Part shown: positions 1 through 64,000 of the stretch, in pieces | Numbering within the stretch: the first letter of the stretch is position 1 | Layout of the letters: each line of letters starts with the position of its first letter | Virus record (IMG/VR): IMGVR_UViG_3300023184_000026 | Span: 124,001-188,000 of that record | Strand: one strand, 5' to 3' | DNA length: 64,000 bases | Notes under the pieces: model-generated | What the model saw: only the letters and a program-made list of their open reading frames with translations | Database searches by the model: none | Told to the model about the DNA's origin: nothing | Program-made: the position numbers and the translations under genes

Positions 1-2
1 TT

Positions 3-713
3 CTTAAGCCATGCATTGATGCTGCGTTGAAAGTTTCACACAAATTAATTGTACCATTTTGCACACATTTTCACGATGGAACTGAACAAGATCAAGAGTT
101 ATTAATGAAGTCCGCTAGTGAAAATCCAAAAGCCGAGTTTGTTGAATTTGAATATAATAAAAATGAATCATCCAGATGGCATTGCAATATTTCAAGAAAG
201 ATTGGCACAATGCTTGCACCAGAAGAGACCGATTATTTTATGTTCTTGGATACTGATGAAATCATCGTTCCGGAAATTTTTAATGAATGGTGGAAAGAAC
301 AACAAATCAATCCATTGGTGAGCTATAAGCTGTCAAATTACTTTTATTTCAGGGATTTCAAATATCAATGCAATGAATGGCAGGATTCAATTGCGCTAGT
401 ACAAAAAGGAACATTCACTGAAGACCAATTCATAATGCATCCACACGAACGTTCTGGTGTGTTTGATTATGTGCCATCCCATCTTCGTGCCAGAAATGTT
501 ACATATAACGGTAAGCCATTCATACATCATTATTCTTGGGTTCGTTCCAAAGAAGCTATGTTGAAGAAAGTAAGCTGCTGGAGTCACAACAAGGATCAGG
601 ATTGGTCTTCACTGGTTGAAAAAGAGTTTAGTGAACCATTTCGTGGCAAGGATATGATATTTAAATTTGAATACAAAACCGTATATCCATATTTGAATAT
701 TAAAATAGAATGA
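3..713 (+). CDS. glycosyltransferase family 2-like protein (5'-truncated by window)
   Basis: Frame open from the window edge; FLDTDE DxD motif and HHYSWVRS..KKVSCWSH segment typical of phage GT-A proteins. Confidence 0.65.
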   Translation, partial: LKPCIDAALKVSHKLIVPFCTHFHDGTEQDQELLMKSASENPKAEFVEFEYNKNESSRWHCNISRKIGTMLAPEETDYFMFLDTDEIIVPEIFNEWWKEQQINPLVSYKLSNYFYFRDFKYQCNEWQDSIALVQKGTFTEDQFIMHPHERSGVFDYVPSHLRARNVTYNGKPFIHHYSWVRSKEAMLKKVSCWSHNKDQDWSSLVEKEFSEPFRGKDMIFKFEYKTVYPYLNIKIE

Positions 714-1438
714 AAATTAAGATATTCGCAAGACACTGTAAGTTTTCCAGCAATTCGGCCAATAAACCGAGACCATCATTTTTTACCAGAGAAGGATGTT
801 TCAACAGTTTCCTCAATACAATGGATGAAGACTGTGAACTCACGGTGTGTTTTGATGGCATTGTATCCGGTAGCGGACATTTCTTAGAAAACCAAAAGTA
901 TAATGGTAAGTTCAAGCTCGCAGAAAAAGATGGTGGCAACGATGGCAAGAGTTTTCTTAATTTACTAAAAACCGCAACAGAATCAAACTTTGCTGATGAT
1001 GACATAATATATTTTGTTGAAGATGACTATCTTCATAACATCGGATGGGCAAAAATCTTAAAAGAGGGATTTAAATTTATTGACGTAGACTATATAACGC
1101 TATATGATCACAATGATAAATATTTTTTTCCCATGTACGAGGAACTATTAGCCAAAGTTGGGGTTACGCCAAGCGTTCACTGGAAGACAATTCCTAACAC
1201 AACGAACACATATGCTTGTCTTGGCAAGACGCTGCGACGAGATTATTCGACTCACGTTAAATACTGCGATGTTGTGGGTGGACTCACAAGAGACTTCGAT
1301 AAATTCGCTAAATTTGCGACTGAAGGTAGAACACTGATAAATCCTTTGCCTGGTTATTCTACACACTGCGAGCCTCAATATATGAGTCCGGTGATAAATT
1401 GGGAAGAAATATTCAATAAAACCTGCAATTACAATTAA
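710..1438 (+). CDS. putative GT-A fold glycosyltransferase
   Basis: YFVEDDYLH motif; ATGA-coupled within the sugar cluster. Confidence 0.6.
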   Translation: MKIKIFARHCKFSSNSANKPRPSFFTREGCFNSFLNTMDEDCELTVCFDGIVSGSGHFLENQKYNGKFKLAEKDGGNDGKSFLNLLKTATESNFADDDIIYFVEDDYLHNIGWAKILKEGFKFIDVDYITLYDHNDKYFFPMYEELLAKVGVTPSVHWKTIPNTTNTYACLGKTLRRDYSTHVKYCDVVGGLTRDFDKFAKFATEGRTLINPLPGYSTHCEPQYMSPVINWEEIFNKTCNYN

Positions 1439-1440
1439 TT

Positions 1441-2751
1441 ATGGACAATGATCAACGCATAGAAATATCTAAATTCGTGGAGGAAATGGCAAAAAAGCAT
1501 GGCCATATTCCAAAGTTCGCACACAACCTTGCAGCCAAGGATAAGAAAAAAGTGTATTATTCCGGACCTTACTTTGATAATACCGAAATAGTCGCGGCAA
1601 TTCACACCTTGCTATTTGGTAAATGGTCTTCTTCAGGAGAAGTATGCGCCCGTTTTGAAAGAGAATTTGGAAAACATATCAATAATAAGTTTTCCTTCTT
1701 TTGTAACAGCGGATCAAGTGCCAATCTTTTGCTGATAGCAGCTTGTAGAGAATATTTTGGATGGCAGGATGGGGACGAAATTATTGTATCATCGGTCGGA
1801 TTTCCAACCACAGTATCCGCAATCGTACATAATGACTTAAAACCTTCATTCGTTGATATTGAGTGGTCAACATTGAACTTTGATCTATCAAAAATTGAAG
1901 AAAAAATAACAGATAAAACTAAAGCTATATTCCTCAGTCCCGTTCTTGGCAATCCTCCAAATATGGATGAATTGATTACAATCACAAAGAAACATAATAT
2001 CAAACTGTTGTTGGATAACTGCGATTCTTTGGGAACTAAGTGGAGAGGCAAATATCTTAATGAGTACGCAGTTGTATCCAGTTGTTCCTTTTATCCAGCG
2101 CATGAAATCACCACATTGGAAGGTGGTATGGTATCCTCGGACATTCAAGAAATCGTCGATTTGGCAAGAAGCTTTGGAACTTGGGGAAGAGACTGTTATT
2201 GCGTAGGTGCTGCCAATCTTTTATGCAATGGTACATGCAACAAGAGATTTTCAAATTGGATTCCCGAGTTTCCAGAATTGATCATTGATCATAAGTATGT
2301 ATTCAATCGTATTGGTTGGAATTTAAAGCCATTAGACTTGCAGGCTGCGATTGGATTGGAGCAGCTTAAAAAGCTTGATAGTATATGCCAATTGAGAAAT
2401 GACAATCGCATAATGATACAAAACATACTTCAAACATATGTAAACGATTTGAGCTTTCCGGCAGTATATTCTGAAACGACGTGGATTCCATTTGGCGTAC
2501 CAGTTATTTGCAAAAACCGAGAAATTAAACATAGGCTTGTGACTTTTCTAGAATCCAACGGTATTCAAACTAGAAACTATTTTGCGGGAAATCTGTTGAT
2601 GCACAATGGATATAAGCATTTGGATGACTATCGTAAATATCCAGACGCCAATAAAGTATTGGATTTGGTATTCTTTGTCGGATGTGCGCCAACCATATCT
2701 GCGGAAAATCTTGATCATATCAACAATATAATGTCAACATGGAAAAACTAA
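1441..2751 (+). CDS. rfbH: RfbH/DdhC-type NDP-4-keto-6-deoxyglucose 3-dehydratase (DegT/DnrJ family)
   Basis: NSGSSANLL, SFYPAHEIT (His at the PLP-lysine position) and WGRDCYC...GTC..RF Fe-S cysteine loop. Confidence 0.88.
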   Translation: MDNDQRIEISKFVEEMAKKHGHIPKFAHNLAAKDKKKVYYSGPYFDNTEIVAAIHTLLFGKWSSSGEVCARFEREFGKHINNKFSFFCNSGSSANLLLIAACREYFGWQDGDEIIVSSVGFPTTVSAIVHNDLKPSFVDIEWSTLNFDLSKIEEKITDKTKAIFLSPVLGNPPNMDELITITKKHNIKLLLDNCDSLGTKWRGKYLNEYAVVSSCSFYPAHEITTLEGGMVSSDIQEIVDLARSFGTWGRDCYCVGAANLLCNGTCNKRFSNWIPEFPELIIDHKYVFNRIGWNLKPLDLQAAIGLEQLKKLDSICQLRNDNRIMIQNILQTYVNDLSFPAVYSETTWIPFGVPVICKNREIKHRLVTFLESNGIQTRNYFAGNLLMHNGYKHLDDYRKYPDANKVLDLVFFVGCAPTISAENLDHINNIMSTWKN

Positions 2752-3563
2752 GCATATTTGGAGGAACTGGATTTGTTGGTGGAAATTTCGCAAGAATGTA
2801 TCCAAACAAGACTGTAATTATACCAAGAGAGGAAAACAAAATCGAGGATATGAAAGATGTGTTGTATCTAATCAGTACTACTCATAATTATCATGTTCTA
2901 GATGATCTTCACAAGGATATAAATACCAATCTCAATAAATTGGTGGATGTATTACCAAATGTAAATGGAACATTCAACTTTGTATCAAGTTGGTTCGTTT
3001 ACGGAGGTGGATATGGAAAATATAATCCGGCCAAAGAAACGGATTATTGCAATCCAAAGGGATTTTATTCTATAACAAAAAAGACAGCGGAAGATCTTGT
3101 AGAATCTTATTGTAAAACCTTTAAAAAGAATTATCGCATATTAAGATTGTGCAATGTTATTGGAGGTGATGCCAAAGCCGGTTCCAAAAAGAATGCTCTG
3201 GAGTATCTAGTTGGAAATGTTGTGCGCGGAGAGCCGATTAATTTATACCACGGAGATAATTATAGAAATTTTCTTCATGTAGAAGACGTGTGTACCGCCA
3301 CCAATATGGTAATTAAGAAGGGTAAACTTAATGAAATATATAATATCGGAGCAGACGAAAGTACTAGTATAAATGACATTGTTGATTATGTTCGCAGAAA
3401 AACAAATTCTAATACCAAGATAACATACATTGATGCTCCCGAGTTTCATCAAATAGTACAATGCCCAAATTTTTTTATGGACAGTGAGAAACTAAGAAAT
3501 TTGGGATTTAAACAAAAATATACTACTTTTCAAGCTGTGGACAAAATAATTGAAAATTTATGA
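2739..3563 (+). CDS. NAD-dependent epimerase/dehydratase (extended SDR)
   Basis: GGTGFVG Rossmann motif; YSITK YxxxK; RNFLHVEDV. Confidence 0.88.
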   Translation: MEKLSIFGGTGFVGGNFARMYPNKTVIIPREENKIEDMKDVLYLISTTHNYHVLDDLHKDINTNLNKLVDVLPNVNGTFNFVSSWFVYGGGYGKYNPAKETDYCNPKGFYSITKKTAEDLVESYCKTFKKNYRILRLCNVIGGDAKAGSKKNALEYLVGNVVRGEPINLYHGDNYRNFLHVEDVCTATNMVIKKGKLNEIYNIGADESTSINDIVDYVRRKTNSNTKITYIDAPEFHQIVQCPNFFMDSEKLRNLGFKQKYTTFQAVDKIIENL

Positions 3564-4426
3564 AAATAGCAATGTTATGGCATGGCGATTCAACGGTGGA
3601 AGAATATTGGAATTGCCCCCTTGGATTATCGTTTGCTTTTAAAAGACTTGGACACAATGTTGATGTATTCAAATTTGATGCTGCGAATTGCGATTTGGAA
3701 AAATTTTTTATAGTATCAAACAATTACGATTTCATATGGGTGAGTTGGCCATGGAATTCAAAATCACTTGATGAACAGTTAAAAAAATTGAGAACAATCA
3801 GTCACAAAAAGATTATACTTGAGATGGGTGATGAACCACAAACATTTGGTCAAGGAATTGAAAGAGCCAAAATTGCAGACGCTATATATACTCCAGACAT
3901 ACGGTGTCAAAAGAAATATATTGAAATGGGAATAAATGCACATTGGATAACTCATTGGGGGGATGAATATCTGTTTGAACACAATAGCACTATACCAAGA
4001 TCAAACATATGCGTGACTACTTGCGGTGTCGAGAAATATACCAAATATCTTTCATCGGCCCTTGGTTCAAATTTTATATATCGTAAAAAATTAGCTGAAG
4101 AAAACAACGAATTTTACAATAGCGGTACTATTGCATTTCAATACGCAAGATGGGATGAAATAACTCGCAGAATATTTGAGGCGGGTGGATGTAAACTGGC
4201 AGTTGTGACAAACCGCATATCCACCGCAACTGGAATATATGACATGTTTGTTGATGGTAAAGACATACTGTATTATGATACGGAACAAGATGCTGCGGAA
4301 AAAATTAAATATTTGATAAACAACGAGTATATAAGAAATGTTTTATCTGAAAATATCTACAAAAAAATTAATTTATACCATAGAGCAGAAAAACGAGCCA
4401 ACCAGATCATAGGTATAATAACTTAA
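3560..4426 (+). CDS. GT-B glycosyltransferase (CgeB/Glyco_trans_1_2-like)
   Basis: RRIFEAGGCKLAVVT and FVDGKDILYY segments. Confidence 0.7.
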   Translation: MKIAMLWHGDSTVEEYWNCPLGLSFAFKRLGHNVDVFKFDAANCDLEKFFIVSNNYDFIWVSWPWNSKSLDEQLKKLRTISHKKIILEMGDEPQTFGQGIERAKIADAIYTPDIRCQKKYIEMGINAHWITHWGDEYLFEHNSTIPRSNICVTTCGVEKYTKYLSSALGSNFIYRKKLAEENNEFYNSGTIAFQYARWDEITRRIFEAGGCKLAVVTNRISTATGIYDMFVDGKDILYYDTEQDAAEKIKYLINNEYIRNVLSENIYKKINLYHRAEKRANQIIGIIT

Positions 4427-4470
4427 TTGATATAGTTGAAACTTTATTCTGACCATATGAGAAGTTTGAA

Positions 4471-4520
4471 AGTCAAACCCTATTATAGTTTGACTGTTTG
4501 GTAAAAATGTTCATAGTATC
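4471..4520 (+). promoter_or_regulatory. sigma70-like promoter with overlapping 8-bp inverted repeat
   Basis: TTGACT at 4490; AGTCAAAC (4471-4478) / GTTTGACT (4488-4495); upstream of the helicase. Confidence 0.5.
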
Positions 4521-4529
4521 TTTTCTACT

Positions 4530-5882
4530 ATGGCAAAAATAACCAACGCCCTGTTCACCAGTTTCAAAGAACTGAATGAGTATAAAAACTTGACAGCACT
4601 TCAAAAGAAGTTTTTCAAGGATTTTTTCTCCGGACGAAATATTTTCTTGACAGGACCAGCCGGAACAGGCAAGTCATATTGTGTAAATCTCTTATTCAAG
4701 TTCCTTGATTTGAATGGAATTTTTTATGCGAAGACTGCTACAACTGGTGTGGCTGCATTAAATATAGGTGGAGTAACTTTACATTCATGGTCTGGTATGG
4801 GATTGGCCGAAGAACATGGTATGGAACTACTTGATAAAGTGTCTGAAAATAACAAGGCAGTCAATCGTATCAAGCACAGTAAAGTGCTTATCATAGATGA
4901 AATATCAATGGCCAAGAGTGATTTGGTTGATAAACTGGACATTGTTTGTCAATATATTAGAAACAAAGACAAACCGTTTGGTGGTATTCAAGTGGTGTTT
5001 GTTGGAGATTTCATGCAGTTGCCACCGGTGTTCAAGAACTTTGATGAAGAAAAGTTTGCTTTTGATTCTCAAGCATGGCGCGATGCTAAAGTAAAAACAA
5101 TTCATTTGACTGAAATTGTAAGACAGCATGACGAACCCCATTTTGCCAAGTTGCTCAATGAAATACGAATGGGTTGTGCCAAAGATTTTACATTGCTATT
5201 GGGTTGTTTGGACAGAAAATTTCCAGATGATGGCATCAAGCCTGTCAAATTGTTTTGTAAAAATATTGATGTAAGCAAATATAACCACGACGAGTTGTAT
5301 AAAATAAAAAATCAAAGTAAGTTCTATCATTCATCTGATTCTGGTGGTGATATGTGGCGTCAATTTTTTGATAAGAATTGTCCAGCACCAACTACACTAG
5401 AATTGCGTAAAGGTGCTCAAGTTATTTTGCTGGTCAATCTGGATACAAAACTTGGATTGGTCAATGGCAGTGTTGGCACAGTGACCGAGGTACATGATAC
5501 ATATGTTGATGTAAAATTTGCGTGCGGTGATCAAATTATTGAAACATATAAATGGGAAGTAAAGCAAAACGAGTATGATGCATTGACTGGCAACATGAAA
5601 AAGATTGTATTGGCTTCGCGTTCTCAATTTCCATTGAAACTTGCATGGGCAATCACAATTCACAAAAGCCAAGGTAGCACGCTTGATAGAGCAGAAATTG
5701 ATGTGAGCGAAGCATTTGCGGCTGGACAAGTGTATGTGGCATTGAGCAGAGTGCGTAACTTGGCTTCACTGAAACTACTCAGCTTCTCTCCGCACAAAAT
5801 CAAAACAAATAAAAAGTGTTTGGATTTTTATAACTCGCAAATTGATGAAAAAGAGATAGAGTTCTTTGTTGATGAGGATTGA
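4530..5882 (+). CDS. Pif1/RecD-like SF1B DNA helicase
   Basis: GPAGTGKS, IIDEISM, GDFMQLPPV, TIHKSQGSTL, VYVALSR. Confidence 0.93.
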   Translation: MAKITNALFTSFKELNEYKNLTALQKKFFKDFFSGRNIFLTGPAGTGKSYCVNLLFKFLDLNGIFYAKTATTGVAALNIGGVTLHSWSGMGLAEEHGMELLDKVSENNKAVNRIKHSKVLIIDEISMAKSDLVDKLDIVCQYIRNKDKPFGGIQVVFVGDFMQLPPVFKNFDEEKFAFDSQAWRDAKVKTIHLTEIVRQHDEPHFAKLLNEIRMGCAKDFTLLLGCLDRKFPDDGIKPVKLFCKNIDVSKYNHDELYKIKNQSKFYHSSDSGGDMWRQFFDKNCPAPTTLELRKGAQVILLVNLDTKLGLVNGSVGTVTEVHDTYVDVKFACGDQIIETYKWEVKQNEYDALTGNMKKIVLASRSQFPLKLAWAITIHKSQGSTLDRAEIDVSEAFAAGQVYVALSRVRNLASLKLLSFSPHKIKTNKKCLDFYNSQIDEKEIEFFVDED

Positions 5883-5888
5883 TAAATT

Positions 5889-6323
5889 ATGACTACACAG
5901 AAAAAAGGTTGGTATTATTATGTTATAACAGTTTTATGCTTTTTGCATATTGTACTCACTGCTACTGCTATCTGGGCACTGAAGCATTTGTGGGACAATG
6001 GGCAGTTGATGACTGATTATGTTTCAACTTTAAAAGCGGTATTTACAATATGCGTACAATTTTGGTTTATCGGAGAGATGCTTTGGCATGATTCTGGATA
6101 TACTATCATAACAACTACGGAATATAAATTGTTCAAGTGTAAAGAAAGTGGCAAAGAAGAAGCATTTATGATGTTTGCTGATAGCACAGAAGAATTGGAG
6201 TATTTCTTTGAAGTCACAGAACCAACCAAAAAGATTTATATAGAAGAAGCAGAAATGACTGGTAAAAGTATTCAAATGAAAGTATTCAACAGAGACAAAG
6301 AAGACATGGGGGGCAACAAATGA
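5889..6323 (+). CDS. hypothetical membrane protein
   Basis: Two N-terminal hydrophobic segments; tiles with neighbours. Confidence 0.6.
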   Translation: MTTQKKGWYYYVITVLCFLHIVLTATAIWALKHLWDNGQLMTDYVSTLKAVFTICVQFWFIGEMLWHDSGYTIITTTEYKLFKCKESGKEEAFMMFADSTEELEYFFEVTEPTKKIYIEEAEMTGKSIQMKVFNRDKEDMGGNK

Positions 6324-7114
6324 AAACCAAGACAGCCGCATTTATATTAAATCACAATCTACCTGATTATACAGACATGTTGTATGAGTCGCTAAAGCCA
6401 TATGAGCGAACATACTATGACTTGTTTGTTATAGACAATGCTTCATCAACTGAAGGAAAAAGCAAGCATACTTCATTTGAGTTGGAAGAGAATGTTTATT
6501 TCGGTGGTGGCTTAAATGCTGCCATGCAATATACACTTGAAAACAAGCAGTATGATAGCATGATGTTCTTGAGCAATGATCTTACAATTCATCCATATAA
6601 TTATATATCAACAATGCGAGAAGAAATGTTTGAGGATGTGTTTGATGATATGCTTGCTGGAAAGTGGGTAAATAGAGAAATCAAATATGATATTGTTGCT
6701 CCAACATTCTATAACATAGAACCAAATCAACAATGTCATTGGAAATGTATGCATAGTCGCAACTCTAAAGAAACAAGAAAAGTTGATTATGTCGATTTTC
6801 AATGTCCTTTGATTTCTCGTAGATTACTTGAAGAAGTAAAAGAGATTGATATAGATCTGAAGTATGGTTGGGGACCGGATTTTTACTTTGCTCTTATAGC
6901 AAAAAAACTGGGATATAATCTTGGAGTAGTTGATAGATGCTGTATATTACATCACAACTCTCTAACTGTGAAACGAGGTGTAGCTGGTTTGGATATACCA
7001 ACATATTGTAGATTGGCAGAAGAAGGTATGAAAAACTTCTTTATAAAGAAAAATTTGTGGACAGAATATATTGAACTACGAACCAAAGCACAAAATTATG
7101 AATACACCAATTGA
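6320..7114 (+). CDS. glycosyltransferase family 2 (rhamnosyltransferase-like)
   Basis: ILNHN, VIDNAS, NVYFGGGLN, FLSNDL, GWGPD..F, ILHHNS. Confidence 0.75.
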   Translation: MKTKTAAFILNHNLPDYTDMLYESLKPYERTYYDLFVIDNASSTEGKSKHTSFELEENVYFGGGLNAAMQYTLENKQYDSMMFLSNDLTIHPYNYISTMREEMFEDVFDDMLAGKWVNREIKYDIVAPTFYNIEPNQQCHWKCMHSRNSKETRKVDYVDFQCPLISRRLLEEVKEIDIDLKYGWGPDFYFALIAKKLGYNLGVVDRCCILHHNSLTVKRGVAGLDIPTYCRLAEEGMKNFFIKKNLWTEYIELRTKAQNYEYTN

Positions 7115-7391
7115 AACACAACTAGAGTTTGACTTTATGGCACCGGCACAACTGACATTTGATTTGGCAAATAAAGATACTTATTTGACTACTACCTTTA
7201 AGCCCGATTTGGCCATGACTTTTTATGATGGTAAAGATGCGATTGGCAAATTGGATTGGAATGATGGCACAATGAAGTTTAGCGGAAGCATTGATGAAAG
7301 TGCTCAACTATTCTTTGATTGTATTATAAAAAAGCACACTCAAGGCACATTGTTTGACCAAAAGAAAAATAATACAGAGTGGAAATCATGA
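7098..7391 (+). CDS. hypothetical protein
   Basis: ORF tiles between GT genes; start taken at MNTPIET. Confidence 0.6.
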   Translation: MNTPIETQLEFDFMAPAQLTFDLANKDTYLTTTFKPDLAMTFYDGKDAIGKLDWNDGTMKFSGSIDESAQLFFDCIIKKHTQGTLFDQKKNNTEWKS

Positions 7392-8305
7392 ATATGAACA
7401 ATGCGTTATATACATGGATAATAAATACTTATAAAAGTTTGCCGTATCTCAAGCTGGCAATTGAGTCTATTCGTGAAAATGCTTATTATAAAAATCAACC
7501 TATTATTGTTTATACAGAGAATGACACAGAAACGAGGGATTGGTTAGCACAACAACCAGATATACAATATATCTATGAAGAAAATGTTGTTCCCGTTGGT
7601 ATTGGTGGTGGAGTAAACAAAGCAATAGAACATGTAAAAACAGAATACTTTTCATTAGTACATAGTGATTTTTATATAAGCAAAAACTATGACAAGCCAT
7701 TGTTTGATTTTGTATCTAGCACAGAAAAGCCACTAGTAGCAGGTGCGTGGCGGCTTGAACCAAACATATTCAACAACACAGATAGATTTGGTACAATATT
7801 TTCACCACCAAATACGACAGATGGATTTGGAACATATCATCACGACTTTAGAAAAAATGAATTCTTGGATTGGGCTGATCACGTATTTGTATCTTCGAGT
7901 GCACCGACATTTAGAAAAGTAGAAGGCGTGTCATATATGATGCGAACAAAGTATTTTCTAAATAACTCGGATGCTTATAGGCCCACGAGTTTCGAAGATC
8001 ATGATCAAAGTGTTAGAATGCAGTTGGAAAAATATGATTTTGTTGTGTCTGGTAAAGCACTAACTTGGCATTTTGGAGCACGAAGTAGTCATTTTCTTGG
8101 ACAGCACGACAAACTTACTGGCACATCTGATAGACAAAAACAAGGTGAAGCTCGTAACTATCAAAAGTGGTTGAAGATATGGGGAGAGCCACCGTCGTAT
8201 GACGAAGTAGGTTTTATCAAAGTAACCGATAAAATGCGTGAAATATATAACAAGCACAGAGATAAATACTTGACAGGTGACTATAGTAGTGTAATAATGC
8301 AGTGA
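7388..8305 (+). CDS. glycosyltransferase family 2
   Basis: IINTYK..YLKLAIESI, GVNKA, LVHSD, FEDHD, WHFGARS. Confidence 0.75.
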   Translation: MNMNNALYTWIINTYKSLPYLKLAIESIRENAYYKNQPIIVYTENDTETRDWLAQQPDIQYIYEENVVPVGIGGGVNKAIEHVKTEYFSLVHSDFYISKNYDKPLFDFVSSTEKPLVAGAWRLEPNIFNNTDRFGTIFSPPNTTDGFGTYHHDFRKNEFLDWADHVFVSSSAPTFRKVEGVSYMMRTKYFLNNSDAYRPTSFEDHDQSVRMQLEKYDFVVSGKALTWHFGARSSHFLGQHDKLTGTSDRQKQGEARNYQKWLKIWGEPPSYDEVGFIKVTDKMREIYNKHRDKYLTGDYSSVIMQ

Positions 8306-8306
8306 T

Positions 8307-8951
8307 ATGAATAAATACTCTAATACACTTGGAATACGCCGAAATGAAATGGATGCCACGTTGGTACATCTATTTTCACACACAAAGGACTATGTGGCTA
8401 AAAATGTCAATAATAAGGTTCTTGCGTTTGTAAATCAGATTGAGAGTGAACTAAACACAACCAAGAAAGAACTTGCCGCATTCAAGAAAAACAATGAGGA
8501 ACTTATTCAACGATGCAATGCTGCTATATCTTCTTGGGATGAAGAACGCGAGCGGGCTTTGAGAGAAGCCGATAGAGTTATGGAATGGAGAGAAAAGTAC
8601 GAAGATTTGGTAAAATATATTCGCCTTATCGGAAAACAGATTTTTTGTAGTACTGGTGGCACATTTGAGAATCATCCACCTGATGCTATTATTGATGCAG
8701 CTTTTAGATCGTTGAATGAATCTTGGAAGAATGAATCTTGGAAACAAGAAAAGGAAGAAATGAAACTATGTCACGATAAAACTTTAGAGTCGTTACGTTG
8801 TAATGTTGAACGCACAAAAGTGTTTGAGGCACTGGCTGAAATGCTATATAAGGCAGATTATGACAATACTGATGCTATTAAAAAGATTTACGAGATTGTA
8901 AGAGAGAAATATCCATCTGGAGCATATTGGATGCCTTCCAAAAGCGTTTAA
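8307..8951 (+). CDS. hypothetical coiled-coil protein
   Basis: Heptad-like charged stretch; NESWKNESWK micro-duplication. Confidence 0.6.
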   Translation: MNKYSNTLGIRRNEMDATLVHLFSHTKDYVAKNVNNKVLAFVNQIESELNTTKKELAAFKKNNEELIQRCNAAISSWDEERERALREADRVMEWREKYEDLVKYIRLIGKQIFCSTGGTFENHPPDAIIDAAFRSLNESWKNESWKQEKEEMKLCHDKTLESLRCNVERTKVFEALAEMLYKADYDNTDAIKKIYEIVREKYPSGAYWMPSKSV

Positions 8952-8953
8952 TT

Positions 8954-9136
8954 ATGACAGAACATGCTCGTAAATATTTTGAGTTGTATTATAAACTACA
9001 ACGCTGCGTTGATGAAAATACTATACAAGAAAAATCCAACAAACTGCGACAGGATATAATAGAGTATTATAATAATATGACCGAAAAAGAAAAGCAGTTG
9101 ATACACATTGTAGGAATAGAACACGACAAGATATGA
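8954..9136 (+). CDS. hypothetical protein
   Basis: Short ORF tiling between neighbours. Confidence 0.55.
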   Translation: MTEHARKYFELYYKLQRCVDENTIQEKSNKLRQDIIEYYNNMTEKEKQLIHIVGIEHDKI

Positions 9137-9179
9137 AAGAATTTATTGACATTGTGGGTAAAAATGATATAAAAGACTT

Positions 9180-10358
9180 ATGAAAATCTCATACTGTATT
9201 CCGTCGAAAAACAATCTTCGATACTTGAAGGGCTCGATTAAATCAATCAAAGAGAATTCTTCTTTACCATACGAGATTGTGGTATTTATTGACTCCAACA
9301 GCGATGGTACGGAAGAATGGCTGAAAAAGAACGCACCCGAAGTAAAATATACAAAGAACACATCATACGAATACAAGGGCATAGCACATGGATACAATCG
9401 CTGTATAGAGAATGCCACCGGTGATGTCATATGTGTATTTCACGCCGATATGTATATGGGTAAGGGATTTGACACTAATCTGATCAAGCATCTTAAACCC
9501 AATACGGTTGTTGCGGCAACAAGAATAGAACCACCGTTGCACCCGGTGGGAAAAGAAAAGATTGTTATGCCATTTGGCATGTACCCAGAAGACTTCAATA
9601 AGAAAGCGTTTGATGATTATGTTGAAGATGCCAAGGTTAAAAACACAGACGTTACAACCAGTGGAATTTTTGCACCTTGGATGACATATAAGAAAAACCT
9701 GACGGACATTGGAATGCACGACGAAACTCTTCATTCATATTATGAAGACTCGGACTTGTTCCAAAGAATGATTTTGAACGGATGCACGATGGTTCAAGCA
9801 TGGGATGCACTTGTATATCACTTTACATGTCGAGGTGGTCAGTTCCAAGATGGCGTTGAAAAGCAGACAGTTGATCCAAAGTTTCATGAAATGCGAAACA
9901 GATCCGGTAGATATTATATCAGAAAATGGCAGAGTTGGATCAAGAATGATGAATATCAACATCCCATAATTCCAAAAAAATATAATATTGGATTTGTACT
10001 AACCGATGTAATCAGTGAAGATTTTATTCATTTTGTTGAGCCTTGGGCAACCAACATCTTTGTTGATAACATGATTTGTGCTAAAAGATATATAGTAAAA
10101 GAACAACCTACTACTAAGATTGATCTAAGCACTCGCATATATAATCATGGCTATATAGAACAAATCAATAATGACATTCTTTTGTATTTCAGTCAAAAGG
10201 ATTTTATGCTCAATGCCAATGAAAACTCAGCAATCATAACTAAACTTACTGATATTATTTCAGAAGGTGTAGAAGACAATGCTGAAATGGAACTGGGTAT
10301 ATTCAAATTGAAAACAAAGATTGTAAAAGATATTAGCAAATCACTTATAAAAATATGA
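9180..10358 (+). CDS. glycosyltransferase family 2 with C-terminal extension
   Basis: IPSKNN, DSNSDGT, YNRCI, FHADM, YEDSD, YHFTCRG. Confidence 0.8.
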   Translation: MKISYCIPSKNNLRYLKGSIKSIKENSSLPYEIVVFIDSNSDGTEEWLKKNAPEVKYTKNTSYEYKGIAHGYNRCIENATGDVICVFHADMYMGKGFDTNLIKHLKPNTVVAATRIEPPLHPVGKEKIVMPFGMYPEDFNKKAFDDYVEDAKVKNTDVTTSGIFAPWMTYKKNLTDIGMHDETLHSYYEDSDLFQRMILNGCTMVQAWDALVYHFTCRGGQFQDGVEKQTVDPKFHEMRNRSGRYYIRKWQSWIKNDEYQHPIIPKKYNIGFVLTDVISEDFIHFVEPWATNIFVDNMICAKRYIVKEQPTTKIDLSTRIYNHGYIEQINNDILLYFSQKDFMLNANENSAIITKLTDIISEGVEDNAEMELGIFKLKTKIVKDISKSLIKI

Positions 10359-10663
10359 ACTACGACAACTTATTTATTTTTATTGTAACGCATGTAAAGC
10401 AACTCGGCGGCAATGGTCGCGGCGTTGTTATTACACGCAAAACAACATTAGAAGAAATTACTAATATATTTGATGCTTTTCTTGTTAGAGAAGAAATAGC
10501 CAAACTCATGAAGTTTACTAAAGAAACTTCACCTGAACATCCTAATATGGTTGTATATCGCACAGATGGTTCAGAAGAACATATTGTGTTTGGATTGAGT
10601 GAAGCTGGTTGGAAAGATGATTATGGATTGACTCATGATGATGTTGTTGTTAGTGTAGCATAA
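10355..10663 (+). CDS. hypothetical protein
   Basis: ATGA-coupled ORF. Confidence 0.6.
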   Translation: MNYDNLFIFIVTHVKQLGGNGRGVVITRKTTLEEITNIFDAFLVREEIAKLMKFTKETSPEHPNMVVYRTDGSEEHIVFGLSEAGWKDDYGLTHDDVVVSVA

Positions 10664-10666
10664 TAT

Positions 10667-10936
10667 ATGAAACTATTATCAATGGAAGATATTGATGCTA
10701 GGTTAGATAAAATATTACCAGAACTTCCATCAGAAAATGATGTAGAAGCATACATGAAAACATTTGGAATTGATCGTGTAGATGCTGTTCAACTGTGTCG
10801 TATTTCAACATATGATCGTAATCATGGGTTGATGAAGATATCTGATACCACAGGCAATGAGTATATGAAAACTCATGCTGAGTATCTTGAATTGAGCAAA
10901 ATGGTAGCAGAACACAACAGACAATTAAATTTATGA
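10667..10936 (+). CDS. hypothetical protein
   Basis: ORF tiles with neighbours. Confidence 0.6.
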   Translation: MKLLSMEDIDARLDKILPELPSENDVEAYMKTFGIDRVDAVQLCRISTYDRNHGLMKISDTTGNEYMKTHAEYLELSKMVAEHNRQLNL

Positions 10937-11487
10937 AATTCAAATATTATATCAAAAATGTAAAAGGACTTGTTTTTCCAGCGCGAGCAAATAAAACTGA
11001 TGCTGGTTATGATGTTATATCAACAAGTCCCGCTAATATTATAGGACAAACTTGGAACAGTAGTAGTGGTAAAACTTATTACAAGCGCATAGATTATATT
11101 GAATATGAAACCAATGTATACACCCATCCAGCCACCGAAGCAATTGATTCTTGCCAAAGTTCATATTCTATTTATAATTGTCACACAGATTTGAGACCAC
11201 GAAGTTCAATCAGTAAATATAATATTGTGCTTGCCAATTCTGTTGGTCTTATTGATCGTGGATATAGAAATCAAATATTGGTTCGCTTCAAATATATTTG
11301 GCAACCAGAAGATTATTCTATTATAGATGACCTAATTTTAGGTACACCTAATTTGAGCAAATTATACAATATGGGTGATAAGATTTGTCAACTACTACCT
11401 ATGGAAACACATGATATTGAGTTTCATCCAGTAGATATATTGGACAACAATGATCGTGGTGGTGGATTTGGATCTACAGGAAAGTGA
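10933..11487 (+). CDS. dut: trimeric dUTPase
   Basis: DAGYDV, RPRSSIS, GLIDRGYR, KICQL, RGGGFGSTG. Confidence 0.92.
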   Translation: MKFKYYIKNVKGLVFPARANKTDAGYDVISTSPANIIGQTWNSSSGKTYYKRIDYIEYETNVYTHPATEAIDSCQSSYSIYNCHTDLRPRSSISKYNIVLANSVGLIDRGYRNQILVRFKYIWQPEDYSIIDDLILGTPNLSKLYNMGDKICQLLPMETHDIEFHPVDILDNNDRGGGFGSTGK

Positions 11488-11524
11488 TCATTTTCTTTTT
11501 TTTAACATATATTTATTATGTGAT

Positions 11525-11686
11525 ATGAGTAAAAATCACGATAGATACAAAGAAGATTATTCAACAATAGACATTGAACAATTGGAAGAAATAGACACAG
11601 AGAAATTTGAGAAGTTTCGTCCAAAGAATAAAAAGAACATAAAGGGTAAATCAAAAGACAATAGTATAAAAAAAGACGACGAGTAA
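11525..11686 (+). CDS. small charged hypothetical protein
   Basis: ATG at 11525 just after a TATTTATT motif. Confidence 0.55.
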   Translation: MSKNHDRYKEDYSTIDIEQLEEIDTEKFEKFRPKNKKNIKGKSKDNSIKKDDE

Positions 11687-11701
11687 TATCGGCGTCTTTT
11701 T
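11670..11701. terminator. putative bidirectional intrinsic terminator
   Basis: AAAAAGACG..CGA/TCG..CGTCTTTTT hairpin over the stop codon of the upstream ORF. Confidence 0.55.
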
Positions 11702-11707
11702 GTTTTT

Positions 11708-11887
11708 ATGAGCACCACTGATGACAAGTGTGTCTTTTATTTGGAAATGTTCAGAGATGGACTTTATATAAAATTGTCAGAAGAACTACAAAAAGAAGAC
11801 GCCGCAACAACTGCGGCGTTTTGTTATTATTTGGCGAAGTATGAAGGCGTTCACCATTTAGATTTTTTGCGTAAGTTGATAGGTTAG
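11708..11887 (+). CDS. hypothetical protein (59 aa, below the ORF-track cutoff)
   Basis: MSTTDDKCVFYLEMFRDG...RKLIG translated by hand. Confidence 0.5.
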   Translation: MSTTDDKCVFYLEMFRDGLYIKLSEELQKEDAATTAAFCYYLAKYEGVHHLDFLRKLIG

Positions 11888-12891
11888 GATTCCATCTTTT
11901 TCTTTATTTCATCTAATACCGAGAAATCGTTGTTCAATATTTGCGTCTCCCAAATATAAAATAAGCTAAGTCCCTTTTCTTGGCAAAATTTTGCTTTATT
12001 TTTGTCTTTTTCAATCTTGGATGATTGTATTTTGTTTATAAGACGTTTTCCATCTCCATACAGTTCTGGATTTGCGTGCCAGTAATCTCCTTGTACTTCA
12101 ATCAATATTTTGTGTTTTTTATTTCCAAAATCAAACTGCTTGTGTCCAAGTATAACACCAAACTTGAATGACAGTCCTCGTTTATTTAGTTCGTTTTGTA
12201 CAATGGACTCTATTTTGTTGGGTTTCCATGTTTTCATTTGCGATACCATTGCTGCGGTTCCACCCTTTGCCTTCAACCGTCGGTATTCTTCGGGGTCGTC
12301 CCGCTGCAATCTTTTCTGCGACTCGGATATTTTGTTGGCGTATTCTTTGATATATTCTTCGGACAATGATTCTCTCCACATCTTTCTTTTTTTGCTAATC
12401 AAGTCTTGCGTTTCTTTATTGTGTGATTTTCCATGAAATGGATTTTTGTTTCCAGAAAATGCAACAGACATTTTTTTTGCTCTGACCTTTTCTCTATTAT
12501 CCGCCTCTTCTTTACCGTATTTTTCAACCCACCTTTTATAATTTGATTTTCCAAAGTTGGCATTATTTTTCCCAACTCCCCATTTTCCTTTTCTCTCCTT
12601 GCTCAATTTGTCTTTGAAGTATCGGCTGTGTTTCTTTCCCTTGAAAGGATTTTGATGGGTTCCCCGCCATCTATTTCCAAAATATTCCCTAGTAAGGTGC
12701 GCGGAAGTTATGGATTTTATTTTATAATAAGAACTATCTCCCTTACATTGTATTTTGACATCGCTACCAGCAAGATGTTCTTTCACAATCTTGCTGGTAT
12801 CATCCATAAGATAATATGATGGATTATTCTTTGATTTGCCGCGATGATATTCAATTACAACTTTATCGTTTATTTTTATTATGTTCTTCAT
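11884..12891 (-). mobile_element. free-standing homing endonuclease: NUMOD3-like repeats plus C-terminal Vsr/DUF559-like PD-(D/E)XK nuclease
   Basis: NPFKGKKHS and NPFHGKSHNKET; FDFGNKKHKILIEVQGDYWH. Confidence 0.8.
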
Positions 12892-12895
12892 ATGA

Positions 12896-12925
12896 GACTC
12901 CTATATTACTATAAATATAGGAGTC
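12896..12925 (-). promoter_or_regulatory. RBS-sequestering hairpin containing the TATTTATA motif
   Basis: Perfect 12-bp stem 12896-12907/12914-12925; AGGAG 6 nt before the ATG at 12891. Confidence 0.75.
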
Positions 12926-12937
12926 GCAGACCAAACA

Positions 12938-13975
12938 TCAAAGTTTTTTATTATTTTTAACGTCCCACTCAACATTTTTCAAATTTCCACCGGCGTATGA
13001 AATGGAGCTTTGAAGATGTCCTATCATATGACGAAGCTTATCGGCGTAAGATATGCCGTCGCATTCCAATTCAATCAGAGTTCCTTCAATGTGGCTATCA
13101 CCCGTTTTGTTGTGAGAAGAAGCGGAGCCGTAATATTGTTTGTAAGTTTTTGTTATTATAATCGGACCGCCACCGGCATAATATTCATTGGACGAAACAT
13201 TCTTATATACTGTTTCGGCTGGAGAATCAATGCTGCGAGCAAATATGCCACCGGCCATAACCACACTTGCACCTGCAACAAGAGCCTTTGCTATGTCCCC
13301 GCACTCGGAAATTCCTCCGTCCGCAATTATTGGCCGTCTAGCAATCTTGGAACACTCCAAAATACAGCTAAACATCGGAACACCAAATCCAGTTTCATTA
13401 TAAGTCCGACACGCTTTTCCAGCCGCAATTCCAACCTTCGTGGCGTCTGCACCCCAATTCTCCAAGTCAACAACCGCACCAGCCGCCGCAACATTTCCAG
13501 CAATGATGAATGGTCGTTCATATGCTCCTCTTTTATAAACACTATGTAAAAATTCAAGCATTTCCTTCATTCTTACGCTGTGTGCGTGCGCAATATCAAT
13601 AGTTAGAAAATCTATGCGAAGATTTTTTAAGATGCAATAATGAATCAATTCCACGTCCTCTTCTTTCACACCAATACTGATACTGATATTCTTAAAATTT
13701 TCTTTGTTTGCAACTTCAATAAACTTTTTATTATCTGTGTTGGATGGTGCGGTTTTGTCTGCGTTGAAGCGATGCATGATATAAAAATATTCATTTTCAC
13801 TCATATACTTTGCTTTATCAACATTCATGGTACATTCCATGTTGGCTGGCACAACTGGTAATTTAAATGTTTGATCACCAAATTTTATAGAAGTATTTGC
13901 TTCACTACGTGAATGAAACTCGCTATAACGAGGCTTTAGAAACACATCTTGATATGAATAATAGGTTTTTGACAT
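12938..13975 (-). CDS. guaC: GMP reductase
   Basis: LPVVPANM, YFYIMHRF, IDIAHAHS, AGNV, KVGIAAGKACRT, IIADGGI, LQSSISYAGG. Confidence 0.88.
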   Translation of the reverse strand: MSKTYYSYQDVFLKPRYSEFHSRSEANTSIKFGDQTFKLPVVPANMECTMNVDKAKYMSENEYFYIMHRFNADKTAPSNTDNKKFIEVANKENFKNISISIGVKEEDVELIHYCILKNLRIDFLTIDIAHAHSVRMKEMLEFLHSVYKRGAYERPFIIAGNVAAAGAVVDLENWGADATKVGIAAGKACRTYNETGFGVPMFSCILECSKIARRPIIADGGISECGDIAKALVAGASVVMAGGIFARSIDSPAETVYKNVSSNEYYAGGGPIIITKTYKQYYGSASSHNKTGDSHIEGTLIELECDGISYADKLRHMIGHLQSSISYAGGNLKNVEWDVKNNKKL

Positions 13976-14042
13976 ATGAATTCATACTACACACATCCAA
14001 AAAAGTGTCAATTTGTAATAAGTGGTATATATTTATTAGCAT

Positions 14043-14474
14043 ATGGCAAAAAATCTAAGAGTGTTCAAAGGTGTGGGCTGTCCAGATTTGGACACACAAA
14101 CTCTTGCTTTGTTGGTCAAGTTCTTAAAGTATGCGATCTCAGAGTTGAAATTGCAAGATGTTGAAGTGAAGATACGATTATTGGGCAAGTCGCCAAATGA
14201 ACCTATCACAACTGGCTGTTATTCACCTCAAAACAAGACTATATCTACTATATGTGATGGTAGGCATATGATTGATTATTGTCGCACAATTGCTCATGAA
14301 TTAACTCACATGAAACAAGATGTTGATAATAGAATAAATGGCAATGAACAAGAGATTGGTGGAGAAATTGAGAATGAGGCAAACGTAATTGCGGGAATCG
14401 TGATGAAAAAATTTATAAAAACGATACTAACACCCGATGACAAAAAGTATCTTGGTCTCGGAAATTATAATTAG
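14043..14474 (+). CDS. zincin-like (HExxH) metallopeptidase-fold protein
   Basis: TIAHELTHMKQ...EIENEAN. Confidence 0.65.
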   Translation: MAKNLRVFKGVGCPDLDTQTLALLVKFLKYAISELKLQDVEVKIRLLGKSPNEPITTGCYSPQNKTISTICDGRHMIDYCRTIAHELTHMKQDVDNRINGNEQEIGGEIENEANVIAGIVMKKFIKTILTPDDKKYLGLGNYN

Positions 14475-14536
14475 TATTTTTGTAAGATTTTAGTAAGTTT
14501 TATATTTGTTCCTTATACTTATATGAAAGGTTATAT

Positions 14537-14701
14537 ATGGGTAGAAAATCGCACAATCTAACAAAGGAACAAAAAGATGAACGCAACAGAGAATACCGAA
14601 TGCGGAGTTATTGGAAGCGCGTTGAAAAAGAACGAGCAGCCGGACGAGAAGCCTACTATCGTAAGCGGGATATACGGACTCCGCAGCAAAACAACGGGTA
14701 A
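14537..14701 (+). CDS. 54-aa basic helical protein overlapping the GIY-YIG gene
   Basis: MGRKSHNLTKEQKDERNREY... preceded by TACTTATA and GAAAGG. Confidence 0.6.
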   Translation: MGRKSHNLTKEQKDERNREYRMRSYWKRVEKERAAGREAYYRKRDIRTPQQNNG

Positions 14702-15572
14702 ATGGTATATAGGTCAAAGTACCGATATATTTGAGCGGTGGAGGGATTACCAAATGGTTCGGTGTAAAAATCAAACAAAAATATATCACGCATTGTTGAA
14801 ATACGGTTATGATGATTTTGATAGGATAATAATAGAAGATATGCCGACAGTAAGTTGGATGATGGATTATAGAGAGATGTATTGGATACGAAAATATGAT
14901 TCTGTAAAAAATGGGTACAATATCGCAGAAGGCGGTGGTGTCGGAATTTCATTCAAAGGAAGAAAACATTCGGAGGAAACCAAGCGAAAAATGTCGGCTT
15001 GGCAGACGGGAAGGAAGCGGACGGCGGAAACGGTGGAGAGGATGCGTAAATCTTTGACTGGAAAGAAATATGGACCAAAATCAATAGAGACTAAGGAAAA
15101 AATTCGGCTTGGGAATATTGGGAGGATTGTATCCGAAGAAACGAAGAGGAAACTATCAAACCGGAATGTATCAATAGAAACGCGAATGAAAATGTCCATT
15201 TCCAATAAAGGAATGTATGATGGTGAAAAAAACCCATGCTTTGGTAGAAGATGGATAACCGACGGAATTTCCAATAAATTTGTAAAAGGAACGGCTGAAT
15301 TGCCTATTGGATGGAAATATGGAAAAATTGGTACTCCACATTCGGAAGAATCGAAGCATAAAATATCAATTGGAAATACGGGAAAAATACGGTCAGAAGA
15401 AGTCAAGCGAGATGTATCTATCCGGCAATCTGGGAAAATACGGGGACCGAACAAACATGGACATTCTAAAGAAACAAAACTGAAATTATCAATTGCTATG
15501 AGCGGCAGGCCCAAATCACAAGAAACTAGAGACAATATGAAAATTGCTTGGATAAAACGAAAGGCTGCATAA
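14577..15572 (+). mobile_element. GIY-YIG homing endonuclease with multiple NUMOD3 repeats
   Basis: SGIYGLRSKTTGKWYIGQS; REMYWI; NGYN; repeated HSEETK..MS/LS motifs. Confidence 0.88.
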
Positions 15573-15631
15573 AAAGTATATATATTGACTTCATTCTGTG
15601 ATGTCGTTATATTTATAGTAATAGCATATAT

Positions 15632-15862
15632 ATGAAAAAATCAGAACTAAAAGCATTGATCAAAGAAGTTGTTGAAGAGTCACTAACAAATACCAATCAG
15701 CCAATAGACCAACGTTTATCTCTAATAAAAGGAAAAACTGTATCTTCGGCATTTATAGCGGGTGGAGGATATATAGTTATAACATTCAAAGATGGTTCTC
15801 GGCTTGAGATTGACGCCAAGGGAGAAAATAAATTTGGTGTATCACTGGATAAAAATTTATGA
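15632..15862 (+). CDS. MKKSELKALIKEV-leader protein 1
   Basis: Shared 38-nt identical 5' end; preceded by TATTTATA. Confidence 0.65.
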   Translation: MKKSELKALIKEVVEESLTNTNQPIDQRLSLIKGKTVSSAFIAGGGYIVITFKDGSRLEIDAKGENKFGVSLDKNL

Positions 15863-16146
15863 AAAAATCAGAACTAAAAGCATTGATCAAAGAAGTAATT
15901 GAAGAAGCGACAACCGACTCACCAGTATCATATCTAGAAGCGATTGATTTATTGGCAAAAGAAGAAGCACAACGATATATCAACAGCGGAAATTCAAAAA
16001 GAATGAATATCAGCGATGATGCCATGAGCGTCGTTGAGTTATTGTTCGGAAAAACGAAACAAGAAATTTTCCATGCAATAGAAACCGCGTCAAGAAAAGA
16101 ATTACAAAGCAGAGCGGGTGCAGGAACTTGGAAAAAATCGGTATGA
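15859..16146 (+). CDS. MKKSELKALIKEV-leader protein 2
   Basis: Shared 38-nt identical 5' end; ATGA-coupled. Confidence 0.65.
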   Translation: MKKSELKALIKEVIEEATTDSPVSYLEAIDLLAKEEAQRYINSGNSKRMNISDDAMSVVELLFGKTKQEIFHAIETASRKELQSRAGAGTWKKSV

Positions 16147-16448
16147 AAAAATCAGAACTAAAAGCATTGATCAAAGAAGTGATTGAAGAAATGACTGGAC
16201 CAAATTATATTTCTATAAAAGAGTCCGACGAAAATGTTCCATGGGGGCAACACAAAGATGATTGGTTGCCAGGTGGAGCAGGAGATCCTGCCCACGACAA
16301 AAAAAAGCCGTTTGTTGTGGTAGTAACTGATTCAGACACAGGTAAAAAGCGTGAAGTTGGATTTGATGATCATGATGCTGCTATGGATTTCAAGTTGGCA
16401 GCAGAAGAAGACGGAACATATTTGGGATTTCATCAAAACAAATCATGA
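16143..16448 (+). CDS. MKKSELKALIKEV-leader protein 3
   Basis: Shared 38-nt identical 5' end; ATGA-coupled. Confidence 0.65.
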   Translation: MKKSELKALIKEVIEEMTGPNYISIKESDENVPWGQHKDDWLPGGAGDPAHDKKKPFVVVVTDSDTGKKREVGFDDHDAAMDFKLAAEEDGTYLGFHQNKS

Positions 16449-16780
16449 ACGAGCAATATACAACAATGAATATATCAGCAATGATGACAAGAGGTCATAG
16501 TAATGACTCTGTAAGTAGTGCTGACATACAATCATTGTTGCGTGGTCGTTCATTTGGTAATCATAAACAACAAGCAGAAAAGCCATTTGAAATGAATCCA
16601 AGTATTCCAGATTATAATAATGCTGATATGCAAGAACTACAAGATTATTGCTCAAAGCGTGGCATACTTGGTGTGAATTTTAATGGTCGCGATCCAAAAT
16701 CAATTTTGAAAATGCTCAAAGCCAGAATGGGTGACAGAACATCTATCAACGAAACTAAAAAAGGATTACTAAATGGATAA
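16445..16780 (+). CDS. hypothetical protein
   Basis: ATGA-coupled ORF. Confidence 0.6.
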   Translation: MNEQYTTMNISAMMTRGHSNDSVSSADIQSLLRGRSFGNHKQQAEKPFEMNPSIPDYNNADMQELQDYCSKRGILGVNFNGRDPKSILKMLKARMGDRTSINETKKGLLNG

Positions 16781-17696
16781 AATACCAGCATACTACAGTT
16801 TTTATACAGACCTGATTGCAGAAGGTCATTGTATTATGGTTGATGTACCACAAAAAGAATCTATGCTTGAATTTATCAAGCAGATTCCAAACGAATGTGT
16901 ATATGAAGAAGTTGGCGAAAATTATGGTAAGGAAGCCAATCCACATGTAACTGTTATGTATGGCTTGAGTCCAGTAGAAGAAGGTAGAGTCAAAGAACTA
17001 TTGAATAAAGTACCAAAAAAGATTGTAGCAGAACTGGGAAAAATCAGTAAGTTTTCTAACACAGATACTCCATATGATGTATTGAAGATTGAAGTGAAAA
17101 GTCCTCATTTGAGCAAGATACATGAAATGATTCGCAAGAACTTTGACAACAACTATAAATGGCCACAATACAATCCTCATGTTACTTTGGCATATGTCAA
17201 AAAAGGAACATGTAATGAATATGTTGGTAATAAAACATTTGAAGGTATGAAAGTAATGTTTGAAACATTTATGTATAGCAACGGTATTAGAGAACTGAAT
17301 CATGCTGTGCCAATGAAGGAATATTATGTTGGTCAATCTGGTGGCTATGGTGGTGGAGCAATGGCTGGTGGAGGTGTGGCAGCAACCAATTGGGCTGGTA
17401 CATTCTCTAGCAATCAAACATCACGCCGCTTACAAAATTATCCAGCACAACGCAAATATACATATATGCAGGGCAATACTGTTATTGGTAGTCCATTATA
17501 TGATACTCTCACAGACGATGATTTGATAGATCCAAACTTTAGCAAAGATGAAATACGTACTGGACTGCGTTATGAAATGAAACGCATGGAATATCCAGAC
17601 AAAGATGTAGCCAAACCAACAGTATTGAAAAATCTTCACAAAAATCCAAAATATTATAGCGACTTGGAAATGTACTTTCAATCGGATAAAATTTAA
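16773..17696 (+). CDS. 2H phosphoesterase (2'-5' RNA ligase/Acb1-like) fused to a DUF5661-like C-terminal domain
   Basis: PHVTVMY and PHVTLAY HxT motifs; C-terminal GLRYEM..NLHKNPKYYSDL. Confidence 0.75.
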   Translation: MDKIPAYYSFYTDLIAEGHCIMVDVPQKESMLEFIKQIPNECVYEEVGENYGKEANPHVTVMYGLSPVEEGRVKELLNKVPKKIVAELGKISKFSNTDTPYDVLKIEVKSPHLSKIHEMIRKNFDNNYKWPQYNPHVTLAYVKKGTCNEYVGNKTFEGMKVMFETFMYSNGIRELNHAVPMKEYYVGQSGGYGGGAMAGGGVAATNWAGTFSSNQTSRRLQNYPAQRKYTYMQGNTVIGSPLYDTLTDDDLIDPNFSKDEIRTGLRYEMKRMEYPDKDVAKPTVLKNLHKNPKYYSDLEMYFQSDKI

Positions 17697-17716
17697 CAAA
17701 CAAGAAATATTATTGT

Positions 17717-18493
17717 ATGTCGGAATTTAAGAGACAATGCCCCGTTTGTAGTAATGATATATATCACACATCTAAATGTAATTTGATGAAAATGGTGAGA
17801 CTGAACTCTTGCTGTGTAAAATGCCGAGGAAAATCTCGAAGGAAATATAGTGTAGAAAAACTTGAAAGAGTTTGTTCAAAGTGCGAATGTAATATAAATT
17901 ACAATTCAATAAAATCATACAACCAAGCAATGAGTCGCAATTCTATGTGCAAGTTGTGTAGTTATAAAAATAGACCGCCTTGTTCAGAAAAAACTAAAAA
18001 TAAAATATCAATGGCAAATTCTGGAGAAAACAATGGTATGTTTGGAGAAACTCACAGCGAGGAATATAAACATGAATTATCCGAAAAATTAAAAAAGTCT
18101 CCACTTAAACAAACAGAAATTGGGATTGAAAAGATGAGAAACTCTCTACGAAAAAAATATGCAGAGAAATTTATAAAAACTGGATACAAATACCCAAGAG
18201 TCAATATAAAAGCGTGTGAGTTTATAGATCAATATGGAAAAGAGAATGGCTATTCGTTTATTCACGGACTGAATGGTGGCGAGAAATACTTCAAAGATGT
18301 TGGTGCATTTGTAGATGGGTACGATGAAAAAACCAATACAATATTTGAGTACGATGAAAGGCATCATTTTGACAGATTTGGAAATTTGATAAAGAAGGAC
18401 GCCGATAGAATGCAAGACCTATTGAAATATACAGGATGCAAAATAATAAGATACAACGAACTTAAAAAAACAATAAAGGAATATACATTATGA
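17717..18493 (+). mobile_element. homing endonuclease: Zn-ribbon CxxC pairs, NUMOD3 and PD-(D/E)XK domain
   Basis: CPVC/CVKC/CSKC/CKLC; NGMFGETHSEE; VDGYDEKTNTIFEYDERHH. Confidence 0.75.
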
Positions 18494-19188
18494 ACATTGA
18501 CCCAAACGAGCTGGCGATGGGAATCGCAGCAGAAAAAGACCATGAACAAGATAAAGCAAAAATGTGCAATCAAGACGATACACTTGCCAAAACTATCGCA
18601 CTTCATCACTTAAAAGAAGATCCCCGTTATTATACCAAACTGAATAAAGCCGGTCTTGAGCAAGAAGGCGCAATGACACCGCTTGAATCGGGTATGGATG
18701 AATGTGGATATGATATACCATCGGTTGCAATTATTCAAGTATCTGCTGAACCAGTTGGTCAAACTTCATTGAACAGTTCTGGATTGGGAAAAGGTGGAAT
18801 TGCAACACCACTGAAAACATCCAACATAAAAGCACCTGCCGAAAAAGCAAAAATTGGTGCAAATAAAATTGTTGTGGGCAAAACTCCAACCATGTCTGGA
18901 AATGCTGATCCGCTTGATCATTATTTTGGTGCTGCTATGGAAGAAGGTAAGAACTGGCCATATGATGATGAAGGTAAATTAGAACCAGAGCCAAAGGCAA
19001 AAGGTGATTATCAACCACATCAACATGGCAAATATTCTGACATGGGTGGCGTGGATAATCCTACTGGAGATTTTGGTGACTTTGATAAAAAGCCAAAACA
19101 TGGCGGCTATAAAAAAATAAAGCCAAGTGGAGCACAACGTGGTGGTCCAGATGACCCAGACATTGATACCCCACACATGGGTAGATAA
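18490..19188 (+). CDS. DUF5661-like domain protein
   Basis: ELAMGIAAEKDH...AKTIALHHLKEDPRYYTKL followed by a low-complexity tail. Confidence 0.65.
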   Translation: MNIDPNELAMGIAAEKDHEQDKAKMCNQDDTLAKTIALHHLKEDPRYYTKLNKAGLEQEGAMTPLESGMDECGYDIPSVAIIQVSAEPVGQTSLNSSGLGKGGIATPLKTSNIKAPAEKAKIGANKIVVGKTPTMSGNADPLDHYFGAAMEEGKNWPYDDEGKLEPEPKAKGDYQPHQHGKYSDMGGVDNPTGDFGDFDKKPKHGGYKKIKPSGAQRGGPDDPDIDTPHMGR

Positions 19189-19197
19189 TAATAAACA

Positions 19198-19548
19198 ATG
19201 AATGGAGATCATATAGACCATTTCTGTTCAGCCATTCAATTGTTGAATGAAGGTGGGTCAAAAATCACTGAACCAAATGCTGGTATAACAAGTGATATGA
19301 ATGGTCGTTGGACTATTGGTGCATTTGATACAAGCAAGAAAAATAAAAAAGAAACACCAGCATTGACTGAGTTGATATACGACAACAATGCTGGTGTCAT
19401 GGAGATTGCTAAGTTCTTCAATGTTGCCACGCCAGAACAAGAAGACAAATTGTTGAACCTGATGAACAACAACAAAACAAAAGCAGCGTGGAATTTTATT
19501 GAAGAGGTGTTGGGAATAAAATTTCAAGGTGATGGTCCTTGGAAGTAA
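19198..19548 (+). CDS. hypothetical protein
   Basis: ORF tiles with neighbours. Confidence 0.6.
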   Translation: MNGDHIDHFCSAIQLLNEGGSKITEPNAGITSDMNGRWTIGAFDTSKKNKKETPALTELIYDNNAGVMEIAKFFNVATPEQEDKLLNLMNNNKTKAAWNFIEEVLGIKFQGDGPWK

Positions 19549-19679
19549 GTTGTTATAGATTGACATATTAGATAACATGGTTGATACTGTGTATCAACAT
19601 GGTTAATATTATCAACAACTGAAAGCGAATATCAAAGCTGTTTGATACTTATATATACAACAATAAAAATAAAGGTTAT

Positions 19680-19997
19680 ATGTCAAAATATTATGTGATA
19701 GACTCTACAAAGAAACAAGGTAATAAAAATCCCGTGGTTCTTTTTGAAACAACTGATGGTGTAATAAAATATCTAGAAGGTATGTGTGAACGTCAGTTCA
19801 AACAAAGTCGCAAAGATTATATGAACAATGCCGAAAGCATTGGACACAGCGCGGATGAAACAACAGGTCGTGCTTTTTATGATTTGATGGAACAATATTT
19901 CAATATTGGTGTTATTCGCAACGGCAACAGTCCAGTCAAAACCAATATATTTCAAGCCTCTGAGTTTCTAAAGGGCAAAGACGCACACGGCAACTAA
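19680..19997 (+). CDS. hypothetical protein
   Basis: ORF preceded by TACTTATA at 19646. Confidence 0.6.
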   Translation: MSKYYVIDSTKKQGNKNPVVLFETTDGVIKYLEGMCERQFKQSRKDYMNNAESIGHSADETTGRAFYDLMEQYFNIGVIRNGNSPVKTNIFQASEFLKGKDAHGN

Positions 19998-20008
19998 AAG
20001 TATATATA

Positions 20009-21652
20009 ATGGGCGGAGACTCAAAGCTTTTTATAAACTGGTCTGAAACCAACAAGGTACAAACCAAATATGGTTCCAAGTGGATGAGGTATTGGGTCAT
20101 ACCAAAAGATTATCTAGAAGGCTTTTTTGTATTTTGGAACAGCAACAAAATAAAACTAAAAGCACAAGGTTATAGCATAAGTAAAAATAAACTGGGTCAA
20201 TGGACACTCAATGAATGGCAAACAAACAAAGCAGATTTCAGAGAAGACTTTGGCAGAGACAACAAAGTTGAACCATTAATTATACAAAAAGAAAGCACAC
20301 TTCAATCATACACTGTAAAAAATATCAAAGGATTGAAAGAATTCCAAATACCAAGTGTAGCTAAATTATGTGCTGCTATACTAAAAAACAAAGCGGCACT
20401 GGATGGCAGTGATACAGGTGCTGGAAAAACATATACAGCGGTTGGTGTAGCAAGAGAACTTAATATGGGCATAGCTGTAGTATGCCCTAAAGCTGTTATA
20501 TATTCATGGAACAAAGTAATCAAGGACCATTTTGGCATGAAGCCAGAATTTGTTCTAAATTATGAGTCTGTTAAAACTGGTAAATATAAAGATATTGGAG
20601 TATGGAAGTCTGTGAGTAAAATAAGCACCCGAGAGTTTTTTCAATGGAATATTCCAAAGAACACTCTTATTATATTTGATGAAAGTCATAGACTAAAAGG
20701 TCATGGCACTCAAAATAGTGAAATTGCAATTGCAGCCAAGAAACAAGGTTATAAAATATTATGTTGTAGTGCCACCAATGCAATAAATCCCATAGAACTA
20801 AAATGTGTGGGACTCATTACAGGATTGTATAAAACAGGCAAGTGGTTGGCTTTTTTACGAGATCATGGATGTGAACAAGGAAGATTTGGTTGGGAATTTA
20901 GCGGCGACAAAGATGTGTTAAAAAAATTACACGCCGATTTATTTTTGGACAGAGGAGTAAGAGTAAGACGCGACGACATCAAAGGATTTCCAGACAGTGA
21001 AGTTATTGCTGAAGCATATAACATAGATGAAAAGTCACAGAAAGAGTTGAAAGAAGTGTATGAAGAAATGGAAAAGGAACTGAAGTATCTACAAGCTCAA
21101 TGCAAGAACACCAAAGAGTATCAAATAAATAGTATGGTGATCATGTTGAGGGCGCGACAACAAGCCGAACTGATCAAAGTACCATTGTTTGTGGAAATGG
21201 TAGAAGATGCATTAGAAGATGGTATGAGTGTTGTTATATTTGTCAATTTTAGTGAAACTGTAAGAGCACTGTCAAAAAGATTAAACACAAATTGTGTTGT
21301 GTGGGGAGAAAATAAGGGAAATGAACGCGATGTTCATATAGCAGATTTTCAAGCAGACAAAAAGAGAGTTATTATAGTCAATATCAAAGCGGGTGGTGCT
21401 GGTCTAAGTTTACATGACCTAAATGGAAACTATCCAAGAATATCTTTAATCAGTCCAACACCTTCTGCTGTTGACTTGCGTCAAGCTCTTGGTAGAGTAT
21501 GGAGAGATGGAGGCAAAACCAAATCACTACAAAAAATAATCTTCGCAGCCAACACGGTTGAAGAAGAAGTGTGTGAAAAGGTCAAATTAAAATTAAGTGC
21601 TTTGGACACTATAAATGATGGCGATGTATCAATCGGAACAGATTTTAACTAA
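20009..21652 (+). CDS. SF2 (SNF2/DEAH-like) helicase
   Basis: GSDTGAGKT, IFDESH, CSAT, KAGGAGLSL, QALGRVWR. Confidence 0.9.
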   Translation: MGGDSKLFINWSETNKVQTKYGSKWMRYWVIPKDYLEGFFVFWNSNKIKLKAQGYSISKNKLGQWTLNEWQTNKADFREDFGRDNKVEPLIIQKESTLQSYTVKNIKGLKEFQIPSVAKLCAAILKNKAALDGSDTGAGKTYTAVGVARELNMGIAVVCPKAVIYSWNKVIKDHFGMKPEFVLNYESVKTGKYKDIGVWKSVSKISTREFFQWNIPKNTLIIFDESHRLKGHGTQNSEIAIAAKKQGYKILCCSATNAINPIELKCVGLITGLYKTGKWLAFLRDHGCEQGRFGWEFSGDKDVLKKLHADLFLDRGVRVRRDDIKGFPDSEVIAEAYNIDEKSQKELKEVYEEMEKELKYLQAQCKNTKEYQINSMVIMLRARQQAELIKVPLFVEMVEDALEDGMSVVIFVNFSETVRALSKRLNTNCVVWGENKGNERDVHIADFQADKKRVIIVNIKAGGAGLSLHDLNGNYPRISLISPTPSAVDLRQALGRVWRDGGKTKSLQKIIFAANTVEEEVCEKVKLKLSALDTINDGDVSIGTDFN

Positions 21653-21657
21653 TATAT

Positions 21658-22005
21658 ATGAATAAGATGAGTAAAATAAAAATGTTGAGTTTTTATGTAG
21701 AAGGACCAGATTGGGGACATACTGTATTCCTCAATCCTGAGTTATTTGACGACGAACGATCCCAAATTTTTGAAGCCGCAACTCTTGCTGTAGAAAAACA
21801 AATGAAAGAGTCTGACGAACTTAATCTCGGCCCAATATTGTTGGTGCGAAAAAGCAAAGCTGCCAAGAAAGAAGCAATGGTTAATGCTTTCTTATGCTTG
21901 GTTAATATTGGTCAATATGTATTGGCCGAAAATCTAAGAGAAAACTTTAAGAAAAGTTCAGGTCAAGATTTGTCACAAGACAAAAATGGATATTCATACG
22001 AATGA
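21658..22005 (+). CDS. hypothetical protein
   Basis: ORF tiles with neighbours. Confidence 0.6.
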   Translation: MNKMSKIKMLSFYVEGPDWGHTVFLNPELFDDERSQIFEAATLAVEKQMKESDELNLGPILLVRKSKAAKKEAMVNAFLCLVNIGQYVLAENLRENFKKSSGQDLSQDKNGYSYE

Positions 22006-22262
22006 CAAAAACACAAGCACAACGATTGATGATAGACCTTGGCAAGAATCTCATACATGATGATTATTGCGAGGATTTGTATATTAGCATAAACAACATA
22101 GGAACAAAGACATTCAAGAATTGTGCTTATTATGAGTGTGAAGGATACACTTTTATCTGGACAATTGAAGAAAATTTTTTAATCAGTAAAAAAGAGATGA
22201 ATAATTTTGTGCTCATACCAAAGAACACAGAAACAATGGTAAATCTAAAGAAGGTTACATAA
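22002..22262 (+). CDS. hypothetical protein
   Basis: ATGA-coupled ORF. Confidence 0.6.
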   Translation: MTKTQAQRLMIDLGKNLIHDDYCEDLYISINNIGTKTFKNCAYYECEGYTFIWTIEENFLISKKEMNNFVLIPKNTETMVNLKKVT

Positions 22263-22266
22263 ACAT

Positions 22267-22872
22267 ATGCTACTAAACGGAAGACCAAAAAGAATGTTGC
22301 TGGAAAGTGAAATCCTAGCAGCACAAAGTATCAGCAAGACCGAGGCAGATGTTGCTAGAAAATTGGGTGTGTCATTTATGACATATCGCAAATATGCCAA
22401 GATGTATGGATTGTATGGTAGGGTCTCCAATGCTGCTGGTAAGGGAATAAGCAAACCAATAAAGAACGAAGATAGTGGTAAGTATCCACTGAATCAAATA
22501 CTAGAAAACAAGTTTCCAAAGTATAGCACAACTCGTCTCAAGGCTCGTCTCATTCGCAGCAATAGAATCGAACAAAAGTGCAACAAGTGCAACTTCAACG
22601 AACGCAGAATATCTGACAGCATAGTACCATTGCTATTGAATTATATTGACGCCAATACTAAAAATAAAAAACGCGAAAATCTTGAACTATTGTGTTACAA
22701 TTGCTATTTTTTATATATAAACAATCCATTTGGATGTAAAAAGACATTTAAAATTTCATCAGATGATGCAACGCAATTGGAAAAAGCACCTGAATTATCG
22801 GAGCAAGACCTTGATGCCTTGAAGATCCAAGTTCATGAAGAAATAAAGAACGAAAACACACAAAATTTATGA
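22267..22872 (+). CDS. HTH plus degenerate HNH/Zn-finger protein
   Basis: ADVARKLGVSFMTY helix-turn-helix; CNKC...LNYIDAN..NKKRENLELLCYNC. Confidence 0.65.
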   Translation: MLLNGRPKRMLLESEILAAQSISKTEADVARKLGVSFMTYRKYAKMYGLYGRVSNAAGKGISKPIKNEDSGKYPLNQILENKFPKYSTTRLKARLIRSNRIEQKCNKCNFNERRISDSIVPLLLNYIDANTKNKKRENLELLCYNCYFLYINNPFGCKKTFKISSDDATQLEKAPELSEQDLDALKIQVHEEIKNENTQNL

Positions 22873-23171
22873 GTGATGATAATTCAAATCAACAAATTCG
22901 TATAGATCCAAATGAAGAAATAACGGAAGAAAAAAAGATTATATTGTTAAATCAATGGAAAGATAAAGTCCAAAACGAAGTGATAGAATACGAATCCCAA
23001 AAAGACAAGATTTTTCAATTTTATAAAAAGAAACGAGAAAAATTCGACAAGATACTGGGTGTGCAGATGAAAAAAATTAAAAAAATTGAAATGTCTGCCA
23101 ATTCTCGTAAAAAAGTTCTGGCGGAAATTGTTAAAGAGATAGAAAACTTGTCAAAACTTCCACCTTCGTAG
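22869..23171 (+). CDS. hypothetical coiled-coil protein
   Basis: ATGA-coupled; charged helical composition. Confidence 0.6.
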   Translation: MSDDNSNQQIRIDPNEEITEEKKIILLNQWKDKVQNEVIEYESQKDKIFQFYKKKREKFDKILGVQMKKIKKIEMSANSRKKVLAEIVKEIENLSKLPPS

Positions 23172-23222
23172 GTTATTGTAAATCAAAGGCGATATTCCAT
23201 TATATATGAGATTTGAAATAAT

Positions 23223-23483
23223 ATGAAAAAAGATAACGAGTTACATTTAACATGTTCATGTCATACGCATGAACTGCATATTGAAAAAGATCATGAGGAT
23301 GATATGTGGTATGTTTCATTTTGGCAGCGTGGTTATACAACAGACACTGGTTGGAGATATAAACTAAAAAATATATGGTATATATTGAAACATGGCAGAC
23401 CATATGGAGATGAAGTTATACTTGAAAATAAAGATCTAATAGAATTGAAACAATATATTGATGAACAATTAGTGAAAAAGTGA
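23223..23483 (+). CDS. hypothetical protein
   Basis: LTCSCHTHEL motif; tiles with neighbours. Confidence 0.6.
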   Translation: MKKDNELHLTCSCHTHELHIEKDHEDDMWYVSFWQRGYTTDTGWRYKLKNIWYILKHGRPYGDEVILENKDLIELKQYIDEQLVKK

Positions 23484-23534
23484 CAGCGTATTGATAGTCT
23501 CTTATATTTATAATATATCAAATTATTATAACCT

Positions 23535-26500
23535 ATGAGAAATATATTTAGTCAATTCGATCAATCCAGCCCAGAAGGCGTTGTAAAAGCCCCACGCGGC
23601 GCAAAATTCTGTAGAAATGGTGATGATTTCTTCCTTGATGTTCGAGGAAACTTGCAGAAATTGAATATTTCAAAGAAGGCATTTGTTTATGGATCATATA
23701 TAAATGCGGGATTTACAACTCTAAAAGAAGAATATATCTCGTTTTCAAAACCAAGCGAAACATGGATCAAGCGAGGTGAGGGAAACAATAAAATAGGCTG
23801 GGTCAGCGTTGGATCATACAATTTATTTACAAGAGTTGTTGCAAATAATGTTCCTATATTATTGGAAAATATCATTGGTGCTTGGGCTGGCTATTATAGC
23901 AGTTATATACTAAACACAAGCAATGAACTATGGTCCGTTGGATATAACGATGATGGACAACTGGGAATTGGAAATACCGATTATCGTGGATCTGCAAGTT
24001 TGTCTTTGACAGATGTAAAACTCGCGGCATCAAGTTGTGAAGGATATTTTGCTGGCGCAGTAAAGAATGATAATACTCTTTGGTTCACTGGAAACGGTGC
24101 AAACGGAACATTTGGTAATGGCGGATACAGCAGTTATGATACATGGACAGAAACAGTACTTGAAGGTGATATCACAGGTTCTGGAGCAATAACAAATCTT
24201 GTAACTGGCGAAAATTACAGTGCATTGCTTATGGAAGATGATACATTGTGGGTATCAACCGATGAAATATTTGGACTATCAGCAACCACATTTACTCAAA
24301 TAACAAGCAGTATTAAATCTATTTCTGGTGGCGGCTATCACCTATTGTTTGTCAAGAATGATAATACATTGTGGGGCATTGGAAATAATTATCATTATCA
24401 ATTGGGCACTGAGGCAAGTTCTTCATTTGATTGGGACAATCCATACCAAATTGCATCAAATGTAGCATCATGCGCAGCAATGGGATATCACAGTGCATAT
24501 ATTGATACCGATGGTAAACTATTTACATTTGGTAATAACGGCAATGGACAACTTGGTACATCATATGGATATGATGACTTTGATGTGTCTGAACCACAAC
24601 TGATTGACACAGATGTAAAGTTTGTTGGTGGTGGTGACGATTTTACATACTATATAAAGAATGATGGAACATTGTATGGTATGGGCAACGACAACGATGG
24701 ACAATTGTCCAATAAATTCTATAATGATGTCATTGAACCAATATTGATTGACACAGATGTAACATACGCAGTGGGTGGAAATGAACATGGACTATATATC
24801 AAATCAGATAAAACATTATACGGAATGGGATACAACTATCAATGGCAATTGGGCAAATATGCACTTCCATTCAGTATGTATTATACAGACGCAACAGGAT
24901 GGACCACAGAAGGCACAGATGAATTTATCTTCACGGATAGTTATGGTACGGATGAAATTTACTGGCGCGATGTTATTTATGCAGATGGTAAATTCATTGC
25001 TGGTGGCGGCGAAGGAAATACTCAAATAAAATATTCTTCAAATGGTAAAAATTGGTCAAGTGGTTCTATTACAAATGTAGAAGGTGGAATTTCTGGTATT
25101 GCATATAACGGAACTAATACATATGTCGCTGTTTCAAGTGTATCAAATGGATACAACGACGGCAGACCAGAAGCATTCACATCAAGTGATGGTATTACTT
25201 GGACAACAGGTTCTTTGAACAACACAAACTATGACGAACTAAATCGAGTAAGATATGTCAACGGAAAATTCATTGCTGTTGGCGAAGACAGAATAGTAAC
25301 ATCGTCAAATGGAACAGATTGGGCAGAACAAACTGGATCATTTTCATCATACAACACAAGCGTTGCATATGGCAATGGAAAGTATGTAATATCGACTAAT
25401 GGGGGGACTTATAACAGTTACGATGAAAGAAATACATTCACACAAACATTTGATAATAACACCGCAAGTTATGTATCAGCTGGGGAGGATCATGTTTTAG
25501 TTATAAAAGATGATACATTATATGGTGTTGGCAGAAATGGCGATGGTCAACTTGGAAAAGACAGTTCGTTGGGAGAATTCATAAAGTTTGTTCCAATAGT
25601 GTCTAATGTTAGAAATGTAGCATCTGGTCGAGATCACGTAACCTTTGTAAAAAATGACAATACATTGTGGGGTATGGGAGATAATTATGAAGGACAACTT
25701 GGAGACGGAACTCGTGTCGAAAGATACTCGCCTGTTCAAATAGACACAAATGTATCACAATCATTCTGCTCATCAGAAAATGGAAGTTGTACAGCATATA
25801 TTAAGAACGACAACACCTTATGGGGTATGGGATATAACGGATATGGTCAACTAACTGGGTCTGTTATTGGTACATATGTAACAACATCAATTCAATTGGA
25901 CACAAATATTGTACAAGCGGCAATTAGCGACAATCATATATTGTATATCAAGAGCAACGGAAATTTATATGGAATTGGATATAACAACTATGGACAACTT
26001 GGAACTGGTGACACTAATGCACGTACATCATCATATCTTATAGACACAAATGTTGTATCTTGCGCTGTATCCGACTATACCTCATACTATATCAAAAATG
26101 ATAATACATTATATGGCATGGGATATAACAGCGACGGTCAACTTGGAATTGGTGCAAATTATAGCAATCAAATCACCGCAAGCATGATTACCGGAAGCGT
26201 AAAGCAAGTTTCTGCTACAAATGACAATGCATTGTTTGTTGCACTAGACGGCACATTATATGGCATGGGATATAATGGATATGGACAACTTGGAACTGGT
26301 GATTATACAAGTTATGATGTTCCAACTATATCAACCACGGATGTAAGCAAAGTATCTTGTGGAGAAGACTTCACATATATCATCAAAAATGATGGAACTG
26401 TGCTGGCTACTGGTGACAATAACTATAATGTTTTGGGTATTACAAACACAGCTGACAAAGTAATGTACTCAACTGATGCAACCACTTGGCACACAGCTTC

Positions 26501-26867
26501 AGTACCGGATTATTATTATAACGATGTTGCATTTGGAAACAACAAATTTGTTATGGTGTCGGATGATGACAGTTTTATTGTATCTTCTACAGACGCCATC
26601 AATTGGACAAGTAGTTATGTAACAACAAGTTCTTATGTATCGTTGAGTAAAGTGATATATGACGGAACCAAGTTTGTGGCAAGTAGTTATTACACAGACG
26701 ATGGATATAATATCTTTACATCCGCCGACGCTGTAAATTGGACGGCTTCAACGACTGGATATAACCAGAATTGGGGAGCACTTGCATATGGCGATGGAAA
26801 ATATGTATTGTTGTCTGGTGGATGGCAAAATGATGTAAATCCAAAAGTAAAACTGAATATCGGCTAA
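23535..26867 (+). CDS. RCC1-repeat/BNR-repeat beta-propeller protein, probable virion surface or adhesin protein
   Basis: Many LYGMGYNxxGQLG RCC1 units interrupted by SSDGITWT/IAYNG-type units; preceded by TATTTATA. Confidence 0.8.
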   Translation: MRNIFSQFDQSSPEGVVKAPRGAKFCRNGDDFFLDVRGNLQKLNISKKAFVYGSYINAGFTTLKEEYISFSKPSETWIKRGEGNNKIGWVSVGSYNLFTRVVANNVPILLENIIGAWAGYYSSYILNTSNELWSVGYNDDGQLGIGNTDYRGSASLSLTDVKLAASSCEGYFAGAVKNDNTLWFTGNGANGTFGNGGYSSYDTWTETVLEGDITGSGAITNLVTGENYSALLMEDDTLWVSTDEIFGLSATTFTQITSSIKSISGGGYHLLFVKNDNTLWGIGNNYHYQLGTEASSSFDWDNPYQIASNVASCAAMGYHSAYIDTDGKLFTFGNNGNGQLGTSYGYDDFDVSEPQLIDTDVKFVGGGDDFTYYIKNDGTLYGMGNDNDGQLSNKFYNDVIEPILIDTDVTYAVGGNEHGLYIKSDKTLYGMGYNYQWQLGKYALPFSMYYTDATGWTTEGTDEFIFTDSYGTDEIYWRDVIYADGKFIAGGGEGNTQIKYSSNGKNWSSGSITNVEGGISGIAYNGTNTYVAVSSVSNGYNDGRPEAFTSSDGITWTTGSLNNTNYDELNRVRYVNGKFIAVGEDRIVTSSNGTDWAEQTGSFSSYNTSVAYGNGKYVISTNGGTYNSYDERNTFTQTFDNNTASYVSAGEDHVLVIKDDTLYGVGRNGDGQLGKDSSLGEFIKFVPIVSNVRNVASGRDHVTFVKNDNTLWGMGDNYEGQLGDGTRVERYSPVQIDTNVSQSFCSSENGSCTAYIKNDNTLWGMGYNGYGQLTGSVIGTYVTTSIQLDTNIVQAAISDNHILYIKSNGNLYGIGYNNYGQLGTGDTNARTSSYLIDTNVVSCAVSDYTSYYIKNDNTLYGMGYNSDGQLGIGANYSNQITASMITGSVKQVSATNDNALFVALDGTLYGMGYNGYGQLGTGDYTSYDVPTISTTDVSKVSCGEDFTYIIKNDGTVLATGDNNYNVLGITNTADKVMYSTDATTWHTASVPDYYYNDVAFGNNKFVMVSDDDSFIVSSTDAINWTSSYVTTSSYVSLSKVIYDGTKFVASSYYTDDGYNIFTSADAVNWTASTTGYNQNWGALAYGDGKYVLLSGGWQNDVNPKVKLNIG

Positions 26868-26887
26868 ACTCTTAAAAATAATAAATT

Positions 26888-27286
26888 ATGAAACTAGAAA
26901 CAACACCAAAAGTAGAATGGAACAAGGCTCCATATAGCCCAGACAACAAAATCTCTAAAGAAGTGCGAAATGCATTATTCAAGAGATTTGAAGTTGCTGT
27001 ATGTAATATAAGAGACACAAATGTATTTGATGATCTTAAACTTGAAGATGGTTGGATAATCAAGTCTAAATCAGATGTTGTGTTTGTGCTCAACGCCGAC
27101 AAGAATGAAGATATAACAGAAAATGCAAATCTAAAAGGTAAAGAGTTTGATGCTGGAAAGATTGGTGCTAGATTGCGTAAAGCACGCGATGCTGGATATG
27201 ATTTGGAAAAATACTCAGAACTGTTAAATGTTGAAGGACTGTCAATTGATCCAAGCACAGGAAAAATAACATACAAAGTGATATAA
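26888..27286 (+). CDS. hypothetical protein
   Basis: ORF tiles with neighbours. Confidence 0.6.
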   Translation: MKLETTPKVEWNKAPYSPDNKISKEVRNALFKRFEVAVCNIRDTNVFDDLKLEDGWIIKSKSDVVFVLNADKNEDITENANLKGKEFDAGKIGARLRKARDAGYDLEKYSELLNVEGLSIDPSTGKITYKVI

Positions 27287-27289
27287 TCC

Positions 27290-27318
27290 TTGACATTCTA
27301 TAAAAAGTAGAACAATGT
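27290..27318 (+). promoter_or_regulatory. sigma70-like early promoter with TATAAAAAG spacer box
   Basis: TTGACATTCTATAAAAAGTA, identical at 31519 and 52976. Confidence 0.7.
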
Positions 27319-27325
27319 ATAGTTT

Positions 27326-28168
27326 GTGAATAACGAACTCAACATTTCTATTTTTAGCAAGGCACTTTATAGCTCTTGGTGTTATGTACCACAACACAAA
27401 ATCCTTTTTGATTGTGGTGAAGGTGCTGCGACAGCTATTGGTAATAGTCTTGCCAACATAGAATATTTGTTCCTCACCCATAATCACGGTGATCATACTC
27501 TTGGACTGCCTTCTGTTGTTGGTTGCCGCAACTCTGGTCGCGGCATTTCTCGCAACAAAGACACTCAAGATCACAACAAGCCATTAACTATCTATTATCC
27601 AAAAGATAATACACATCTCAACGCATTGTTTGATTTTGTAATGGGTCGTAACTCAAACTATCTACGCTACAAAATAACATTTGTTCCTATTGAAGCTGGC
27701 TTTGAGTTTGATCTTGGCAACAAGCAATATGTTCGTGCGTTTAACATGAGTCATCAAAAGAATGTAAGCACTCTTGGTTATGTGATTTATGAAAATCGCA
27801 ATCGTCTCAAACCAGAGTTTTTGGGCAAGAACATTCCAGAACTGCTAAAGAATGGATTGAGCAAAGACGCTATCAATGAGTCTTATCGTGCCAATTTGTT
27901 TGCTTATTGTCTTGATGCATACGACATCCCCGATGCAGACCAACTAACTGGTTGCAAGGATGTTATTATGGATTGTACTTTTGTGAATGCAGAAGATCGT
28001 GATGATACTACTCATTTTACTATTGACGAGGCTATTAAAGTATGTAAAGATGCTGGTGTTAAAAAAATGTATGCTGCACACTTATCAGGACGCTATGACT
28101 ATAATGAAGTAGCCAAAAACTATCCAGACATCACATTTATCAACCCTTATAAAGTAAATAATTTATGA
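27326..28168 (+). CDS. rnz: tRNase Z (Thermotoga-type), metallo-beta-lactamase fold
   Basis: SKALYSSW, ILFDCGEG, THNHGDH, RLKPEFLG arm, CTF, HFTIDE, HLSGRY. Confidence 0.82.
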   Translation: MNNELNISIFSKALYSSWCYVPQHKILFDCGEGAATAIGNSLANIEYLFLTHNHGDHTLGLPSVVGCRNSGRGISRNKDTQDHNKPLTIYYPKDNTHLNALFDFVMGRNSNYLRYKITFVPIEAGFEFDLGNKQYVRAFNMSHQKNVSTLGYVIYENRNRLKPEFLGKNIPELLKNGLSKDAINESYRANLFAYCLDAYDIPDADQLTGCKDVIMDCTFVNAEDRDDTTHFTIDEAIKVCKDAGVKKMYAAHLSGRYDYNEVAKNYPDITFINPYKVNNL

Positions 28169-28950
28169 ACAACGATAAAGAACCCACAGAATCTATGAAA
28201 GAAGCCGCTGAAATTTTCAGCAAGCACAATCGTGCTGTAAAAATGCCAGAGACAGACACAACTACATTTCGTCATATGTATTATAACTTCTGCTATTGGT
28301 TGGATGACAACAACCCATTTACACGATATGTATATGTAAAGAGCGCAGATGAATATATGGATATGCCACGTAAAAAGCGTACATATTTATATTTCTGGTA
28401 TCTGGACGCCATCATAAATGATGGGCATACTATTCTTGGTCGCAAGTCTGAACGAGATGCTATTGACAACTTCCACGAATATAATTTTCCTTTTCAATAT
28501 TGGTTGCGTGAAAATGGATTTAGCTTGAAATGCAAGATGGGTAGAGCATATGATTGGCTGCGTTATAAATTGAATCCTCGTCAGAAATGGCTCAAAAAAC
28601 AGATCCCAGATGATTGGAGCGATAAGGTTTGGCTTATTACTGAACTCAATTTTGCTATGGTTGTTCATTTTGTTGATGGTGAAAAATGCTTTGACAACAC
28701 TGACTATGAAGCATCTGGTGAAAATCATGCAAAGTTTGCCAACGAGTTGAAGGACTGCTATGACTATATCAAAAACCGCCGCCCAGTTTTGCAAAAGCAG
28801 CACTCCGAGTCATATCCAGACGAAGAAACGAAGACTGGTGTATATGCAGTTGATTATGCTGAACTCAATCGGTTAGAAGTGCTCATCAGCAAAGAAGATA
28901 CAAAATATTTGGTTTGGATTGTGACCAACCGTGATTTCTTTTGGACTTAA
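28165..28950 (+). CDS. hypothetical protein
   Basis: ATGA-coupled 261-aa ORF. Confidence 0.65.
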   Translation: MNNDKEPTESMKEAAEIFSKHNRAVKMPETDTTTFRHMYYNFCYWLDDNNPFTRYVYVKSADEYMDMPRKKRTYLYFWYLDAIINDGHTILGRKSERDAIDNFHEYNFPFQYWLRENGFSLKCKMGRAYDWLRYKLNPRQKWLKKQIPDDWSDKVWLITELNFAMVVHFVDGEKCFDNTDYEASGENHAKFANELKDCYDYIKNRRPVLQKQHSESYPDEETKTGVYAVDYAELNRLEVLISKEDTKYLVWIVTNRDFFWT

Positions 28951-28959
28951 AATAAATTT

Positions 28960-29280
28960 ATGAACAACGATATTAAAGTAAAACTATGCCAAGATGACTT
29001 CTATCTTATGATGCGCAATGCTGTGCTACAAGCCGGTGGTGGTGATAATCTACCAAAGTGGAAGGGTATGAAGCTTGAAGAGCTTGTGAATCTTTTTGCT
29101 CAAAATGGAATACGAATAGTTCATATGCCAGAAAAGCATATGGATAATGTCAAGATTGTTTGGGAGTCAACAAAATCAAATACAAGACCTACACCGCCAA
29201 AGAAAAAGCAACTGCTTTGCGACGTTATGAGTAAAAGCGATGATGACTATGAGTGGACCAAAGATGACATGGGTGGCTAA
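28960..29280 (+). CDS. hypothetical protein
   Basis: ORF tiles with neighbours. Confidence 0.6.
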   Translation: MNNDIKVKLCQDDFYLMMRNAVLQAGGGDNLPKWKGMKLEELVNLFAQNGIRIVHMPEKHMDNVKIVWESTKSNTRPTPPKKKQLLCDVMSKSDDDYEWTKDDMGG

Positions 29281-29649
29281 ATGAAACATATCGTCCATAT
29301 GGATGATGTGCATATCAGTAGTTATGCTAATCTTGTGTTGCTGCAACGTTTGTATGCTCAAATGGAGCGCAAGCGTTGGGCAACATCACGCAATGATTTT
29401 CTCAAAGAAGAACTGGAAAATAAAAATAAGTTGATTTGTTTTTATTGTGAAAAAGAATTAAAATATAAATCTTTGTATAGAAACGACCAAGCAACTGTGG
29501 ACCATTATAAAGCAAAGTCCATTGGTGGTGATGCATTTGATCAAAACAATTTTGTGGTGTGCTGCAATGCTTGCAACAAAAAGAAATCAAATATGAATGC
29601 TGACAATTTCATGAATAGCAAATATTTGTGCAACAAGAAAAAGTATTGA
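29281..29649 (+). CDS. HNH endonuclease
   Basis: CFYC...ATVDHYKAKSIGG...NNFVVCCNACNKKK. Confidence 0.85.
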   Translation: MKHIVHMDDVHISSYANLVLLQRLYAQMERKRWATSRNDFLKEELENKNKLICFYCEKELKYKSLYRNDQATVDHYKAKSIGGDAFDQNNFVVCCNACNKKKSNMNADNFMNSKYLCNKKKY

Positions 29650-29681
29650 CTTTTATAGAACATTTGTGATATTGTATATGA

Positions 29682-30587
29682 ATGCGCACATTAGTCATTC
29701 CTGATATTCACAATCGTATCATACGAGCACAATCTATTATAGATAAAGTGCAGCATGATAAACTTGTGCTCACAGGTGATTATTTTGATAATCATGGTGA
29801 AGGTGCATACGCAGCAGAGTATGCTAGAAACACTGCTGTTTGGCTCAAAGAGAAAATTCTTTATAATAGAAAAGCAGTTGCTTTGATTGGAAACCACGAT
29901 AGTTCATATATCTGGAGCGAAAATATACATTTTAGGTGCTCGGGGTATACACAAGCCAAAAGTTTTGCTATAAATGATGTATTGACCAATGAAGATAAAT
30001 CAAAATTTGGTGTATATCATATTGATCAAAATCATGTGTTTAGTCATGCTGGCTTGACCAACAAACTTTGGAAAAAATATTCATTGAAATTTGATGAAAC
30101 AAAGTTTGATTCAAAACTTGAATTTTTTGATCATGTGTTGCGTGAAGAATCAAAAGATGCGCTAGAACAAGCATATCTAAACAACAATGTTGAATTGTTT
30201 GGTGCTGGTTGGGACCGTGGTGGATTTCAACAACATGGTGGCATCAACTGGATTGATTGGAACACATTGGGACCAATCAAAGGTATAAATCAAATTGTTG
30301 GTCACAGCATTCATCGCGTTCCTCAAGTGTTGATACAACACAAACATGGTGGATTCATGAAACAAGATGTAACTGAATATTACGATTTATTGAATGAAAT
30401 AAATAAACTTGACAAACCATTTGACACAGAGTATTTGAGTATCAGTTACAACTTGGACACTCAATCCAATCATTATGCTGTTGTTGAAGATGGTGTTGTG
30501 AATATATACGATTGTAGCAATGATATAAATTTGCGTGACCTAAATAATTATTATATACCAAGTAGCGAACTAAATAGTTCATTTTGA
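29682..30587 (+). CDS. calcineurin-like metallophosphoesterase
   Basis: PDIH, GDYFD, GNHD, SHAG, VGHS. Confidence 0.88.
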   Translation: MRTLVIPDIHNRIIRAQSIIDKVQHDKLVLTGDYFDNHGEGAYAAEYARNTAVWLKEKILYNRKAVALIGNHDSSYIWSENIHFRCSGYTQAKSFAINDVLTNEDKSKFGVYHIDQNHVFSHAGLTNKLWKKYSLKFDETKFDSKLEFFDHVLREESKDALEQAYLNNNVELFGAGWDRGGFQQHGGINWIDWNTLGPIKGINQIVGHSIHRVPQVLIQHKHGGFMKQDVTEYYDLLNEINKLDKPFDTEYLSISYNLDTQSNHYAVVEDGVVNIYDCSNDINLRDLNNYYIPSSELNSSF

Positions 30588-30626
30588 TTTTTATAACAAG
30601 CACAACATATACTTATAAAGTATATC

Positions 30627-30797
30627 ATGTTTGACAGAACACACATTATAAAAATATATTTAGGTGGTCAGGCTACACCCATATTAGAGTTTAGTGTAGA
30701 TGCTCAAAGCGTGAAAATAGATGGTCATGCTATTAGAATAGATGGAATGACCCTGAACTTTAGCGAACATCATTATATAGCCATAGAAACGGCGTAG
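30627..30797 (+). CDS. hypothetical protein (56 aa)
   Basis: Hand-translated MFDRTHIIKIYLGG...; preceded by TACTTATA at 30610. Confidence 0.55.
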   Translation: MFDRTHIIKIYLGGQATPILEFSVDAQSVKIDGHAIRIDGMTLNFSEHHYIAIETA

Positions 30798-30802
30798 AAA
30801 CA

Positions 30803-31525
30803 CTAGCGTAGCAAGTCGTAGCTGTCGCTGGTATTCACCATATATGGATGTATAGATTTTAGATGTTTTTCCGTTTTTCGTTTGTCTATATATTCAAACT
30901 TGGCAAATGAGTATAAAAAGATGTTGATGGGATTGCCAGATATGGTAGAACGCAATGCCCAAACCAATAATATTTCTTCATGATTGGGTCCAATTTTGAT
31001 TTGAAACTGCTGCATTCCATAATAATTTCCATAACTACCTTTACCCACATGTAGTTCTGGATATGTGCTGTGTTGATGTGTGCTGATGCTTCTGTGCCAC
31101 GGATCATATGTGGCAGTTACTCCTTTTCTTATATTCAATAAATTAGCAACAAAATTTTCACCATCCATCAAACATGCTTCTGTGAAATACCGATCTATTG
31201 CTGCATCATTGTTTACAAAAATACGTAAATCATCTGGCAGTTGTGATTTCATAACAAACTGCGTATAATGTGCGTTTGTGATTGGATATTGTTGCGTGAC
31301 AGAAAATGGTGCGCTGTTACTTATGATGGATATTGCCTTTGATACATCGTCATAAAAATCTAGATTTTTGTTTATACTGGATATTTGTGGAATGTCAGTT
31401 CCAGTACCAGTTAGTATTGTATATAATACATCATCTTTATCTTTTTTGTTCATGTCTGCGGTCATGCATATGAACATATATTGTTTACAAACAAAGTCAA
31501 AGCATAATAAGTTCATGCTTGACAT
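30803..31525 (-). CDS. hypothetical protein (true start likely ~55-75 nt inside)
   Basis: Only long ORF in the interval. Confidence 0.6.
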   Translation of the reverse strand: MSSMNLLCFDFVCKQYMFICMTADMNKKDKDDVLYTILTGTGTDIPQISSINKNLDFYDDVSKAISIISNSAPFSVTQQYPITNAHYTQFVMKSQLPDDLRIFVNNDAAIDRYFTEACLMDGENFVANLLNIRKGVTATYDPWHRSISTHQHSTYPELHVGKGSYGNYYGMQQFQIKIGPNHEEILLVWALRSTISGNPINIFLYSFAKFEYIDKRKTEKHLKSIHPYMVNTSDSYDLLR

Positions 31526-31556
31526 TCTATAAAAAGTAGTTCATTGTGTATCACAA

Positions 31557-31880
31557 ATGAAAAACGAATTTCTAAAAACATCACTGGAAAATCTTGGCTT
31601 CAAGCAAGGAACACGCGACAAAAATAACTATTATGAAGACATTGGCACACCTGTGACTGGTTTGGTTTATTTAACTCGCAAACATGAAAACCAACATCAA
31701 TATGTTTCATTGTGTTCATATGAAAATGAATTTGTTGAAGCAGTTGTGAATGTATATCAAAATGTATATAACAGCCGTGCCAAAGTTCAACAAAGTCCGT
31801 TACATGCTACATTATATCGCACACTGGAAGATGTAGTTGCGGCAGTAAATAAAGTTTATGAATTGCCAAAGAAATCTTGA
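31557..31880 (+). CDS. hypothetical protein
   Basis: Preceded by a TTGACA promoter at 31519. Confidence 0.6.
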   Translation: MKNEFLKTSLENLGFKQGTRDKNNYYEDIGTPVTGLVYLTRKHENQHQYVSLCSYENEFVEAVVNVYQNVYNSRAKVQQSPLHATLYRTLEDVVAAVNKVYELPKKS

Positions 31881-31913
31881 CTTTCTTCGAGCGGATCTTC
31901 AGTGTAGATTATT

Positions 31914-32216
31914 ATGAAATCAAAAAATAATAAAAAAGACAAGATCGTGAATTTTATTCTAGAACACCAGACCGAGGAGCAGCAAGAAACGATTTTGATT
32001 GATGGACATGAGAGTGCGTTTATTGGTTACACTCCCACCGCCGACGGTTTGTCTGCGGTATATTCATTCGACAAGATTATTGATTGTCTAATGAAAGATG
32101 GTATGACTTATGACGAAGCGGATGAATTTTACTGCTATAACATAGAGCGCGGCATTGCTTATATAGCAGGTGCAGTTAAGCCGACGATTTTTTATCCATA
32201 TGAAAATAAATCTTGA
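31914..32216 (+). CDS. conserved phage hypothetical protein
   Basis: DGHESAFIG..AVYS..KII..LMKDGMTYDEA.EF..YNI pattern. Confidence 0.6.
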   Translation: MKSKNNKKDKIVNFILEHQTEEQQETILIDGHESAFIGYTPTADGLSAVYSFDKIIDCLMKDGMTYDEADEFYCYNIERGIAYIAGAVKPTIFYPYENKS

Positions 32217-32247
32217 CTTATTATAAAAATCTGCTACTCTATATTCA

Positions 32248-33339
32248 ATGAAAACACTTCCAACATTATTCAGTCGCACATCAACTGGCGCAATTCAAAC
32301 TTGGCAAATGATTGTTGATGGCAACAAGTATTATAGCATCACTGGTCAACAGGATGGTAAAAAAATTGAAAATGAACCTACTGTTTGTGAAGGCAAGAAT
32401 ATTGGTAAAAAGAATGAAACCAGTCCATCTGAACAAGCATATAGTGAAGCACAAGCAAAATGGAATAAAAAATCCAAGACTGGATATACAACTGATGTGA
32501 AGAAAATTGACTCTTGTATAACCTACACGGAACCAATGTTAGCCAAGAATTTTGAAGATGTGGATTTTTCGTTTCCTGTTCACACTCAACCAAAGTTGGA
32601 TGGTATGCGTTGTATTGTTCGCAAAGATGGTATGTGGAGCCGAACGGGAAAGAAAATTTCTTCAGCACCTCATATCTATAATGCCTTGAAGCATCTTTTC
32701 GAGGAAGACCCCTCGTTGATTTTCGACGGGGAAATTTTCTGCGATAAGTTCAAGAACGATTTCAACAGCATCATCAGCCTTGCCAAGCAAACCAAACCGA
32801 CCAAAGAAGATTTGGATAAGAGCGAAGTATCGTTGCAATATTGGGTCTATGATTTACCCAGCAGCGAACTGGTATTCAGCAAACGAAATGCCGAACTCAA
32901 AAAGCTACTTCCCAAACACAATTCTATTGTGATGGTGGATACTGCATTGGTCAATGACCAAGAAGAACTTGATGCGAAATATCAAGAATATCTCACAGAC
33001 GGACAGGAGGGGCAGATGATTCGCACAGATGATGTGTATGAGGGAAAACGTAGCAAATTCTTACTCAAGAGAAAAGAGTTTGTTGATGATGAATTTAAGA
33101 TTCTGGACATTACAGAGGGTAAAGGAAATCGTTCTGGGATGTTTGGGCGTGCTCGTTTAGTGACTTCCAGTGGAATTGAATTTGAAGCAAATGCTCGCGG
33201 CAACGAACAATTTTATATTGATTTGCTAAAGAACAAGAAGAATTATATCGGAGAAATGGCAACTGTTCGCTATCAGAATATGACTCCAGATGGCAAGCCT
33301 CGGTTCGGGGTTATTGTGGCGATTCGTAATTACGATTAA
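32248..33339 (+). CDS. lig: ATP-dependent DNA ligase
   Basis: QPKLDGMRC (KxDG), FDGEI, WVYD, EGQMIR, LLKRK, OB-fold ATVRYQ..TPDGKPRF. Confidence 0.92.
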   Translation: MKTLPTLFSRTSTGAIQTWQMIVDGNKYYSITGQQDGKKIENEPTVCEGKNIGKKNETSPSEQAYSEAQAKWNKKSKTGYTTDVKKIDSCITYTEPMLAKNFEDVDFSFPVHTQPKLDGMRCIVRKDGMWSRTGKKISSAPHIYNALKHLFEEDPSLIFDGEIFCDKFKNDFNSIISLAKQTKPTKEDLDKSEVSLQYWVYDLPSSELVFSKRNAELKKLLPKHNSIVMVDTALVNDQEELDAKYQEYLTDGQEGQMIRTDDVYEGKRSKFLLKRKEFVDDEFKILDITEGKGNRSGMFGRARLVTSSGIEFEANARGNEQFYIDLLKNKKNYIGEMATVRYQNMTPDGKPRFGVIVAIRNYD

Positions 33340-33345
33340 AATTTT

Positions 33346-33558
33346 ATGAAAGCAACACTTGAATATAATCTACCCGAAGACACACAAGAACATTTGCGTG
33401 CTGTTCAATCTAATCATGCTTGGAGTGCATTATATGACATTGATAATATGCTTCGCAATCTATTGAAGCATGGTGATGATCGTTATAAAACATCAGAAGA
33501 ACTTGCTACTGCTATTCGTTTTGAAGTAAGATGTGCTCTTGACAAGATTGAAGAATAA
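33346..33558 (+). CDS. conserved phage hypothetical protein
   Basis: MKATLEYNLPED pattern. Confidence 0.6.
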   Translation: MKATLEYNLPEDTQEHLRAVQSNHAWSALYDIDNMLRNLLKHGDDRYKTSEELATAIRFEVRCALDKIEE

Positions 33559-33602
33559 AAACGTCTTGACATAGTATAAAAAGTAGTCATAGTATATTCT
33601 TT

Positions 33603-33950
33603 ATGAAAAACTCAAAAGCAACTGACACAATAAAATTTCTATCTATTCATAACTCTTGGAGGCGAGGTGATGAAACAGTTGAAATGCAAAATCCAACAGA
33701 TATTGGTGCTGCTATAGATGATGCTATAGATCTACTTAGTAAATATGATGAGTTGGAAACAGAAGTGCATGAACAATGTGTATTGAACGGAAAGGGTGCC
33801 GAACGTGAAGCAGCTTTGCTTGGCAAAGTTGAACGTCTTGAGAAGGACAATGCTATCTTGCAGAAAAAGTATAACATTTTGTTCCAGTATATGACAGATG
33901 CGAATGTTGAAATGCATAAGGCAATACTGGACGCACTTGAGGTTGATTAG
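33603..33950 (+). CDS. hypothetical protein
   Basis: Preceded by a TTGACA promoter at 33566. Confidence 0.6.
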   Translation: MKNSKATDTIKFLSIHNSWRRGDETVEMQNPTDIGAAIDDAIDLLSKYDELETEVHEQCVLNGKGAEREAALLGKVERLEKDNAILQKKYNILFQYMTDANVEMHKAILDALEVD

Positions 33951-34000
33951 TAGAAACATATTGACATTTTAATGAAAAGTCGTCATGTTATCAACATACA

Positions 34001-34174
34001 ATGAATAACATAGAATACTTGACCAGTGGATACTTTGACAACGCTGTTGAACGAGGATACAACGGTGTTGGATGGTATTTTTGGGACGAAGCAGATGGTC
34101 AATATTGTTATGGACCATACAACACAAAAGAGCTTGCTATTGAACAAATGAAACAGTATTATAGTACATTATGA
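34001..34174 (+). CDS. hypothetical protein (57 aa)
   Basis: Hand-translated MNNIEY..GWYFWDE..GPYNT; promoter at 33961; ATGA-coupled to the next gene. Confidence 0.55.
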   Translation: MNNIEYLTSGYFDNAVERGYNGVGWYFWDEADGQYCYGPYNTKELAIEQMKQYYSTL

Positions 34175-34512
34175 AAACATATTTTTGTTATTTAAATTAT
34201 TTCGCGACGGGCGAAGGTATGACAAATGCTATGGCCGTTGCGTATGCAGAAAATGAAGAAGATGCTAAAAAAGCATTTATTCTTAAGCATGTATGCAATG
34301 TATTCATAAACGAAAAACATACACAAAACTGTGTGAATTATTTTTCACACGGAGTTGTTGTTTATGATATAAATGATGAAACCCAACACACCAAAATAAA
34401 AAATATAATGAAGGACTTTTTCACAGAAAATAATATTGAATATATGCTTCATGCCAATAAAGCAGGAGCATTGATTGACTTTTATTATAAATCATACGCA
34501 AATTATAGTTAA
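34171..34512 (+). CDS. hypothetical protein
   Basis: ATGA-coupled ORF. Confidence 0.6.
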   Translation: MKTYFCYLNYFATGEGMTNAMAVAYAENEEDAKKAFILKHVCNVFINEKHTQNCVNYFSHGVVVYDINDETQHTKIKNIMKDFFTENNIEYMLHANKAGALIDFYYKSYANYS

Positions 34513-34535
34513 TTTTTATTGAAAAATCAAAGTTT

Positions 34536-37500
34536 ATGTCTAATAAAAAAATACACGAATGTATCAAAATTTTTAATATGAATAATATTCGCTTAATATA
34601 TCTATTGCTAATTTTTGCATCAAACTCCGTAGCTGCAACAGTGTCGGGAAATTTTCCGGCATCTACCATTCCTGCCGGAAATGTGGTGTCCTTAATTAAT
34701 CGGATGTATGTATATACAGCCGTGGTAGGCTCTGATAACAAGATTGTATTTACAAATGTTGAGGTTGGTCAATATACAATTCAATTATCGGCTCTGAGTG
34801 GATATACATTGAGCCAACCAATAACGACCACAGTTTCTTCAATGTCTGACAATGTTTTACTGGGCAACATGGCGGTCCAAAAGTACACTGTCGCTGGCAG
34901 TAGTTATAGTTATATATGGGCACAAGACCAAACATATGCGGGAACCGAGGCTGCTTCAAACGTCGTTGCTCCCACAGTCGTAAATATACTGGGTAAAGGA
35001 TATCAAATGTCTGATATCAGTTATGCCGGTCGTTTGAGTGACATATATAATATTACATTGGTTGATTCCATTCAACCTTGGGATTCTGAACGAGCTTATC
35101 GGCTATTTGCTACGCTTGATAGCATTCCTTATATTGACAAATCCCCGTATAGATTTAATGCAACAGCAACTCCGACGATTTGGAAATTAACCTCAGAATA
35201 TCTGGATAGTGATATAAAAATTGAAACAATTGGCGGAGTAAAGACCGTTACGATTGCATCTTCTGCATTTACTTACTCGGCTCCATTTGTTGCTCAAATT
35301 GAAAACAAGAAAGGACTGTACTTTTCCAAGAGGCTACACCACGCAGCACTTCTGTTCGTCACTGATGGCGGAACGGACAGTGTTGTAATAGATACGATTT
35401 TACAAACAAGATTTGGGGTAACTACTAAAATTCCCGATCATTTGACTCTTACGGGTGAACTTGCCGGAAGGTTCCAGCAATTCCGTCCAACCGAACTGCT
35501 CCAATTAATAAACACGTTTGAGGAATTACCGGAGGGATTTCATGTAATACCTATATTGAAGTATTTGGTACGAAGACTGGATGGTACGATTAATATCAAA
35601 TACCCAGAAGCTATGGCTATAGCGCATTCGTCGGGATATATAGAATTCATGGAAAAGGCTTTCGCGGGATACAACGAGATTGAAGTGCAGCGTGTTATTC
35701 TTCACGAGAAAGGGCATTTTATATATGGCTCGGTTATTTCTTCAGAAGTTCGAGATGCTTGGATAAAATTGGGAGGATGGTATAGAGAATCAAACGGCAC
35801 TTGGACAACAACCAAAACAACAGAGTTTGTGAGTGCATACTCTCATGCAAAAAATCCAGATGAAGATTTTGCAGAGACTGTAGCGGCATTTATCACCAAT
35901 CCGGATATTCTTAAATCTAGATCAATTCAAAAATACGAGTTTTTTAGAGACGCCATCATGTTTGGAAATAGTTATATTTCCCAAATCAGATCAGACCTTA
36001 CGTTTCAAGTATTTAATCTATTCCCCAATTATAATTATCCCGGAAAAATAAAACGAGTGCAGATCTCTGTTACCGGTGCTTCCAACGAAGATAAAACCGT
36101 AACATGTGAAATAGAAATCCAACCAGTTGGCATCAAGGATAACCCAGTACAGGTTATAAGCATGCGAGTTTTCGGTCCTAAAACAAAAGAATTGCCAATT
36201 GCCCCATATTTCGATTGGAATTTATATACAACATCCAATGGGTCAAATATTTTTAAAAGTTCATATACTATTTCAAAGCACTATCGTAGTGGATTTTGGG
36301 CTCCGGAACAGATTGTAATCACCGATTCTGTAAATAATCAACGATATGAAAGAGCCGTGCTTTATGGTTGGAAATGTTATATTGACAACCCATTGCAAGA
36401 TCTTGAAATTCCAAAATATGTCTCCAACAGTGCGAAAATGTCTGTCATCCCCAAAACAGTCAATGGTCGTCAAGTCCAAATTCTTTCAGTGGATTGGAAT
36501 GTTTCCGACGATATCGGACTTGAATCTTATTCAAGTGCCGTAAAACCGCCCGGCGACGGTTATACTATATATTCTTGGGGAACTTCTTTCTATGGGAACG
36601 GCGTAGCCCACACAGAATATATCATACCCGATTTTTTTCCATCCGGAGTTTATAAAGTACCTCAGTTTTTACTGAAAGATTATGGTGGAAACATAATATA
36701 TCCGTATTTCACAAATGGTGGGGGTGGTGCGGGTGGCGATGGAATTGGTATAAAAATAGACGAACCCAGTCCATCTATAACCATTACAACGCCATACCCA
36801 GACATTGAGCCACCGGAACTTGATCTAAATCGTATCACTCTTGCTGCTACACCAACTGTTCCGGATGCACCGAATGGAGAAACTCAAGTAACTATTACTT
36901 ATATGGTAAGAGACAATAGATCTGGCTTGGGAACTGTGTGGTTTAGATTGCGCGATCCACAGGGTATTGAACATTTTTATTATCATTTACACGAAAATTT
37001 TTATGAAACTTTTTTCAACGGAGATCCAACTGTTTGGAAGCAGTATAAAGTGACTGTTCTTCTGCCCATTGGTTCTGTTGCGGGAATGTGGGGACTTTCT
37101 AGCATGAATTTGGTGGATAAAGCAATGAACTCAAAATCATATTCGTTTGTTGAAACTATTAGATTCAACCCATATGTTATAACGGCATTTCCAGAATTTT
37201 CGGTTCAGCCAATATCTCAAACATCAACCGTAGCTGGTAATAACGTAACGTTTTCAACATCCGCCGCTGGAAGTCCAATCTATCAGTGGTATTTCAATGG
37301 CTCGCCAATATCCGGAGCAACCAATTCCATATACACCATAGTAAATGCTCAACCGAATTCGGTGGGAAACTATTGGGCAATTGCCACTAATAGCTCCGGC
37401 AGCATGAAGTCTTCCATTGCATCATACTCCATTGTTCAGACCGGAAACAGTGCAACTCATGTTTCTGTTGGCGATGGATACGTATCTGGTTTACCAATTA

Positions 37501-38159
37501 CAATTAAAAGTACGATATATTATACAGGAATAGCAACCGCCTTAAACATGGCAGTTTTACTTCCCGACGGATGGGGGTTTGTAGCATCATCGGGTGCCGT
37601 GGGCGAGCAGGGGCCAAAAATGTCACAGGCTGGTTATTTGGAGTGGATATGGACAAACATTCCCGCAAGTCCAGTGACGTTCACTTATACGATAATGGCC
37701 CCGCCGTCTGTTTCCGGACATCAAGAGTTCGTGGCGATAGTGGGTATTGAAAATGGATCTAGTATGAAGATTCTTGCCAACCCAGATCCACTTGTTATAT
37801 TGAAAAAATCACTACCCGAACAATCTATTCATTCCGCCGATTCTAATAAAGATTATAGAATAAGTTTAACGGAGCTTACGCGAGTTATAGAATTGTATAA
37901 CTGTCGCAATGGTTCAATTAGAACAGGAGCATATAATAACAAAAGCGGCACAGAAGATGGGTTTGAACCCGATAACACTCGCAATTCGGCAATTATTATG
38001 CCATATTATCATTCAGCGGACTCTAATAAGGATGGCAAGATTGGTTTAATGGAACTCACAAGAATTATTGAATTATACAACTATCGTGTAGGTTTAGTTC
38101 GCACAGGACAATACAGGGTGCAGTATGGCACAGAAGATGGATTTGCAACCGGACCATAA
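34536..38159 (+). CDS. secreted-type Zn-metallopeptidase (HExxH) with Ig-like domain and duplicated EF-hand/dockerin-like C-terminal repeat
   Basis: Signal peptide from Met at 34578; ILHEKGH; SAYSHAKNPDEDFAE; QPISQT..YQWYFNG..Y Ig domain; two HSADSNKD..I.L.ELTR.IELYN repeats. Confidence 0.75.
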   Translation: MSNKKIHECIKIFNMNNIRLIYLLLIFASNSVAATVSGNFPASTIPAGNVVSLINRMYVYTAVVGSDNKIVFTNVEVGQYTIQLSALSGYTLSQPITTTVSSMSDNVLLGNMAVQKYTVAGSSYSYIWAQDQTYAGTEAASNVVAPTVVNILGKGYQMSDISYAGRLSDIYNITLVDSIQPWDSERAYRLFATLDSIPYIDKSPYRFNATATPTIWKLTSEYLDSDIKIETIGGVKTVTIASSAFTYSAPFVAQIENKKGLYFSKRLHHAALLFVTDGGTDSVVIDTILQTRFGVTTKIPDHLTLTGELAGRFQQFRPTELLQLINTFEELPEGFHVIPILKYLVRRLDGTINIKYPEAMAIAHSSGYIEFMEKAFAGYNEIEVQRVILHEKGHFIYGSVISSEVRDAWIKLGGWYRESNGTWTTTKTTEFVSAYSHAKNPDEDFAETVAAFITNPDILKSRSIQKYEFFRDAIMFGNSYISQIRSDLTFQVFNLFPNYNYPGKIKRVQISVTGASNEDKTVTCEIEIQPVGIKDNPVQVISMRVFGPKTKELPIAPYFDWNLYTTSNGSNIFKSSYTISKHYRSGFWAPEQIVITDSVNNQRYERAVLYGWKCYIDNPLQDLEIPKYVSNSAKMSVIPKTVNGRQVQILSVDWNVSDDIGLESYSSAVKPPGDGYTIYSWGTSFYGNGVAHTEYIIPDFFPSGVYKVPQFLLKDYGGNIIYPYFTNGGGGAGGDGIGIKIDEPSPSITITTPYPDIEPPELDLNRITLAATPTVPDAPNGETQVTITYMVRDNRSGLGTVWFRLRDPQGIEHFYYHLHENFYETFFNGDPTVWKQYKVTVLLPIGSVAGMWGLSSMNLVDKAMNSKSYSFVETIRFNPYVITAFPEFSVQPISQTSTVAGNNVTFSTSAAGSPIYQWYFNGSPISGATNSIYTIVNAQPNSVGNYWAIATNSSGSMKSSIASYSIVQTGNSATHVSVGDGYVSGLPITIKSTIYYTGIATALNMAVLLPDGWGFVASSGAVGEQGPKMSQAGYLEWIWTNIPASPVTFTYTIMAPPSVSGHQEFVAIVGIENGSSMKILANPDPLVILKKSLPEQSIHSADSNKDYRISLTELTRVIELYNCRNGSIRTGAYNNKSGTEDGFEPDNTRNSAIIMPYYHSADSNKDGKIGLMELTRIIELYNYRVGLVRTGQYRVQYGTEDGFATGP

Positions 38160-38245
38160 TCCGATGTGTGATAATATCAAATAAAAATATATGCCAACGC
38201 ACATAAACTTCTTGACATTTATAATCCACAGTCTATTATTACAAC

Positions 38246-38548
38246 ATGAAACAAAAAATAACTATGCAGCAAGATAAGATTGACGATATCATGGACAATT
38301 TTGACTTTAGTAAAGTTGAAACAGTCATGAAAGCAACCAACTGGACATGGGCATCTACAAATGGTGTTCCAGCTGAACATGAACTACGCAAACAAGCCAG
38401 AGAACTTTTAAAAAGTGTATGCCGACATTATGTATCAGAACTTGGTTTTAGATATTCTATTTCTACTGGTGGATTCAAAGCAACCAAATATTATGATGGT
38501 GAACTTGAACTTGAGTTCATTATGTCCAAATGGGATACTGGTGATTAA
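38246..38548 (+). CDS. conserved phage hypothetical protein
   Basis: IMDNFDFSKV..MKATNWTW; STGGF; promoter at 38212. Confidence 0.6.
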   Translation: MKQKITMQQDKIDDIMDNFDFSKVETVMKATNWTWASTNGVPAEHELRKQARELLKSVCRHYVSELGFRYSISTGGFKATKYYDGELELEFIMSKWDTGD

Positions 38549-38558
38549 TATATAATAT

Positions 38559-38999
38559 ATGAACAAACACAAAGTTTATATCACTTATACATCTAAAGAT
38601 AATAAAGAAGAAATTTATTTTGATGAAGACGAAGCAATACTTCAATTATTATCAGATGGAATATTGTTTTCCAATTTTCGCACATATAGTAGTGATGATA
38701 AAAAACTAGCCAATGATGGCAAAACAATTGTATTGTTCATGATCTGCAATGATGTATTTGCTTGGTCTTGTGCTGATGCAGAAGATGTATCCAGCACAGA
38801 AGATCTAAAAAGCCTATATGATTATTGTGAAAAATATGGAGCGTGGGAAGGTTCAGCAATCTGGGTATGTATGAAACGTAAACAAAAACCGCAAAGACCT
38901 GTTGTAAAAATGCTAAAAGACAAAAATGCTTGGCCAATTGAACTTGATACATTGCAAGACAATAGATATGACACATTCTATAATATAGATAAAATATAA
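38559..38999 (+). CDS. hypothetical protein
   Basis: ORF tiles with neighbours. Confidence 0.6.
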   Translation: MNKHKVYITYTSKDNKEEIYFDEDEAILQLLSDGILFSNFRTYSSDDKKLANDGKTIVLFMICNDVFAWSCADAEDVSSTEDLKSLYDYCEKYGAWEGSAIWVCMKRKQKPQRPVVKMLKDKNAWPIELDTLQDNRYDTFYNIDKI

Positions 39000-39041
39000 T
39001 ATATACTTTTTATAATATAGTTCCATATATTTATATAATAT

Positions 39042-39227
39042 ATGGAAAACAGAGAATATCCTTTACTTTTTATAGATTATACCATAACTGTTGCTGTACC
39101 AGGAGTTATTATGTTTGACCCCGAAATTAACCCAGATCATATGTGTGTAAAAGACGGCGATATATTCAAAGTAATTATAAAAGACGGTAGAATATGTTTT
39201 CATGGAGTAAGTAGAAAAACAACATAA
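39042..39227 (+). CDS. hypothetical protein
   Basis: Preceded by TATTTATA at 39028. Confidence 0.55.
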   Translation: MENREYPLLFIDYTITVAVPGVIMFDPEINPDHMCVKDGDIFKVIIKDGRICFHGVSRKTT

Positions 39228-39234
39228 CAAAAAA

Positions 39235-39459
39235 ATGGTTACATCAAATAAAATTCCAAGTAAAAAGTCCGCTATAATAAAAGAAATAAAGGGAGATATT
39301 GGATTTGTATGTAGATTGCGTGAAATGGGATTTGGCGAAAGTATGACCATAACCAAAGTAAGTGATGACGCACATCGTTGTGTGATTATAAATTTAAAAG
39401 GTCACAAAATTTACTTGTCGGAAGCAGCAGCAGAGTGTATATTTGTTGAACTTGCATGA
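39235..39459 (+). CDS. feoA: FeoA-like SH3 domain protein
   Basis: AIIKEIKG...RLREMGFGESMTITKV..VIINLKG.KI.LS.AAA..IFV. Confidence 0.75.
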   Translation: MVTSNKIPSKKSAIIKEIKGDIGFVCRLREMGFGESMTITKVSDDAHRCVIINLKGHKIYLSEAAAECIFVELA

Positions 39460-39707
39460 TACAAATATTAGCCATATATTTTGCCACACTGGTTGTGGCT
39501 TGTGCAGTTAATTTTCAATATAGAAATGCTATAAAAGGCGACTATTTTGCCATTGGTTTAACTTCATGTTTGATTGGGTCTATAAATTTATTTATGTTGA
39601 AAACGATTCCACATGTAACACATATATCAGAAGGACTGGCTTATATACTTGGTGGAGCAACTGGAGCGGTTGGAGCCAATTATCTACACAAAAGATTTTT
39701 TAAATGA
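39456..39707 (+). CDS. small membrane protein
   Basis: Three hydrophobic segments; AYILGGATG. Confidence 0.6.
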   Translation: MIQILAIYFATLVVACAVNFQYRNAIKGDYFAIGLTSCLIGSINLFMLKTIPHVTHISEGLAYILGGATGAVGANYLHKRFFK

Positions 39708-39952
39708 AAGCACATATACCAGTTGAGCTGGGTAATCAACTACATAGTCAGATTAATAATCGGCCACTTAATCAGCTATGTGATCAGCTATATAGTCAGT
39801 TTAATATTAAGATTAATACTCAACTTAATAATCAGCTATATAATCTGTTTTATATTCAGTTGTCTGATCAACTATATAATCAGCTTGATAATCAGATATA
39901 TAGACAGCTATGTCTTCAGCTATATAATCAGCGACTTAATCAACTAAAATGA
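39704..39952 (+). CDS. xQLx tetrad-repeat protein 1
   Basis: About 18 units of the 12-nt consensus AATCAGCTATAT; leader MKAHIPVELG. Confidence 0.7.
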   Translation: MKAHIPVELGNQLHSQINNRPLNQLCDQLYSQFNIKINTQLNNQLYNLFYIQLSDQLYNQLDNQIYRQLCLQLYNQRLNQLK

Positions 39953-40173
39953 AATCATATAAAAAAGTAGATTTGGGTGTTGAAATACACACCAAACTAT
40001 ATAATCAGATTAATAATCATCTATATAATCATATATATAATCAGAAAGAAAGTCAGCTAGGTAGTCAGATAGATAATCAGCTAGTTAATCAGATACGTAA
40101 TCAGCTTGGCAATCAACTTAGTAATCAAATTGGTAATGAGCTACATAATCAACTTCGTAATCAACTAAAATGA
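39949..40173 (+). CDS. xQLx tetrad-repeat protein 2
   Basis: Same repeat; leader MKSYKKVDLG; ATGA-coupled. Confidence 0.7.
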   Translation: MKSYKKVDLGVEIHTKLYNQINNHLYNHIYNQKESQLGSQIDNQLVNQIRNQLGNQLSNQIGNELHNQLRNQLK

Positions 40174-40406
40174 AAGCACATAAACAAGTAGATTTGGGTA
40201 AACCAATTTATATTCAGCTAGTTAATCAAAAAGTAAAGTTGGGTAACACAATTTATATTCAGCTAGAAGATCAGCTAGATAATCAGCTATGTCTTCAGCT
40301 ATATAATAACCTAGCTAATCAACTATATCTTCAGCTATATAATAACCTAGCTATTCAGCTAAAAATTAAAAAGATTTATCTCGACAATCGGTATAAAAAA
40401 GTATAG
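40170..40406 (+). CDS. xQLx tetrad-repeat protein 3
   Basis: Same repeat; leader MKAHKQVDLG; ATGA-coupled. Confidence 0.7.
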   Translation: MKAHKQVDLGKPIYIQLVNQKVKLGNTIYIQLEDQLDNQLCLQLYNNLANQLYLQLYNNLAIQLKIKKIYLDNRYKKV

Positions 40407-40433
40407 TGTATTTCTCTAACATAAAAAACTATT

Positions 40434-40766
40434 ATGAATAAAAACGAAGTAATCCTCCACGGTGAATGTATGGTGTTTGCAAGCAAACTGCCATCTAATC
40501 TAAAGAAAATGAAAAAAAAGCCATTTATTATTGTTGCTCCAAGCGAAACCACAGGCAATCATCATGTTGTTGATGTTGTTGATGGTGTTGATTTTTATGA
40601 AAATGAGTCTGGAACTCTATTCATGGAAAGTTCGGTGGATACTACTATCCGCTGCGTTATGGCTGAACGACATGATGCTATTACTATTCCGGCTGGCACT
40701 TATGAATTTGGCAGTCAAGTGGAATATGATCCTTTTACTGCTCGACTTCAAAAGGTGCGCGACTAA
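40434..40766 (+). CDS. small beta-rich partner protein typically encoded next to DUF6745 genes
   Basis: ILHGE, APSETTGNHHV, H..ITIPAG.Y motifs; own promoter TCGACA at 40381. Confidence 0.65.
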   Translation: MNKNEVILHGECMVFASKLPSNLKKMKKKPFIIVAPSETTGNHHVVDVVDGVDFYENESGTLFMESSVDTTIRCVMAERHDAITIPAGTYEFGSQVEYDPFTARLQKVRD

Positions 40767-40814
40767 GTTCTTTATAGCAAAGATATAACATATAACACAT
40801 ATACAAATATCAAA

Positions 40815-41702
40815 ATGAGCAAGATTGAAAAACTCACAGCTGAACAAGAAAAAGACCTTCAAGTGTTTTATCGTGAAATGCTTGATTATGGTCGAAGCAT
40901 CAAACCTATTGATCATGAAAAGGCTGAAAATATTATCACAAGCTTTTATAAGCGAATGGGTCATGAAAAACCACAGTTCATGTATTTTTCCAGTCCCAAT
41001 GCAATTATTGAATATAAGAAAAAATGTGGCGATAATTCTGGTGTAGCTAATTATAGTCCCGGCCAGCAATGGATTTATTGGAAAGCTTTTTATACTTTTG
41101 CTGAAAAGATTGGCGTAAAATATTCAGAAGAAGACAGCAAGCTATTGGCCGAATGGATGACAGAATCCAAAGAGCTACATTGGTGGTTTCCATATGAGAA
41201 ATATGTGCTTGTATCTGAACGTCCCGTTCGTTTAACGGTCAATGAAGCTGGAATGCTTCATAATGAAAAGCACAAGGCTATTGAATATAGCGATGGCTGG
41301 GGTTTTTATTATCTCAATGGTGTTTGTGTTCCAGAAGAACTTGTTGTTACTGATTCTGAAGATCTTAGCTTGGATTTTTTTACAAATGAAAAAAATGCCG
41401 ATGTCAAGGCTGAATTTGTTCGCAAGTTTGGCGTTGAACGTATGCTTGATTTTGGCAAGAAAGTTGATAGCTATGAGAATTATGACAATGAAGAGCATCC
41501 TTATTGGCATGAATCTAGATATGAACTATGGGACATGAAAGTTCTGTTTGAAGGACTTGATTATCAGCCATATATAAAGATGCAGAATCAAACAACTGAA
41601 ATATGGCACGTTGAAGCAGTTTCACCAGCTTGTAGAACACTGAAAGATGCTATCAAAGAGCGTTTTGGTGGCAAAGATATGAAAATCTTGAACATCGCCT
41701 AA
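40815..41702 (+). CDS. DUF6745-like protein
   Basis: KLTAEQE N-terminus; FSSP; GQQWIYWKAFY; LHNEKHKAIEYSDGWGFYYLNGV; NADVK..FVRKFG; HVEAVSP. Confidence 0.75.
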   Translation: MSKIEKLTAEQEKDLQVFYREMLDYGRSIKPIDHEKAENIITSFYKRMGHEKPQFMYFSSPNAIIEYKKKCGDNSGVANYSPGQQWIYWKAFYTFAEKIGVKYSEEDSKLLAEWMTESKELHWWFPYEKYVLVSERPVRLTVNEAGMLHNEKHKAIEYSDGWGFYYLNGVCVPEELVVTDSEDLSLDFFTNEKNADVKAEFVRKFGVERMLDFGKKVDSYENYDNEEHPYWHESRYELWDMKVLFEGLDYQPYIKMQNQTTEIWHVEAVSPACRTLKDAIKERFGGKDMKILNIA

Positions 41703-41706
41703 AGCA

Positions 41707-41931
41707 GTGAATAAATATAAACAAGTTGAGCTGGGTAATCAGCTACATAGTCAGATTAATAATCAGCTATATAATCAGCTATATAATCAGCTTTGGAATC
41801 AGCTAGATAGACAGCTAAGTAATCAGCTATATAATCAGCTATATAATCAGCTTTGGAATCAGCTAGATAGACAGCTAAGTAATCAGCTATATAATCATGT
41901 TTATAACGAGAATAAGCTTGCCAAACTATAG
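41707..41931 (+). CDS. xQLx tetrad-repeat protein 4
   Basis: GTG start; leader MNKYKQVELG; NQLYNQLW repeats. Confidence 0.7.
   Translation: MNKYKQVELGNQLHSQINNQLYNQLYNQLWNQLDRQLSNQLYNQLYNQLWNQLDRQLSNQLYNHVYNENKLAKL
41761..41897 (+). repeat. exact 60-bp tandem duplication built from 12-nt units
   Basis: 41761-41820 identical to 41821-41880, plus a 17-nt partial third copy. Confidence 0.95.
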
Positions 41932-41954
41932 TTTATGTGCTTAAATAAGGCATT

Positions 41955-42629
41955 ATGAAAATTATTGGTATATCAGACTCCCACGGTTCTCATTGGGACA
42001 TAAAAGTTCCAGATGGAGATATTTTAGTTCATACTGGAGATTTTTCTTCACACGGAAGATTGCCAGACACACTTGATTTTTTGAGATGGTTCAACACACA
42101 TCCACACAAGCACAAGATTTTTATAGCGGGCAATCATGACTGGTTGATGGAACAAGATACAAACTTTTGGAGAATAATCAAAATGGAGTTTCCAGATTTG
42201 ACATATCTTCAAGATGAAGCTTGTGAAGTTGATGGACTTAAATTCTTTGGTTCTCCCCAAACCCCACGATTTTTTAATTGGGCATTTAATCGTGACAGAG
42301 GACAAGATATAAAGAGATATTGGGATAAAATTCCAACTGACACTGATGTACTTATTACACATGGTCCACCATATGGTATTTGTGATGAAGCATATCGTGT
42401 TGGCTTCAACACCACAGAACATGTTGGATGTAAAGATTTGCTTGATGCTACATTGCGTATTGCTCCCAAACTTCATTTGTTTGGACACATTCACTTTGCT
42501 GGCGGTCAAAGTTATGTTGCTCCAAAAACAACATATGCCAATGTTTCTTTACTCAACGAAGATTATCTTGTAGTGAACAAACCAATGATGTTTGATGTTG
42601 ACAACAATAAAATTGTGAGTATAGTATAA
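41955..42629 (+). CDS. metallophosphoesterase (MPPED/239FB-like)
   Basis: ISDSHG, HTGDF, IAGNHD, ITHGPP, HLFGHIH. Confidence 0.9.
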   Translation: MKIIGISDSHGSHWDIKVPDGDILVHTGDFSSHGRLPDTLDFLRWFNTHPHKHKIFIAGNHDWLMEQDTNFWRIIKMEFPDLTYLQDEACEVDGLKFFGSPQTPRFFNWAFNRDRGQDIKRYWDKIPTDTDVLITHGPPYGICDEAYRVGFNTTEHVGCKDLLDATLRIAPKLHLFGHIHFAGGQSYVAPKTTYANVSLLNEDYLVVNKPMMFDVDNNKIVSIV

Positions 42630-42635
42630 TCATAT

Positions 42636-42824
42636 ATGTTTATTATTTACGCAATATTGACACTATGGTCAGTTTTTGGTTTCATTTATTATATGGCAAT
42701 GATGGACGATGTAAAAGGATACAAATCAGTCATATTGTTGATTGTCGCTGGACCAATGCTTTGGTCTATATACACATTTACCGTTATATTTTCTATACTT
42801 CACAACTGGTTAACAAAAGATTAA
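42636..42824 (+). CDS. small membrane protein
   Basis: Two hydrophobic helices. Confidence 0.55.
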   Translation: MFIIYAILTLWSVFGFIYYMAMMDDVKGYKSVILLIVAGPMLWSIYTFTVIFSILHNWLTKD

Positions 42825-42830
42825 AATTTT

Positions 42831-43379
42831 ATGAGTACACTAAAAGAACTTACAGCATATTCACATGCCCAAGCCGAAAACACGCCTTTTATGCGATTGT
42901 TTATGGCAAAGGCTCTTACAGAAGAAGAGTACATGGAATATATTACTCAACTTTCTGTTATTTATACAGCACTTGAGTTTGCTGCCGAAAAGGTTGGCAT
43001 ATTACAAGAACTTGATGGCATTCAACGAGCATCAAAAGTGCGAGCAGATGTATATGAACTAAACAAGAAACTTGGCAAACAATCCAAGATTTATTGGGAA
43101 ACTATTATGTATTACAACGAGATTACTCGTATGACAGAACGAGATGAAATTCTTGCTCATTTTTATGTGCGATATGCTGGTGATATGTATGGTGGTCAGA
43201 TGCTCAAGCCGCTTGCTCATGGCAGCGGAACAATGTATGATTTTGACGACAAGTTGCCAGTTCTGCGTCAAAAGATGCGTGAGCTTGCTACACCAGAACT
43301 TGCTGATGATGCCAACATGGCTTTTAACAGAACAATTGATGTTCTAAACTGCTCCATCATACACGTCGGCACATTCTGA
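42831..43379 (+). CDS. ho1: heme oxygenase
   Basis: LKELT..SHAQAE (proximal His), IYTALE, AHFYVRYAGDMYGGQ. Confidence 0.9.
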   Translation: MSTLKELTAYSHAQAENTPFMRLFMAKALTEEEYMEYITQLSVIYTALEFAAEKVGILQELDGIQRASKVRADVYELNKKLGKQSKIYWETIMYYNEITRMTERDEILAHFYVRYAGDMYGGQMLKPLAHGSGTMYDFDDKLPVLRQKMRELATPELADDANMAFNRTIDVLNCSIIHVGTF

Positions 43380-43380
43380 T

Positions 43381-44058
43381 ATGAGTGTTATATTCGACGA
43401 AATGAAAGTGTTGTCTAGTGATTTATATCTAAAAATCGCGAAGGACAATAATGAAATAGAAAGTGATATGCTGACTGCATATAACTGGACCAATCGTATA
43501 TTTCGTGGAGCAAAATTTCGTCGTGGTCATATTGAAATATTGAATGTTGTCGAAGACAAAAAGATGTGGATTATGCATATATGTATATTTCCACATCTTG
43601 ATGACACTTCACCAATATTTGGCTTTGATGTAATTTGTGGTGCCAATAAGATCACAGGAATATTTCTTGATTTTAGTATGGCAACAAACAATCATCCCAT
43701 GAACGTATGGTTTAAAAATAGAACCAAAGATGTTGTATGGAAAAAAGATCGTGAGTTGCCAGATTGGGGCAAGCGTATATTCAGTGAAAATATGATTGCT
43801 GCTGGTGGAGTAAACACCGAATCTGAACTAAATCAAATCATTGAAGTAGCCAAAGATTGCTTGGATTATTATGTAAATAATGTGGGCAGAACCATTGTTG
43901 ATTTTAGCGTGGCAGAACGACACAACAAATATTGTATAAATCAAAAAGAAAATGTTCATACAAAACGGTTTTTGATAAACTGCGGATATAAAGAAGATGA
44001 TGTCAAAAATTTTATTGACAAACACCTGTTTCCTGAAGTAAAATACAACAATATATGA
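43381..44058 (+). CDS. ferredoxin-dependent bilin reductase (PcyA/PcyX family)
   Basis: FRRGHIE, MHICIFP, PIFGFDVI, LDFS, RELPDW..IFS, YCINQKEN.HT; 1 nt downstream of the heme oxygenase. Confidence 0.85.
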   Translation: MSVIFDEMKVLSSDLYLKIAKDNNEIESDMLTAYNWTNRIFRGAKFRRGHIEILNVVEDKKMWIMHICIFPHLDDTSPIFGFDVICGANKITGIFLDFSMATNNHPMNVWFKNRTKDVVWKKDRELPDWGKRIFSENMIAAGGVNTESELNQIIEVAKDCLDYYVNNVGRTIVDFSVAERHNKYCINQKENVHTKRFLINCGYKEDDVKNFIDKHLFPEVKYNNI

Positions 44059-44080
44059 TTTATAGGAAATCTTTATAATT

Positions 44081-44950
44081 TTACAATAAATGCGGACGTA
44101 TAGAGTTCCACTTATCTTTTTTACGTTTCATGTACAATGAAGTATTTCCGCCATATAACAAATCTCCAACTCTCAATAGAGAATCAATTTTCATGACAGC
44201 CAATATGTAAATAGTGTTTCTTTTATATATGTGAACACTTTTCACGCCATTCTCTTCGAGAAATCGTTTAAGAAAATTTCCCAACTTTTCTGACACTACA
44301 ACACTAAAGTTGCAACTGGCAATATTGCCAGTTTTAGAAAAAGTACAAGTTATGCAACCATCTCCTTCATATAACCCCAACAGAAAATATCTCACAAGGT
44401 CTGTTGGGACTGGCGGCATTCCAAAATTAAAATAAGTTTTTCCACAACATACGCCAAGATTTTTTAAATCATCATAGATTTTTGCACGTGATATGTCCAA
44501 TATATAAGTTCCACCAGCACGATAAGTTTTTCCGTTTAGTGGAGAAACCATGTCGTGTTCTTTAACGTATCCCAACGGACGAGTGGTTTTTAGTATTTTA
44601 TTTATATCTTGTAAATACGCCACATCATCTTCTTTCAATCTTAAACTCATGTTTTTATTATCTTTACTCATAGTGCCATCCGCAAATATCATCCCAAGAA
44701 TTTGAGCTTTCTCGGGAGTATCTATTTTTTCAAAAAAAGATTCGTCTATGTCATACTTGCTAACAAAACAATTTTTCCTCGTTAGTTTTAACCCCAACCG
44801 TTTCAGTATTTTACTAACAGTTGACGGTGCTATATTGAACCGCGTGGACAAAATATTGTTAGTTGTTTCGGGATTGTTCTTGACAAACTCCGCAATATTA
44901 GTATATACTTCGGGCTGAATTGAATTGGGTCTAAATTTAATATTATTCAT
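44081..44950 (-). mobile_element. double-motif LAGLIDADG homing endonuclease with N-terminal HTH
   Basis: LGMIFADGTM and FLLGLYEGDGCI; start reassigned to ATG at 44950. Confidence 0.85.
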
Positions 44951-45010
44951 GCATATACATATAACAAAATATGGATTTCCACGAATATTATACTTTTTAT
45001 AACAAAATAT

Positions 45011-45622
45011 ATGAATAAAACACTTGACGATCAGATTTGTAATAAGTACCCGAAGATGTTTCGGGACCGTAATAAACCCATGAATGAAACTGCCATGTGT
45101 TGGGGATTCCAGTGCAGCGACGGGTGGTTTAATATTATAGATTCTCTCTGCACGGCACTGACGTATACCTACACAACCTCGGTTAAGGTTGATGCAGAAG
45201 ACGGTAAACGACTGGGAATAGAACCCAGTGTCTATGACAAAAAAACAAACTATTATTGCGAAATAATCCAGCCTCAAGTTGTAGTTAATACCGTAAAAGA
45301 AAAATTCGGTACGCTGCGATTCTATTATCATACTGAACTGGAAGAAAAAATGTCGTACTTGAAAGGGACGGGCAAATATCCGGAACTGGATAAAATACTG
45401 GAACGTTATTACAATTATTTCGACGGCATTGTGCATATGGCTGAAACACTATCTGAACGCACCTGTGAAATTACTGGACAGAACGGTGAACTGCATGTTA
45501 GTGGAGCAAATCGGTCTGGATGGTATAAAACTCTTAATTGTGAATATGCCAAGAATGACCCATTCTGCGTTGATAGAAACTATGTTCCTGTAAGTTCATT
45601 GAATAAAAAAGAAACATCATGA
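45011..45622 (+). CDS. conserved phage hypothetical protein
   Basis: GWFNIIDSLC, VKEKFGTLRFY, CEITG motifs. Confidence 0.7.
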   Translation: MNKTLDDQICNKYPKMFRDRNKPMNETAMCWGFQCSDGWFNIIDSLCTALTYTYTTSVKVDAEDGKRLGIEPSVYDKKTNYYCEIIQPQVVVNTVKEKFGTLRFYYHTELEEKMSYLKGTGKYPELDKILERYYNYFDGIVHMAETLSERTCEITGQNGELHVSGANRSGWYKTLNCEYAKNDPFCVDRNYVPVSSLNKKETS

Positions 45623-45861
45623 GTAGAAATGGAAAAGGTAGCAAACCAAGACCATATAGTATATCATATAAAACATATGGCGACAACTTCGATGATATAT
45701 TCAGAAAAAAAGCAAATATAAACAAAACAACTCCAACAGATTGCCACAAGGCCGAGTGTGAGTTGTTTATAAAAGATCAAAATAAAATGATAAAGAGTAT
45801 TGTTGTAAACCCAACTTATAAAGTAAAAATAAAAATTATACCAAATGAAAATCAAAACTAA
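45619..45861 (+). CDS. small phage protein with GKGSKPRP motif
   Basis: MSRNGKGSKPRP...NFDDIF. Confidence 0.6.
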   Translation: MSRNGKGSKPRPYSISYKTYGDNFDDIFRKKANINKTTPTDCHKAECELFIKDQNKMIKSIVVNPTYKVKIKIIPNENQN

Positions 45862-46201
45862 ATATATGTATGCTTTAGCATTTATGGGACTTTTTGCACT
45901 CGTCATAAATGGTGTGGCTTATATCATAACTCGTCCCGCAAATGCTGATGAGATTGATTTATACTCATCATCCTATAAAAATATAATGAAACGGTCTGAT
46001 GCAGAAAGTGTGATGGCAGTCATTCAAGCCGAAACTTTTGATGGTGCATTTTCTCATTATTCTACATACAAAGATATTTCAGATACAAAGTTTCATGAAC
46101 TTCGTAAAGCTTATACAAGTGCTAGACAAGAGTTATTTGATTATGTAAATGAAGCCGCAAACAAATCAGTTGAAAAGCCTTATTATATGGCAACATACTA
46201 A
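45845..46201 (+). CDS. hypothetical protein with N-terminal membrane anchor
   Basis: Hydrophobic N-terminus. Confidence 0.6.
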   Translation: MKIKTKYMYALAFMGLFALVINGVAYIITRPANADEIDLYSSSYKNIMKRSDAESVMAVIQAETFDGAFSHYSTYKDISDTKFHELRKAYTSARQELFDYVNEAANKSVEKPYYMATY

Positions 46202-46219
46202 AAATAAACATTATACAAA

Positions 46220-46429
46220 ATGACAACAATAAACAAGAAACATAAGAAAGAAATAACAGCATTCCGCAAAGACATTCTGGCAGAAATGGCTAGGCAAGAT
46301 AAAGTTTTCTCTAAGCTGTGCAAGAAACTAAATATTGACCCTGATGGTGAAGATGGTGATGCCTTATTCGATCATATCTATAATGACACCGATTGGACAA
46401 TAGAATATACCGATGAAAATACAAATTGA
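46220..46429 (+). CDS. hypothetical protein
   Basis: ORF tiles with neighbours. Confidence 0.55.
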   Translation: MTTINKKHKKEITAFRKDILAEMARQDKVFSKLCKKLNIDPDGEDGDALFDHIYNDTDWTIEYTDENTN

Positions 46430-46619
46430 CATTGACGACGATCAACTTGATAACGCATTTCAAGAAAATTTGAAATGGCATATTGATAATGCCAAACAGT
46501 GTTTGGTAGAACTAAAAAAGAAAAAGAAACTGGAAAAATATCAAATAGAAGAAAAAGAACATTTTGAAAAGCTATTGCCAGCGTTGAAAATTGTTGGAGA
46601 ATATTTTGGTGTGAAATAA
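46413..46619 (+). CDS. hypothetical protein
   Basis: ORF tiles with neighbours. Confidence 0.55.
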   Translation: MKIQIDIDDDQLDNAFQENLKWHIDNAKQCLVELKKKKKLEKYQIEEKEHFEKLLPALKIVGEYFGVK

Positions 46620-46640
46620 AATTTAGGTACCCTACCCATC

Positions 46641-47045
46641 ATGGAACCATCATATGCACCCATCAATGAAAAAGTAGATGCTGCTGTAAAGCAATATACA
46701 AATGCTATTATAGAACATATTACTACCATAAATCCAGATATTGATTATGACTTGGACTATGATGAAACTACTAACAGTGCCAATACTCAAAAATCATCTA
46801 TAGCAAATATACATACTGAGCGTGGGTTTGTTACAATATTTCCAGATTTTATGCATGAATCTGCAAAAGCATCATTGCTGAACAGAGGAATGATAAGATC
46901 AATGGAACTTGAGGGGTTTGATGAAGACCAAATAAACGATGCACCAATTTATGGTACGCCTATGCCTTTTAGTATTGAAAATGCAAAAATATTCGCTATA
47001 ATTCTAACAAGAGACATGGGATTGCAACATCAGAAAAACTTATAG
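46641..47045 (+). CDS. hypothetical protein
   Basis: ORF follows a TTAGGTACCC motif. Confidence 0.55.
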   Translation: MEPSYAPINEKVDAAVKQYTNAIIEHITTINPDIDYDLDYDETTNSANTQKSSIANIHTERGFVTIFPDFMHESAKASLLNRGMIRSMELEGFDEDQINDAPIYGTPMPFSIENAKIFAIILTRDMGLQHQKNL

Positions 47046-47076
47046 TGTGTAGATTACACAGCGAGATAAATAATTT

Positions 47077-47703
47077 ATGAATAACAATATTGTAGAATTG
47101 CTGGGATGGTACGGAGACGATACTATAATTGCTTGCTCGGCTTGGACATCCACCAGTAGAGAGATTACAGATGAAAAACGTAATCGCATTCCATCGTTGC
47201 TAAAGATGCTGGCAGATGCTGGCCATCATACGCCATTTGAAAAATCTTCTTTACATTTTCTTATAGACACTGACATTGCAAGTCATATTCATTTGATAAA
47301 ACATCGAGTTGGTGTTTCTGTGAACGGAGAAAGTGCCAGATATAAAGAAATTAAGCAGGATAAGTATGTGGTTCCGACCGATTGGCCCGAAGATTGGCAA
47401 AATATTTTAAAATCTTATACACAACAAGGAAATGATTTATATCACAAGTGTGTAGCTGATCTTGTAAATAGAGGTATGGACAAGAAGCGTGTCAAAGAAA
47501 GCGCACGTTTTTTTAAAACATACAATAGTAAAATTTCCGCAGATGTTATGTTTAATTGGCGTTCATTTTATCATTTCTTAGAGTTGAGAAACAAACCAGA
47601 TGCTCAAAAAGAAATTCGAGAAATTGCAAGTGAAATGTTAAGATTGGTAAAGCAAATAGATGGACATCCATTCAAGCACACAATTGATGCATTTAATTTA
47701 TAA
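47077..47703 (+). CDS. thyX: FAD-dependent thymidylate synthase
   Basis: GHHTPFE, HLIKHRVGVSVNGESARY (R/KHRx8S), ESAR, NWRSF, AQKEIR. Confidence 0.9.
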   Translation: MNNNIVELLGWYGDDTIIACSAWTSTSREITDEKRNRIPSLLKMLADAGHHTPFEKSSLHFLIDTDIASHIHLIKHRVGVSVNGESARYKEIKQDKYVVPTDWPEDWQNILKSYTQQGNDLYHKCVADLVNRGMDKKRVKESARFFKTYNSKISADVMFNWRSFYHFLELRNKPDAQKEIREIASEMLRLVKQIDGHPFKHTIDAFNL

Positions 47704-47713
47704 AAAACAAATC

Positions 47714-48169
47714 ATGCACACAGACAAAGTAGAAACTACAGTTGAACAACATATATCAGAGTATGATGCTAAGACATATATTGATTTCAAGTTTGTTATA
47801 AAAGAATTATATGGTTATGGCGTGTTGCTATTCAATCCACCATTGGTTGTAGATGGTTCAATCGAAGTTGATGGAGAAATTGCGTATTATGGTTATGATT
47901 TTGGTATGTCTGACAAAGTATGTGTGAACAGACAAGACAATTATCTTTACAACTATGACAATGCCAACGCAGAATCCAATATTTTAAAAACCATACTCAA
48001 TATAATCAAATATGATTTGCAACATGCATTCAATCATATTGATATGGACCCAAATTATAGTCATACACATTGGGCACTGAGAGCAGAACTGCGAGATAGA
48101 ACAACATCATATGATTGGCACGAAGACCTAGTGGAGAAGCAGACGGAGTTTGATTTTAATAAAAAGTAA
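47714..48169 (+). CDS. hypothetical protein
   Basis: Start taken at MHTDKVE. Confidence 0.55.
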   Translation: MHTDKVETTVEQHISEYDAKTYIDFKFVIKELYGYGVLLFNPPLVVDGSIEVDGEIAYYGYDFGMSDKVCVNRQDNYLYNYDNANAESNILKTILNIIKYDLQHAFNHIDMDPNYSHTHWALRAELRDRTTSYDWHEDLVEKQTEFDFNKK

Positions 48170-48206
48170 TTGACATTATATAAAAAGATGTCATTGTGGT
48201 TGGTAT

Positions 48207-49202
48207 ATGAAATACGAACCAACTCTCACCGACATTGCCAACTATGATCGCGTTTTCACCTATTCGTGGGCTTATAGCGACTGGCCCGACCAGAACAAGT
48301 TTGGCGACACTTGGGTTCCAGCCGGTGTGAATGCGTTCGTCAAATGCGCCGCACGTGTTCGCGAAAGTCTAAACGTGCTCAAGCATGACTTTGACTCTGG
48401 CAAAGTTACCATTCACAATATTTGGGACGTGAGTGAGTATGCCAAAAAAATTGGCAAGTTCAAGATGCACAGCAAGGTTGACACCTCGATTGGTGACAAA
48501 GTTGGTCTTCGCGTTGATGGTTCCGCCGATTTGTATAACCTATCTCCAGCAGAAATGGCTATCCGGGTCAACGTGGAATTGTCCAAAATGGGACAACCCC
48601 TGAAGCGTTGTGGCTTAACCACTTGGCAATATCGCGCCGTGTCGGAAACGATTGAAGCATTTGAAGATGGTGCCACAGTGGTTTTGGCTGACATGTGCGC
48701 TCGTTCTGGCAAAACTTTGTATATTGGTGCAACTTTGCTTGAAACTGCGGCACCTATCACGGTTGTTGCAAGTTATGTTCTTACATCGTTTACGAGCGTC
48801 ATTGTTGATTTTTCCGGTTTTGAACAGTTCAAAAACGTGGTTTTTGTTGATAGCAAAGATGTTGACTACAAAAAGCAAGTCAAAGAAGCTCGGGCGGAAG
48901 GAAAGCAAGTTGTTGTTTTCTTGAGTCTTTGTAAGGGCGGTATTTCCGAAAACAAGCGCGAAGAGCGAATTGAGTTTCTGTTTGGTATGCAAGAGCAAGT
49001 GTTACTTGTCGTTGATGAAGCTGATTATGGTGCTTGGAAAGCTGGTCAATGCGATCCTTTAATCAAAAATGTCAGGGACGACGATCTCGTTATTTTGATG
49101 ACTGGCACGAATGCTGATCGTGCTATTGGTGGCTGGAATATTGATGCAGTAGTGCAAGTTACATATCTTGAAATGCTCATGGAGAAGAAAGAATCGCAAT
49201 AA
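48207..49202 (+). CDS. putative nuclease domain plus SF2 helicase N-terminal (RecA1) half
   Basis: YSWAY..PDQNKFGDT (T5orf172/GIY-YIG-like); CARSGKT Walker A; VVDEADYG; LMTGT; own promoter at 48170. Confidence 0.7.
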   Translation: MKYEPTLTDIANYDRVFTYSWAYSDWPDQNKFGDTWVPAGVNAFVKCAARVRESLNVLKHDFDSGKVTIHNIWDVSEYAKKIGKFKMHSKVDTSIGDKVGLRVDGSADLYNLSPAEMAIRVNVELSKMGQPLKRCGLTTWQYRAVSETIEAFEDGATVVLADMCARSGKTLYIGATLLETAAPITVVASYVLTSFTSVIVDFSGFEQFKNVVFVDSKDVDYKKQVKEARAEGKQVVVFLSLCKGGISENKREERIEFLFGMQEQVLLVVDEADYGAWKAGQCDPLIKNVRDDDLVILMTGTNADRAIGGWNIDAVVQVTYLEMLMEKKESQ

Positions 49203-49246
49203 AAAGCCAGCTTGACTTTTATAAAAACACTGACAATATAACTAAT

Positions 49247-50497
49247 ATGAAATTGACCCACTTTGAAATTGATCCATCTCGCCACGCTCTTGTTGTTGAC
49301 GTTGAGTTTTATCAGATGAATTTGAAGAATGTAGTTGATGGTGCTCGTAAAAATGATCCTGAACTATTCAGTGACGAGGGTATTTATCTACCCGCTTGGA
49401 GTAAGTTTGCGAAAAGCCCTATCAAGGCTAAAGGATTTTGGACGTATATGCTGCAATCGGTATTTGATGGTAAGCATGGTTATGACGAGCTTAACTTTGA
49501 TTTTCAACGAAACAGTGTAAATGACTCTGGTGTGTATATGATGTTTATGCCAGGTAATATGAAGATTGTGTGCTTGCGAGAGGCCGCTTTACTTGCTGAG
49601 TCGGCACTTCAAAATTTCTCTGTTGTCGTATTATCTAGCATCAATGGTGTTACAAACGCAAGTGCTCAATCCGATACCAAAGATGCCATTGAACTTGCTC
49701 GACGCAATGGAAAAAAGGTTCTTATTCTATCAACATGCTTGGCACAGCGTTCTTTTAGCGTTGGTGAGATTTCTGGAGTGTTTCTAGCATATGACAATGG
49801 CGAAGCTGGTGCAACTATCCAGAAAATTTCTCGCGGACTCACTCCGTCTGTCGTGGGTAAGATTGGACGAATTGTGAGTCTTTCGTTCGACCCACACCGA
49901 GATGACAAACTGGACAGCTTGATCTTGCAAACCGCCGTCAATTATCAAAAGAGTCACGATATTGCATCTATCAAAGAGGCACTCGCTCTTGTGCTCAAGA
50001 CCGTGGATATTTTCAGTTGCCAAGCTGGCGGTGCCGTAAAGATCGACGTAAGTACATATCTTGAAGAGATCGTTAATCAAGCTCGTATTAGCCGAGTTGT
50101 TGGTCGCATATCATATGTTGATAAGTTGAGTGAAAGTTTGCGTCAAGCATTACTCAATAGCAATTTTAGTCACTACGTTCCTGCAACCGACGAAGTTGCA
50201 CAAAAAGGTAAAGCAATTGCAAAGAAACTCAAAAAAGGCACACCAAAGCAGCAAAAACAGCGAAAGACCGAAGATCAAGAATTGCGTGAAAAAATTGTTG
50301 CATTGTGTGAAAATCTCGATGTTGTAGTGTATGGAACCAACTCAAACAATATGGCGGAAGCAATTAAAGTATTGAAGGTTAGTAAAGAACTTCAAGTTTC
50401 ATTTCAAGATGAAGCTGGTATGCCATATACTGCTCTCAAAGAATTGATTGACAGTGGTGCAATCAACTTGAGTATAATTGAACTTGTTAAATACTGA
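49247..50497 (+). CDS. putative SF2 helicase C-terminal half
   Basis: Follows the RecA1 half; QRSFSV..ISGVFL..D..TIQKISRGLTP resembles helicase motifs V-VI; own promoter at 49212. Confidence 0.5.
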   Translation: MKLTHFEIDPSRHALVVDVEFYQMNLKNVVDGARKNDPELFSDEGIYLPAWSKFAKSPIKAKGFWTYMLQSVFDGKHGYDELNFDFQRNSVNDSGVYMMFMPGNMKIVCLREAALLAESALQNFSVVVLSSINGVTNASAQSDTKDAIELARRNGKKVLILSTCLAQRSFSVGEISGVFLAYDNGEAGATIQKISRGLTPSVVGKIGRIVSLSFDPHRDDKLDSLILQTAVNYQKSHDIASIKEALALVLKTVDIFSCQAGGAVKIDVSTYLEEIVNQARISRVVGRISYVDKLSESLRQALLNSNFSHYVPATDEVAQKGKAIAKKLKKGTPKQQKQRKTEDQELREKIVALCENLDVVVYGTNSNNMAEAIKVLKVSKELQVSFQDEAGMPYTALKELIDSGAINLSIIELVKY

Positions 50498-50541
50498 AAC
50501 ACCTTGACTTTTTATAAATAAGGTTCATTATCTTCTACACT

Positions 50542-51690
50542 ATGAAGAAAGAAAACATGATTTTCCGCTTGAAGATGGAGATTGGCAGTCTCGTGAATGA
50601 GATGGTCGCCAAACTTCCAGATGAACTATTTTCAAGCGATTCTACCACATTCCTCGATCCTAGTATGGGTGGAGGACAATATGTATCAGCAATTGAAAAT
50701 AGGCTTCGCACACACGGTCACACTGATAAAAATATCAAAAGTCGTGTGTTTGGTGTTGAGAAAAATATGCTGCGTGTAAATTATGCAATCAAGAAGAACA
50801 AACTTGTTGGAACATACAGTGTTGACAAGAGTGATGTTCCATCTATACTTATATGTAGTATGAAATTTGATTGTATAGTTGGCAATCCCCCTTATCAAAC
50901 CCAGACTGATGGAAACAGTCGTCCTATCTGGCATTTATTTGTTGAAAGTTCTATTAATACTTTAGAAGATGGTGGGTATCTTTGTTACGTACATCCGTCG
51001 GGCTGGAGGAATGTTGAAGGTAAATTTAAAAATACTGGAAATTTGTTGGCATTGAAAGATGTTCAATATTTAGAAATTCATAATGAAAAAGATGGTATGA
51101 ATACATTTGGTGCAGAAACACGTTACGATTGGTATGTAATGAAAAACATACCATCCAAAAACAAAACCATCGTCAAATTCCAAGATAATGAAATTCGTCA
51201 AGTGGATCTGTCGTCGTTGCCATTTATTCCAAATGGGGAGTTTGATAAAATTTCTGATTTATTAGCAAAAAATGGGGAAGACAAATGCAATGTTCTTTAC
51301 TCGTGCGAGTATCATACTCAACGCGACTATATAAACGATGAAAAAACTCAAAAATTTAAATACCCCGTAATTTATACAGTTGCCAACAAAGATAAACTTA
51401 CTTTTAAATATTCTTCTGTAAAACGCGGTCATTATGGGGAGCCAAAATTGATTTGGAGCAATGGGCGAATTATATCCATTGGGTCACACGTGGACGGCAC
51501 TGGGGAATATGCATTAACTCAGTTTTCTTATGCTTTACTCGACGACGCTAAAAATTTGCCAATTATAAAAAAAGTATTTGATTCACCTTCTTTTAGAAAT
51601 TTAATGGAACATTGCGCCGTTGGCGAATTATCTTTAAATTATAAAGTCCTTGCACTGTTCCGTAAAGACTTCTACAAAGACTTTATATGA
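50542..51690 (+). CDS. Eco57I/TaqI-like N6-adenine DNA methyltransferase with TRD
   Basis: FLDPSMGGG (motif I), IVGNPPY (motif IV), YVHPSGW, KLIWS. Confidence 0.85.
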   Translation: MKKENMIFRLKMEIGSLVNEMVAKLPDELFSSDSTTFLDPSMGGGQYVSAIENRLRTHGHTDKNIKSRVFGVEKNMLRVNYAIKKNKLVGTYSVDKSDVPSILICSMKFDCIVGNPPYQTQTDGNSRPIWHLFVESSINTLEDGGYLCYVHPSGWRNVEGKFKNTGNLLALKDVQYLEIHNEKDGMNTFGAETRYDWYVMKNIPSKNKTIVKFQDNEIRQVDLSSLPFIPNGEFDKISDLLAKNGEDKCNVLYSCEYHTQRDYINDEKTQKFKYPVIYTVANKDKLTFKYSSVKRGHYGEPKLIWSNGRIISIGSHVDGTGEYALTQFSYALLDDAKNLPIIKKVFDSPSFRNLMEHCAVGELSLNYKVLALFRKDFYKDFI

Positions 51691-52118
51691 GTTACAAAAA
51701 GGATCACACTAAAAAAGCAATCAAAGAGCGTGGTGAAGTATTTACACCAGAGTCTTTGGTTGAAGAAATGTTGTCTAAACTACCAGACATATTTTTTACA
51801 TCTGCCGATAAAACTATGTTGGACAATAGTTGTGGCAATGGTAATTTTCTTGCTAAAATATTGGAGTATCGTATGAAGAATGGTATAACGCAAATTGATG
51901 CTCTAAAAACAATATATGGTATTGAACTTGATCCTGTGAATGCAAATGAATGCAGAACTAGATTGAGCCTTGGTAGCAAGGATGTTGAAATATGGAAAGT
52001 GTTGCAGCATAATATTGTTTGTGCTAATGCTCTTGATGCTAATCATAATGGTTGGAATGATGTTGGTTATATGTGGGAAGGCAAAAAGCCACAACAAGAA
52101 TTCTTTACATTTCAGTAA
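51687..52118 (+). CDS. DNA methyltransferase SAM-binding half (motifs X, I, II only)
   Basis: RGEVFTP, LDNSCGNGNF, IYGIEL, NIVCANAL; no NPPY. Confidence 0.8.
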   Translation: MSYKKDHTKKAIKERGEVFTPESLVEEMLSKLPDIFFTSADKTMLDNSCGNGNFLAKILEYRMKNGITQIDALKTIYGIELDPVNANECRTRLSLGSKDVEIWKVLQHNIVCANALDANHNGWNDVGYMWEGKKPQQEFFTFQ

Positions 52119-52154
52119 AATATTTGACAATACGACCGTAAAGTGTAGTATAGT

Positions 52155-52979
52155 TTGATGAAATTTGATTCTATTGTAGGAAATCCGCCATTCAATGCAG
52201 ACCGAAGTGCGGGCAAAGGTTCAACAAGCACATTATGGGATGTGTTTGTTGAACATTCTTTGCATACAATAAAAGATGGTGGATATATTCTTTATGTTCA
52301 TCCTTCAAATTGGAGAAAACCAGATCATTATCTATGGCCGATATTATCTATATATTCCATAAAATATTTGAAAATGTTTTCATTGAATGCATCAAAGAAT
52401 ATCTTTGGAGCAGGAACCAAAGTTGATTTTTATTGTTTGCAAAAACTTGCAGCCAATAAAGACAGCAAAGTTATTGATGCAAACGGTATTGACTGTGAAG
52501 TAAATCTAAAGAAATGGCCATTTTTACCAAACAGTGGGCTTGATACAATCAAAGACATAATAAGTTTAAATCCAGCAGAATGCTGCAATATTTTGTATGA
52601 TACTACATATCATGGTATTCATACAAGCGACGTTGAAACTGCCGATTTTTGTAACAAGGTTGTTCACACCATTCGTCAAGATGGACCAAGATTTAGATAC
52701 TCTCGTATTCGCAATGGACATTATGGTGTCAAGAAAATAATTCTAAATGAAGGTGGTAAATTGTATCCTATAAATGATGCAACTGGTCAATATGCTATGT
52801 CACAAGGCACTTTTGGAATTGTTGTTGATGATGATGCTATTCGTGAAAATATAATGAAAGCATTGCAAAGCAAAGAATTTGAAGAAAAGGTTGTGGAATC
52901 TATCAAATGGGGAATTTATAGAATTGACTATAAGTTCTTTAGACACTTGAAAAAAGACTTTTGGAAAAAATTCGTTTGA
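52155..52979 (+). CDS. DNA methyltransferase catalytic/TRD half
   Basis: Begins MKFDSIVGNPPF; YVHPSNWRK; KKIIL; no motif I; own promoter at 52124. Confidence 0.8.
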   Translation: MMKFDSIVGNPPFNADRSAGKGSTSTLWDVFVEHSLHTIKDGGYILYVHPSNWRKPDHYLWPILSIYSIKYLKMFSLNASKNIFGAGTKVDFYCLQKLAANKDSKVIDANGIDCEVNLKKWPFLPNSGLDTIKDIISLNPAECCNILYDTTYHGIHTSDVETADFCNKVVHTIRQDGPRFRYSRIRNGHYGVKKIILNEGGKLYPINDATGQYAMSQGTFGIVVDDDAIRENIMKALQSKEFEEKVVESIKWGIYRIDYKFFRHLKKDFWKKFV

Positions 52980-53010
52980 CATTCTATAAAAAGTAAGTCA
53001 CTCTATATAT

Positions 53011-53247
53011 ATGTTCCAATACACAAAAAAATGGGAAGACCAAAAAATTGATCCAGTTGATACAATGTATAAAATTGATCAAGTAAAATTGGTCAAATGG
53101 CTAAAGCATATGCGTGGTCTAAATCATTTATTGATGAATGATTTGCTGCGTGATGACCGTGAAAGAGAAAAGGCCAGAGGAGCATTTGATGCATATTCTT
53201 GTTTGCTTGGAGATATTCAGCGTGGAACAATCTTTATGAAGAAATAA
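53011..53247 (+). CDS. hypothetical protein
   Basis: Preceded by a TTGACA promoter at 52976. Confidence 0.6.
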   Translation: MFQYTKKWEDQKIDPVDTMYKIDQVKLVKWLKHMRGLNHLLMNDLLRDDREREKARGAFDAYSCLLGDIQRGTIFMKK

Positions 53248-53262
53248 CCTGTGTGAAAGCAA

Positions 53263-54093
53263 CTATAGTACACACTCAATTACATGCTGTGATGTAAAGT
53301 GAAAATGTGTTATTCCAATTGTTTTAAGCATTATATTTTTTAGAGAACCGTCATATATTTGGTGTGATGTTACGAAACGACAATAGTTGTCAAATTGTGT
53401 TGGTGTATAAAGACTATGTCGTTTGAGTTTGTTATATACAGACCATTTTGTGAGAGAATGTTCCGCGCAAAGTACTTTAGACTGCTTGATATCTTCATTT
53501 ATATTCCAAGTTCTAAATACTCTTTCAATCTCTTCATCCGGTTCATATAAAAAATCTGTATTGTTTGACGCAATAAATAACCAACTTTGGTATGTTAATG
53601 GACTATCAATATAATTGGTTTTTAACAGCGACTGTTGTTTTGCAAGATCATATCTTTGTATAATTTCGTGAGTTGCAACAGCTGGTAGATAATACATGTC
53701 CGCTTCTTCAATTTCAATATCAAGAAAATTATCAGACACTAGAATATCATTGCACAACTTTAATGTATATTTGCTACCAAGATTGTTTTTTGCAAACAAA
53801 TATCCGGTTTTATCCAATGCTACATGACCAACTTGATGTCCCATACCAATAGGGTGTGGTTGAATTAAAAATGAGCAATTAAAATTTTCGCGATATATGT
53901 TCCCAACTTCAATCATTTGACTTTCGGATATATCAGTTCCTCTGTTTAATACTAGCACAATGCTGTGACATGCTTCTAATACAGAACGATTAAATTCCAT
54001 TATACCTCGCATTTTATCCAAACAATTTTCTTTAGAATCAATTCTGCCGCAAATCATTGCAGTTGTTTCTTTTAAAATATCTTTAATAATCAT
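53263..54093 (-). CDS. hypothetical protein, possibly glycan-related
   Basis: 276-aa ORF; KLCNDILVSD; no firm family call. Confidence 0.6.
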   Translation of the reverse strand: MIIKDILKETTAMICGRIDSKENCLDKMRGIMEFNRSVLEACHSIVLVLNRGTDISESQMIEVGNIYRENFNCSFLIQPHPIGMGHQVGHVALDKTGYLFAKNNLGSKYTLKLCNDILVSDNFLDIEIEEADMYYLPAVATHEIIQRYDLAKQQSLLKTNYIDSPLTYQSWLFIASNNTDFLYEPDEEIERVFRTWNINEDIKQSKVLCAEHSLTKWSVYNKLKRHSLYTPTQFDNYCRFVTSHQIYDGSLKNIMLKTIGITHFHFTSQHVIECVL

Positions 54094-54180
54094 AATTTTA
54101 AAATATTACATCAAATATTAATATTGTCAATATTTGTTTGACAATGCTATTGAAATTTGTATGATACATATATAAATTTT

Positions 54181-54867
54181 ATGAACGAAACTATCACAAT
54201 TGTACCTGCTCATGCTAACAGCGATCAAAAAAAGAAATTGCTTAAAACCGGCCTTATGGCAATAAAAACTCCGAAAATAGTGTCAACAAATTTTCCAGTT
54301 GATGATGAAACTTACGAACTATGTGATTATGTCATTTACGACAAGCGAAATCCTCGTTTGATGGCAGCTGACTATTCTATATATGGAGTTGATTATTGGT
54401 TCCGAAAAGTTGTCGGCAGTGATAGCATGGTGGAACAATGCAAGTTTGATCATGGATTTGCGGCATATACACTCATTGCCAATGGAATAAAATATGCAAA
54501 AGCAATGGGGTTTAAAAATTGCAATGTAATAGAATATGACTATGAATGGGACGACGAAGTAATGATTACGCATGAAAATGAATTGAAAAATAATGACGCA
54601 GTATTTTATAGATATACTCCATCAGAATGGAACGGTGTGGCATATAACTCTTCATTTTTTAGCGGCAAATCTGATGCACTGCTACATTTTTTCGGAAAAT
54701 ATAATGAACTTGATTCTTATTATAGAAATAATCTTCCCACACCAGGTCCGAAACTTCTCGAGAGAGTATTGTATTATGGTATGCAAGGAGCGGAACATAA
54801 AATAAAAGAATTTTCCACGGACTATATAAAGAAAAAATTAAAATACGACCAATCAAAACGTGTATAA
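54181..54867 (+). CDS. hypothetical protein, possibly GT-like
   Basis: CDYVIYDKRNP, HGFAA, VIEYD, LLERV; start taken at MNETIT. Confidence 0.55.
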   Translation: MNETITIVPAHANSDQKKKLLKTGLMAIKTPKIVSTNFPVDDETYELCDYVIYDKRNPRLMAADYSIYGVDYWFRKVVGSDSMVEQCKFDHGFAAYTLIANGIKYAKAMGFKNCNVIEYDYEWDDEVMITHENELKNNDAVFYRYTPSEWNGVAYNSSFFSGKSDALLHFFGKYNELDSYYRNNLPTPGPKLLERVLYYGMQGAEHKIKEFSTDYIKKKLKYDQSKRV

Positions 54868-54885
54868 CCAACTTATCATTATAAT

Positions 54886-55617
54886 ATGAGTCTTGAACTA
54901 AATAAAATCTATCACGAAGATTGTTTGGCAACCATGAAAAAGATGCCAGACAACTTTGTTGATTTGGTATTTACTTCACCTCCATATAATATGAACCTGC
55001 GTATTCGCAATGGTAAATATTGTAGCAGACAGATTGTAAAAGAATTTAGCACAAAGTATGATGGCTTTGATGACAACTTGCCTATTGATGATTTTTATAT
55101 CTTACACAGCAAGATTTTGAATGAGTTGCTGCGTGTGAGCAAGATCGTGTTTTATAACATTCAGATTGTTACAGGCAGCAAGGTTGCTTTCTTTCATATG
55201 ATTGGCGACTTTGCTCCATATCTCAAAGACATTATTGTATGGGATAAAAAGCATGGTCAACCTGCTATGCAAAGTGGTGTATTGAATAGGCGCACTGAAC
55301 TTATTTTGATATTTGAAAGAGAATATGCTATTTCACGTCAGTTCAAGAATGCTAAATTTGATCGCGGCACACTTGAAGATATATGGTGTATTGGCAGAGG
55401 TAAAAAGATTTCCAAAAATCATGGAGCAACATTTCCCATTGAACTTGCCAATAAAGTGATGATGAACTTTACCAACAAAGGTGATATAATATATGATCCT
55501 TTTATGGGCAGTGGCACAACCGCTGTGGCAGCAAAACAACATGCTTGTAGTTATATTGGCAGTGAGATCAGTGAAGATTATATAAAAACTGCCAATGACA
55601 GAATAGCAGCATCATAA
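54886..55617 (+). CDS. beta-class N4/N6 DNA methyltransferase
   Basis: FTSPPYN (motif IV) precedes DPFMGSGTT (motif I); HGATFP. Confidence 0.9.
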   Translation: MSLELNKIYHEDCLATMKKMPDNFVDLVFTSPPYNMNLRIRNGKYCSRQIVKEFSTKYDGFDDNLPIDDFYILHSKILNELLRVSKIVFYNIQIVTGSKVAFFHMIGDFAPYLKDIIVWDKKHGQPAMQSGVLNRRTELILIFEREYAISRQFKNAKFDRGTLEDIWCIGRGKKISKNHGATFPIELANKVMMNFTNKGDIIYDPFMGSGTTAVAAKQHACSYIGSEISEDYIKTANDRIAAS

Positions 55618-55683
55618 ACATTGACAAACTCTATATATATTGATATACTAAGTACAAATTAAAACAATCAAGAGGATAAATTT

Positions 55684-55743
55684 ATGGGAATGTTTGACAA
55701 TATATCAATAGCAGATAAACTGCCATTCAATGTGATGGAATAG
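55684..55743 (+). pseudogene. 19-codon remnant duplicating the 5' end of the 56644 gene
   Basis: MGMFDNISIADKLPFN versus MGMFDTISVADKLPFN. Confidence 0.8.
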
Positions 55744-55751
55744 AAACAATA

Positions 55752-56627
55752 ATGCCAACAATTGTAAATTTTATAACACACTCTCTGGGAGACAACATTG
55801 CGTTTTCTCCTTATGCTGATTTATATCAAAAGAAGCATGGTGGGAAAGTGTATGTAAAAACGAAATGGCACAATATACTGCAAAGTGAAAATCAAGATGT
55901 GGAATTTGTAGATATAAATTTTCATATGTTGGATGCTGACATAAAGAATGTAGACTTTCTTTTTCAGCGCGGACCAATTCAAAAAATAATCTGCGACCAA
56001 CTTGGACTAGAATATAAAGAAATTTTGCCAAGTATAAAAAGAGACCCCAAGCAATCATTCAAGAAAAAGAAGAAATATATTTGTATAGGCATACAATCTA
56101 CTGCGCAATGCAAATACTGGAATGATAACAACGGTTGGGATAAGTTGGTCAAGTATATTAAAGATAAAGGTTATGATATATATTGCATAGACAAAGACGA
56201 AGTATTTGGCACAAAAGAGAAATGGAATCATATGCCAACCGGCACAATAAACGAAACTGGCAACTATCCAATTGAATATAGAATAGAACAATTGGCTGGA
56301 TGTGAATTCTTTGTTGGATTGAGCAGCGGATTGAGTTGGCTTGCTTGGGCATTAAACAAAAAAGTGGTTTTAGTCAGTGGATGTACCGACGAAGACAATG
56401 AGTTTAAGCACAACTGTTATAGAGTAATAAACAAAAATGTATGTCATGGTTGTTTAAATGATCCAACTATCGACAATGTTAATGGCCTAAAAACTGGATG
56501 GATGTACTGCCCCAGAAATAAAAAATTTGAGTGTTCAAAGAAAATTACACTTGACATGGTGAAAGAAAATGTGATAAGATGCATTGAAGACTTAAATCAT
56601 GAAAACAAAAAACAATATATGCTATAA
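55752..56627 (+). CDS. TibC/Aah-like O-heptosyltransferase (GT9-related)
   Basis: SLGDNIAF, QSTAQCKYWN, FVGLSSGLSWLAW, VCHGC..CPR..FECSK. Confidence 0.8.
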   Translation: MPTIVNFITHSLGDNIAFSPYADLYQKKHGGKVYVKTKWHNILQSENQDVEFVDINFHMLDADIKNVDFLFQRGPIQKIICDQLGLEYKEILPSIKRDPKQSFKKKKKYICIGIQSTAQCKYWNDNNGWDKLVKYIKDKGYDIYCIDKDEVFGTKEKWNHMPTGTINETGNYPIEYRIEQLAGCEFFVGLSSGLSWLAWALNKKVVLVSGCTDEDNEFKHNCYRVINKNVCHGCLNDPTIDNVNGLKTGWMYCPRNKKFECSKKITLDMVKENVIRCIEDLNHENKKQYML

Positions 56628-56643
56628 AGCACAATAAAATATT

Positions 56644-57201
56644 ATGGGAATGTTCGACACAATATCAGTAGCAGATAAACTGCCATTCAATGATGAAATG
56701 GTTAAACTTGGTTTGGATAAGAATGTATTTCAGTTTCAAACCAAAGATTTACATTGTAGTATGAGTGAGTATTTCATTCAAGGTGGTAAACTCTTTGAAC
56801 AGAAACATAAAGAAACCAAATGGGTAGAAACTAAAGATGCTTTGTTTGGTGGACACTTGGAACGTACAGACCCATATTTAGTTGATACTCAATATCATGG
56901 TACGCTAAAATTTTATCACAGCGAACCTGTAGATAATCTTGATTGTTGGATGGAATATAAAGCAAGATTTACCAATGGCACTCTTGAAGATATAGAACTG
57001 TTTGACTTTCACACAACTGATAATACAGAATCAAGAAAGAGATTAGAAGAAATATTTGCTCAAGCCGCATTGCAACGCAACAAATGGTATAACAAATATA
57101 TCTTTGACACATCGCCTTGGAGCAAGTTCAGAAAACTTGTTTGTAAAGTATTATATAAGTTTGAAAGATGGCTGGCAGACACCAGAATGCATTTTCCGTG
57201 A
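56644..57201 (+). CDS. conserved phage hypothetical protein
   Basis: MGMFDTI...FQTKDL..Y.I..G.L..EYKARFTNG pattern. Confidence 0.65.
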   Translation: MGMFDTISVADKLPFNDEMVKLGLDKNVFQFQTKDLHCSMSEYFIQGGKLFEQKHKETKWVETKDALFGGHLERTDPYLVDTQYHGTLKFYHSEPVDNLDCWMEYKARFTNGTLEDIELFDFHTTDNTESRKRLEEIFAQAALQRNKWYNKYIFDTSPWSKFRKLVCKVLYKFERWLADTRMHFP

Positions 57202-57212
57202 TTTGAATCATC

Positions 57213-57347
57213 ATGAAAGTGTATATCGCGTTGGGAATATTATGGTTGATGTGTGTAGCTGTGTTTGTTTATTTTATATATACAGCAGTCGAAGGTTATG
57301 AAGATGATGATGGTTATCATGATGGCAAGCCGCCAACCAATGAATAA
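57213..57347 (+). CDS. small membrane protein (44 aa)
   Basis: Hand-translated; one TM helix followed by an acidic tail. Confidence 0.5.
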   Translation: MKVYIALGILWLMCVAVFVYFIYTAVEGYEDDDGYHDGKPPTNE

Positions 57348-57351
57348 AAAG

Positions 57352-57384
57352 AAGCCGGTATAGAGTTCCGTCTATACCGGCTTT
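57352..57384. terminator. bidirectional intrinsic terminator
   Basis: 13-bp perfect stem AAGCCGGTATAGA/TCTATACCGGCTT between convergent genes. Confidence 0.8.
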
Positions 57385-57418
57385 GTACTGTCTAGCCCAC
57401 GTGACCAAACGCGGTTTA

Positions 57419-57865
57419 TTACCCCGTGAAGGGTAAAGTGTTTATAGTTTTACTTTGTAAAAATGTTATTTCGCCTTCGTTGAATGGGTATGCCATCCAT
57501 TTAGCAGTTGAGAAATGTATTGGTATTTGATACAATGCCGCCAGATCTTTGGCAGTTTTTTTTGCTTTTTCAGTTGCTTTGTTTGGTAAATATTCGGCGT
57601 CATATTCATTGTCTTCTCCGTAGTTGGATTTTGCTATACGCACACCACCAGAATTCAATATTTTTTCCATTTCACCCTTACCACCGGCAACTTCTTCATG
57701 ACCTCCCCAGTCATCCACAGTTCCAAACTCGCCATCGGGATATACAACATATCCGTAGGGAATGCGAGATATTGGCAATGAATCGAAAGAATCCATAGTT
57801 CTATTTTCAAGCAATTTCGTATTGCGATTTATTATATCACTATAAAAACTCCTGTAATCAAACAT
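57419..57865 (-). CDS. hypothetical protein
   Basis: Preceded by TATTTATA on the minus strand. Confidence 0.6.
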   Translation of the reverse strand: MFDYRSFYSDIINRNTKLLENRTMDSFDSLPISRIPYGYVVYPDGEFGTVDDWGGHEEVAGGKGEMEKILNSGGVRIAKSNYGEDNEYDAEYLPNKATEKAKKTAKDLAALYQIPIHFSTAKWMAYPFNEGEITFLQSKTINTLPFTG

Positions 57866-57967
57866 AGCTATAAATATAACCTACTCAACAAAAATCTATA
57901 ATAGACATATCATAGAAATAGTATAAAAAAGATATGTTTATGAGTTGATATATTATATATATAATAT

Positions 57968-58195
57968 ATGAACTGGATATACCGCATCAAAGAACAAACT
58001 GTCAATGATAAAACTTTATTTTATCCTCAACGTAAAAAGTTTCTTGGATTTGATGATATAATAAGATATCATGATTATAGACTAAGAGATGAAGTTATTT
58101 GCTTTGACACTATGAAAGAAGCAAAAGCGTGGATAGATAAAGAAATAGATGATAATGCTGACGACGTTATAACAACAAAGTTCCACACTTTATAA
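57968..58195 (+). CDS. hypothetical protein
   Basis: FYPQRKKFLG pattern. Confidence 0.55.
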   Translation: MNWIYRIKEQTVNDKTLFYPQRKKFLGFDDIIRYHDYRLRDEVICFDTMKEAKAWIDKEIDDNADDVITTKFHTL

Positions 58196-58201
58196 TAGTG
58201 T

Positions 58202-58984
58202 TTAGGACGTTTGTTTGTTATTCAATTTGATATCAAATGCTGCTTCAAACGCAGCTGGTGCTTTTTTATAACTATCTTGTGATTCATCCTTTGGATCAGT
58301 CAAGTATTGCCAATTGAAACTCAATTCAGTTGGCACTTGAAAGCCAAAAAATTTCAATACACTTTTTTGAGTTTCCAATACTTGCTCGCCGTTCCAATTT
58401 TGTCCAATGAATACTATACCAGCATCTTTATCTTTTATAATATTATCTTCACCAAGAGTACTATGACGATTTTCAAGCCAAGACAAACGTTCAATCAGTC
58501 TTTGATATACACCATTGGTTTGTCCCCATCTTACACTACCAAAGAATACAACTGCGTCTGATTCAAACAATACTTTTGAAATTTTCCAAAGATCATCATC
58601 TTTGTTATTGTAACTACACCAACAACGATGATTTCCAGTCGGATTTTTTTCTTTACTTTCCAAAGCGGCTTGTTTCACTCCACAATTGTTGCCTTCTTTT
58701 TTGCTGATGTTGCCTTCGCAGTCATAAATTTTTAGTTTTGATACATCAATAATCTCGGAGTTTTTTATTTCTTGTGCAACATATTCTGCCAATATGCTAC
58801 TTTTTGGTTTTTGTTTGTCACCAACCCAACGATTGCTTGTGGTAAGAATCAATACTTTCTTTTTGGTCTTGAGTTTGTTTATTAAACTTTCAAGTTTATT
58901 TTCATATTCAGCACTTTCATTTAGTTGAAAATGCTCACGCAATAATTTTTTATGCTTATTGAAAGTTGATTCAAAGGTATTCAC
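58202..58984 (-). CDS. flavodoxin-fold NAD(P)H-dependent FMN reductase / iron-sulfur flavoprotein-like
   Basis: VLILTTSNR, four Cys in C..C..CWC, SDAVVFFGSVRWG, LIERL. Confidence 0.72.
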   Translation of the reverse strand: MNTFESTFNKHKKLLREHFQLNESAEYENKLESLINKLKTKKKVLILTTSNRWVGDKQKPKSSILAEYVAQEIKNSEIIDVSKLKIYDCEGNISKKEGNNCGVKQAALESKEKNPTGNHRCWCSYNNKDDDLWKISKVLFESDAVVFFGSVRWGQTNGVYQRLIERLSWLENRHSTLGEDNIIKDKDAGIVFIGQNWNGEQVLETQKSVLKFFGFQVPTELSFNWQYLTDPKDESQDSYKKAPAAFEAAFDIKLNNKQTS

Positions 58985-59041
58985 GGTGATTATAAGTATA
59001 AACTACTTGACAAAACATACAGCATATGATTGTATATAATC

Positions 59042-59257
59042 ATGAGTAATAAACTAGATGGTGGCCCAGCATTTCCATTCACAGCAGAATGCGATGAAAC
59101 TAAACCAAATAAGATTTTAAGCACTGGAATGACACTGCGAGATTATTTCGCAGCCAAAGCTATGCAAGCACTATTACAAAGAGGATATGCTCAAGATGAT
59201 GCTACAAAACGAGCATACAACACGGCAGACTCTATGCTAAAAGCAAGACAATCATAA
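59042..59257 (+). CDS. conserved phage hypothetical protein
   Basis: GGPAFP...GMTLRDYFAAKAMQ..AY..ADSML.AR. Confidence 0.75.
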   Translation: MSNKLDGGPAFPFTAECDETKPNKILSTGMTLRDYFAAKAMQALLQRGYAQDDATKRAYNTADSMLKARQS

Positions 59258-59264
59258 ATATAAT

Positions 59265-59588
59265 ATGAACTTTATCAAAAAACTATTTGGCGTAAAAACC
59301 ACGATGATCGGCCCAACTCCAACCACCCCTACTCCTACATACACAATTGGCTGGTCGATATATACAAAGGATGGTACAATTCATTCTCGACAGTATGAAG
59401 ATGTTTCACTTGCACAAAGAATTGAAATCATTGAACTTATAAAAAAAGAAACAGAAGATATGCAAAACATGCTAAACAAAGCAACCAAAGAAGAAATTGA
59501 GTTTGTTAACTTACAAGGAAATGTGTTTAGATTGAGCGATATAACCAAAGTGGCATTTATCAATAATATAGAGAAATCTAAATATTGA
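59265..59588 (+). CDS. hypothetical protein
   Basis: ORF tiles with neighbours. Confidence 0.55.
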   Translation: MNFIKKLFGVKTTMIGPTPTTPTPTYTIGWSIYTKDGTIHSRQYEDVSLAQRIEIIELIKKETEDMQNMLNKATKEEIEFVNLQGNVFRLSDITKVAFINNIEKSKY

Positions 59589-60229
59589 TTATGTATCCAA
59601 CAGGATATAGAACAGGCGACGAAGACGATCAGTGTGACACCACTTACCGAGACTATAAAAATATGTATCCTAAAGACTATAGAGACAATGACATTGGAGA
59701 TGAATATCCCGACAACCGTGGTTATGGTAGTGGATGGCCAAGTGCAGACGTTCCGCCTTGGAATTCTCACGCTCCAATAAACAAACAAACAAACAAACAA
59801 ACAAACAAACATATGGGCGACATGGCAGATTATACATTGGAACAACTGAATTGGGATGTTGAGGATAGCTATGCTGGTGACGGCAGACCACAAACACCAG
59901 AAGGATTCTGGCGTCAAAAAGACGGCACATTTATTGAAATAAAGAAGATGACAGACAGTCATATATCAAATTCTATAGCATTGTGCGAACGCAAAGGATG
60001 CAGTTTTTTGGCTGCTGATTTGGTCTGTGAGCAAATTCGCAGAGAAAAAGTGTTGGATATATACAGACAAAAGCGTGATATAGTATATGCAGCATTTTGT
60101 GCAGGATGGAACTCAGGACATAAATCGGCATATAATGAAGCATATCCAGACGTTGGTCCGGGAGGATTTATTACAACAAAAGAAACTGCTTGGACACAAT
60201 ATAAGAAATCAAATATAAATAAAATCTAG
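59585..60229 (+). CDS. hypothetical protein, possibly two ORFs fused across an (AAAC)8 tract
   Basis: Internal MGDMADY start at 59813 directly after the repeat. Confidence 0.55.
   Translation: MIMYPTGYRTGDEDDQCDTTYRDYKNMYPKDYRDNDIGDEYPDNRGYGSGWPSADVPPWNSHAPINKQTNKQTNKHMGDMADYTLEQLNWDVEDSYAGDGRPQTPEGFWRQKDGTFIEIKKMTDSHISNSIALCERKGCSFLAADLVCEQIRREKVLDIYRQKRDIVYAAFCAGWNSGHKSAYNEAYPDVGPGGFITTKETAWTQYKKSNINKI
59779..59810 (+). repeat. (AAAC)8 simple sequence repeat
   Basis: Counted directly. Confidence 0.95.
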
Positions 60230-60248
60230 GTACCCCACCATCATATAT

Positions 60249-60494
60249 ATGAATGAGTCTAACTCATCAAAAGACCTTATAGATAGTTTGTTGTATGCAG
60301 CTGCACATCCTATATATGACTCTCTCAAGATACAAAGAGAACAAGCTAAAGATGAAGGAAATTTAGAGTATGATAGTAAATATGACGCTTATTATCACAA
60401 ACTTACTAACGAGTGGTTAGAAGAAGTATGCGGTCATAGTGATTGCGAATTTTGCGGTAAAAGACCAGATAAACATATATCCCAGAACATATAA
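60249..60494 (+). CDS. hypothetical protein with C..DC.FC Zn motif
   Basis: YDAYY..WLE.VCGHSDCEFC..RP. Confidence 0.6.
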   Translation: MNESNSSKDLIDSLLYAAAHPIYDSLKIQREQAKDEGNLEYDSKYDAYYHKLTNEWLEEVCGHSDCEFCGKRPDKHISQNI

Positions 60495-60499
60495 ATTTT

Positions 60500-60712
60500 A
60501 TGAATAAACTTAAACTAACTGCTACGATTTTTTGTGTTGTATTTTCTATTTCCATCATTGTTATGGGAGTTGTTTTTAAAGACATATGGCAAGTATTGGC
60601 TGGCGTATATCTGCAACTATATATTATGGAAGTATATGAAAATTATACAACCAAGAGCATAGCAGAAAAACTCAATGATAAATTAATTGATGCTTTAAAC
60701 AACAAGAAGTAA
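60500..60712 (+). CDS. small membrane protein
   Basis: Two hydrophobic segments. Confidence 0.55.
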   Translation: MNKLKLTATIFCVVFSISIIVMGVVFKDIWQVLAGVYLQLYIMEVYENYTTKSIAEKLNDKLIDALNNKK

Positions 60713-60720
60713 TAATATAT

Positions 60721-60990
60721 ATGAAAGCAGACAGCATATATGCTTCATATACAAACAACATATCTAAAAATATAGTGTTGTATTATGATGCAACAAACAG
60801 CAACAGCAACAGCAACATTGCTGCACCAGAAGCAAATGTGTATATACACAAAAATACCAGAACTGTTCAAGAAATAAAAGAATCTTATTATAAACCATAT
60901 GAATATGCACCTAGCAACACATATAAATTTAGTTTTGTAGTGTATATGATTTTGGCATTTATGCTTGTTTTATATATACTTTTTGTATAA
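60721..60990 (+). CDS. hypothetical protein with C-terminal TM helix
   Basis: Hydrophobic C-terminus. Confidence 0.5.
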   Translation: MKADSIYASYTNNISKNIVLYYDATNSNSNSNIAAPEANVYIHKNTRTVQEIKESYYKPYEYAPSNTYKFSFVVYMILAFMLVLYILFV

Positions 60991-61054
60991 AAAAGAAAAA
61001 TGAATAGCATACCATATATATCATATAGAAATTTACACAATATATATATAGAAT

Positions 61055-61222
61055 ATGAGCAACAAAGATAATAAAGAAATATACAAACAATTTGAAAATA
61101 TGGTTCTTGAATATAGCATACTTTCATATGATGCTAAAGTGAAGTATATGAACATGTTGACAGAATGGTATATGCGTGAAAAAGACGCATTGAATAGCAT
61201 ATTATACAAAATCAAAGACTGA
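61055..61222 (+). CDS. hypothetical protein (55 aa)
   Basis: Hand-translated MSNKDNKEIYKQFE... Confidence 0.45.
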   Translation: MSNKDNKEIYKQFENMVLEYSILSYDAKVKYMNMLTEWYMREKDALNSILYKIKD

Positions 61223-61563
61223 ATATTTTATAACACCATATATATGAACTGCATATATATACAAAATGGGACAGATTGGGGCAGATTGTTGCAAAATGAT
61301 ATGTTGCAGAGATGATATATGCAACAAAAATTATAATAAAGAAATATATAATCATCACAACATATGGTGATATACTATAATAGTGAGACTAGTATGAATA
61401 TAATATAATCCACGCCATTTTTGTCAATCTTATTTTTTTCTTATACACTTTTTATATATATTGACAAAAACTTAGGTACCCCCTATATGCATATCAAAAT
61501 AGTTGAACAAAATGTTTGACACATGTTAAAAATCATGTATTGTGTATCTTGTAACCAACAAAT

Positions 61564-61884
61564 ATGGCATATATACAGACCAATAACGAAAAGAAGAACA
61601 GCAACAAGCAGCCCAAAGGCACTATGCCATTGGACAAACTCAAGCAGTTTAAGCTGACTGGTAATCTAGAAGAGCCAGAGATTTATACTACTCATAACAC
61701 AAACAAGATTGCACGTAGTGTGCGAGCATTGGCAGCATATCGTACAAGTGTGCATGGTGTATCTCACACAGGCAAACTGCCAGCATGTCTTCGCAGCACT
61801 GTGCATTATTTTCAAGTGCAGATGCGTCGTAGCGACAGTGACAATAACAAAGATCGCAAAGGTACTGAAGCAGCATCTGTTTAA
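61564..61884 (+). CDS. hypothetical basic protein
   Basis: Preceded by a TTGACA promoter near 61517. Confidence 0.6.
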   Translation: MAYIQTNNEKKNSNKQPKGTMPLDKLKQFKLTGNLEEPEIYTTHNTNKIARSVRALAAYRTSVHGVSHTGKLPACLRSTVHYFQVQMRRSDSDNNKDRKGTEAASV

Positions 61885-61899
61885 AAAATATAATATTTT

Positions 61900-62088
61900 A
61901 TGATTACTAATATAATTGTGTTGATATCTATTATTTTTGTTGCAATTTTTATTGCAGCATACAAAAGCAAACGACAAGTTCCGCCATCTCAGAATGATCA
62001 TGAGCATGATGAACCTGCTGATGCATCTATTATTTCAGAAAATACATCTGATGCGCCAGCAACTGGCAGCATTGAATATAGCAAGTAA
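61900..62088 (+). CDS. small membrane protein
   Basis: N-terminal TM helix. Confidence 0.5.
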   Translation: MITNIIVLISIIFVAIFIAAYKSKRQVPPSQNDHEHDEPADASIISENTSDAPATGSIEYSK

Positions 62089-62125
62089 AATATATAATAT
62101 TTAAAATTTAGGTAGCCAGTATAAT

Positions 62126-62171
62126 AGCATAAATTATGATAGCGTTTTATATCATAATTTATGCTTTTTTT
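62126..62171 (+). terminator. 16-bp perfect hairpin followed by a T-run
   Basis: AGCATAAATTATGATA (62126-62141) / TATCATAATTTATGCT (62150-62165). Confidence 0.65.
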
Positions 62172-62395
62172 GTGCTCAAAACATACTAGGATAATTTAGG
62201 TACCCCCACCTAGCATATATACAGATATGCTATATACAACAGCAACAAAACAAAGTAATATTTAACAGTAATACAAAGTAAAATATTTAGGTACCCCCCC
62301 CCCACTTCTTATATGCTTGACAAACAGCATATAGTGTATATAACTGATAGCGACAAACCAAATATAGGCTAGTCAAACAACTAAACAAAAACAAT

Positions 62396-62794
62396 ATGCT
62401 AAACGTAGTAACAATGGTAGGTAATGTGGTGGCTGATCCATCCAACAGAAGCACAGGAACAGGTAAAAGTGTCAGTACACTTCGCCTTGCGGTTAATAAC
62501 CCACTCAATGATAAAGAAGTACTATTTATCAATGTAGATACATGGGAAAAACAAGCTGAATTCGTTAGTAAGTTTGTGAAGAAAGGCAGCATGGTAAGTG
62601 TTGTTGGACGACTCAAACAAGATGATTGGGAGAAAGATGGTGTTAAGCGTACATCATATGCCATTGTGGCTGAACGAGTCAACTTCATTGGCGGCAAAAA
62701 GAAAGATGATGCTGTTAAAGTTGCTGTTGTAAGTGATCAAAGTGAAGATTTTGATGATGCTGCATTTGCATCTGCGGCTGGTATAAAGAGTTGA
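62396..62794 (+). CDS. ssb: bacterial-type single-stranded DNA-binding protein
   Basis: GNVVADP, LRLAVN, FINVDTW..QAE, KKGS.V.V.GRL, acidic tail. Confidence 0.92.
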   Translation: MLNVVTMVGNVVADPSNRSTGTGKSVSTLRLAVNNPLNDKEVLFINVDTWEKQAEFVSKFVKKGSMVSVVGRLKQDDWEKDGVKRTSYAIVAERVNFIGGKKKDDAVKVAVVSDQSEDFDDAAFASAAGIKS

Positions 62795-62809
62795 TTATCA
62801 AAATGTTAC

Positions 62810-62836
62810 AAAACCCCGATTTTTTCGGGGTTTTTT
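62810..62836 (+). terminator. intrinsic terminator after ssb
   Basis: AAAACCCCGA-TTTTT-TCGGGGTTTTTT. Confidence 0.85.
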
Positions 62837-62842
62837 CTTTAT

Positions 62843-62978
62843 AGCTATATACAGTTTTATACAAGCTATATACAAAATATTATAGCTTATATACTTTTTG
62901 TTATACGCTATATACACTTTTATACAAGCTATATACTTTTTGTTATAGCGTATATACAAAACATTATAGCGTATATAC
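62843..62978 (+). repeat. seven phased copies of (A/C)GC(T/G)TATATAC-like units
   Basis: Starts at 62843, 62864, 62884, 62906, 62927, 62947, 62968. Confidence 0.8.
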
Positions 62979-63158
62979 AATATTATATAGCAAAAATTCG
63001 TTATATAATATGCACTATATAGAGAATATATGTTGTATCAAGAACAATATAGCATATATGGTTTTGTCAAAAAAACCTATATAACAGGGCACCAATTCAA
63101 TTATATATGAAATTTAAAAAATGTCAAACACATAAAAATTTATATCAAAAATTATTTG

Positions 63159-63369
63159 CTCGACTTTTTATAAAAAATAGTTTATAATAACGTATGGGGA
63201 GGAACCCAAAATTTTAAAAAAATTGGAATGAATATTCACGCAATTTGAGCAGCCTCCGGTCCCCCACCCATCGGCCACCCTTTCGGGACTCACCGTAGTT
63301 CGGCTTTTCGGAATCGCTCTCCTACTTCCACCGTGCTTTAATAATGACAGAAATTTATAAAAAGTCGAG
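63159..63369. other. 16-bp inverted repeat (convergent promoter-like elements) flanking a GC-rich non-coding island
   Basis: CTCGACTTTTTATAAA at 63159-63174 and its reverse complement at 63354-63369. Confidence 0.75.
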
Positions 63370-63457
63370 AACAATCAGCCATGTGTGTGCCAACCAACAT
63401 CACTTTTTTCAACGATTGTTCTCGCTTTTTCTATAAAAAGTAGTCAGTGTTGGCAGC

Positions 63458-64000
63458 ATGAATTCACGAGAAACCGCCATGCTGCACTTTGCGCAGGTCT
63501 ACACCGGACAGCCGTTCACTGGCACGCAGGTTGAACGTGAGCTTATCATGATGATGCTCACCAACAGCCAAGGCAGCGTTGGGCTTGAAGAGGCACTTTG
63601 TGGCATCTTGAACCTCCAGCAAACGGTATCAAAGCATGGGTTTGACGCCATTGACACCGCGACCAACGTGCGATATGAACTCAAGCCAACCATGCAGCAC
63701 AAGCCCACGGCACGCTACAATGACGTGACGCCAAAGAAGATTCATGAGATGAATCAATGTGAGAACATTGTGGTGTTTGAAGCTCATTGTGACGGAAGAA
63801 TGATTTTTCTTGCCAAAGTGAATGGAAAGCATGTTGCAACATTGCTGCAAGAAAAATTCATTGCTCGCCAGAAATCAATTGAAGCTAACAAAAACAAAGG
63901 CACTCGCCAAAGCCACGGCATTTATTTGAACGAGATTGTTGAACGATTTGGAAAAAATTCTGTTGATGTTGTTTACTATTTTCCAAATAACAAGTTTCAC
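63458..64000 (+). CDS. PD-(D/E)XK restriction-endonuclease-like protein (3'-truncated, absent from the ORF track)
   Basis: Hand translation: LEEAL...KHGFDAID...RYELK; promoter-like element at 63422. Confidence 0.6.
   Translation, partial: MNSRETAMLHFAQVYTGQPFTGTQVERELIMMMLTNSQGSVGLEEALCGILNLQQTVSKHGFDAIDTATNVRYELKPTMQHKPTARYNDVTPKKIHEMNQCENIVVFEAHCDGRMIFLAKVNGKHVATLLQEKFIARQKSIEANKNKGTRQSHGIYLNEIVERFGKNSVDVVYYFPNNKFH

What the first reader, a model, noticed from the sequence alone, without database searches (positions are those of the whole stretch)
48170..52979. Restriction-modification-like machine broken into five genes, four with their own early promoter
Seen, in order: nuclease-like + helicase RecA1 (RSGKT, DEAD), a probable helicase C-half, a full N6-MTase-TRD, an MTase SAM half and an MTase NPPF-TRD half. 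TTGAC promoters at 48170, 49212, 50504 and 52124 precede four of them. Established: the same domain order occurs as single large nuclease-helicase-MTase-TRD RM polypeptides in bacteria. Inference: a phage-encoded multisubunit version with two alternative specificities, used for host DNA attack, exclusion of rival phages or self-protection.
Basis: partly seen in the sequence, partly recalled or inferred. Interest (0 to 1): 0.7.

Follow-up and report, generated by a model that had tools for sequence, protein, structure and literature searches.

The report
Modular phage helicase–methyltransferase cassette
A lake jumbo phage carries a conserved set of genes for a DNA motor made of two pieces, a complete adenine DNA methylase and a second methylase made of two pieces; other phages have the same parts partly fused, and the set resembles a restriction-modification enzyme, but nobody has tested what it does.

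Summary
Five + strand genes lie at 48207-52979.

- A is a T5orf172/GIY-YIG-like N-domain plus SF2 RecA1.
- B is SF2 RecA2 plus a helical tail.
- C is a complete TaqI/Eco57I-type N6-adenine methylase.
- D is the SAM-binding half of a methylase.
- E is the NPPF catalytic and target-recognition half.

Four promoter-like TTGAC sites are real members of a genome-wide class placed 34-38 nt before the ATG, which implies leaderless mRNAs.

"Broken" is misleading. In 48 related viral contigs, A and B are one ORF in 16 and two genes in 31, cut at the same point, and this changed at least twice. A C-type methylase follows in 40 contigs and a D-type half in 36. E and D also occur as a conserved two-gene pair without any helicase, and as single circularly permuted proteins. 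Structure searches also find clusters whose members carry helicase and Eco57I-methylase domains together.

So this is a conserved, modular helicase-methylase unit. It is closest to Type ISP enzymes, bacterial DnmA-YeeB-YeeC and the DarB methylase-helicase dyad. Restriction activity is not shown. The nuclease assignment rests on fold and conserved residues only. This is a new variant of a known kind. Interest is moderate to high.

The parts
48170..48198 (+). Promoter-like site before A: TTGACA, then the TATAAA spacer motif. The -10 is weak. The ATG lies 37 nt after the TTGAC.
   Evidence: Sequence. Member of the TTGACW-N2-3-TATAAW class, 9 in the window against 0.37 expected. Genome-wide positional peak.
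48207..49202 (+). Gene A, 331 aa. N-domain of about 1-130 with a T5orf172/GIY-YIG-like fold. SF2 RecA1 domain at 133-329 with motifs Q, I (GKT), Ia, II (DEAD) and III (TGT).
   Evidence: Model pLDDT 90. Z 16-17 to SNF2 enzymes, LlaBIII, EcoP15I Res and SauUSI. AFDB and Atlas matches to T5orf172-ResIII proteins. More than 400 homologues of constant length. Invariant residues.
49212..49240 (+). Promoter-like site before B: TTGACT, TATAAA spacer, AATATA. The ATG lies 35 nt after the TTGAC.
49247..50497 (+). Gene B, 416 aa. SF2 RecA2 domain with motifs IV-VI, plus a helical C-terminal region of about 280-416. It is the second half of the same motor as A.
   Evidence: Model pLDDT 77. Helicase-only fold hits. 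Best Z 11.2 to LlaBIII 418-713. One ORF with A in 16 of 48 related contigs. Collinear junction. Third-codon-position differences in a related strain.
50504..50531 (+). Promoter-like site before C: TTGACT, TATAAA spacer, CATTAT. The ATG lies 38 nt after the TTGAC.
50542..51690 (+). Gene C, 382 aa. Complete gamma-type N6-adenine DNA methyltransferase (motif I DPSMGGGQY, motif IV NPPY) with a C-terminal target-recognition domain.
   Evidence: Pfam Eco57I 2e-13, MTS, N6_Mtase. PHROG 3689 DNA methyltransferase. Follows the helicase genes in 40 of 48 related contigs. Orthologues keep the core and vary in the target-recognition domain.
51687..52118 (+). Gene D, 143 aa. SAM-binding half of a methyltransferase (motifs X 'FTP', I, II, III) with no catalytic NPPY. 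Its start overlaps the stop of C (ATGA).
   Evidence: Pfam N6_Mtase positions 17-105. Large family of stand-alone 100-260-aa proteins, 1700 clusters. Present in 36 of 48 cassettes. 76% identical to the D of a helicase-free E-D pair. Overlap.
52124..52151 (+). Promoter-like site before E: TTGACA, 16 nt, TAGTAT. The ATG lies 34 nt after the TTGAC. It lacks the TATAAA spacer motif.
52158..52979 (+). Gene E, 273 aa from the ATG. Catalytic half (begins at motif IV NPPF) plus target-recognition domain. It has no SAM-binding half. Partner of D.
   Evidence: Pfam Eco57I 2e-7. Orthologues of 271-280 aa down to 40% identity. Adjacent to a D gene in the order E then D in L024, L025 and a Logan contig. 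Homologous to the N-part of the permuted fusion P0388, whose C-part is D-like. 33% identical to C 107-382.

Best explanation
What it is (confidence about 0.8). It is a conserved phage module of separable subunits.
- A and B together form one SF2 DNA translocase that carries an N-terminal T5orf172/GIY-YIG-like domain.
- C is a site-specific N6-adenine methylase.
- D and E assemble non-covalently into a second methylase of the same type. D supplies the SAM pocket. E supplies the catalytic loop and the target reader.

How it most likely works (inferred). The parts are transcribed from host-type promoters as leaderless mRNAs. C and D/E then mark phage DNA with m6A at their sites. A methylase bound at an unmarked site recruits the A/B motor. 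The motor pulls DNA using ATP, as Type ISP and Type III enzymes do. The T5orf172-like domain nicks or cuts DNA that lacks the mark. Such DNA would be the host chromosome or a rival phage. On this reading it is a restriction-modification-like self/non-self device carried by a virulent phage.
For: Parts:
- Pfam, PHROG and fold results for all five proteins.
- Invariant ATPase motifs I, II, III, V and VI.

One motor:
- A and B are a single 736-777-aa ORF in 16 of 48 related contigs, cut at the same linker in the other 31. The state changed at least twice on the tree.

Motor and methylase belong together:
- A C-type methylase is adjacent in 40 of 48 contigs, with order conserved, including cyanophage S-CAM7 at about 30% identity.
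- Structure-search clusters combine ResIII with Eco57I (plus T5orf172 in the viral one), or a B-like fold with Eco57I. A 1138-aa phage 'Eco57I methylase' is among the top seven matches to A.

Restriction-modification-like:
- LlaBIII (Type ISP) is the best or near-best solved match for both halves. EcoP15I Res, HsdR and SauUSI follow.

N-domain probably catalytic:
- Y19, W21, K31, G33, K59 and D92 are invariant.
- Positions 34 and 108 are always acidic, position 110 is H or Y, and N122 is in 35 of 37.
- This matches the Y...K-[IF]-G...R...E-x-[HF] pattern of T5orf172.

D+E as one enzyme:
- Their motif content is complementary.
- They are adjacent in both orders.
- Permuted fusion proteins exist.
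- D is 76% conserved against E at 48%.

Not pseudogenes:
- Orthologues have constant length.
- Differences in a related strain fall at third codon positions, with paired indels that keep the frame.

Promoters.
Against: - No activity was measured.
- The N-domain is not recognised by the Pfam T5orf172 or GIY-YIG models, and hhalign gave P = 0.046 and probability 1%. A purely DNA-binding role is therefore possible.
- The bacterial analogue DnmA-YeeB-YeeC did not restrict phage or transformation in B. subtilis (PMC9973331).
- PADLOC has no model that matches A or B.
- The one complex prediction (B+D+C) gave 'no answer', so no physical contact between motor and methylase is shown.
- Arrays of up to five C paralogues fit protective multi-specific methylation at least as well as restriction.
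- The role of D beside a full-length C is unexplained.
Confidence: 0.42

Rival explanations
1. Protective methylation only, in the manner of the DarB dyad. The A/B motor moves the methylases quickly along the phage DNA so that it is marked before host restriction enzymes act. The T5orf172-like domain only binds DNA. Nothing is cut.
For: - The methylase plus SWI2/SNF2-helicase dyad of P1 DarB protects DNA against Type I restriction (PMC5512222).
- The best matches of A are SNF2-family translocases.
- Arrays of 2-5 methylases with different target-recognition domains, and a third, beta-class methylase nearby, look like a multi-specific shield.
- Host-type promoters suit early protection.
- T5orf172 was first described as a DNA-binding domain (PMC9973331 cites this).
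Against: - DarB-type dyads have the order methylase then helicase and an LPD36 domain, are fused, and are packaged in the virion (PMC5512222). None of this is seen here.
- The strict invariance of polar and acidic residues in the N-domain of A is more typical of a catalytic site.
- Bacterial gene sets with T5orf172, helicase and MmeI-type methylase sit in defence islands (PMC9973331).
Confidence: 0.33
2. Neighbours without a common job. A/B is a replication, recombination or repair helicase of the phage, and the methylases are independent anti-restriction genes that merely travel with it.
For: - T5orf172 proteins have been proposed to act in recombination (PMC7824862).
- E-D pairs exist without any helicase.
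- A and B are more GC-rich than C-E, which hints at separate histories.
- Five of 48 contigs with room show no C next to A/B.
Against: - The order A-B-C is kept in 40 of 48 contigs, down to about 30% identity.
- Clusters whose members carry both this helicase type and Eco57I methylase domains occur in phages and bacteria.
- None of the flanking genes tested is shared across the first 21 related loci, apart from a beta-class methylase in two of them.
Confidence: 0.12
3. Decaying remnant. A once single restriction-modification gene has been broken by stop codons, and its pieces are no longer functional.
For: D and E lie in the same reading frame, 36 nt apart. Half-proteins look like fragments.
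Against: - Three different stop codons and a promoter lie between D and E.
- E orthologues keep 271-280 aa down to 40% identity, and D-type proteins form a family of 1700 clusters.
- A and B orthologues have constant lengths.
- Catalytic motifs are invariant.
- A related strain differs mainly at third codon positions.
Confidence: 0.03

Closest known systems
Type ISP restriction-modification enzymes (LlaGI, LlaBIII)
   Same: Order nuclease, SF2 motor, gamma-type N6-adenine methylase, target-recognition domain. LlaBIII is the best solved match of B (Z 11.2) and a top match of A (Z 16.4).
   Different: Type ISP is one polypeptide with an Mrr (PD-(D/E)xK) nuclease. Here there are three to five polypeptides, and the N-domain has a T5orf172/GIY-YIG-like fold. 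There is also an extra split methylase and a stand-alone SAM-binding half. The host here is a phage, not a plasmid or chromosome.
DnmA-YeeB-YeeC gene cluster of Bacillus subtilis and other bacteria (PMC9973331, PMC7261158)
   Same: The same three functions as separate genes: an MmeI/Eco57I-type adenine methylase, an SF2 helicase and a T5orf172/GIY-YIG protein, with conserved synteny.
   Different: The order there is methylase, helicase, T5orf172 protein, and the T5orf172 domain is at the C-terminus of its own protein. Here T5orf172 is fused to RecA1 and the helicase itself is cut in two. No sequence-level link was tested. No restriction was found for the Bacillus cluster.
DarB-type methylase-helicase dyad of phage P1 and polyvalent proteins (PMC5512222)
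   Same: A phage-borne pairing of a TaqI/EcoKI-like adenine methylase with an SF2 (SNF2-like) translocase, thought to act on DNA soon after entry.
   Different: DarB is one giant virion protein with the order LPD36, methylase, helicase, and no nuclease-like domain. Here the genes are separate, ordered helicase then methylase, and lie behind host-type promoters, among non-structural genes on the flanks examined (44-57 kb).
Natural two-subunit DNA methyltransferases M.AquI and M.EcoHK31I (cited in PMC3404938, PMC2836561)
   Same: One methylase fold made from two polypeptides encoded by neighbouring genes.
   Different: Those are C5-cytosine enzymes. D/E is an N6-adenine enzyme cut between motifs III and IV. 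It occurs in both gene orders and is also found as a circularly permuted single chain.
Phage proteins of PHROG 22930 and Synechococcus phages S-CAM7 and ACG-2014f
   Same: Direct relatives. S-CAM7 has the split A, B, C, D set. ACG-2014f has a 691-aa protein that matches A by fold. A matches PHROG 22930, a 691-position profile.
   Different: All are annotated as hypothetical, and none has been studied. S-CAM7 has no E.

Membership tests
SF2 helicase/translocase superfamily | RecA1 domain with motifs I (GKT), II (DExx) and III | tested here: met
   A 133-329 scores Z 16-17 to SNF2, LlaBIII and EcoP15I Res. G168-K169-T170, D270-E271-A272-D273 and T299-G300-T301 are invariant.
SF2 helicase/translocase superfamily | RecA2 domain with motifs IV-VI, including the arginine of motif VI | tested here: met
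   B 12-278 scores Z 10-11 to LlaBIII, SauUSI, HsdR and DEAD-box C-domains. Q167-R168-S169-F170-S171, Q192 and R196 are invariant.
Type ISP restriction-modification enzymes | All functions in a single polypeptide | tested here: not met
   Five separate ORFs with stop codons and promoters between them. None of 48 related contigs fuses A-B with C.
Type ISP restriction-modification enzymes | N-terminal Mrr-type PD-(D/E)xK nuclease | tested here: not met
   The N-domain of A matches T5orf172/GIY-YIG-annotated proteins by fold and by features. There is no PD-(D/E)xK hit.
Type ISP restriction-modification enzymes | ATP-driven translocation with cleavage on collision, and hemimethylation for protection | not testable with these tools
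   This needs biochemistry.
T5orf172 / MUG113 (Pfam PF10544, GIY-YIG superfamily) | Match to the family profile | tested here: not met
   The PF10544 search of the phage's own genome finds another ORF, not A. No hit in 37 A homologues or in 10 fused or split relatives.
T5orf172 / MUG113 (Pfam PF10544, GIY-YIG superfamily) | Remote homology or shared fold with family members | tested here: inconclusive
   hhalign against 22 T5orf172 domains gave P 0.046 and probability 1%, with motifs in the right order. Fold matches cover A 11-330 in proteins annotated T5orf172 or GIY-YIG. Atlas clusters of fused relatives carry PF10544 in 13-68% of members. Feature score 0.87, a lead only.
Gamma-type (TaqI/Eco57I-like) N6-adenine DNA methyltransferases | SAM-binding motif I and catalytic motif IV (NPPY/F), followed by a C-terminal target-recognition domain | tested here: met
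   C matches Eco57I at 2e-13 and has DPSMGGGQY and NPPY. D+E together have motifs X and I-III in D, and NPPF plus the target-recognition domain in E. C lacks the 'FTP' of motif X.
DnmA-YeeB-YeeC type clusters | MmeI-family methylase next to an SF2 helicase and a T5orf172 protein | tested here: inconclusive
   The three functions are present and linked. Pfam MmeI_Mtase is not hit by C of the window, only faintly by the S-CAM7 orthologue. Direct comparison with YeeB and YeeC was not done.
DarB-type methylase-helicase dyad | LPD36-methylase-SNF2 helicase fused in a virion-packaged polyvalent protein | tested here: not met
   Separate genes in the order helicase then methylase. Neighbours are ThyX, a homing endonuclease and another methylase, not virion genes.
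Known anti-phage defence systems (PADLOC-DB 2.0) | Match of the motor subunits to a defence-system model | tested here: not met
   No PADLOC hit for A or B. C, D and E match only generic methylase models and mad2, weakly.

The most novel reading that the evidence does not exclude
A virulent phage with ordinary bases uses m6A as its own self-mark to shred host or rival DNA. This would be the functional counterpart of T4's hydroxymethylcytosine plus EndoII/IV. The machine would assemble in trans from exchangeable parts: a split motor (A+B), several catalytic/target-reading subunits (C paralogues, E), and D as a shared SAM-binding subunit that licenses or regulates them. Specificity could then be re-dealt by gene shuffling.
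Probability: 0.15. Interest if true: 0.8.

Novelty: new variant of a known kind. Interest (0 to 1): 0.6.

Why it matters
The cassette is common in aquatic phages. Each of A and B has hundreds of metagenomic homologues, and the set occurs in cultured cyanophage S-CAM7, yet every member is annotated as hypothetical.

If it restricts DNA, it would be a phage-borne restriction-modification-like weapon of a new build. It would also give a way for phages without modified bases to tell their own DNA from the host's. If it only protects, it is an unfused, early-expressed cousin of DarB.

Either way it offers three things:
- natural, repeatedly evolved split points in an SF2 motor and in an adenine methylase, which are useful for split-enzyme design;
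- a family of stand-alone SAM-binding half-proteins whose role is open;
- a clear case of a leaderless promoter class in a lake jumbo phage.

Tried and rejected
- Near-identity DNA search of the region against GenBank phages found nothing. A protein-level search found only S-CAM7.
- Sequence and profile searches of A and B against PDB found nothing useful.
- PADLOC and NCBIfam have nothing for A or B.
- Read-through or recoded stop between D and E was rejected. TAA, TGA and TAG all occur in the 36-nt gap, a promoter lies there, and E orthologues start at the same Met.
- The pseudogene reading was rejected.
- The 272-aa gene upstream of E in L024 is not a second E-type half.
- A search for a separate E-type gene in five partial related phage records found only their C gene.
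- A search of 185,579 species genomes for B found one 5-kb MAG contig. The family is essentially viral at this sensitivity.
- hhalign of the N-domain of A against T5orf172 was not significant.
- Complex prediction on B+D+C returned the verdict 'no answer'. The score stayed at 0.45 when B was replaced and D kept. It is not used as evidence. At most it is a lead for pairing C with D alone.
- Metatranscriptome contigs touch A, the A/B junction, B, D, the D/E junction and E. DNA carry-over cannot be excluded, and no transcript starts could be read.
- No full A-B-C fusion was found among the 48 viral contigs. The 1138-aa BFVD hit could not be inspected residue by residue.


Full report
**Source and setting**

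The window is bases 124001-188000 of a 297,258-bp IMG/VR virus record. CheckV estimates it as complete, and its GC content is 37%. The same DNA, or a strain of it, is held by many lake and freshwater metagenomes from 2017 to 2024. No tRNA gene lies in the window.

The neighbours of the finding are:
- a LAGLIDADG homing endonuclease on the minus strand;
- ThyX;
- a beta-class N6/N4 DNA methylase;
- a GT9-like glycosyltransferase.

None of the flanking genes tested recurs next to the cassette in the first 21 related loci, except the beta-class methylase in two of them.

**The observation**

Five + strand ORFs fill 48207-52979.

*A (331 aa).*
Both are invariant in 37 homologues, together with a TGT motif III.
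- Its model (pLDDT 90) shows residues 133-329 as an SF2 RecA1 domain. The Z-score is 16-17 to SNF2-family motors, to the Type ISP enzyme LlaBIII, and to ZorD, EcoP15I Res and SauUSI.

*B (416 aa).*
- It has no Pfam or PHROG family.
- Its model (pLDDT 77) is matched only by helicases. Isolated RecA2 domains match at probability 1.0.
- In the second-look alignment, residues 12-278 match LlaBIII 418-713 best (Z 11.2), followed by SauUSI, Rad5 and HsdR.
- Its motifs V and VI are invariant.

*C (382 aa).* It is a complete Eco57I/TaqI-type adenine methylase with motif I and NPPY.

*D (143 aa).* It covers only the first third of the N6_Mtase profile: motifs X and I-III.

*E.* It begins exactly at motif IV (NPPF) and continues through a target-recognition domain. 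Its real start is ATG 52158, because its orthologues are 273 aa long.

**The N-domain of A**

No sequence model recognises it. A profile-profile comparison with 22 T5orf172 domains is not significant, although the motifs line up in order.

Three lines of weaker evidence point to T5orf172:
- In AlphaFold DB clusters, residues 11-330 of A align to the N-termini of 720-1170-aa bacterial proteins annotated as GIY-YIG nuclease, T5 Orf172 DNA-binding, or ResIII.
- In the ESM Atlas, both A and B match viral clusters of 719-748 aa in which 13-68% of members carry Pfam T5orf172.
- The protein-language-model search for residues 1-135 returns T5orf172/MUG113 clusters. Its score is only lead-level.

Conserved residues fit the T5orf172 pattern. 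Y19, W21, K31, G33, K59 and D92 are invariant. Positions 34 and 108 are always acidic. Position 110 is H or Y. N122 occurs in 35 of 37 sequences.

I call the domain T5orf172-like by fold. Whether it cuts DNA is an inference.

**A and B are one motor**

- In 48 related IMG/VR contigs, A and B are one ORF in 16 and two genes in 31, one of which has the order B-C-A-D (first seen).
- In the fused forms, the end of A and the start of B are joined by about ten residues at the very point where the window has a stop, a promoter and a start.
- On a tree of the B part, fused and split forms are interspersed. Well-supported branches force at least two changes.
- Both A and B have hundreds of metagenomic homologues of constant length.
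- A related lake strain differs from the window in B almost only at third codon positions. Its few indels come in frame-restoring pairs.

The split is therefore old, recurrent and under selection. It is not damage.

**The cassette**

- A C-type methylase lies next to the helicase genes in 40 of the 48 contigs. Three contigs have no room, and five lack it despite having room.
- A D-type half-methylase is present in 36.
- Cyanophage S-CAM7 has the same A, B, C, D order at about 30% identity.
- The number of methylases varies. Arrangements seen are C-D, C-D-C and C-D-C-C. One contig has five tandem C paralogues, with nearly identical cores and different target-recognition domains, followed by D.
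- Fusion evidence ties motor and methylase together:
  - a viral Atlas cluster of 901 aa carries ResIII, T5orf172 and Eco57I;
  - bacterial clusters of 896 and 994 aa carry ResIII and Eco57I;
  - a 744-aa bacterial cluster joins a B-like fold to Eco57I;
  - a 1138-aa 'Eco57I methylase' of an uncultured phage matches A, and has about the summed length of A+B+C.
- The B family is nearly absent from one-genome-per-species bacterial collections at the sensitivity used.

**D and E are a split methylase with a life of its own**

- E has orthologues of 271-280 aa down to 40% identity. More distant relatives are full-length enzymes.
- In T4-like contigs these E genes are followed by an overlapping D gene. 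The order is E then D, and no helicase is nearby.
- That D is 76% identical to the window's D, while the E is 48% identical.
- The D family has about 1700 clusters at 50% identity. Most are stand-alone proteins of 100-260 aa.
- In the few long members, the D domain sits at the C-terminus, after an NPPY/Eco57I part.
- P0388 aligns to E over its first 261 residues and to D over 344-450. It is a circularly permuted single-chain version.
- The gap between D and E holds TAA, TGA and TAG as well as a promoter, so read-through is not the explanation.
- C and E are paralogues, 33% identical and collinear through the target-recognition domain. Different specificities are likely but untested.

**Promoters**

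- Genome-wide, TTGACW sits 34-39 nt before ORF start codons far more often than control hexamers do.
- Fifty such sites share an extended form: TTGACW, a TATAAA tract, then a CAT(A/T)(G/C)T-like -10. They cluster at 153-213 kb before small ORFs.
- The extended motif occurs 9 times in the window against 0.37 expected.
- The sites before A, B and C, and one at 52976 before the next gene, belong to this class. The site before E is a plain TTGACA-16-TAGTAT.
- With 6+17+6+6 nt between the TTGAC and the ATG, there is no room for a leader or a ribosome-binding site. Leaderless mRNAs are therefore implied.
- D starts inside the stop of C.
- The transcription units are therefore A, B, C-D and E.
- 'Early' rests on the host-type -35 and on the company of small ORFs. 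It is an inference.
- RNA-library contigs cover parts of A, B, D, E and both junctions, but they cannot show transcript starts or exclude DNA carry-over.

**Mechanism and rivals**

Shown:
- the identity of the parts;
- the unity of A+B and of D+E;
- the conserved linkage of motor and methylase.

Inferred:
- that they act as one machine on DNA;
- that the N-domain cuts.

I favour a restriction-modification-like device, Type ISP-like in logic (0.42). On this reading, m6A marks phage DNA, and unmarked DNA bound by a methylase subunit is reeled in and nicked.

The main rival (0.33) is protective methylation helped by a motor, as proposed for the DarB methylase-helicase dyad (PMC5512222). The arrays of methylases fit it well.

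The bacterial set with the same three functions, DnmA-YeeB-YeeC, is conserved and sits in defence islands, but it showed no restriction in B. subtilis (PMC9973331). This cuts both ways.

Independent functions (0.12) and decay (0.03) are unlikely. The single complex prediction gave no verdict.

**Open points**

- Why does D accompany a full-length C that has its own motif I, even where no E exists? C lacks the 'FTP' motif X that D has.
- Why does GC fall from A (0.45) to E (0.33)?
- Which parts are fused in the 901- and 1138-aa phage proteins?

**Verdict**

This is a new, widespread, modular variant of the helicase-methylase and Type ISP theme. It is not a broken gene. Interest 0.6.

Noticed in passing
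Whole genome. In the window: 27290, 31519, 32213, 33566, 38212, 48170, 49212, 50504, 52976: A phage promoter class TTGACW-N2-3-TATAAW with a CAT(A/T)(G/C)T-like -10 and the ORF ATG 33-40 nt after the TTGAC. There are 50 sites, mostly at genome 153-213 kb and before 50-130-aa ORFs. There is no room for a leader or Shine-Dalgarno sequence, so leaderless mRNAs are implied.
   Followed up: partly
window 54886-55617 (+): A third DNA methylase, beta-class N6/N4 (Pfam N6_N4_Mtase 5e-34, SPPY motif), lies 1.9 kb downstream of the cassette. A homologue lies near the cassette in L019, and a faint one in S-CAM7.
   Followed up: partly
window 44081-45058 (-): A LAGLIDADG homing endonuclease with an HTH domain. 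It sits within a longer mechanical ORF, on the strand opposite to its neighbours.
   Followed up: no
L018 / L061 (IMGVR_UViG_3300025139_000012), about 3300-10200 of L018: Five tandem C-type methylase genes. Their first 110 or so residues are nearly identical and their target-recognition domains differ. They are followed by one D gene. This looks like a multi-specificity array.
   Followed up: partly
window 48207-52979: A GC gradient along the cassette: A 0.449 (GC3 0.44), B 0.407, C 0.355, D 0.343, E 0.331, against 0.371 for the genome. It may reflect separate origins of the motor and the methylases.
   Followed up: no
G000:C1:83703-83915 (outside the window; locus L027): The phage has a separate ORF (292 aa open frame) that does pass the Pfam T5orf172 threshold, unlike gene A.
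   Followed up: no
L074, L075, L077, L098: Variant cassettes. Three contigs have A, B and D but no detectable C. One contig has a D-like 177-aa gene directly after the end of A.
   Followed up: no
window 48861-48893: A 33-nt stretch inside gene A is matched by short contigs of three runs, and those contigs continue into unrelated sequence on both sides. It is probably a conserved patch of related genes in other phages.
   Followed up: no

Follow-up and report, generated by a model that had tools for sequence, protein, structure and literature searches.

A structured small RNA gene faced by an antisense promoter in a freshwater jumbo phage

The GC-rich island between two facing promoters in the genome of a freshwater jumbo phage is the gene for a small folded RNA, which is read from the minus strand, matches no catalogued RNA family, is faced by an antisense promoter, and is swapped like a cassette between near-identical phages. 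It is probably not a replication primer. The locus was singled out by a sequence-only reading, which described convergent promoters within a perfect 16-bp inverted repeat aimed at a strand-asymmetric GC-rich island. It proposed either a structured small RNA with an antisense partner or, as its preferred option, a G-rich transcript that forms a persistent R-loop and primes replication as at T4 origins. The features that it described were confirmed, except that the right promoter is only a partial mirror of the left one. Its interpretation is partly supported, as our data support the structured RNA with an antisense partner but do not support the R-loop primer.

The analyzed stretch of 64,000 nt (hereafter "the window") corresponds to bases 124001-188000 of a 297,258-bp virus record (IMGVR_UViG_3300023184_000026), which is rated complete by CheckV and has 37% GC. 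Nearly all its genes are on the + strand. The window holds a Dda-like helicase, another helicase, a DNA ligase, a methyltransferase, and tail-like proteins. The island is located just right of an ssb gene (62396-62794, + strand; Pfam SSB, E 4.8e-24). Between them are the hairpin terminator of ssb (62810-62834), which is flanked by A-runs and T-runs so that it can act in both directions, and a block of iteron-like 21-bp phased repeats (62832-62999; about 8 units by eye, with five 63-nt copies aligned at 21/42-bp spacing). The repeats are context and not part of the RNA gene. Of the relatives, L011 has a different short repeat at this place and L012 has none (here and below, L numbers denote loci from related phages and metagenome contigs). 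Relatives instead repeat a motif of the form TCAACGA[CG]TTACAAAAG, both there and upstream of the RNA promoters.

The arms of the inverted repeat (63159-63174 and 63354-63369) are 16 nt long and 100% complementary. The left arm starts a + strand promoter (TCGACT, 17 bp, TATAAT; 63160-63188) with a predicted start at about 63194-63196. The right arm covers the -35 of the minus-strand promoter (TCGACT, 63368-63363) and the first 9 bp of its 16-bp spacer, but the -10 is CATTAT (63346-63341) and not TATAAT. The island has 53-65% GC compared to 13-25% in the flanks, with a GC skew of -0.25 to -0.39 on the + strand, and the CCC-GAAA-GGG hairpin is found on the minus strand at 63278-63287. No + strand ORF of 25 aa or more crosses the island. 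The only minus-strand ORF (63168-63374, 68 aa) starts upstream of the RNA's own promoter, and its frame is broken in relatives by length changes of 1, 2, and 4 nt. The frames opened by the leader that follows the + promoter differ between L018 and L020. A coding function was thus rejected.

A scan of the whole genome revealed that the 16-mer is the core of an early-promoter family, CT[TCG]GACTTTTTATAAA, followed by six or seven bases and a -10 such as CATAGT. There are about 30 copies, most of them on the + strand in front of the small genes at 188-209 kb. An ATG often follows within a few bases, so the leaders may be very short or absent. With one mismatch allowed, the window holds 4 copies (32212, 50503, 63159, 63369) against 0.00 expected from shuffles. 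The apparent palindrome is simply two family members which face each other. A third, degenerate copy (63419-63446, + strand) precedes the next ORF, which codes for a 197-aa protein (p197; 63458-64000 in the window, ending at genome base 188051). A perfect sigma-70 consensus promoter (TTGACA, 16 bp, TATAAT; 63127-63100, minus strand; 12 of 12 matches) stands back-to-back with the left promoter and points at the phased repeats and the ssb terminator. It is kept in L008 and L010 as TTGACT, 16 bp, TATACT, and could supply a transcript across the repeats independently of the small RNA.

The island is conserved on its own. SSB relatives in IMG/VR gave nine loci. In L011 (SSB 90% identical) and L012 (SSB 69% identical), only the island aligns with the window, at 87% and 80% identity, respectively, while the flanks do not align. 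In these relatives, the hairpin reads CCC-GCGA-GGG and CCC-GAGA-GGG on the minus strand, and a -10 hexamer stays at the same distance from the conserved start CACGGTGGAAGTAGGA. A pattern taken from the + strand -10 box and the conserved leader of the relatives found 7 viral and 49 metagenome contigs. Runs from 17 studies, labelled lake water, freshwater, or unspecified metagenome, hold parts of the stretch. In species-representative bacterial genomes, the leader pattern gave only two chance matches and no element. A blastn search against a phage collection found nothing.

The core of the RNA spans 63244-63339 on the minus strand (all coordinates are + strand positions, and the RNA runs from high to low). 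It consists of helix P0 (63333-63330 with 63304-63301), a predicted loop-E (bulged-G) module with AGUA (63326-63323) opposite GAA (63309-63307), helix P1 (63322-63320 with 63312-63310), helix P2a (63295-63293 with 63274-63272), helix P2b (63287-63285 with 63280-63278, capped by GAAA at 63284-63281), and a G-rich stretch (63271-63258). A structure with P0, P1, a two-pair outer helix, P2a, and P2b was tested on a plain MAFFT alignment of 21 type-A copies (alignment A2; sequence types A to D are described below). On A2, 94.9% of the cells are paired, five pairs show changes on both sides, none of 500 shuffles reaches the covariation score, and pairing drops to 19-54% when the partners are slid. 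A covariance model built from A2 (R1) scores 114.3 bits in the window and finds 61 matches in 45 sources (phage and lake-metagenome contigs), of which 58 are distinct. Unrelated control loci which share the 16-nt start score at most 11.7 bits, and a second GC-rich island at genome positions 210,135-210,330, outside the window, with long G and C homopolymer runs and hairpin potential, gives only a weak, chance-level hit of 11.8 bits. On all copies (alignment A3), 93.6% of the cells are paired and 14 of 15 pairs show double changes, for example, CG 35, AU 17, UA 3, GC 2 for one pair of P0 and AU 40, GC 16 for P1, and none of 500 shuffles matches any of the five measures. A3 was fitted to the model, so its pair counts lean towards the structure, but the independent alignment A2 gives the same picture with fewer double changes. 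Single-sequence fold energies are not better than those of shuffles (z about -0.1 to -0.7) and are thus not informative. A possible third hairpin P3 (GUAGG with CCUAC) can pair but scores no better than shuffles.

The strand is fixed by the pairing statistics. The pairs contain 98 G.U cells compared to 3 A.C cells, and pairing falls from 93.6% to 81.1% when the sequences are read on the + strand. The P2b loops GAAA, GCGA, GAGA, and GUAA, to which type D adds GCAA, are of the GNRA type only on the minus strand. The RNA is therefore the minus-strand transcript. The AGUA sequence between P0 and P1 is found in 52 of 58 copies and the opposing GAA in 55 of 58, so the module is nearly invariant while the neighboring helices covary.

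The RNA has its own promoter (63368-63341 in the window), and its predicted 5' end is at about 63334. In 52 of 56 copies with enough upstream sequence, a -10 hexamer with A at position 2 and T at position 6 ends one or two bases before the model start. It is TG-extended in 42 of them, as in TGCTAGAAT, TGCTACAAT, and TGGTAGACT. Fifteen use the phage's own early-promoter type, as the window does.

Many relatives carry a second copy about 0.8 kb away, with its own extended -10 promoter. In most of them, it is followed by an A-rich linker, a hairpin of the form UUGAGA...UCUCAA, and a U-rich tail, after which come an early-type promoter and the gene for a 176-aa protein (p176). This protein (L020:6443-6973, minus strand, with homologues in about 25 loci) is flanked by two paralogous copies of the RNA in many relatives. 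It has no Pfam family and no useful look-alike, and was only assigned to PHROG 30881 of unknown function. The genome of the window has one copy of the RNA and no p176. Seventeen of the 58 copies have no facing promoter or leader within 260 nt. The complementary figure of 41 of 58 copies with a facing promoter is biased, because most loci were fetched with a pattern taken from that promoter. The folded RNA is therefore the basic unit, and the convergent promoter is a feature of the copy next to ssb. In the window, no terminator follows the small RNA.

The facing + promoter is present in all six ssb-linked loci which carry the element. It is near consensus in relatives (TTGACT, 17 bp, TGnTATACT) and is followed in most of them by the leader GAGTCAGGGGNAGTC and an A/T run. 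This leader occurs once per genome, or in tandem: in L032, L045, L058, L063, and L057 the + promoter with its leader is duplicated about 80 nt apart, and the first unit is followed by a small hairpin and a U/A-rich run, as if the leader alone were a tiny RNA of about 45 nt. The window carries a different cassette of roughly 40 nt here (63178-63218, holding the + strand -10 box and the G-rich leader), while the remainder matches locus L047 almost base for base. In the minus-strand RNA, 63194-63207 of this cassette is the C-rich 3' partner of the G-rich stretch 63258-63271. The minimum-energy fold of 63189-63335 reproduces P0, P1, and P2 and adds this long 3' helix of about 13 bp. Pairing of the standard leader with the island as a conserved helix was rejected, as the variable positions show no correlation and type D cannot pair. 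A palindrome, TGAATATTCA (63229-63238), lies between the leader and the RNA core. It is kept in close relatives and also inside the long inserts of L066 and L071, and may be a protein-binding site. To the right, 63359-63430 (+ strand) folds into a long hairpin of 17 pairs in two stacked segments (-22.7 kcal/mol, z-score -5.49, 0 of 200 shuffles as stable) which ends in a U-run. This sequence is kept in the close relatives and is a likely terminator, which would result in a + strand antisense RNA of about 240 nt.

Assembled contigs from two metatranscriptomes, which originate from two studies, cover 63085-63446 but not the repeat region 62813-63040, whereas the DNA runs cover everything. A 186-nt contig from the freshwater run matches 63217-63370 exactly and begins with a relative's leader directly after the + strand -10 box. 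A 245-nt contig from the estuary run covers 63085-63329 with 19 differences (92% identity) and ends about 5 nt from the predicted start of the small RNA. This fits transcription of the locus, but the contigs show neither strand nor true ends, and DNA carry-over cannot be excluded.

The loci L047 (type A), L046 (type D), L026 (type B), and L059 (type C) share about 115-130 nt of left flank at 97-100% identity, and the first three also share the right flank. Yet the 5' ~80 nt of the RNA are unrelated in sequence. Types A and C, as well as the hybrid forms, keep the same plan: a GGR...YCC hairpin followed by CGAA, a second hairpin, and then RGGGGACC-NNN-GSCU. Types B and D keep parts of that plan. 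The gene order is constant, with ssb (SSB 57-100% identical), the element, then p176 or p197 or nothing, and then an SNF2-like helicase (56-96% identical). In every locus that reaches that far, ssb lies beside the element. The p197 ORF has no Pfam or PHROG match, has a higher GC content (44% overall, up to 57% locally) than the genome, and is present only in some close relatives. Others have the unrelated p176 on the other strand, or nothing, at this position, which looks like a variable accessory slot.

We consider it more likely than not that the island is a stand-alone gene for a structured small RNA, transcribed by the host sigma-70 RNA polymerase from its own promoter and starting at about 63334. 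Its first ~95 nt fold into an irregular helix (P0, loop-E module, P1), a two-part hairpin (P2a/P2b) capped by a GNRA loop, and a conserved purine-rich stretch. In the copy next to ssb, a strong early promoter faces the gene from about 140 bp downstream, and its transcript of roughly 240 nt would be fully complementary to the small RNA and end at the hairpin with a U-run. The fold, the strand, the promoters, the conservation, the paralogues, and the cassette exchange are established by our analysis. In contrast, it is an inference that the two units form a cis-antisense pair in which head-on transcription and duplex formation set the level, or the 3' end, of the small RNA early in infection. 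It is likewise inferred that the RNA acts in trans, as a folded molecule which binds a protein or small ligand, and not through an RNA-DNA hybrid.

The origin primer or R-loop reading appears unlikely but is not excluded. In this view, the G-rich minus-strand transcript would stay hybridized to the C-rich template, or run into the AT-rich stretch and the phased repeats, and would prime or activate replication, with the + RNA as a negative regulator as RNA I is for RNA II in ColE1. It is in favor of this reading that the element always lies in the replication module, between ssb and a helicase, that it points in the window at a stretch of 13-25% GC and at 21-bp repeats, that the RNA is G-rich and has an antisense partner, and that cassette-like versions in near-identical phages recall incompatibility determinants. 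However, 17 of 58 copies lie away from ssb and the repeats and have no facing promoter, and most of these lie about 0.8 kb away behind a protein gene and are followed by a terminator-like hairpin. Moreover, type D versions lack the G-run altogether, the repeats are not conserved, a separate consensus promoter already fires into the repeats, and the selection that we see acts on RNA helices, GNRA loops, and loop E, and not only on G-richness. Cumulative GC skew rises steadily along all 297 kb, with no turn at 187 kb, although this is a weak test because skew here follows the uniform gene direction. A G-quadruplex was rejected as a conserved feature, since by inspection the window copy has only three runs of three or more G and type D versions lack them.

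It is also doubtful that the + strand transcript is the functional product, either as the long leader of the rightward early genes or as a small RNA defined by the conserved G-rich leader, with an incidental minus-strand promoter. The + promoter is indeed the stronger one and belongs to the family that drives the + strand genes just downstream, the leader GAGTCAGGGGNAGTC is highly conserved, and one RNA contig begins right after the + strand -10 box. Yet the pairing statistics favor the minus strand, the minus promoter is conserved at a fixed distance in copies that were not selected for it, 17 copies lack the + promoter entirely, in many relatives the genes to the right are on the other strand, and in the window the + RNA meets a terminator-like hairpin before the next gene. 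A ligand-sensing aptamer related to the glutamine-I (glnA) riboswitch class, used as a free-standing sensor or as a termination riboswitch in the copies preceding the p176 gene, is a possibility that we regard as improbable. The second copies do show the order promoter, folded RNA, hairpin with U-tail, and gene, but an early-type promoter sits between the hairpin and p176, and the window copy has no gene downstream on its strand. Least likely is that the island is a functionless GC-rich remnant of acquired DNA caught between two copies of a repeated promoter. The neighboring p197 ORF is also richer in GC than the genome and present only in some relatives, and single-sequence fold energies are unremarkable, but this reading is contradicted by the conservation across phages whose SSB is down to 57% and whose helicase is down to 56% identical, by the compensatory changes that maintain the helices, and by paralogous copies with their own promoters.

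A more speculative reading, which we consider unlikely but which the data do not rule out, is that these RNAs form a new class of exchangeable, loop-E-containing phage small RNAs which serve as specificity determinants in a conflict. They could be decoys or sensors directed at a host defence or at competing phages, the variable 5' domain would be the part under diversifying selection, and the antisense promoter would be a built-in switch. This would fit the four unrelated versions between identical flanks in near-identical phages, the two paralogues in many phages, the variable neighboring gene slot, and a fold that is kept while the sequence is replaced. Few structured non-coding RNAs of phages have been characterized, and hardly any from jumbo phages. 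The RNA described here is widespread in lakes, strongly supported by covariation, absent from Rfam, and swapped as a cassette between otherwise identical genomes, and it uses the same E-loop as a known metabolite aptamer in a different architecture. This combination makes it a tractable entry point to RNA-based regulation or conflict in uncultured freshwater phages, and a test case for how head-on promoters shape a small RNA. For annotation, it shows that the convergent promoters are two members of the early-promoter family and not a special palindrome.

Literature searches by topic and by sequence words found no description of this RNA. Scans against Rfam 15 of the window, of 12 relatives' loci (at E up to 1), and of two short stretches found no family at the gathering score, with only chance-level hits besides one weak match discussed below, and ARAGORN found no tRNA or tmRNA. 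The loop-E module, AGUA opposite GAA flanked by Watson-Crick helices, resembles the sarcin-ricin/loop E module of rRNAs, which has been used as a modelling template for the glutamine aptamer (PMC5393176). This is a structural module and not a family, and its presence says that the RNA is built to fold and to be recognized, but not by what. Mimicry of 5S rRNA or of the sarcin-ricin loop was considered but is unsupported by any model hit, and we do not claim it. With the ColE1-type RNA II primer and its antisense RNA I, and with the T4 oriF/oriG R-loop origins, the locus shares a structured, G-rich transcript beside replication genes which is overlapped by an antisense RNA, and sequence versions that differ between otherwise similar replicons. 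In contrast to these, the antisense RNA starts beyond the 3' side of the core and covers all of it, not the 5' end alone, paralogous copies are followed by terminator-like hairpins and lie away from any repeats, and no origin signature was found. With the phage cis-antisense RNAs lambda oop, P22 sar, and P1/P7 c4 (the latter is listed in PMC2864571), it shares a small phage RNA which has its own promoter and is overlapped by a convergent transcription unit, and in P1 and P7 sequence variants of the RNA define specificity between close relatives. Those RNAs oppose or target protein-coding messages, whereas here neither strand codes. There is no sequence or model similarity (Rfam holds c4, but it was not hit), and the phage is a lytic-type jumbo phage.

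The nearest catalogued RNA is the glutamine-I riboswitch aptamer (glnA RNA, RF01739), which is similarly small (60-90 nt). A type C copy scores 13.0 bits against the gathering cut-off of 35, and there is no hit on the window copy. The shared part is the E-loop, GGAAGUA opposite GAAG, which is set between a closing helix and a distal hairpin; the crystallized aptamer has GAAGUAA opposite UGAAGC between its closing helix and P3 (PMC5393176). glnA-like RNAs occur in aquatic phages away from nitrogen genes (PMC9004378) and often in tandem (PMC2864571). A distant relationship or a sensing role cannot be excluded. However, the RNA is not a member of this class. The 5' strand of P0 abuts GGAAGUA directly in all type A and type C copies, so there is no P2 hairpin between the closing helix and the E-loop and hence no three-way junction. 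The closing helix covaries freely (CGGU/GCCG, UAGUC/GACUA) and does not keep the nucleotides which form the glutamine pocket (PMC6698751). A second GNRA-capped hairpin and a purine-rich 3' stretch are added, and the RNA is encoded by a stand-alone gene with its own promoter rather than being a 5' leader.
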